This document shows, one piece after another, positions 1 to 63,787 of a DNA stretch of 63,787 nt. Below the pieces are notes generated by a model, which was given only the letters and a program-made list of their open reading frames with translations, did not search any database and had not been told where the DNA came from. This DNA is from Glycera tridactyla (taxonomy: Eukaryota): assembly GCA_965644265.1 (NCBI GenBank), contig OZ286461.1:115940214-116004000 (forward strand), written 5' to 3'. The position numbers were made by a program, and so were the translations under genes. Within the stretch, counting starts at the first letter, position 1; the number at the start of each line of letters is the position of its first letter.

Positions 1-12450: not shown

Positions 12451-12960
12451 GAGGTGTGTGTGTTTGTGTGTCTGGGTGCGCGGGCGTGTGTGTGTCTTTG
12501 TGCGCGGTTGTTTGTGTGTGCGCGGGTGTGTGTGTGTTCACATGTCAGTGTGCACGGGTGTGCTCATGTGTGTCTGTGTGCGGGGGTGTGTGTGTGTGTC
12601 TTTGTGCGAGGGTGTGTGTGTGTCTTTGTGCGTGGGTGTGTGTTCGCGTGTGTGTGTGTGTTTGTGGGTGTCTGTGTGCGTGGGCGTGTGTGTGTGTGTC
12701 TTTGTGCGTGGGTGTGTGTGTGTGCACGGGTGTGTGTGTGTCTGTGTGTGCGGGCGTGTGTGTGTGTTGGTTCATCCCTGTCCGCTACACAGATTGCACG
12801 GGTGTGTTTGTGTGTCTTTGTGCGCGGGTGTGTGTGTGTGCGCGTGTGTGTGTGTGTGTTCCCATGTCTGTGTTTGCAGGGGTGTGTTTGTGTGTTCGGG
12901 TGTGTCTGTGTGCGTGGGTGTGTGTGTGTGTAGGTTCATCCCTGTCCGCTACACAGATTG
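12451..12960. repeat. (GT)n-rich compound microsatellite with internal duplication
   Basis: GT-rich tract; GGTTCATCCCTGTCCGCTACACAGATTG occurs twice (~12769 and ~12933). Confidence 0.95.
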
Positions 12961-13555
12961 GATCGAGCGAAAAAAAGATACAGGGAATAGATGCCATGAC
13001 CATCAATATTCAGTGTGCCCATATGAGCCCTCTCCCCTTTTTTCAGCGAGAGAACAATGAAATTGAATACTATTGTATACAATCATATTCCATTTATTCC
13101 AATTGTTTCATCACCGCAGGTGCTATATACCTCATCAGTATGTTCAGGAATTCAATCATAGGCAGAAATGGAGACCATGTTCGCTCTTGCTGTAGGTTTC
13201 AGGTAGTCTTAAACAATATACAATAGACCAAAGGTCCGAAAATAATGGTCTTTGCACTGGTCACAGCTACACTGATACCCTCCTCAGAATACGCACACAT
13301 GCAAGCACAGAAGAGGAGGTTTGAAAATTCAATCACAGATAGAGGATTTGCCTTGCCAAGCTTAGATCTTCCTGCCAAAATTAGCCCTCACCAGCAATGG
13401 GGAGACTAAAACCTTCAGGCTATGACAGTGGACTGGGATCGGTCAGAAACTGTCATAAAACAACACCCAAACAACAACATATTGACACTGGGTACATGAA
13501 GTCAGTGAGAGTCAGTGATGGGAATATCCGGCCCACCACGTACCCCTGTGTCCAG

Positions 13556-13825
13556 GGGTCTGTTTTACTAAATAGGTGGTCCTTCTGAATTAGGAGGTGT
13601 CGATAGTCTCTCTAAAATGTAGGAGGTGGTCCCAACACCCCCTAATTCCACTCCCCCTAAATCGTCATTTGGCTGATTTAGGGGGACTATTTAGGGAGAC
13701 TAATAAGGGGGAATATAATCAGTAAAACACAACTTACCGGCAATTCCCCTAACGTGAATTTAGGTGGACTAAGTCTCCTAAAACACACAATTAGAGGGAC
13801 TATTAGGGTTTAGTAGAACAGGCCT
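13556..13825. mobile_element. PIF/Harbinger-type MITE, 270 bp
   Basis: 17-bp TIRs GGGTCTGTTTTACTAAA / TTTAGTAGAACAGGCCT (14/17 match). 3-bp duplication CAG at 13553-13555 and 13826-13828. Confidence 0.75.
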
Positions 13826-14419
13826 CAGGTCTACAATCAGTTGGTTGTTGTCGAAGTGCTAACCTCGCTTGACGCAGGCAGCATACTCTCCCTTAATCAT
13901 GTTGTTGACAAGATGCACATGTGCTGCACATGTCACGCGTTTGTCATCACTTTCACAGACCAATATCGCTGATTGCTAGACACCCCCTCTAGGGGCTCAT
14001 TAATTGCAAGATCGCGTATACAATCCTGACTGAATTAGAGACGAAAAACATCACTCGATAGGTCAATCCAAGTCTTCTGAATTCATTACGAAGCCCTCTG
14101 AAGCGCCCACGGGACGGTTTGGATGAGCTATGCCAACCGTTCCTTCACGCCAGTCATAAACAATAATGAGGTACTAGAGCTCTCAGCAATTCATGACAAA
14201 TAGAAGTGACGGCTTACAATGGCTGCCCCGGTTGTGATGCCCAATCATACAAGAGTCGCGTGTACTACAATGGCTGGCCCACGCGAGCACTTATACCCAA
14301 ATGAAGTTTAAAGAGCCAACAAGTTTTTATAGGCCTCTCAGTCAAGGCAAGACGAGTTCCCCGTAGAATAATATATAACGAATCTTTAGCTCTCTTGTGA
14401 ATAGAAAACCTCATTTTTT

Positions 14420-16150
14420 TCAATACAAAAACGAGTTGTGTCGCTCGCCCGGGTGCAAGAGATGAATTGCTGTAGCGTGTGGGTGGTTTCTGTTAAATTC
14501 AGTGATGAGAGACTTATCCGGTTTCAAGGTTATTCGTTGACTCAGCAACATCACGCTGGCTATATCGAGACGGGGTCTTATGTGTCTGGTGGAACCAATC
14601 ATCATTTCTTCTTGATGGTCTGGAATTGATTGTGAGAATTTATGAAATCCGTAGACGACCTGTTTTATTCTGAGTTTGTGAAATATGTGAGGAATATCAT
14701 TCACGGGATTTGGCTTCGTATTAGGACGAGCTTCGTTGTTGGATTTTTTTGTTTTGGGGTTGTTAAGTGTGCAACAACAAAAATAAGGATTCGATTCTGA
14801 TGCACAGCAGCGGACCTAAGCGATTGGATCGACTTGAAAGATTGTAAGATATTGATGAGAACTGCTAGAGTTTTATCTAGGTGACCTGTGTTTGGTCCTG
14901 ATGGCTGATAATCCTGCAAAATCACCGAGCCGATGCAGAGCTCTTATCTCCTTCACATATATCTGTACATACCCAACAGTGGAGGGTGCTCAGTTGATCA
15001 CCGACTTCTGACGAGTGCTCCTTGCATACAGTCCGAAGCTCAGTCGCAGATGTTATGTATGGCATCATTACCTCTTTCTATACAAACATTAAATTGTTCT
15101 ACCTGCTTGAAGCAGATCATTGGCTAGGTATGTGCACTGATGACTCGTGAGTCACTTATTGGCAGGGAAGGGGGTACTAGGCATACCTTTTACGGGCCAA
15201 TAATGTTGCGGTTTGCTTAATGCCGCGAAAATAAAACAGGGCAAGACTAAAGCTGGTATACCAAGGTCGACAACTCATTTCTGAATATTTGCATATACGA
15301 TCTTTGAACTATTGCATCCTCTTGTTTCTAGTATACTGTCAAACATTGCTCGAAACTAATATATCTAACACCTGTCTGGCCCACCATCATGCTCTTCTCA
15401 GGGTTCATGGGCGTGATACATGCCAGGGACAGAGCATCCAGCGTGGAGAGATCAGGGATACGTGGTTTTCATAATCCATCAGGACGGTGCTTAACAATAA
15501 ATTAGGACTTATCAGATATAATCCTATGAAGTATTTTTTCGATATCTATAGAAAGAGAGTTGGGCCATTTACCTGTAGATCTTGGTGCGAATCAAGAAGA
15601 GGTTAAACCCGGCTCAGATGGGAAGCCACGGATGGGGACCGTCTTTTCAGGGGAGGATTTCGCATTATTTTCCTAAACGTGGATAAAGATTTCATCTCTG
15701 CCCCAGAGATATACTAGGTGTCTATATAATTCATCTTTCCCTATTATCTTTCTATTGTGCGCAGCGGTTCAGGTGATAAGATGGTTTGTGTTTCCATCCA
15801 TATGTCTCGAATCAGTGATATAGAGATGAGTGTATGGCCGTTGTTATCATGTTGATGAATGGCATTTGTGATATGATCTTATGATATAAGATCATCTGTC
15901 AGATGAAGCTTCCTTGTTATGATAACTAGATGATGGTTGTAACTCGAATGTACTCCTAGCGCCATCTACCGTCGTGCTGTTTGAAATGCCTGTTGTGATG
16001 ATTCCATGGAAGTGCCGTTGTTTTGTGATGAAATTAAAGTGCATACAAGTCAGTAGCGGCTGAGTTCTGTCATCCTTGATCAGATAGATGGGTATGTACA
16101 TATATTGGAGAGATATAATCCAGGTCAAAATCCCACCAAAGTACCGCCAT
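14420..16150 (-). mobile_element. Old Penelope-like element relic (RT plus GIY-YIG fragments)
   Basis: FKQHDG/MALG (PLE QxxGxAMG region) near 15960, an NG.QLSF.DI-like segment near 15560, and IGSTRHIRPRLD..KSLITE (GIY-YIG YIG.T.R.L..R..H region) at 14420-14700. Many stops; may be a composite of more than one relic. Confidence 0.5.
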
Positions 16151-16399
16151 CCAGTCTACCATGTTTGTCTTGAATTTCAGACTCAACACCAACCAACCAA
16201 TTGAATGCTATAGCAAGAATACATGGCCGTGAAGTAAGAATGCAATACCAAACGAGGGATGTCTTGAGGTCGAAGGCCGAGTGACATGCAGCTGAATTCA
16301 GAACAACGTCGATATTGCGATTTTACCTCACTGGCACATATTTTACATTTATCACATGGAGTATGGGATGAATCATCAGAAATAGTTCTCGCCCAGTTG

Positions 16400-17700
16400 T
16401 GAAGTGTTAAAAGCAATACTGAAAATATCATATGCCTGTGATTCTTGTCACCCGTCGGACCATCAACATGATCATTCTTCTCAAGTTTCTGCGAGGATGG
16501 GATGCCGTCGCGGGAAGGTCTCAGTGAGAGTGCGTCGTTCTCCTGTAATAGAAATAGTTGCTAGTGAAATGGCATATTTGTTTTCACCTCACATGACGAT
16601 GCAGGTGGACAGGTTTCAGCGTCATGACTCATGTTTATCACATATATACATACGTTGGCATTCATACATAGTTTGTCACATAGATAGCCAAATATGCAAG
16701 CAGTGGGTTCATCTTCTTCATAGAGGTTGAGGTATGTTTGGATCGTGAGCAAAATCATCCAATTGAATATTCCCCATCACTTGCGATGCGTTCACCTGAC
16801 CTGTCTTTACTAGGTCTACGACAAATAGCTGAGACATTAGTAGTAGGTTGGGCCACATTTCTGATATTCACCATTGGCATTCGATTCACAACAGCCAATG
16901 GACTATACTGCCTTCCTGTGTCTTCCCTTTTTTCCTTTCTCTTTCTTCCTCTCTCTTTGACCTTGTCTGGATTAGCAAATGACACTATGGTTACTAACTA
17001 TGCCAGTAGAACACGATTACTGGATTATCCAGTTGGACAACACAGACACTTGGTTCTCCTAGATATCCCGACGTTGCAGGGGTTCACTGGATTCCCATAG
17101 CCTCGTAAAATGCCACTGGAGTCAAAAATTATGCGGGCTTCACTCAGAATTGCTGTATTTTCTTTATTGGTGACCAAATACACTCCAAATGGAGTTAATG
17201 AATCGCTCAAAAGTCAACACTCATGTGAGTTTCACCTGATTTTCTCAAGAACAATAATCACACCAGTCTCGCCCAAAATGATCACTGGAGTTCCATAGGG
17301 TCACCAGTTATCAGAGAGAAGTCCTGGATCAAGTGAAATGGGATCCCAGCATACCCTGGCCACATAATCAGCCACAATCCACTCCCATATTTCCTTATCT
17401 AACTGCGTGTATTGCATAATTACGAGGCCAGCAGACGTGGACTGAGATCTGTTGCTCATAATCCCGGTCTCGAATCTAGGTCTATGTTGATCATTGATTA
17501 TCCCCTGATGACGTAGTGATTGCCTAGGTTGACCTACTTGTGGGGACACAGAATAAATTATGTTCTGATGCATCATACCGAAACATCGTAATGGATAGAT
17601 ACACGTAAAGACAAATTTTCCGAAAATTTCGTCCATCCACAAAAGGGATAACACAGAATATGGGACGTGCCTCGGTAATGACACAGGTGAAAAATATCGT
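16400..17700 (-). mobile_element. Degenerate Ty3/gypsy integrase relic
   Basis: HQGII...LDKEIWEWIV..V..C (zinc-finger region), NTAILSEARIIFDSSGI (core) and YRRTTHS (core C-terminus), in the expected order. Confidence 0.5.
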
Positions 17701-17862
17701 AGGATACATGAATTCCAATGCTTGGCCCGAAGTAATTGGGGATTGAATCATAGTGGTGATTATCCGTCTCGATATCCCGGAATGACATTATCCGGGTGTG
17801 TAATTATCATTATGGAAACAATTGCTGTCCTCTGTTAGATGGTTGAGCATGGGCAGTGATTC

Positions 17863-17921
17863 GTCGCTGATATGTCGCTGAAATGTCGCTGATATGTCGC
17901 TGACATGTCGCTGACATGTCG
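17863..17921. repeat. 11-bp tandem repeat (GTCGCTGAHAT) x5
   Basis: Direct reading. Confidence 0.9.
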
Positions 17922-18299
17922 GTGTGTCCTTGAAGTTTCCGCAAGAATACATGCGTGTGATCATCCGATCATGACTGCATGAACAATTGTTCTTGCTTTC
18001 ATCCCAGGGGCTCCGAAAGATTGATAAAAGTTACCACAGACAAAATCGACATATGTTGTGTTTATCGCCCCAACCCCAAAAGGTAACCTCCAGGGTAAAA
18101 ACCTCGAGGGTGGCGATATTCACAACACTGCTCACCGAACATATTTTTTGATGAAATTGGTATAGTTGTAAATGATACCATCCCTCTCAAACGTTATTGT
18201 GTGAAAGAGGGTGTCCCTACTGGGTCACTGGGGAGTTCCTTGATATGGCCCAATAACGAGAGAAAGCGAGCCATAAACCCAATAGTTGAGAATCTTGCA

Positions 18300-19310
18300 G
18301 AGAAAGAAAGCTCACTGACATTGACTAGAAAAACCAAAACCAAGTTGCAGAGAGACTACCGTGGACATCAGCTCACGTTGAATAAGGATAACAATCGCAG
18401 GACATGGAAAATAATCAGAAACTTTTGGAAAGTTGAGAAAGGAAGTACCCATATAATCAAGATAGACATGTACACTGAAATGAAAGACATAGTAGATATT
18501 TAGAATACATATTTTGCCAATATTGGTAATAGCTTTTCTGGCCAGATTTTGAATGTCTACAGTGACCCACTCGACACCCGTTCATTTACATAAAGATTGC
18601 TTCACATTCCGTACAGTTAGACTACATGAGATCCTGGATGTTATTAGATCCGTTTCGGTTAACAGATTCGGCAGGGAAGAAGGAATACCCGCAGGAGTGA
18701 TTGTTGAATGCAAAGAAAGTAATAGCCCCTCTATTATGAAGCATCTTTAACAACATTCTAAAGAATGGTATCTTTCCAGATTTGTGGAAAACAGCAACCA
18801 TAGTACCCTTACTTGAAGAGGGAGATCATTCATAAGCTTGCAATCACAGGTCCGTGAGCCTGCTATCGCCATCTGGTAAAATTTTGAAGCGGTTATCACA
18901 CCAACCGCTATATGATAATGTGGAGTGCATGAGTGTGCTGTGTCGGGAGCAGTCAGGGTTCAGGAGGGGGCGTTCAACTGGCACTTGCCTGCACGAATAT
19001 CAGGATAGTATCCATCTAGGTATGGAGTGGGGGAGTGCCACTGGAAATGTCTGCCTGGACCTAAAGGAGGCTTTCGACACGGTCGACCATGCGCTCCTCA
19101 TACGTAAGTTAATATTGTATGGCTTTGACAAATTGTCATCTCAATTAATATGCTCATACTTGTCAGGCATACTTGATCGTGTCAAACTAAAATAGAATCA
19201 GAATTGTCCAATCTGGAGTCTATTTCATGTGGGTGGTGTCTCTGATGGACCTATATTAGGTCCCTTGTTTTTCAGTCTATATATAAATTACCTTCTCGAC
19301 TACCCGAGGG
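18300..19310 (+). mobile_element. CR1/L2-group LINE ORF2 relic, 5' part of RT
   Basis: SLLS..KIL, EQSGFRRGRST, CLDLKEAFDTVDHALLIRKLILYG, SYLSG, GVSDGPILGPLFFSLYIN. Confidence 0.85.
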
Positions 19311-20649
19311 GCACCACAAACTACACTTTGAATGATTCTAGATCACAGAATGTCACATCTTATGATCCGGTTTGTATGGGGACTGCCCTGAATAATGTGT
19401 GACGATCGGGTATACGGCCAGTTCCCGAAACTGTCAAACTTTCACCAAATAAACATGTCAGCGCCGATTTTCACGCTTAAACTTCACAAAACTTCGTTAG
19501 AGTATGTAAACGACCTAAATCTTTCATTTCCGGTAGTGATTCAATGCATTCGGGACTTATTTCAGCTTTAATCAACGATTTTCAGCCGAAAAACGATCTT
19601 ATTTTGGATACGGGAACCCCCCTCCTTGGCATGCTATCGGCGCCTCTCTCCACTTGAATTTTCCAAATTTTCACTTGCAATTCGCAGGAAAATTGGGAAA
19701 AATGTTTATCTATTGATTTGTGCCGCCGTTTGCCACCAGTTCGGGCGATTTCATGCATTTTCGGACGATTTTGTAGGTTGAAGTGATGTTTTCTTGCTCG
19801 GCGGCCATTTTGCTTACTGACGTCATCGGTATCCCCGCCTCTGATTGGCTGGTGAGTGCTGTGTCACCAAAATTCGACACCGGGTGTCAATGTGTCGCCA
19901 TTAGTATATAAGTGGCACAGGGTGACACCTTTGGCAGAACCTGGGTCAGATTTGGCCTTCCCAAAAAGAAACCAAACCAGAGTTGGGAATTGAAAAGTTA
20001 GTATCTGTTGACTTGGGGTGTCCCTGGGCACATTTATGGTAAGGCTGGCCCTAGTGCCTGCCTCCTTCCCCAGTGAAATGGGTTGGTTGTGGAGTGGAGC
20101 CACTGACCTTGCGCTCCTTTGGCCAGACTGTTGGCAACCATGGCTAGTTGTGCCACCGGGCCTGTTTGGTATTAGGCTGGTGGCTGGGTTATTGTTTTAG
20201 AGCGTAGGAATTATGTCGTGCCTTGATTTAATTCACCTTCTATATCAGTTGGGGTTTATTTATAATTGAGAAATTCTGCAATCATATAAACAGATACAGT
20301 GAATCCAGCTCAGTGAATTGAGCTCATGTGCTGATATCGCATAATTTCGTGATCAAGTTAGAAAGATAGTATTATGTAAAGTGCCTTGACTTGATGCAGA
20401 TTCTATGTCAGTTGGGAGTTGTGTATAACTTGAATAATTGCCAATCATATAGGCAAACCTAGTGAATCAAGCTCATGTTCTGACATCACATATTTCCATA
20501 GATGAGCACAAGGATGACGAACATGTTTTCTCAAAGTAGACTGATAGCATAGTTGGGGAGAACTTGCATGTGTACATAATTTCACTGTTATAAACTGTTA
20601 TAATCTGTTATGATTTGTGGCCTCCAGCGTCCTTTCGAGCTGCGATACC

Positions 20650-21440
20650 CCAATAACATGTGCAGTAAGGGTTGTGTCGACAAAGGAGTGGTCGTTTTTG
20701 TTGAATATTTATCGTCTGGTGTGTCTGGGTGAAGTGTCGGGACAATCAGTGATCAGGGTTGCATGAGTGATCAAGGTAATTTCCGTCTAATCAAAGGAGT
20801 CGTACTGGTAATATGGGTAATTTCAGGTGTGTTGCTTGAGTGTCTGGAGTGTTATTGTGGCAGGGGAATGGCATTTGTTTTAGTTGCACTCACGAGATAT
20901 ATAAACCTGTCACACTCTGGTATCCTTAAAGCATAGGACCGGCCTTTCTGTTTGTAATGGTGAGAGATGGAATATTTTGTGATTGTTTTGAGAGAGTCTA
21001 GTATAATAAAGCTCAGGTTTGTTATTTCTAAATAACGTGTCGAATCCTTCTTATAAGCAAACAGTGATAAAGTGTGTGAGGGCGAGTTTAATCTGGTTAG
21101 AGTCTGGTGAATTGGCCTTGCATGAGGGCCGCCGCTACCATAGGATTAGTTAGCCAGGCCATACAGGTTCAGAACACCATCTGTGGTGTCCGTTACCCTG
21201 GACGAGGCCTTGAGTTGCTTTTGGGATAGATAACCAGACCTCTGGGTCAGTACGCCATTTTTGGTGTCGGCTACCCTGGAAGAGGTTATTTGGGATCAGA
21301 ACCCTGATACTTGGGGTCCGTCATTCCATAAAACCTTTGGATATGATCTTTGGACACATTGGGCAGCGTAATATAGACCCTTCCTGGATAGGATGGCACG
21401 CTACCACGGAGGATATGCATACTTCATAGTAGGGTGGTTC
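20650..21440 (-). mobile_element. Penelope-like GIY-YIG-region fragment inserted in the LINE
   Basis: Minus-strand fragments FVANHP (cf. PLV.TYHP), GRSYAL..PEC, FIYLVS and LSRHFTQTH, broken by frameshifts. Confidence 0.4.
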
Positions 21441-21459
21441 GCTACAAATGTAATGAGTT

Positions 21460-22150
21460 CTGTGATATTATGAATGAAGTTGAACGGACTTCCATTGAAT
21501 TCATCAGAAACCAAGTTGATGGTCCTCGGTCTATCAAGCAAACTGACAAAATTTGCTAACATTTGTGTCAAGACAGGTAAACAAGAATTTGTTTGTGTGG
21601 GCAAAATAAAATATTTGGGAATGGTTATTGACTTTCGTTCAACTTTTAAGTATCACGTATTACATTCAAGGCCCGTACAATGAGCAAAACGGACACTTTA
21701 GGGATGCTATTTTCAGTTTTGAGCCAGCAGATGGTCTTGAAATTATTTCAAACATCAAAATATAGTCCTCAATTGTTTGTCGCAGCGGGATGCCTTTACA
21801 TTACAAAAGGTACAGAATATTGCGATGAGATACGTTTCAAAAAAGCCCAAGCGGTACAATATTGATCAACTTCATCAAGAGTAAGATTTGCTGCCTCTGA
21901 ACACGAACTTATACACATCAATAATATTATTCATGTGATCCTATCTGCCTCCTTATACATGATGAACATGGCCACGCAATCCAATCTAACCAAAGCCACT
22001 TCTGAAACTAGTAAGAGTCTGTTATTCACTCTGTCAAAAAAAATGTCAGGCTCCATGCAGGAAAAGCAATGGAACTGCTTAGTTAACAGTCACTCCAATG
22101 TGGAGGTCATGAAACCTGATTCATTTAAGGCATTTATGAAGGAACTGAGA
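21460..22150 (+). mobile_element. CR1/L2-group LINE ORF2 relic, 3' part of RT (continuation of 18300-19310)
   Basis: MKLNGLPLNSSETKLMV..KYLGMVID..TFKYH, LQKVQN-like segment, and QWNCL..FKAFMK at the 3' end. Confidence 0.75.
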
Positions 22151-23543
22151 TATGTGAGACCGTAAATAACATTACTTAATGATGTGTAAGACCAATTCAT
22201 ATAACGTCATATAACGTCACATTCATTTCATCTTCGTTTTCATCTCATGATCATATCCATTTCTGTAAATTCATCATCATCTCACATTTCGTATTTGAAG
22301 TTTTGCATGTATTCATATCGTCATCCTGAAAATGGACAATGTATCGTCCTTTTGTGTACTTGTTCAATTGCATCTGACGATACCAAATGAAAATTTCAAA
22401 ATCAAAATCAAACCTGATTCACAAGAATATGAATTCGTGACATGTATATTGATATTCAGCGTAATTGCCACAGAGATATATTCTGAATGAATATTTTCTC
22501 GACATTTTGCTCAACATTGAGACCTGAAGTGTGCATATTCATGGGATAACTTGTTGGAAAGTCGTATAAGATTTCCAGTCATACTAATGTTGATTGCATC
22601 TCGTGAGCGATAATTGAGAGCGGCTCACCTGGAACTTGAGCATCGTCATGACCATCGTTGATGCAACCTTTATCCTTGTTTTCTGCAATATAGGATTACA
22701 TAATCGTGATCGAGGTGTAATCTAGCTTATCCGCTGTATGGCCAGATCCCTCGATATTAAACTCGTCCATTGCCATATGATTCATTTGGCCATGAATCCT
22801 TTTGTAAGGTTTTATATTGGTTTTCACCCGTGCTCTTCAAGTAGGAGTCCCATCATGGCCAAGATCTTGCTGACAAACGAGCAATTACTCAAACGTTTCC
22901 ATCGCTGGGACTTCGGTATCGGCCTGTCATTCCACAGAAACGCAATGGAGCCGGTGGTCGTTTCGCATATATTCTGTGGACATGACTCTTACAGAGTCAA
23001 TATAATGACCATGAACACGTCTTCAAGCATCCTCAATGTGCACAATCAGCCTCAAGTAACTGCAACTTCCTTCATTAGCAAGGTGATCAAACAACTTTCA
23101 AGACACTGATATGTGATAAGTTTCATCTTTGGTAGGGTTCAATCTGTCTGTGGCGTTCGGCGAATGTGGCGCTCCTGTCCCAACTCTAAAGTGCACACAG
23201 AGTGTAGGAACATGCTTTCAACTCATAATCGAGAGCCGAGCAGGGGGGTTCCAATTGTCATTAGCTGATGTTAGCTACCTGCAACCTAATTGAAACAAAA
23301 ATTGAAATGGAAATGGAAATGTTGAGATTTTAGGTCCACTGCACTTGAGTAGGCTGAATCAGACCACCTGCCAAGGAGGAGCGAAGATGAAGGGTGAAAC
23401 GTTCCTGCACGGGGACCTGTTATTGGTTATTGTACATCTAAAATAGAAATGAAAAATCTATTCTCATCACCATGAATTTTTTTATTAGGTCTTCATGATA
23501 TTGGGGTATATACATATACATTCTCTGACAAGAAAAGCAATGA

Positions 23544-24992
23544 TATCGGCACCAGTAGCCAGGTATCGGGATCAGTAGCCAGGTATCGGGATCGGTAGCC
23601 AGGTATCGGCATCAGGCAGCCAGGTATCGGGATCAGTAGCCAGGTATCTGGATCAGTAGCTAGGTATCGGCACCAGTAGCCAGGTATCGGCACCAGTAGG
23701 TATCGGCACCAGTAACCAGGTATCGGCACCAGTAGCCAGGTATCGGCATCAGTAGCCAGGTATCGGCACCAGTAGCCAGGTATCGGCACCAGTAGCCAGG
23801 TATCGGCATCAGTAGCCAGGTATCGGCATCAGTAGCCAGGTATCGGGATCAGTAGCAAGGTATCGGCACCAGTAGCCAGGTATCGGGATCAGTAGCCAGG
23901 TATCGGCACCAGTAGCCAGGTATCGGCACCAGTAGCCAGGTATCGGCATCAGTAGCCAGGTATCGGCATCAGTAGCCAGGTATCGGCATCAGTAGCCAGG
24001 TATCCGCACCAGTAGCCAGGTATCGGCACCAGTAGCCAGGTATCGGGATCAGTAGCCAGGTATCGGCACCAGTAGCCAGGTATCGGCATAAGTAGCCAGG
24101 TATCGGCACCAGTAGCCAGGTATCGGGATCAGTAGCCAGGTATCGGGATCAGTAGCCAGGTATCGGCACCAGTGGCCAGGTATCGGGATCAGTAGCCAGG
24201 TATCGGGATCAGTAGCAAGGTATCGGCATCAGTAGCCAGGTATCGGGATCAGTAGCCAGGTATCGGCACCAGTAGCCAGGTATCGGCATAAGTAGCCAGG
24301 TATCGGCACCAGTAGCCAGGTATCGGGATCAGTAGCCAGGTATCAGCATCAGTAGCCAGGTATCGGCATCAGTAGCCAGGTATCGGCACCAGTAGCCAGG
24401 TATCGGCATCAGTAGACAGGTATCGGCACCAGTAGCCAGGTATCGGCATAAGTAGCCAGGTATCGGGATCAGTAGCCAGGTATCGGCACCAGTAGCCAGG
24501 TATCGGCATGAGTAGCCAGGTATCGGCACCAGTAGCCAGGTATCGGGATCAGTAGCCAGGTATTGGCATCAGTAGCCAGGTATCGGCATCAGTAGCCAGG
24601 TATCGGCATCAGTAGCCAGGTATCGGCACCAGTAGCCAGGTATCGGCACCAGTAGCCAGGTATCGGCATCAGTAGCCAGGTATCGGCATCAGTAGCCAGG
24701 TATTGGGATCAGTAGCCAGGTATCGGCACCAGTAGCCAGGTATCGGCACCAGTAGCCAGGTATCGGCACCAGTAGCCAGGTATCGGCACCAGTAGCCAGG
24801 TATCGGCATCAGTAGCCAGGTATCGGCATCAGTAGCCAGGTATCGGGATTAGTAGCCAGGTATCGGCACCAGTAGCCAGGTATCGGGATCAGTAGCCAGG
24901 TATCGGCACCAGTAGCCAGGTATGGGCATCAGTAGCCAGGTATCGGCGTCAGTAGCCAGGTATCGGCACCAGTAGCCAGGTATCGGCATCAG
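23544..24992. repeat. 20-bp minisatellite array, ~73 copies
   Basis: Unit AGTAGCCAGGTATCGG+(CACC/CATC/GATC), head-to-tail with no spacers. Confidence 0.98.
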
Positions 24993-25245
24993 ATATCGAA
25001 CTGAGACTGTCGAGTGAGGATGCCTCGGCCCAAACATCCAGTAGTGATTCCAGTCAAAGCAAAGAGTATATCAGTGTGATAGGAGTCAGTGATACGAGAA
25101 TACTCAGATATCCCAGATATTACACAGACATCCTTCTCATAGCCACGGAGCTCATTATTATCATTTCACGGGTAACATACAATTCATGGCCAGGTGGAAT
25201 ATAAATCCATCACACACACACACATATATATATATATTTTTTTTT

Positions 25246-25864
25246 TTTAGTAAGACGAGGCAAAGGGCGTCTATCTCTGGCCACGGTAAGACTCGGAATG
25301 GTGGTTTTGTTCACAACCACCGTAGGTGATGTCACACCTATCGTAGCCTAGGCTACGGCGTCAGTTTTAGGTAGCATGCTCCTAAAGCCAGTGCCTATAC
25401 TTTTGATGAAAAGTTCTATTTTTTACCTTTACATCTCTTCCGAGTTTCAGCTATTTTAGCCTCATCAGTTACCAAAAAATATATGTATTGCAGTAGACAT
25501 GTGTTCAGTGTTGGAGAAGAATCTTTCCTCCAACTGGGCACCATTTTTGGGTAATTTGGAAGGGGGCCCCTTTCTATTTCCCTCTTCCTCTGATCTCTCA
25601 CTATTGAGTGATCCCCTTGAGTCTCTGATTTATTCATATCAGATGGGGGCAGAGGTTCGATCAGATTTCCCCCAGAATTAGTGGGTGGGTGTAACTGTCA
25701 CTGTGCACTACTTTAGATAGCAGTTCCAGTTTCCCCTGAATTTTTACGAAGTGATGAATTTGAAAAAATTCGATAATGGCGGTACTGCCTAATTAGGGTT
25801 CCTATTGACGTCACAAACGGCTCCCACGATGGGGGTCTTCTAGTCCTAACTTCTGTGGGGGAGG
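25246..25864 (-). repeat. 3' pseudo-LTR of the PLE
   Basis: Direct repeat of 31483-32112; about 24 substitutions and 3 indels by manual alignment (~96% identity). Followed on the minus strand by an A-tract and (TA)n. Confidence 0.95.
25285..25473 (-). ncRNA. Type I hammerhead ribozyme with 139-nt stem III insert (3' copy)
   Basis: GGUAA-CUGAUGA-GGCUA/AAA/UAGCU-GAAA-CUCGGAA...(139 nt)...UUCCGAG-UC-UUACC. Stem I 5 bp, stem II 5 bp, stem III 8 bp; GUC site, cleavage predicted at 25290|25289. Confidence 0.85.
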
Positions 25865-26058
25865 GAGAACTGGTAGAATGTGTTCTCATATCCCATCTCA
25901 AAAGTATTGAAAGAAGGAAGGTCATAGGTTCAGGGTATTGCTGCCCACTTTGGACCAACTAAAAATGAGATTATGTGAACGAGGCTAGGGTGGGTCCCAA
26001 AGTTGCTGACCACCCTGTTCCTGTGACCTTTGGGTTCGGGTGCATGTCTATAGTTCAA

Positions 26059-28538
26059 TCAAAATTTATTTGTTTCCCTATAGTGTCTCCAATTTCTGCA
26101 ACTTGTTTCCAAGGGTGTCCTGTCCTTGGTATTCAGGCCCAATGGTAGCATTGTTCTCAGTCTCTGGATCCAATTAAATTCAATTTGGAGCCTGAGGGTA
26201 AGACCATGGGTACTCTTTGGGTGGGCATGGATGAAATCCACTATCGTTTTTTCCATGTCTTTCAGTCCATCATGTCCCCGTGAGAGGAAGTGGCGGCTTA
26301 CGTCTTCTTTTCTGTTTCCTCTCTTTATTGCTCCGGCATGTGCTCCAAATCTCTCATGTAGGCTATTCCCTGTTTGGCCTATATATTGTTTGGTGCATTT
26401 TTTGCAGCTGATGCAATATATGATATTGCTACTTTGGCAGCTCACGTCCCATTTCGTAATGTATGTGCGTCCAGTGCTTGAGCTGTCTATTTTGCCTGAT
26501 TTATTCAATAATGGACAGAATCGACATTTCTTGCTGGTGCACTTCCTCGGTAGCTTTCGTCCTGGGTCCTTCTCCTTCTGCTGAGGGATCCTGGCTTTCA
26601 CTAGAATGTCTCTGAGGTTCTCTGGTTGCCTGAAGCCATATGTTGGTTTCTCGTCAGCTAATAGTTTTGTTGCTGATGAGCGAGTCAGTAAGTCCCAGCT
26701 CTCAGAGATGAGTTTTCTAAGCCCTACATCCGTGGGTGTATGGGTCGTGGTCAGAAATATGCCGTTTGATTTATTGTCTGCAGTAGTCTGTTCTTCCGTC
26801 ATTTTCAACACGGCTTCATCAAGTAAAACATCTCGATTTTTAGAAGACGCCTTGATGAATGCATCCCTGATAATTTTCAAGGGATATCCTCTTTTTCTAA
26901 AATGACACATGAGGATAAGACTGTGGTGGATGAATCTGTCATTTCTACTGCAAATTCTCCTCAGTCTAAGTAGTTGGCTATATGGGAGACTCGTCTTACA
27001 ATGTCCAGGATGAGCCGATGTACAATGGAGATATGCATGACTGTTTGTAGGTTTTGTGTACAAGTCAGTTCACAATACCCCGTTCTGGTCTTTGTGTAGA
27101 GTCGTGTCTATTTTCTGATCTGAACAGTCCATGGTGAATTTGATACTATGGTGACAGTCATTTAAATAGGACACAAAGTTATCTAGCGCGTCCCTCCCAT
27201 GCTGCCAAATGATTATCAGATAGTCCAGATAACGTTTGTAGATAATTGGTTGCAAATGGTATGAGTGAATGAATTTCTCCTCAAATTCTGACATGAAAAT
27301 ATTTGCCAGACTGGGGGCTACTCTGGTACCCATTGCAGTACCTCCTACTTGTAGGTAGTTCCCATCGTTAAACTGGAAGTTATTACATCTCAATGTTTTT
27401 TCCAGGAGTCTGCATAGACGAGAGTTACTGGGTTTACAGTATGTAATACGATACTTGTTAAGTAATTTTCTAACACTCTCAACAGCTTCATCTGTCGGTA
27501 TGTTGGTGTATAGGCTGGTCACGTCCATAGTGACCAGGAGGCTGTCCTTCTCAACCTTTTCGATATTTCTGATTTCTGAGAGAAAATGAGTGGTATCTTT
27601 GAGATATGATCTAATATGATTCATCCTTGTTTTTAGAAAGAAGTCCACAAATTTAGGAGCTTCTCAGCGGGGCATTCATTTGCAGAGACAATTGGGCGTC
27701 CCGGCGGGTTCACTAGTTTCTTGTGAATTCTGGGAAGTAAGTAGAATTGATCCATCCTAGGGTCCTCGGACACCAGGAAATCTCTTGTCTGTTTACTTAT
27801 TTCTCCACTCCCTTTTAGTTCGTCCAAAATTTCAGTCACCTCTGTGTTGTGTTTTCCTGTAAGGTCTGAGTCTGTTTTCCGATAGAATTTCTCATCAGAC
27901 AACTGTCTAAGGCCCTCCCGGATGTAATCATCTTTATTCATGATTACCACACTAGAACCTCTGTCAGCTTTCTTTATGATGACCTCGTGATTGTTCCTCA
28001 ATGCTCTCAAAGCTGTTTTCTCCCCTTTCTTCAGGTTCTGTTTCAAGGGTGCATGTAGTGGGAGCTTGGCTAGTCCCAGCTCATTCACAGATACCGTACA
28101 TTCTATCATTGTTGGGGAATTGTTGGGTAGCCAATTGGATTTTGGAGCAAAATCCCTATGGTGGAATGGACTGAAACAGGCCATACTAGTGATTGCGGAT
28201 GTGCCAGAGAATGATGTGTTTGGCGTCGACGCTGTCGCATGTAGGTTCTTATGTTTCGAAGTCCAAGCCTCGTTTTTATCCACTTCCTTGTCAAAAAAGG
28301 CCCTCAGCTTGACGTTTCGGTGGAAAGCATCTATGTCCCGTCTTAGATCCCCCATGGATGGTTCCCCTGGGGTGGGACAAAAGGTGAGGCCCTTGTTCAA
28401 CAGAGACGTGGTATTTGCATCCAAGACGTGGCTGGACACGTTGACCACCATATTGTTGTGTTCAGAAATGTACACAATGTAACTGACCAGTGAACAATCA
28501 AACAATATCTGGAATGAAGAGGCACACAAATTATACAA
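26059..28538 (-). pseudogene. PLE ORF2: reverse transcriptase plus GIY-YIG endonuclease, disrupted
   Basis: VVNVSS..LLNKGLTFCPTP, LVTMDVTSLYTNIP, QVGGTAMGTRVAP, YTKPTNSHAYL, RGYP, CTSKKCRFC, NIIYCISCKKCTKQYIGQTG, SRHF, IEFNWIQRL..PLGLN. Lesions: frameshift near 27655, catalytic YxDD read as YLDY, in-frame TGA at 27072-27070, short in-frame deletion at KI-DTTL. Confidence 0.93.
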
Positions 28539-28630
28539 TGAATCAACTTTATTTGTTGTGTTGAATTAAAGGTCCGCATTTGAATTGTTCATGTTTGTCA
28601 GATCCGGGAGATCTGGTTTCATATTCAAAT

Positions 28631-31444
28631 TTACTTCATATTTGCAAACGCATCCTTTACAGCATCTCGGATCCTCCGTTTTAGCTGCTCCTGATCTTGA
28701 ATTGGAGCTGTGGGTGGTCCGTTCTCTGTCGGTCGGCTCGTGCCCGGATTTTCGTTTGGAGTTTGGGGTCTCTCGGTTCCGATAGTAATTCTTAGGGGGT
28801 TCTTATTCACTGTCTTTTTGGATTTCGGAACCCCCGTCCGAAAATACTTCTCACCATCAGCAAACCCTGCATCCTTGGTTTTGAACTCAACCTTCCTCTG
28901 CTTGGATTTCTGGGTGGAGGTTGTGGCACTGGCAGGTGGTGATCTGTCAGCACGCCTTTTTCCTTTTCCCTTTTGGTTGGTATCCTTCCTTTCCCTTCCT
29001 TTTCCTTTCGGTGTCACCATGTCGCTGCTGCTGCTTGATAGGCATTGGAGAGCCCTTTTTCTGGGCCTTCTTGTTCGTTGGTTTCTTGGTAGCAGGTGCA
29101 GCAGAATTGGCTGTCTTCCCTGTACCATTGTCTGATGACTTTGTCGGCTCTTGCTGTGTCTGGTCTCGTGCGAGATAACGGTGTCTAGCTCGTTTCTGGG
29201 CCGGTTTATCTGTCCCGGGGCCCCGAACACAAGAGGACGATTGTCATCCAAGAGCCGACGGCTCTTCCGTGCTTCAATTAGGGCTTTGAGGACTTCATCT
29301 TTTGTGGGGCGGACGTTCTTAGTCTCGCTCTCCATCTTCGTGAGGACCTTCTTCTTCGTGTGTTCTGATCTGGCTATCTGATTTCGTAGCAGTTTGTCAA
29401 ATTCACGAAAGCCTTCCTCATTTTCTCGGTAGTGCCTTTTTACATTCGACACTTCGACGCTGGCGTCTTCATCCAGATCATCTGCCTCCCGATCTAACCA
29501 GTACGCCATTCTTGACATTATGTCAACTGCCTGGCTTCTCACATGGTCGAAAAATTTCTGTTGGAACCTTGAACTCTCTGGTAGCCAATTGGGCCACTTG
29601 GCTAGGCCCATGGTGTAGTCGGGAGTGATGTTTCTGCTGCGAAGGCTACGGAGGTGGTTCGCGTAGAGGCGGCAATAGGCTGCACTTGTCAGGTCTCGAC
29701 GTGCCTGTCGGGAGTGGCGTCTTGCTCTCTCTGGCACCTCCGGGATTTGCGTCCTCTCAATTTCCTGACACAAAAGAGAAGGGCTCTTATTGGAGATCAG
29801 GTCTTCCATTTTGTTTTCATCTCCATTTTCTTGGAGTGCTAAGAGGTTGGCAACATTTTCGGCAGACGTTGGGGTACTTGTGACATTTGTTTTGATATTA
29901 GTCACCCCTGGTGGGATATCCTTTGGGGGATCAATCACAATTGGTTCAGCTGTGTCCGAAATGGCCTCGTCCAACAGCGCAGCCTTCTTACTTAAAGCAG
30001 GTGCTGAGCTCGTGAATAGGTCAGTCGGGATGGCTGCTTGTTTCTTTTTTTGATTTCCAAAAGTTGTCTGCTCATCACTACCGGACAGATCTCTTTTCCC
30101 AGGTCTTGCTCTTTGGGTAGAGCTCGAGATGGGGGTCAAAGTCAGGTTTAACTCTGAGTTGGATACCCCAAATACTTGACTCATTGAGATTTTGTCCAGC
30201 ATGTCTGTGTGATCGGTTGTTTTAGAAGCCCTTCTGACTGGTTGTACTATTTTTCTCATATGGGACTTCACAGGGATCACAGTGGGATCATCCAGGGTTT
30301 CCTGAAATTCATGTACAGGGCTCCTCTGACCGGATGGAATTCGCTGAGTTTCATTGGCATCCCAAAATGTCTCCATACTAGGATCCATGGCTGGCCAAGA
30401 ATGGGGGGGCCCCATTTCTTTTGGGCCTACTTTATCTCCTGATGGCTCAGACCTGGCAGCTTTTGGGTCCGTTCTGGGCTCCTGTATATTTTCCACAGGT
30501 TTGTTTTTGTTTAGGTTTTGCTGGAAATACTTGTCAATTTTTCGAACTGTACCTTGTTTTGCTAAGGGGGTGGTTTGTTTCTTGTCCTTTTGATGAGGTT
30601 TCTTTATTTGATTCTCCTGCAGGGACGTTTCAGAAGTATTTGGGCTGAGGGCATTGTTGTTTCTGTTATGTTCTGAACGTGGGAGACTCATGCCCTCTTT
30701 CCCCCTATTCCCTCTTGTCAGTACATGAAACACTGCTTCACACACTTTTTCTGTGTGTGCAGCGTCCCATTCTAAGCAAGGGTCTGCCTTACGTGATACA
30801 ATTTTCGTCACTTCGGCGAAACTCGGTCGTATATTTTGTATTTTTGGCGATTCCGGGTTTTCAGTAGAGATCGGCAATTCCGCATTTGTACGCGGTTCGG
30901 TCAATTTGGTTAATTCATGAAATTGGCCGATCGGCGGCACGCAGACGTCTCGTGCGTCATTATAACCGTCGCTATTCGGACGCACGGAGTTGGGAATGCG
31001 TCTTTTACATGGCTTTCTCCATTTTTCTGGATTGCCTGACGCCTTCCCCACTTTGAGAACTGTAAATATAGCTCTTGTAGGGGTGGAGTCATTCATTTCG
31101 GGACCTTTCCAGCACTCGTCATTCACTACTCTAATTGTGTCGGTCGATTGTTTATTGTTGCTTCGATTTATAGCAGTACTGGGCTTTTTCGTATGACCCC
31201 TGATGCCTTGGGAGCTGCCTGAGATAAAATATCCTGGCAAAGGACTCCTCCCCTGGCTCTGTTTAGCAGGTTTGTCAAGTGACGCATCCACACTTTCAGT
31301 GGTAGACGTCGAGCGTGCGGACTCGGCGGATTTTGCCAGAGGCTCGCTATCGCTGTCAACAAAGTCATCCAGTGACTCCTCCGAATCAACGACGCTTTCG
31401 TTGATGCTTTGATCTGTGTATTCCCCATCGCTCAAGGGATCCAT
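28631..31444 (-). CDS. PLE ORF1, 937 aa, mostly low-complexity/disordered, with a helical core at ~aa 570-710 and a basic C-terminus
   Basis: Uninterrupted 2.8-kb ORF inside the element, starting 38 nt after the 5' repeat. HLRSLRSRNITPDYTMGL loosely resembles the H..FL..C...IIP.GL segment of PLE N-terminal regions (by eye). Confidence 0.8.
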   Translation of the reverse strand: MDPLSDGEYTDQSINESVVDSEESLDDFVDSDSEPLAKSAESARSTSTTESVDASLDKPAKQSQGRSPLPGYFISGSSQGIRGHTKKPSTAINRSNNKQSTDTIRVVNDECWKGPEMNDSTPTRAIFTVLKVGKASGNPEKWRKPCKRRIPNSVRPNSDGYNDARDVCVPPIGQFHELTKLTEPRTNAELPISTENPESPKIQNIRPSFAEVTKIVSRKADPCLEWDAAHTEKVCEAVFHVLTRGNRGKEGMSLPRSEHNRNNNALSPNTSETSLQENQIKKPHQKDKKQTTPLAKQGTVRKIDKYFQQNLNKNKPVENIQEPRTDPKAARSEPSGDKVGPKEMGPPHSWPAMDPSMETFWDANETQRIPSGQRSPVHEFQETLDDPTVIPVKSHMRKIVQPVRRASKTTDHTDMLDKISMSQVFGVSNSELNLTLTPISSSTQRARPGKRDLSGSDEQTTFGNQKKKQAAIPTDLFTSSAPALSKKAALLDEAISDTAEPIVIDPPKDIPPGVTNIKTNVTSTPTSAENVANLLALQENGDENKMEDLISNKSPSLLCQEIERTQIPEVPERARRHSRQARRDLTSAAYCRLYANHLRSLRSRNITPDYTMGLAKWPNWLPESSRFQQKFFDHVRSQAVDIMSRMAYWLDREADDLDEDASVEVSNVKRHYRENEEGFREFDKLLRNQIARSEHTKKKVLTKMESETKNVRPTKDEVLKALIEARKSRRLLDDNRPLVFGAPGQINRPRNELDTVISHETRHSKSRQSHQTMVQGRQPILLHLLPRNQRTRRPRKRALQCLSSSSSDMVTPKGKGRERKDTNQKGKGKRRADRSPPASATTSTQKSKQRKVEFKTKDAGFADGEKYFRTGVPKSKKTVNKNPLRITIGTERPQTPNENPGTSRPTENGPPTAPIQDQEQLKRRIRDAVKDAFANMK

Positions 31445-31482
31445 TGCAAGTCAGGACCAGAAATTAGCGCAAAAAATGTGAA

Positions 31483-32112
31483 TTTAGTAAGACGAGGCAA
31501 AGCGCGTCTATCTCTGGCCACGGTAAGACTCGGAATGGTGGTTTTGTTTACAACCGCCGTAGGTGACGTCACACCTATCGTAGCCTAGGCTACGGCGACA
31601 GTTTTAGGTAGCATGCTCCTAAAGCCAGTGCCTTTAATTTTGATGAAAAGTTGTATTTTTCACCTCCACATCTCTTCCGAGTTTCGGCTATTTTAGCCTT
31701 ATCAGTTACCAAAAAAAAATATGTATTGCAGTAGACATGTGTTCAGTGTTGGAGAAGAATCTCTCCTGCAACTGGGCACCATTTTTGGGTGATTTGAAAG
31801 GGGGCCCCTCTCTATTTCCCTCTTCCTCTGATCTCTCACTATTGAGTGATCCCCTTGAGTCTCTGATTTATTCATATCAGATGGGGGGGGGGGGGGCAGA
31901 GGTTTGATCAGATTTCCCACAGAATTAGTGGGTGGGTGTAACTGTCACTGTTCACTATTTTAGATAGCAGTTCCAGTTTCCCCTGAATTTTTACGAAGTG
32001 ATGAATTTGAAAAAAATTCGATAATGGCGGTACTGCCTAATTAGGGTTCCTATTGACGTCACAAACGGCTCCCACGATGGGGGTCTTCTAGTCCTAACTT
32101 CTGTGGGGGAGG
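31483..32112 (-). repeat. 5' pseudo-LTR of the PLE
   Basis: Direct repeat of 25246-25864, preceded on the minus strand by (TA)n and TTTTCTTT. Confidence 0.95.
31522..31710 (-). ncRNA. Type I hammerhead ribozyme with stem III insert (5' copy, G8A core variant)
   Basis: GGUAA-CUGAUAA-GGCUA/AAA/UAGCC-GAAA-CUCGGAA...UUCCGAG-UC-UUACC; cleavage position 31527|31526. Confidence 0.8.
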
Positions 32113-32627
32113 AAAGAAAAATATATACATATATATATATATCACGAACAGATAGTGAATACGATGGCTAGAACATATACGACCCGAGAATTCAGACGGC
32201 CTTGAGGAAGCAAGGAATGAGCGACGCCTCACGGTTAATCATAGAATGCGTGACAGGGATTTCAGGATATTTGCGTGATGCAATGGCTGCCCTCTCAGAA
32301 GAATACCCTGCGTAGAAGCTTTGATAAAGTACTCTGAGCACCAGGTAGGGTTGAAGAGCTGGCATATATTACCGTGTTCAATGATGAATTGATGGATATA
32401 CGCCAGCCTACCTGGATGTCTCATCTGTACTGGAGAATCTACACAATTGGTTACGGCTCTGACCAGTGACTGAGATGATAGCGAGACAAAGTAGAGGCAT
32501 AATGATGACGAAATACAAAGTGATGCCGGACTACATACCGCAAAATGATGCAAAGTGCCAAATGATGCCGAGAGAACCACTAAGACATTCACAGGATCCT
32601 GCTCATGATGATGAAAAAATCGACGGC

Positions 32628-32647
32628 GATGCAGATGATGAGGATGG

Positions 32648-32689
<42 letters not shown>

Positions 32690-32740
32690 CGATGATGATG
32701 ATGATGACGATGAGGATAAGGATGAGGATGAGGATAAGGA
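32628..32740. repeat. (GAT)n / (GAG,GAT) microsatellite running into a gap
   Basis: Direct reading. Confidence 0.95.
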
Positions 32741-33823
32741 NNNNNNNNNNNNNNNNNNNNNNNNNNNNNNNNNNNNNNNNNNNNNNNNNNNNNNNNNNNN
32801 NNNNNNNNNNNNNNNNNNNNNNNNNNNNNNNNNNNNNNNNNNNNNNNNNNNNNNNNNNNNNNNNNNNNNNNNNNNNNNNNNNNNNNNNNNNNNNNNNNNN
32901 NNNNNGTATTGGCAGCAATTTGCAGCAGCTACGCAAAATGATGCCAGTAGGCTGACATAGTCACCCATACTTTCACTCTCATGATGAAGACGTGCCGACC
33001 ACACCCATACACAACAAGCAACTGCTCATCAGCGACCCCATTAGCTTAAACTGCAAGTGAAAAAAAATCAAAGTTGTACGTGGTCAGCACCTCAAGTGCC
33101 GATATCTTACGCAACCACCCTCAGTCATCATAGTATTACGGCAAATACATTCCTGAAATGTGCCGTCCCCTGATTGCTCATCGAATATGTCAAGAGCCGA
33201 TTGCTGCCTGGTTAGAAGGTTTATTACCAGTCTACATTTGCTGAAAATACTCACTGGTATCTATCCAGTCCATGGAAGTGTGTGAGATATAGAATCAGCT
33301 TCTCAAAAGCCTGGGTCATTGAACTGATCCAGATTATTGGCATATATTGGCACATACTGCGGACGTACATGTGAGGCTATGGAGAGTGATAAGCAGCATC
33401 AAATTAGTAATGCTGGAGGTTGTCTGCAAAATAATGCACTCGAAAAGTATGCATAGTATATGTAATATCAGAGGAATGTTGCCTCACCCTGGGTAGCGCC
33501 ACCGCAGGCTCAATTTTGGCGGCCCTGAAATAGCTGGGTTCTATTTCGCAGTCCCTCTGCATCTGCCTCTGTCTCTGCCCGATCTACCCCCCTCCATCTC
33601 TCTTCTTCCGGCGTAGAACAAGCCTGGGCCTCCTCATAATAGGTAAGGCTGCATAAACCACGTCGAGAATTAGCAGAGTCCAAGCCACGTTGCTGAATGA
33701 CCTTCGTCAGTCAATGTTCAATGTGATTAGGAAAAGATTCACTCGAATACTCAGCCCACATCATTCTTTACAAATTGACTTTGAATAATCAAACGTTGGA
33801 TGAAGGGATTGTCTGGAAAATCA

Positions 33824-34320
33824 TCTCTTAGTGAGTATGAACTTTCTTTTAATCCCTACCACGAATCTACTTGAATTGGTTTTCCTCTCTTAGTGAGTAT
33901 GATCTTTCTTTTGATCCCTACCACAGATCTAATTGAATAGGTTTTCCTCTCTCAGTGAGTATGATCTTTCTTTTAATCCCTACCACAGATCTACTTGAAT
34001 AGGTTTTCCTCTCTTAGTGAGTATGATCTTTCTTTTGATCCCTACCACAGATCTAATTGAATAGGTTTTCCTCTCTCAGTGAGTATGATCTTTCTTTTAA
34101 TCCCTACCACAGATCTACTTGAATAGGTTTTCCTCTCTTAGTGAGTATGATCTTTCTTTTGATCCCTACCACAGATCTGATTGAATAGGTTTTCCTCTCT
34201 TAGTGAGTATGATCTTTCTTTTAATCCCTACCACAGATCTACCTGAATAGGTTTTCCTCTCTTAGTGAGTATGATATTTCTTTCAATCCCTACCACAGAT
34301 CTACTTGAATAGGTTTTCCT
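33824..34320. repeat. 62-bp tandem repeat, 8 copies
   Basis: Unit TCTCTTAGTGAGTATGATCTTTCTTTTRATCCCTACCACAGATCTAMTTGAATAGGTTTTCC. Confidence 0.96.
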
Positions 34321-37300
34321 CACGGAGTATGTCTATTTCACCATGTTTAACAATTACTCGCGACCGGTTTATCAAAGGCCAGTGGTGTATACGTGTCGAT
34401 GCTACGTTCACGTGACAGGTTCCCCGTGCAATGTCGCGAACAGATGGTCAGGTTCCCTGACGAAAATGCTTTTATTCATGACAACGTTACATGGAGAACA
34501 CAAGCATTGGACAAGAAGAACTGAAATTGTAGTGGCGCACCAGTGATGCATCTTTTTCACTTGAAGTAGTGTACGAACAATGTCTTTGAGGACATGAACA
34601 CTTCTTCAGTTTGTCACTACCTAGTTTACGACTGGCATAGAGTAACGTTGACATGCATCTTATACCACATCTTTTTTTTCAGGATGAGTAGACAAAATCG
34701 GACTTCGGTGTTTGATATTACAGAGAATCCCCTCCTGTAAAATCCTTCAGAGTTGCAACAAGGCTAGTGGGATGAATAGAGATGCAATTACCTTGACTTC
34801 CTCTGATCACCCCGACACAAGGACGCACGTCAGAAAAAAAATACCTGAAAAAATAATTTCATAAAAGAATCTATCGAAGCACACAAGCAAGTTCCCAAAA
34901 AACACGCGATCAAGAATTGATTAAAAAGTTGTCAATTACTCCATTCTTCGAATCCTTAAACAGCCAAGTACAGGCTAGTGAAATCAACAATTTCTGCGCT
35001 GATATCAGTCCAGTCTTTGAGTTATCCAACACCCCACCACCCCATATCGTGGCACAAATCCAACAGACAAAACAATTCACCGTTGTGCAGATAGGATCGT
35101 TTGAGCAATATACTGCTGAAATTGTTACCAAATAATTTTATTGAATCAATATGTCATATTTTCAATTGGTCGAGCACACACACACATATACTCACACGCA
35201 CACAGGCACACACTTTCGATATCGCAATAGACCTGAATTACCTGCCTAGTTCTATAATGTTATATCTTATTATCCTACCTTCTGAATTCAATGTCACTCC
35301 CACCGGTTGATTTCTTCCTTTTTCTTCCTTTTTCGACTTTCATGTCCTCATCTTTGTTCCTACAGATTTCGTTTTACTAACTGGATGTTTCATTAATTCG
35401 TTTGTTTGAGTTGTGTCGAAATTCGCATCCAATATGACTCTGTCAATGCGAACTGTGAATAGAAGTTTTTTCTATTGAATTCAATTCAATATTGCTGGAA
35501 ATTTCGAAGAGAAATTCATGTTCGGGATGCAAGTATATCACTGTCAATCATCCTTGTTGATATAAATTTGGACGCGAATCTTACGCGTGACTCTTATCGT
35601 CTAACTCTTTTTGAAAAGTTGGGTCGCAGAACCACCAAAACTTATGAAGTAACTAAACAACCCGTCCGGAAGACCACATTGATTCCCACACAGATACCAA
35701 TCGACGCAATTTCATTTTTGTTGGGATGTGTTGTCTGACAGCAATCACCTCGACCTCTGCTGATGAAATTGACACAAGCAATATCGCTTGAAAGTCCGAT
35801 GAGATTGCTGACAAGAACTGTCAACATTTCTGAAGATTGAGAAACGACAAAAAGATAATTCGCGGATGTGCGTAATTCCTGGCATGGGAAATCAGTCTGT
35901 CACCGCATGCAAGTCTCGAGTGAGTAGTAAAGGCCGAAATGAGTATCCGAGTGGGTGATTGATGCCGTAAAGTTTGAGATTGAGGGTGAATACAAACTTA
36001 AATGGGGAAATCAGGCCGGCTACTGACCCCCGTGATCATTGCCGATGCCATGTCACACTAATCAATCAATGTTTGAATAATCTTGAGCTCCGATCGATTT
36101 CCCATTAAGGATGTTCATATGACGATCATCGATCACAGAAATCGATCAACAGTACGATCTCATTCTCAGTACTGACATGACAGGACTTCGGCAGAGAGTA
36201 AACACTGAGAAGATCAATCAATGTCTTATATAGAACAATATCTAACTTCACTTTATAAATTATCCTCCTTATGTAGGTTTGACTCCTGCCGCCTAGCTTA
36301 TGTTGAAGCAGGCAAGTTACCCGAACCTATGAAGCAGCTCAACGACCCAGCCACGAGCACACCCGACACATATGTCTTCAGTCGGACCTTTCATGAATCC
36401 GTCACAATCCACATTTTGTAAATGAAGCTGGTCATTTAGTAGCAACACCAAGAGCAATAACAACAACAACTACACACCCCACTCCCCATATAGATACCTC
36501 CAGTTGGCTGCTTCATTGATCTGCCAAAATTGACGTTTCTCAATGATGCTGGCGGCAGCAGTTGATATGCTTGTTCCGACACCTTGTCATCATAAGTGAT
36601 AGCCCCCATCCAACCTTGAGAATGATAATCGAGGATTATCCTCTATCCAGTACAGGATAATGTTTCGCTTTTCTCTCAACTCCGAGAATAGACACTGAAA
36701 CATCCGTATCAATTTGTTTGCAGAAAACATCAGAGATCTCGATTCCAGATCCACGGCATGGTGTGAAGGTAGTTGCAGATGTTATGCCACATGGCCCAAG
36801 AAAATCAAAAGGGAAACTGGATTGTGTTCCATTATGAATTTTCTGAATGAAGTATTAGTTATTACAAGGGTGAGCTCATTGTTTGGCGTTGGTGTTGGAT
36901 TCATATATCAACCATATAGATTGTATATAGGTTTCTGACCGCTGAACAGCACAATGCGGTGCAGTACCATTCATCTGGAATATTATGTAAAGGTGGCATG
37001 GGTTACCAACCTGAGATTAAACACGGGTATTGACCCCTAAATTATGACCATATTGGAAATAGAATTCTGAAAATGTAACGAAAATCGCCAAATGCTAGGA
37101 TTCTTGCATGTGAGTAGGTGGGGTTGAATGTCAACGGATTCGACGGATTTCTTCTGCTGACTTTTTTCTTGTGGGAGATTAACTAATCAAAAGTGCAAAT
37201 TTATACAAAAATAAGTCCGAATCATGAAATACCCCAACGCATCACTCCCACGAAGTTGCTGACCATCCCAACATACCTTGATACACACAACATACACTGA

Positions 37301-37399
37301 ATGAACCGATCGATGATATCTTATTCAGCCAAGCGCACACTGAATGTATGTCATCCAAATATAGATTGGGGAGACAACGTGTGGGCCTCATTGTTTTAA

Positions 37400-38650
37400 T
37401 CCATCATGTTTCCGGGATTAGTGTATATCTGAGCGGCTAATGCGGCTAATCCATGCTTCATGCTCAGCTGCCATGGCTGGATCATCATCAGTCTTGATTT
37501 CGAAGAACTCAATATCAAAGCGTGAAGGAGTCATCCATTTTGGTTGTCTAGCAGGTTTTGGTCGCACACGACGCCGCTTTCTTTCTTGCAGAGCGGGCTG
37601 AATCTGATAGTATATTCTGTTGACACGAGTAAGACGTTAACCAACCAGTCATTTCAATCCGTTTGTCTTTTTTGTGGGGAGGGGGGGGGGGGGGTAAATA
37701 TCAGGGTTTTTGTTAAGCAAATGAGAGTCATCATTGACAACTCATTTCTCCAGTTACGTACCGGAATTGAGGAATCCCGAGCATTCCCGAATAAACTCTA
37801 TATCAGGCAAGCTGAAATCATGGAACGGTCAGATCGTCATCGCTAACCTATGCCCAAAACTCACCAGGACATCTGCATGACAGAATTTGATCATGCCTAG
37901 ATTTTGCACGAGCTATCATAACAGTACAAGTTTCTCCCAGGTCACATGCCGGTTCCAGCGTGTGGCCTCTTAGCCCCACAAAACCTACTGTCTCCAAACT
38001 GCTGCGAGGCAAATGTAGTGGACTCATAATAATATTGTTTCTATCTTCACTGATGGAGACAAACTTCTGACTTTCACACCTGCCGGTCACAGAGGGACCA
38101 ATTGAAGGCACTGGGAGGGGGGGGGGGGCGTGGAATATCAGTCAGAGAATTCGTGTGTGCCCGTTGTTACAGACAACAGTGACAAGGACTGGCTGGTGGG
38201 CACTTTTACGAGAGCATTGGGGAACCAGATAACTTGTGCTGCTTCCACTAAAACGCTTCGAAGAGCAAGGTTGATCCGCTTCTCAGTCCTTGCAATAGCC
38301 TGTAAATGTACCTCGCTAGGATTCTAGATAATCCAGATATTTCGTGTTCATCGTTTCTGATGCATGCTGAATCCATCTTGAAAATCCCCCTACAGGATTG
38401 TTTCTGTGAATCCTCCTTATTGCAGTCAGAATGAATCGGTGGGGAATAAACTATGTACTTCCTGCAATAGCTGGAAACTCCCGAGGCTCTCCACTGCACA
38501 ACTCACTGGTCTTGAGACTACTGCTGCTGTTGAGACATTCTGACTATTGTATGTCCTCTCCGTTCCTTGACATACCTTATGTGAAGAAAACATTTCCAAT
38601 TCAGGACAAGATGATCTTGACTGTCCTTGATTATGTGCAGAGGCAGACGA
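37400..38650 (-). mobile_element. Degenerate LINE relic (AP endonuclease and start of RT)
   Basis: IVYSPP, GIFKMD (cf. GDFNxD) and RSGSTLL (cf. TR..STLD) at 38250-38500; DSSIPVR..ELS near 37780. Confidence 0.4.
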
Positions 38651-41615
38651 GTTGTTTTCTCCCCCCCCCCCTCCCACATTGCAAAAAAGGTACTCTCCGT
38701 CATTTTTGACTTGCAGAAATTTGGAAAATTCTTATGGACACGACATGGTAATGACTGTGAATGGGACGTAACTGACAGCAGTAATCACACTATAACCTCA
38801 CGTGTAGTTGAATAAATTCATCCACCTCACATCGATGTATGTATAGTTGTCTGGAAGCCGGTACAAACTCGACGGCAATCTTTTCATCAAAACAGAGCCA
38901 GTTCTGTGGCATGGAGACGTTATGGGATAACCCTTAACAAGTGCATAGCAATCCGTGAACTCATGAGCTCATCCCTATCATGCACGGCAATATGTTCTGA
39001 CTTTTGACTCTTGTACAATCTATTGGGTCATTTGTCACCGCTAACTGCGCTTTTATTCACGTGAGCGACTTTAGTCTCGTTTTTCTCATCCAGACTATGC
39101 AGAATGAAGCGTGTTGGTATGTCTGTTCATCGGGGGTACGCTTAAAGAGTAGGTCAAAGTATGACTTTCGTATGCGTGATGTACGGTTGGAAATCGAGCC
39201 CATCTCATCTAGAAATAGATTAGTCATCTGTGTGGATCATTCCAGTCACATCGGTGTGATAACGGACTACCTCTCGATATGATGAATTGTATGTATGGGC
39301 AACCACACACTGATCATTCATACCTTGAACATCTGGGGAGATCGGAGAATTGTAGAGCAGAGGGATATATCATGCTTCAGCAATACTCACATATCCATGT
39401 ACATAGTCAGCTACATGACATTATAAACTCCAGCATTTGGCGAATCGTCGAAATGATGATGGATTGGTCATCTTCGTGTACAGTTATTAAAAACTTAAAT
39501 TTTACTCTATTTTTGACGGTTCATAAACGGTACCACCAGTGCCGATTGCGTGGCCCCGATGTTGCTCATACTCCCCCATAAGATGTGAAGCGAATTAACA
39601 ATCAAACGTCAAGAAAATTCAACCTACATAATAGTGCTAAAGGTGCCCTTCAGTCACGATGAACCTGTAGGTAGTTTTCACGACCTTTTTCTTCTAACTT
39701 GGTTCGCAGACAATACAACCATTCCCAACAGAATGATAGTACACCTGATTTGTAACGTGATGGATGCGGCTTCTAGTGTAATATCACTCACACATCCATC
39801 TTCTCATCTCTGATTCTTATTTCATCTTTGGTCTTCTTTTGACTTCAGACCATAGGATGCATGTCAAATGAATATTCCTGGTCAAATGCACATGTGCGTT
39901 AAAAAGATCGAGACTCAAAATATTGTATCAGAAATCTCTAGTGACGTATTGCTCCGACCAAGATATGATTTTTCGAGACTGGATTCAAAGTTCGATTTAA
40001 ATTCTGAAGAATCTTTTCGAGACAGTGAGTGGACAAAAACCAATAGTTTTCTCATTTTCTCATTTCTCTGTATGTTTTCTCATGGATTTTCTTCATCTAA
40101 AAAACTATCGGTCCTGGGGGAATTTCCATGATCCACCGTATTGTCTAACAGTATGCTGTTCACCCCGACTGAAATCTTTTTTGAGGACGGCACATCACAA
40201 ATAGACATTAAGTCACAATCTTCACAAGCGATATCCATGGTCATGGCAACGAAATTTCAGGCCGATTTTCCAAATTAAGAATGGGCCAGTCCATCTTGCA
40301 GTTCATAGATATGTCTGAATAATGGTGTTATGCACTGTAATGATGAGATTGAGGAGAAAAGTATCCGTCGACACATAAAACCGGACTCAATCTAGGATTT
40401 CCCTAGGCAAAGAGGCCTTCATGCGAAGTTCAAATAAGTAATGATCTCCAGGTTGAATGAATAAACCTTGAGGTAATGGTTTTTCATCCCATGATCAAAC
40501 AGTCATTTGCGCAGCGGCCCGATCTAGTCATTCTTATCAGTCGGGAAATGTTGATGGAAACCAATCCCAGTCTCGATGACTGACTGCGATATCTAGGGTG
40601 GGGATATCGATTTATTCCAGCCGCAATTTTCATATCGTACGTGGGATCTTGCCTGTTTCCTGGTAATCTAAATGCGGAGAGAAGTGTCAGATGGTATGTT
40701 TAGTGAGTCGATGTGTGGGCCAATGAGGAACCAGCCAGTCGCTGACACGTCCTGTTTAGTAGAGAACACCATAAACGACTTCATATATGATTTAAGGGTA
40801 TGCTGCGAACCTGGCTTGGTGACAAGCGCGGTTTCCATCAAGCGCAACAAAATATACTCATATGACGAGGAATTCTTAATTTCTATGTAGATCGCTTAAT
40901 TGATCATGGACAATTCCAAGCAAATAAGGTTCAAAACGAACTGAATTTTGAAGAATGCTGAATAGGGGAAGATGTAACTAGTCTAATTTCATGAACCAGA
41001 AATGGAACCTTGAGTACCAGTGAATTTTATCATTTTTCCTCACGTTTGAGACATAGAAATAGAGGATCCTCGAAGGATCTCACCCATGCTGATCGACTGT
41101 GCGTCTCAACAAAGCCGGTATAGTGCTAATGAATTATCGACCAACCTGCCAACAAATCCATAATTTCGATAACGCATTCGGGATATTCATTTTTAATACA
41201 GTATGGTGAAACAAATCTTGATGTTGTTTTCTTTTTGAACGACACAAACAGTGACGGCGAGTCATCGAATCCTGGTTACTATGCCTACAGGCCAGGCCAC
41301 CGAATACTAATTGACTAAGTAACATTGACATCGGCTCGCTATCTGTGTGATGGTTGTCCTGAAATGACAGGCTTGTCATAACAACTTGTTGTGCACCAGG
41401 CTCATGTAACCAGGCACCAGGCTCATGTGAATACTGAGATTTCAAGGTATGTATGCCAAAAGGCAGTTCATTAATCAACCCTCGGCCGACCTATCCTCCT
41501 TCAAGTGCAACTCATTCTATCGGTGAAAACAAATTATTATTATTCCGATCACAGATGCTCATATCTTGCCGAGTTGTAGGGTTGATAAATCCTTGTGGTC
41601 ATTATTGATATCATT

Positions 41616-41956
41616 CATATTTACATCAGAAATGTTATGGAGCACCAGATGTCATACTGGCACTGATAGCAATGTTGTAAATTATAAACTACCTGAATAC
41701 ATATCATTGTTTCCCTTGTCTCGTCAAGCATATTCACATCAGAAATGTTATGGAACACCGGATGTCATACTGGCACCGATAGCGATGTTGTAAATTATAA
41801 ATTACCTCAATACATATCTTTGTTTCCCTTGTCTCATCAAGCATATTCACATCATAAATGTTATGGAGCGCAGGATGTCATACTGGCACTGATAGCGATG
41901 TTGTAAATTATAAACCACCACAATACATATCATTGTTTCCCTTGTCTCGTCAAGCA
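41616..41956. repeat. 113-bp tandem repeat, 3 copies
   Basis: Units start at 41616, 41729 and 41842 (CATATTYACATCA.AAATGTTATGGA...GTCTCRTCAAG). Confidence 0.93.
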
Positions 41957-42541
41957 GCTACGGGCATCAGAGCCAGTTACAGCAATATTTGAATATTAGG
42001 CAACCAAAAGGACTTATACCATGAGTGATTTACTACAGTCTACGTACAGTATGGCTGAACGAAAAAATTACTGCTAATCAATGTCATCAACGAATACTGA
42101 GATTTCAAGGTATGTATGCCAAAAGGCTGGATTGGGGTCGGCTATTCCGTGAGTTGAGTCTATGTCATGTAGGAACGTATTACAGGTGCAAGCGTCTTGT
42201 TCGATGTATTTTCCGGGTAAAATGTAGCAAATAAATTGCCTGTATGCCGGTGAGCTGTCTGATCCAATTCATTTAGTGTACCTTGCTGTTTTTATTTTGC
42301 CGGGAGTCCCTGTAATTCAGTTTGCGCGTGTTCGTGAGCATCCAGACTTGCATGGTGCACAAGCACATCAGCTACTCTTTTCAAGCTGTGTACTGTGATC
42401 GTGTATGTGATGTTTGTGATGTACATGTGTGATAATGTGCAAGTGATGAATGTGTGTGCGTCCGTGTATGACTTACCAATGGCCTCCTAATCCCAGCTCT
42501 TATTCTTGCTATCTCAAACTCCACCACCTGCCACGACTAAA

Positions 42542-42544
<3 letters not shown>

Positions 42545-42629
<85 letters not shown>
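42545..42629. repeat. (GA)n microsatellite
   Basis: Pure GA tract. Confidence 0.99.
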
Positions 42630-42631
<2 letters not shown>

Positions 42632-44469
42632 TGATATTGCTGTTGTGGGCGTAATCATACAATGACGACTTGTAGATCGGTTCACCTGATGTGAGGTACG
42701 AATACTTACCGTGAGAGTCGAAGATCATTGCCCAGATTGGGACATGCGAACAGGCAGGATGGTCGCAGGAGAGCAAACTAATAATGACCCGGCCTGTGGC
42801 TGAATGTCATAATCTCATTCACGACGAAAACAACGTATATATATATATATATACGGCGTCACTATACGACACCGGGGCATCATGACGGATATGCCCCCTG
42901 GGTGATATTGTGGGTGTATTGTATGGCTAGCTCATATCCGATGATATGTATCCAATATGCAAGCCGACACCGGCCTTCATCACAACTTGGATGATGTGCT
43001 GGCTTGAATCGATGCCAATAACTGTCTGCTCAATGTTTCAAATATGATAAAGACGGATACTCCCTCTTGAAAAGGTGAATGTAAATGTAGTTATATCAGT
43101 TCACTATTTATCACCCCCAAGTTCACCAAGCATTGCAATCACATTTCCTGGCTGGCCCCTTCAAGTTTCAAACTTTCCCATCTTCATGGAGAACTACAAA
43201 CGGAGAGTTGAACAACAAGATGAATTCACTGTACGATCACTACCACTGCATATAGCCAGATACATAGTCAGACGTAGGTGAAGTGCAGTGTTTCAGCATG
43301 AATGTCGACCCAGTTAGCTGAGTGAGGAAGGCGTATCATATGAATCTTTGTGGTGTTGTAGGTTCAGTAACGGATGAGAAATCACGTTCATCCTGCTTCC
43401 CCTTCTGAGCAGATGTCCTTCTTGTCGAAGTGAACAATGCTGCTCAGTCCAGATCCAGTGGAGATGCACCCAACTTGGTTTCTCAACAAGGTGATCGCGG
43501 GTGAGTGAGGAATGCTATCCACAGCTTTTATATTGACCGAGCCACACAGAGGACTGTCAGCCTGAGACGATGCAGACTATGATGGAAAGGATATGCTACC
43601 GTGATACTTTCAATTGCCCTCTGCATTGAATCGTACCCCAAAATGAGGTCGTTGAATACCGGATGGCTCATCCCCCTCGCAGTACTCACTATGATGATTA
43701 TTCTCTCGCCATATTACATATTCTCACCATAAGATTCCACGCTCTTTGTCTCGAATTGAGGATGGCAAAAATCGTTCACGTGACTACAACAAATTCAATA
43801 TTGTCTATAAGAGGAGAAAGTAATTTTACATCGACGAAATATTTGTTGCATTGTTTGAGTTGAACTTCCGGGTAGGTATAGCGTCCCATGTACTGTCTCG
43901 AAAAGAAAACTCTTAGAGGCGGTTTATAAACTATAAAATGGTTAGTTATTCCATGTGACCTCTGCAGCATTTAGACTATATTGAGACACCAATGCAATGG
44001 TCTTTTTTTCTTCAGGGTCTTCCACGGATATCGATGATCAACCAGATTCAGAGAATGTTCCAACTTGGCCGTCGATAATATTATCGGTGATTGCTAGCCT
44101 ATGATAACCTGACCTGGATGTGAAATGCATGATCAGTATATGCAGATTGGGGCGACCTGTGAGGATCTGTCAACAATGTAGGCGGTGCAGATTGATAGGC
44201 TGCCCACGTTGTCTTGCCATATGTTGTGACGATATTGATGGCCTCCCTGTTGATATTGCTACAGCTGGGGCATATATTCCCTAGGAGAGCCGCGGTTCTC
44301 AACACATTAATAAATTCAATGTCGTCGACTCTAAATTAGAGTGTAAACCAAACTAGATGGATGAAGGGTTATGTGAATATGAGGTTTCGAGAGAGATCAG
44401 CTCTCTACTAGGTTCATCTGCCTTCAAGAGCAACCATTGCAGACGCATTGAAGGATGAATCGAAGGGTT

Positions 44470-44785
44470 GATGGATAGACAAAGGGATGGAAGGATCGTT
44501 GATTGAATGGGTGGGTGGGGGGAGGAGGGTGTTAGATGGCGGGTGGTTGAATGGCTGGATGGGTGGATTCATGGGTGGATTCATGGGTGGATGAATTGGT
44601 GGATAGGACCGGATGGCTGGACTGCTGGATGACTCTGATGAGTGGATGGAGGGATGGGAGGATTGATGGATGGATGGGCGGATGGATCAATGGCTGAATG
44701 AATGAATTGGTTGATTGATGGATGGATAGATGCACGGATGGATGGATAGATTGATGGATGAATGGATAGATAGATAGATGGACGG
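44470..44785. repeat. (GGAT/GAT)n-like degenerate simple repeat
   Basis: Direct reading. Confidence 0.85.
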
Positions 44786-46472
44786 AGTGATACATAGAAG
44801 GGCGGAAAACATGACTTCGGAGGGAGAGGACCGAAAATGATCAGGGAATTATCGTGATCATAACGGGCCCTGTGTGGTCGTCAGCTCAATATCACTGGTC
44901 AATTCTGGCACTCTTGTCTTTTAGTGATCACCTACATCCACCATCTTGCCTGTCAACCTCAGATAGAGGTCGGTGGCTGGGTCGGTGACAGAATGATGGC
45001 TTCTACACTCGAAATCATAGTTGGCCACCCCTAAGTGGACGTATTGATTGCATGACAGGTGTACCCTTCACACCAGACGCAGTCATCATCACCTCATCTA
45101 TACGGACCTCCATCGCCCATTCTGCATGCATTTGCCATTATTTCAGTCCTTCATCGCTTCAGCGGTAATAGTAGAGCATGACTATCATTCACCTCCTTCT
45201 CGTAACGATATACAGGTATACGGCAAACTGTTCACATTGAGACACGCCTAGGTCCCCCTGTAAGCCACAAGAAGGTCACCTCAATAGTGATCAAACCCAC
45301 TATATTGGCGCTACTACTTTCTTTCCCAATTTGATCTGTCGGTAATTACTGTCTCTCGGGGAATCTCAGGATCCAGCGATATATGACTTAGGGTCGTATG
45401 GATTCCTTTTTTTGTGTGAAAATACTTGATTGCGGAAAATCCATCTTCAAGGAATCAGGTAGTCATTATCATCATGTGCAATGGATGCAATAGAAGGCTT
45501 TGAGGTGAGCCATACAGTTCGATCATGAGGAGATATGTGGATTTGACTATAAGATGAATTGTTGCTGATGATGAGGTGGTTAATTAGCTCCGACCCTTTC
45601 GGCAGTCTTGGTTGTTATTCGAAAGGCCTTCCGTCTGGAGATGGGAGCAGAATAGTACAAGACTTGCAAATAGCCATCAGTGAGCTAGTGTAATTCCGGA
45701 TCAATTCCACTCCTACATGTCTTGGTACAGGTGCAATCAGTGGCCATCTCATATACCCTATTCTTCGGTTGAAATATACTGTCCCTGTGACATCACATCG
45801 GGTGTAACAATCTGTATCTGGTGGAATACAATTATATTTGTAAAGAATGAATTCATCAGGTGATAGCGCGCATGAGCAATAGCGCCGGATTCATCGGAGA
45901 ATTGCTCATTTTGCTATCTCGAACACCGACACCAACACACATAAAACTGTATCATATGTTCACAATGAAGCTGCTTCATCTCGAAACTGCCACACTTTCT
46001 CATTGGACGAGCATTCACCCGCGTCAAGGACAAGTAGGCTGTGCCACTTCATTTGAAGGTGACACATGGATCAAGTAGTGTCTCCATTCATCCCCTTGAA
46101 AGCACTATTTCGGCTTCGAAACATACCCACACGCAATTCGTTTGTGATAAAACAAAGAGAATACATGGTGGATAAGTTGATTTGCTCATCTCCCACTTGA
46201 TTAGCATACCATGTGATCTGACAAGGCTCTTATCTCTCAGCGAAAATGATGGTGTTCATATGAACCCTACTGAGAATCATATGATCCTAGCTGGAAATTA
46301 TGGTGAACTCACTGGAAATTGAATTGAATGGAATAGAATTGTGTACTGAAACCTGGCATGGTGTGAAGAGTTCACCAGACGTCGGCAAATCCCGGAATAG
46401 CCCGACTTGACAGTTGATTTACGGACGTTTCCGGTCGCCATGTTGGAAAGTGGTTTGGAAAAACAGGTTGCG

Positions 46473-46487
46473 AGCGCCCTCTAGCGG
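46473..46487 (-). promoter_or_regulatory. CTCF-like motif
   Basis: Minus strand CCGCTAGAGGGCGCT closely matches the CTCF core consensus CC.C.AG.GGGCGC. Motif match only. Confidence 0.4.
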
Positions 46488-46499
46488 CGAATTATGGTT

Positions 46500-47150
46500 A
46501 GGTGATATCCAATTATAGGTACTTTTGTAATGTCAGGTGGTTGCTAAACCATCCTATAAATATGTGTGAAGGAGAGTTGAGCAGCAGATCACCTTTGGGC
46601 ATTTGCACAGCAGCTGGTCGTATGCTGTTGGGATCTTGGTCGTGCTCCTCAACCCTCCTCAAAGCCATGCTGTAACCATGTAGTATTGGTTGGAGGAATA
46701 AAGCCGATGACTGGAATTCTGCTCGTCTCTCATCTGTACTGCATGGACCGACACGTCTTGGTTCCCCTACGAAGAGATCCTGGTACAACGTGGTAGATGT
46801 CAGAGATCGCCTTGGTGGGGTTGTGGTGAGAGTATCCCTATAACCTTTGTATACTCACTTGGATGCCAAGCCAGTGCGTGTGTGAAGTCTCCCTACATAG
46901 CGAGAGAGGATCGTAGACGTATCGACAACCTACATCACCGAGAAAGCATCTTTGATATATCAGGCAACTGTGAGGTTGTATGAGCTATGACACTATTTGA
47001 GAAATGCCTTGTGGTTTGATGATCAGTAGCGCGGATTGCTTCAACAGCTCTATATCTTTGATGAATAGAATTGTTTCTACGCATCAGACTAGAGACAGGT
47101 GATTCGAATTGATTGAGATGTTCATGAAATCGCTCGAATCATAGGAATTT
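46500..47150 (-). mobile_element. Penelope-like GIY-YIG C-terminal relic(s)
   Basis: RFHEHLN..SPVSS, ELLKQSALLIIKP (cf. L.IKE.L.I...KP.LN) and FVGEPRR. Heavily degraded. Confidence 0.4.
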
Positions 47151-60930: not shown

Positions 60931-63099
60931 TAGAGTATTCGATGAATGCATCCCACTTCGCTCAGATGAGAGTTTGCGCTATTTTGTAATTCTGATCACA
61001 ATCTAATGTGGATTGATCTTTTATTTGGATTGGTTGGTTGATTGGTTATTGTTTAATGTCACATAATCACCATATGTGTTATATTGTAACGTCCCTGCTA
61101 GCATCGGAGACCCTCCCTCCTGGGTCTCCGACGGAAAGTGAACATTTATGAAATTCACTGACATTGGAGTTTGAGTTCTGTCATTTTACACATGAAAACT
61201 AATTCTACCAGGGAATACTCACATATGGATACTATTCACTGGCACCGAGATGTAATCTGGGATGGTCATACTACGAGAGCATGATCTGGTCAAAATCTCC
61301 TAATCGCTGTAAATTGTATCATATGGTTTCCAAGAAATAACATCCGCGTCTCAGGATAAAAAGCATAGAGGGTACCACGATTTTCGTATTGTTTAGAAAT
61401 CCAACAAACAATGATGACTGCTGTTCAGAATGTTCGCCTGGCTGGTATCCGATTACTGTTTTGTTTACCATCTTGTTGAGATCATGTTGCCTGCAAGATA
61501 TGACCTGACACTACCGGAAGTCACAGGATGGTGACGTCATACATGCAACAATAGGACACCGGCAAATGGCCAAGAGCAAACTTTTCGAGGGAGATCGACC
61601 TCTCAAGTTTTCGAACAAAAACTCTATGAAAGCACCCATCCCTGACGTAGATGCCACAATAATCATACCTGCCAGTGTGTTGTAATACATTGTGTGTCTG
61701 AAAGTTCCAAACTTACAAGAGAAAGTTGTGAAAGGAATGTATCGCCCATGAACATCCGGTGAGTGGATTTGCTCTGCTTCCCCATGACATCCAATTGCCT
61801 TTATACCACCCTATGCTGCTGCGATGGAGAAAATACCTAGGATCCAGACTCACTTGCTGTGACCCTGACGTTAATTACATCTTGAAGATGATTACGAGAT
61901 CTTCCACCAATCTGGTTATCTTATAATTGTCCATGAGATATGATTGCGATCATAAGGAGGCCATCTTAAGAACAACAGCTTTCCCATGAGATCTCGCCGA
62001 GTGATGTCTCGTCAATATCAAGCATTTGGTAGGCAAATATGTCTGCCTACTTCATGAAAATGCTGTGAAATCTTCGGTAACAATCATGAAGTTGACCAGA
62101 GGGACCTCTGCGTGAACCTTCCATGAGTTTGTAGACTTTTGCTGTGCTTGTTCCGGTATTTATGAAGGATTCGGCTGTTCCAGGTTGGCAGGCTAGCTAG
62201 TGTAGTTCGGGATTCTATACGTTTTCTCCATCATGATGGCCGATTACCAGTGCAGTAGAGGAGGCGGAATGTTTTCCTCTTCTTTCCTGTTGATCAAATC
62301 GACCCGAGTAGGCGTGAAAAGATGGTTCTTTTTTATGCACAAATAGGACACACCATTCTCGAACGAGGGAGACAAGTTCTCTGATTATTTTGCCGATCAA
62401 CGCCAACTGACTGTTGAACAGATATTCAATGAAAGATGGGATAAATTAAAATAACACATGCATGATTCATTCTGCGAATAAAGAAGAGCCACCGTTAGTT
62501 CAGATTACAAGTTTTTGCGACAACATTTCATAGAAAGGATTCCCGATATCAGTTCATTGATACAGAGATATTGCAGTTCGAGTAATTGCTGTCATCAACA
62601 TTCTGCCAATAAGAAATGATTTTCGTGGAGACTGTATCTATTCCGAAATATCGACACAATGTCCTCTGTTATAATGAATGAAAGAATGAGCACCAAATCG
62701 AATCAATCCACAGATCACCCCCACTTTCAGTGTTGAATATAGAATACCGAGACTGTTTTCCGACTGGTGTCATTGACTATACAAACTAATCCCTAACGTT
62801 CGCTTGATCGGGGCAGAATGAGACAACAGGGCAGACTCATCGAGTGGAATATAATACATTCTATTTCATTGTAATGCACTGTAATTGTTTTAGCACAGGT
62901 TGATCATGCAAGGACAATTATTGGCATACACTGACTTAGAGGAATGCCTATGTAAATCGGTTCCAATTTGCATGGCACAGCCCACCTATTATGTTAGGTG
63001 GAATATATTTTCATGTGCGGAAATGCGCATGTTTTGGATACCCGATTGACCAGATTCGCTCGTACGTAATCTGCCAACTTGAGCTCTATTATTGAGAGT

Positions 63100-63640
63100 A
63101 TGGTGGGGTGAACCATCTCAGCAGAAAGGTGACCATCTGGACAACTACACTGGCACATGTGCGCTCATATATTAGCCCAAGGCGTGCAGTGCACTCTTCC
63201 TGTATCATTCTCTTATTCAGTCCATACTCTGCTCCAACGATTTCATCTACGCAAGCATCAGTAACTCGACTTCAGATGCTGCAAAATCGCTGTTTGAGAA
63301 TAACCCATCTGCAGCAGATTGTCACAATGCGTTGCAAGCTCCCTACCCGGAACAGCCCCGCAACCGACACGTAGTCGCTGAAATGTACAAGATGACCCGG
63401 AGTCTTGTCACAGCGGACCTTGAAAGGCAGACTTGAGCACATGACCTTCGACGAAGATGTGCAAACTCTAGCAGACACACGAGGCAGTCCCTACGTGATG
63501 ATGTGAATGTCAGATGCACACCCACACGTTTTGCTGCAGAGAGTATCTATGTACGTGATGCGAGAATATGGAATAACCTGTCAGAATCTAATCAAGCCAG
63601 TCCAAATGTAATATTATCTAATAAGAAAATCAGAATGATA
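63100..63640 (+). mobile_element. CR1/L2-group LINE ORF2 3'-end relic
   Basis: HVRSYI, RLQMLQNRCLRI and ARIWNNL are typical of the L2/CR1 ORF2 C-terminus. Confidence 0.55.
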
Positions 63641-63787
63641 CACTATGAGATGATGAGGGTGTCATGAATAGATATATTATTGCTTTTCCTGCTTACGACG
63701 GGCATCGTCACTGTCTCGTTCGGTGGTGAGCGATTTTGTCAATTTCTAGCAACTTTAACATTTTGAATACTATTCCTTAGCGATAAT

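What the first reader, a model, noticed from the sequence alone, without database searches (positions are those of the whole stretch)
25285..25473. Discontinuous type I hammerhead ribozyme: core halves separated by a 139-nt stem III insert
Seen (minus strand): GGUAA-CUGAUGA-stem II-GAAA, then ACUCGGAA, which pairs perfectly (8 bp, counting A15.1) with UUCCGAGU 139 nt downstream. That is immediately followed by C17 and UUACC, which closes stem I with GGUAA. All core positions, the GUC triplet and 13 long-range base pairs fall in register in both repeats. Established: PLE terminal repeats usually carry minimal type I hammerheads with a very short palindromic stem III, thought to act as dimers. 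Inference: this family has a monomer-competent ribozyme with a large inserted domain that short-loop motif searches would miss. Novelty is unverified.
Basis: partly seen in the sequence, partly recalled or inferred. Interest (0 to 1): 0.88.

Follow-up and report, generated by a model that had tools for sequence, protein, structure and literature searches.

The report
Split hammerhead ribozyme in Penelope repeat
The terminal repeat of a decayed Penelope-like jumping gene encodes a complete self-cutting hammerhead RNA whose two halves lie 139 bases apart, a layout that dozens of related elements keep, that standard ribozyme searches miss, and whose spacer looks like the element's promoter.

Summary
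On the minus strand, 25473..25285 reads stem I, CUGAUGA, stem II, GAAA and stem III 5' strand, then 139 nt, then the stem III 3' strand, U, C17 and the stem I 3' strand. An unconstrained fold reproduces this (z = -4.9). One correction: the upstream copy (31710..31522) has A at core position 8, so only the downstream core is intact.

The host is a Neptune-type Penelope-like element (RT plus GIY-YIG) with two ~625-nt terminal repeats, inserted in a (TA)n microsatellite.

Relatives with 40-59% identical proteins carry the same split layout:
- 33 unique examples, with inserts of 127-483 nt.
- 18 different stem I variants and 21 different stem III variants that stay complementary.
- Closure found in 76% of cores against 2% of shuffled controls.

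Rfam finds none of them. The architecture is therefore real and selected. Monomeric self-cleavage is inferred, not shown.

New here: the insert is CpG-rich and carries TGACGTCA about 40-90 times more often than flanking DNA, in 16 of 23 unrelated insert clusters. This points to a promoter module nested inside helix III.

The papers I could read describe metazoan PLE hammerheads only as minimal, dimer-dependent motifs.

The scan already noted this architecture many times elsewhere in this genome, with two follow-ups. I class it as a new variant of a known kind.

The parts
25247..32112 (-). Whole Penelope-like element copy: upstream pLTR, ORF1, broken ORF2 (RT + GIY-YIG), downstream pLTR. Repeat spacing is 6237-6248 nt.
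   Evidence: Direct repeats. Pfam RVT_1 and GIY-YIG. (TA)n flanks.
31484..32112 (-). Upstream pseudo-LTR (pLTR)
   Evidence: 94.6% identical to the downstream pLTR.
25247..25864 (-). Downstream pseudo-LTR (pLTR)
25285..25473 (-). Split type I hammerhead, downstream copy. The core is intact; pair 10.1-11.1 is G.U.
25469..25473 (-). Stem I 5' strand, GGUAA
   Evidence: Pairs with 25289-25285.
25462..25468 (-). Core C3-A9, CUGAUGA
25449..25461 (-). Stem II hairpin: GGCU, loop AAAAU, AGCU
25438..25448 (-). G12 A13 A14, then the stem III 5' strand ACUCGGAA (A15.1 is 25445)
25299..25437 (-). 139-nt helix III insert. It is a branched hairpin domain that is CpG-rich in relatives and holds a CRE-like octamer.
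   Evidence: Fold. Motif and CpG statistics.
25327..25334 (-). TGACATCA, a CpG-decayed copy of the TGACGTCA octamer inside the insert
   Evidence: The upstream copy, 31564-31571, is a perfect TGACGTCA.
25342..25357 (-). Perfect 16-nt palindrome inside the insert (also at 31579-31594)
25290..25298 (-). Stem III 3' strand UUCCGAGU (25298-25291) and C17 (25290). The predicted cleavage is between 25290 and 25289.
25285..25289 (-). Stem I 3' strand, UUACC
25247..25289 (-). Tail of about 41-43 nt, from the predicted cleavage site to the 3' end of the element copy
   Evidence: The pLTR alignment ends here. It is followed by A12(TA)n(TG)n. Contigs of relatives end 47-76 nt after their cleavage sites, several in (TA)n.
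31522..31710 (-). Split hammerhead, upstream copy. All 13 long-range pairs are kept and 10.1-11.1 is G-C, but core position 8 is A (31700).
28631..31444 (-). ORF1: 937 aa, low complexity, no Pfam match. It starts 82 nt downstream of the upstream predicted cleavage site.
26059..28538 (-). ORF2 in three pieces (27633-28538, 27070-27648, 26059-27063): RT, a CX4CxxC linker and GIY-YIG
32113..32143 (-). (TA)n-rich target sequence at the 5' flank
25211..25246 (-). A-run, (TA)n and (TG)n at the 3' flank

Best explanation
This is a genuine type I hammerhead ribozyme belonging to a clade of Neptune-type, endonuclease-positive Penelope-like elements. In this clade helix III is not the usual 0-2 bp palindromic stub. 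It is a 6-8 bp helix closing a 127-483-nt domain (139 nt here). The 5' half carries the stem I strand, CUGAUGA, stem II, GAAA and the stem III strand. The 3' half carries the stem III strand, U16.1, H17 and the stem I strand. When the RNA folds, the two halves are brought together, and cleavage is predicted after C17, about 43 nt before the 3' end of the element copy and 82 nt before the ORF1 start in the upstream repeat. Because helix III is stable, one RNA should be able to form the active junction without a partner. This contrasts with the minimal PLE hammerheads and resembles the large-helix-III hammerheads of fungal PLEs, which cleave as monomers. The likely job is to cut tandem or read-through PLE transcripts into unit-length (6237-nt) RNAs, possibly followed by circularisation. 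The insert is most likely a DNA-level promoter or enhancer module of the pLTR: it is CpG-rich and holds clustered TGACGTCA/TGACG sites nested inside the ribozyme. Shown: the motif, its significance, its conservation and covariation across relatives, its position, and the motif enrichment. Inferred: cleavage, monomer competence, the processing role and the promoter function. The two copies in this window are decayed: 5.4% divergence between repeats, ORF2 broken, upstream core with A8, downstream pair 10.1-11.1 as G.U.
For: The motif is present and folds as a hammerhead without constraints. The chance expectation is 0.0025 per 62 kb for a relaxed descriptor, and 0 of 400 simulations were as good. 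The host element has RT + GIY-YIG, pLTRs and (TA)n flanks. Relatives were fetched through protein homology. Of 68 ORF copies with at least 500 nt downstream, 59 have an exact core, at a median of 322 nt after the ORF end. Of 45 cores with enough downstream sequence, 34 close stems I + III with a score of 10 or more, against 2.1% of shuffled controls. The 33 unique split hammerheads have inserts of 127-483 nt, 18 distinct stem I variants (16 fully complementary) and 21 stem III variants. C15.2-G16.2 is kept in 32 of 33, and H17 is C 18, A 13, U 3 (33 loci plus one likely chance match in L003). RNAalifold on a plain MAFFT alignment of 13 relatives returns exactly stems I, II and III, with 7 of 14 pairs compensatory. 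Stem III pair probability has a median of 0.96 in isolation. TGACGTCA occurs at 3.74 per kb in inserts against 0.04-0.10 per kb elsewhere; half-sites occur at 15.5 against about 1 per kb; CpG at 51 against 11-31 per kb. The perfect octamer is present in 16 of 23 insert clusters that share no BLASTN similarity. Contigs of relatives end 47-76 nt after the cleavage site, several in (TA)n, matching the window's 43-nt tail. From the literature: pLTRs hold the PLE promoter (PMC2377424, PMC6765202), and a fungal PLE hammerhead with a large helix III cleaves as a monomer (PMC4209133).
Against: There is no cleavage assay or transcript-end data. Stem I is only 4-6 bp, and with 60-nt flanks its predicted pairing probability drops to a median of 0.00, while stem III drops to 0.51. 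I identified no loop I/loop II tertiary contact or pseudoknot. Minimal PLE hammerheads given an artificial helix III cleaved poorly at physiological Mg2+ (PMC4209133), and the Anolis PLE hammerhead needed the element's protein (PMC11167929). An alternative pairing of the stem I 5' strand with the stem II 3' strand appears in one consensus fold. The upstream copy here has A8 opposite C3, which should inactivate it. The closure set was picked with a pairing descriptor, so raw pair counts are biased; the shuffle control and the independent RNAalifold result address this only in part. The promoter reading of the insert rests on motif enrichment alone.
Confidence: 0.8

Rival explanations
1. The ribozyme is real but not monomer-competent. 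The two halves pair between molecules or between tandem copies, or they need the PLE protein or a chaperone. In that case the long helix III does not change the dimer or assisted mode known for PLE hammerheads.
For: Stem I is short and is predicted to be outcompeted in context. No tertiary contacts were found. The Anolis PLE hammerhead is protein-assisted (PMC11167929). Minimal PLE hammerheads with an added helix III are slow (PMC4209133). The window's insert holds a perfect 16-nt palindrome, and most inserts hold the 8-nt palindrome TGACGTCA, either of which could pair between two RNAs.
Against: Both halves always lie within 127-483 nt on the same strand of the same repeat, and a stable 6-8 bp helix III closes them in cis. 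The conserved octamer is sequence-specific rather than a covarying palindrome, and its predicted RNA context is inconsistent. That fits a protein-binding DNA site better than an RNA dimerisation loop. A fungal PLE hammerhead with a large helix III is monomer-active (PMC4209133).
Confidence: 0.17
2. The motif is a chance or decayed look-alike. The complementarity has no RNA function, and any conservation reflects DNA-level features of the repeat.
For: The hammerhead consensus is short. In a scan of some 250,000 windows a few equally good chance matches are expected; my extrapolation gives about 5e-5 per window. Both copies here carry a lesion.
Against: The motif sits on the sense strand of a PLE pLTR, exactly where PLE hammerheads belong. 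Dozens of relatives keep it, with compensatory changes in stems I and III while the inserts are unalignable. DNA-level selection does not preserve complementarity between two segments 130-480 nt apart.
Confidence: 0.02
3. The 139-nt insert is a secondary insertion (another mobile element or a duplication) that disrupted a formerly compact hammerhead in this family only.
For: The insert of the window family cannot be aligned with those of relatives.
Against: All 33 related examples have a long insert and none has a compact helix III. Insert lengths vary continuously from 127 to 483 nt. Most inserts share the TGACGTCA motif and a high CpG content. The long domain is therefore the ancestral, maintained state for the clade.
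Confidence: 0.01

Closest known systems
Minimal type I hammerheads of metazoan Penelope-like elements (Cervera and de la Pena 2014, PMC4209133; summarised in PMC6765202 and PMC7761336)
   Same: Type I topology. Location on the sense strand of the pLTR of an RT + GIY-YIG PLE, close to the ORF start of the next unit. A short helix I of 4-6 bp, the same catalytic core, and no obvious loop I/II contacts.
   Different: Those have no helix III, or one of 1-2 bp with a palindromic loop, and are thought to need dimers. They also have a long helix II (6-8 bp) with a bulged base. Here helix III is 6-8 bp closing 127-483 nt, helix II is 3-5 bp without the bulge, and a monomeric fold is possible. A classical minimal example in the fetched data (L005 about 11487-11526) shows the contrast.
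Hammerheads with a 'large Helix III' in endonuclease-less PLEs of fungi and protists (PMC4209133)
   Same: A PLE-borne type I hammerhead with a stable helix III and no recognisable helix I/II tertiary contacts. The Serpula example cleaves as a single motif (kobs 1.97 and 0.16 per min at 10 and 1 mM Mg2+).
   Different: Those are telomere-associated EN-minus elements of fungi and protists. The paper's text does not report a helix III domain of over 100 nt or a promoter-like motif inside it. I could not see the figures, so the size of their helix III is unknown to me.
Discontinuous hammerhead in mammalian CLEC2 3' UTRs (Martick et al. 2008, cited in PMC4209133; details from my own knowledge)
   Same: The catalytic and substrate segments of one hammerhead are separated by hundreds of nucleotides in the same transcript.
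   Different: As I recall, the long intervening sequence there connects through stem I, and the motif lies in a host mRNA 3' UTR, not in a retroelement repeat. Here the long domain is in helix III and stem I is open. This was not tested here.
Non-LTR retrozymes of animals (PMC7229834; bioRxiv 10.64898/2026.07.22.740005)
   Same: Type I hammerheads related to PLE pLTRs. Units of 170-400 nt with a strongly self-paired RNA next to the ribozyme.
   Different: In retrozymes the hammerhead is contiguous, and the long structured RNA lies outside it, between the stem I strands of successive units. Here the long domain lies inside helix III of a single ribozyme of an autonomous element.

Membership tests
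Hammerhead ribozyme, type I | Conserved core: C3 U4 G5 A6 N7 G8 A9 and G12 A13 A14 | tested here: met
   The downstream copy reads CUGAUGA...GAAA. The upstream copy has A8. Exact cores occur in 59 of 68 related ORF copies.
Hammerhead ribozyme, type I | A15.1-U16.1 pair followed by H17 (not G) at the cleavage site | tested here: met
   The window has A...U then C17. In the set H17 is C 18, A 13, U 3, and C15.2-G16.2 is kept in 32 of the 33 retained.
Hammerhead ribozyme, type I | Three helices around the core, stem I open, supported by covariation | tested here: met
   MFE fold. 18 stem I and 21 stem III variants stay complementary. RNAalifold consensus with 7 of 14 compensatory pairs. Closure in 76% of cores against 2% of shuffles.
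Hammerhead ribozyme, type I | G10.1-C11.1 closing pair of stem II | tested here: met
   G-C in the upstream copy and in relatives; G.U in the downstream copy at a CpG site.
Hammerhead ribozyme, type I | Loop I/loop II tertiary contact or pseudoknot that gives activity at physiological Mg2+ | tested here: inconclusive
   I saw no consistent complementarity between loop II and the flanks in the window, L013, L016 or L034 (inspection). There was no systematic test.
Hammerhead ribozyme, type I | Site-specific self-cleavage | not testable with these tools
   Needs transcription and cleavage assays, or mapping of RNA ends.
Hammerhead ribozyme, type I | Match to the Rfam hammerhead covariance models | tested here: not met
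   No hammerhead hit at gathering score or at E <= 10 in the window, nor at E <= 1 in 16 related loci that hold the split motif. The long insert explains the miss.
Minimal PLE hammerhead (min-HHR) | Helix III absent, or 1-2 bp with a small palindromic loop | tested here: not met
   Helix III is 8 bp closing 139 nt here, and 4-9 bp closing 127-483 nt in relatives.
Minimal PLE hammerhead (min-HHR) | Located in the pLTR of a Penelope-like element | tested here: met
Minimal PLE hammerhead (min-HHR) | Enlarged helix II (6-8 bp) with an unpaired base between positions 9 and 10.1 | tested here: not met
   Helix II is 4-5 bp and starts directly after A9. It is 3-5 bp in relatives.
Penelope-like element, EN+, Neptune type | [quoted passage not shown] | tested here: met
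   Pfam RVT_1 (E = 1.5e-8) and GIY-YIG (E = 1.3e-5) in consecutive ORF pieces.
Penelope-like element, EN+, Neptune type | CX2-5CxxC zinc-finger-like linker between RT and EN (PMC8557442) | tested here: met
   C-TSKK-C-RF-C lies upstream of the GIY-YIG domain in the 334-aa piece and is conserved in the alignment consensus. No phylogeny against reference clades was made.
Penelope-like element, EN+, Neptune type | Pseudo-LTRs from a partial tandem, a short tail, and a (TA)n target preference | tested here: met
   Two ~625-nt direct repeats 6237 nt apart. (TA)n on both flanks. The same is seen at contig ends of relatives.
Discontinuous hammerhead of CLEC2 type | Long intervening sequence joining the halves through stem I, in a host mRNA 3' UTR | tested here: not met
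   Here the long sequence closes helix III and stem I is open. The host is a retroelement repeat. The CLEC2 topology is from my own recollection.

The most novel reading that the evidence does not exclude
The hammerhead and the element's promoter are nested on purpose: the CpG-rich, TGACGTCA-bearing module inside helix III is the pLTR promoter. Transcripts started by the element itself then begin downstream of the catalytic 5' half, so they cannot be cut at their own 5' repeat. Read-through or tandem transcripts carry a complete ribozyme and are cut there, and every transcript carries a complete ribozyme in its 3' repeat. The split layout would thus let the RNA tell self-initiated transcripts from foreign-initiated ones, and set which end is processed.
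Probability: 0.3. Interest if true: 0.8.

Novelty: new variant of a known kind. Interest (0 to 1): 0.62.

Why it matters
The current picture in the papers I could read is that hammerheads of animal Penelope-like elements are minimal motifs that lack helix III, barely cleave and probably need dimers. On that picture, elements in which descriptors find no such motif are called hammerhead-less.

A whole clade with a complete, covarying hammerhead whose halves are 130-480 nt apart changes three things:
- Descriptors and covariance models with short loops undercount ribozymes in retroelements.
- The dimer requirement is not universal for animal PLEs.
- There is now a natural set of constructs (the same core with very different helix III domains) for asking what the ribozyme does in the PLE cycle.

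The promoter-like content of the insert, if confirmed, would be an unusual case of a DNA regulatory module housed inside a ribozyme helix.

Tried and rejected
- **Rfam.** I searched at gathering and permissive thresholds on the window and on 16 related loci. There was no hammerhead hit.
- **Minimal-hammerhead reading.** The bases right after GAAA do not offer a stem I partner, so this reading of the same core is rejected by inspection.
- **Second core-like match.** The match at 13105-13138 (-) has no closure under the descriptor and is within chance expectation.
- **Other copies in the window.** BLASTN of the element against the window found only the two repeats.
- **Closest relative.** L001 (58% protein identity) has a homologous 5' half with U at position 3, but the contig ends before the 3' half, so it is uninformative.
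- **Window insert against its nearest relatives.** Apart from the octamer it could not be aligned.
- **RNA-level role for the octamer.** I tested whether TGACGTCA sits in a consistent hairpin-loop context. It does not.
- **ORF1.** Compared with the 786-aa upstream ORF of L006, there is no significant similarity. Pfam gives nothing for ORF1 or for the N-terminal ORF2 piece.
- **Papers not held.** Lunse et al. 2017 and Arkhipova et al. 2017 were unavailable, so the novelty check is incomplete.

Full report
**1. What is in the sequence**

Read on the minus strand, 25473..25285 is:
- GGUAA, then CUGAUGA.
- GGCU-AAAAU-AGCU (stem II), then GAAA.
- CUCGGAA, then 139 nt.
- UUCCGAG, then U, C, and finally UUACC.

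ViennaRNA, without constraints, folds the 189 nt into exactly this three-way junction. The core is unpaired and the insert forms a branched set of hairpins. The energy is -59.8 kcal/mol against -40.9 +/- 3.9 for shuffles (z = -4.9).

I wrote a relaxed descriptor: CUGANGA, stem II of at least 3 bp, GAAA, stem III of at least 6 bp with up to 300 nt inside, H17, and stem I of at least 4 bp.
- It hits only this site in the 63.8-kb window.
- In 400 first-order Markov simulations of the window it hit 0.0025 times per sequence.
- It never hit at the observed quality.

**2. The second copy**

A direct repeat 6237 nt away (31710..31522) keeps every long-range pair but differs at two functional positions.
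- Core position 8 is A (31700), where the downstream copy has G.
- Position 11.1 is C (31686), where the downstream copy has U (25449). That change sits at a CpG.

The statement that all core positions are in register in both repeats is therefore slightly too generous. Each copy carries one lesion, and the repeats are 5.4% diverged.

**3. Context**

The two repeats are about 625 nt each (32112-31484 and 25864-25247). They flank two coding regions:
- A 937-aa ORF with no Pfam match (31444-28631).
- A second reading frame broken into three pieces, which carries RVT_1 and GIY-YIG.

The linker before GIY-YIG reads C-x4-C-x2-C. Craig et al. (PMC8557442) give this motif for the Neptune and Nematis clades.

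Both flanks are (TA)n-rich, the target preference named in the same paper. This is therefore a decayed, endonuclease-positive Penelope-like element with pseudo-LTRs.

The predicted cleavage site lies about 43 nt before the 3' end of the copy. In the upstream repeat it lies 82 nt before the ORF1 start codon.

**4. Comparative test**

The window holds no further copies, so I looked for relatives through the protein.

The C-terminal 334-aa piece finds 59 homologues at up to 60% identity. I fetched DNA around several of them. With an alignment of 23 sequences I then fetched 80 more loci from metagenome contigs.

*How common the core is.* Among 68 ORF copies with at least 500 nt of downstream sequence, 59 have an exact catalytic core with a stem II. 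The core lies at a median of 322 nt after the ORF end.

*How often the halves close.* Among 45 cores with at least 300 nt downstream, 34 have a downstream segment that closes stem III and stem I in register around U-H, with a combined length of 10 bp or more. Only 2.1% of controls with shuffled downstream sequence do so.

*What the 33 unique examples look like*:
- Inserts of 127-483 nt.
- 18 different 4-bp stem I sequences, 16 of them fully complementary.
- 21 different stem III sequences.
- C15.2-G16.2 conserved in 32 of 33.
- H17 in the set (these 33 plus one likely chance match in L003): C 18, A 13, U 3.

*An independent check.* RNAalifold on a plain MAFFT alignment of 13 relatives returns stems I, II and III as the only consensus structure, and 7 of 14 pairs show compensatory double changes.

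*Standard models.* Rfam finds no hammerhead in the window or in 16 of these loci, even at permissive thresholds.

The split layout is therefore a conserved, selected RNA structure of a PLE clade. It is not an accident of this copy.

**5. The insert**

Inserts from different families cannot be aligned. BLASTN sorts the 33 into 23 unrelated clusters. They nevertheless share three properties:
- The octamer TGACGTCA occurs 30 times in 8.0 kb of insert (3.74 per kb), against 0.04-0.10 per kb in the rest of the same loci.
- The half-sites TGACG/CGTCA occur at 15.5 per kb against about 1 per kb.
- CpG density is 51 per kb against 11-31 per kb.

The perfect octamer is present in 16 of the 23 clusters. 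In the window it is perfect in the upstream repeat (31571-31564) and CpG-decayed to TGACATCA in the downstream one (25334-25327).

Its predicted RNA context is inconsistent: sometimes in a loop, sometimes in a stem, sometimes paired with a second copy. The same sequence is kept everywhere, rather than a covarying palindrome.

I therefore favour a DNA-level protein-binding site. It could be a CRE/bZIP-type site. Alternatively it could be related to the RGACGTGY downstream promoter element described for the Drosophila Penelope internal promoter (PMC2377424).

This fits the established fact that pLTRs carry the PLE promoter (PMC2377424, PMC6765202).

Parts of the insert also look structured at the RNA level. 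One example is a first hairpin with apparent compensatory changes in alignment A4 (by eye only). The two roles need not exclude each other.

**6. Ends**

In relatives, eight contigs end 47-76 nt after the predicted cleavage site, several of them in (TA)n, and a ninth (L086) runs into (TA)n about 40 nt after its site. This matches the window's 43-nt tail followed by A12(TA)n.

The 3' boundary of integrated copies thus lies a fixed short distance beyond the cleavage site. This agrees with two reports:
- The 'tail' described for PLEs (PMC8557442).
- Internal initiation of reverse transcription (PMC11167929).

It implies that the template was uncut at that site, tandem, or circular when copied. 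A unit from cleavage site to cleavage site is 6237 nt. The genomic copy equals one unit plus one repeat, as expected for copying more than once around a circle or along a concatemer. Cervera and de la Pena proposed that idea (PMC4209133), and another note of this scan raised it.

**7. Mechanism and caveats**

I conclude that this is a type I hammerhead with a stable helix III closing a large domain. It can in principle fold as a monomer and cut after C17.

The nearest experimental precedent is the fungal PLE hammerhead with a large helix III, which cleaves as a single motif (PMC4209133).

Evidence against strong monomeric activity:
- Stem I is only 4-6 bp.
- I found no loop I/II contact.
- When 60-nt flanks are included, the predicted stem I probability falls to a median of 0.00 and stem III to 0.51.
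- The Anolis PLE hammerhead needs the element's protein (PMC11167929).

Cleavage itself is untested.

**8. Novelty**

The papers I could read describe animal PLE hammerheads only as minimal variants without helix III (PMC4209133, PMC7761336, PMC6765202, PMC7229834).

Craig et al. tried relaxed descriptors with longer loops without further detections in the clades they examined (PMC8557442).

I found no description of a helix III domain of over 100 nt in animal PLEs. Two relevant papers were not available, however.

Earlier notes of this scan report the same split architecture many times on other pieces of this genome, including two follow-ups and one note of a promoter-bearing loop. I treated these as leads. 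Everything above rests on my own calls.

Verdict: a new variant of a known kind. It is well supported as a structure and unproven as an activity.

Noticed in passing
window 28631-31444 (-): A 937-aa ORF1 upstream of the RT/EN frame. It is serine-, lysine- and proline-rich, has no Pfam match, and shows no significant BLASTP similarity to the 786-aa upstream ORF of a related element (L006 2719-5079). PLEs usually have one ORF, so a long, fast-evolving ORF1 may be a feature of this clade.
   Followed up: partly
window about 23558-25100 (+): A long tandem array with a 20-nt period (at least 64 registers at 93-95% identity) lies just beyond the 3' flank of the element.
   Followed up: no
window 33759-34378 (+): A tandem repeat with a 62-nt period, about 10 units.
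   Followed up: no
L005 about 11487-11526 (+): A classical minimal PLE-type hammerhead with a palindromic ACAUGU helix III and no insert. It comes from the same sample that holds many split hammerheads, so both architectures coexist in one genome.
   Followed up: no
L001 2305-2335 (+): The closest protein relative (58% identity) has a homologous 5' ribozyme half, 88% identical over 25 nt, but with U at core position 3. The contig ends before the 3' half.
   Followed up: partly
window 25806-25813 and 32054-32061 (-): A second perfect TGACGTCA lies near the 5' end of each pLTR, about 350 nt upstream of the ribozyme. Relatives show no such enrichment outside the insert.
   Followed up: partly
alignment A5 (L071, L078, L081, L082, L083, L087, L089, L073), columns 1-24: In one subfamily the consensus fold pairs the stem I 5' strand plus C3 with the 3' strand of stem II. 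This is a possible inactive alternative conformer competing with the hammerhead fold.
   Followed up: no
window 13105-13138 (-): Another CUGAUGA...GAAAC string with no stem I/III closure. It is within chance expectation (0.48 per window).
   Followed up: yes
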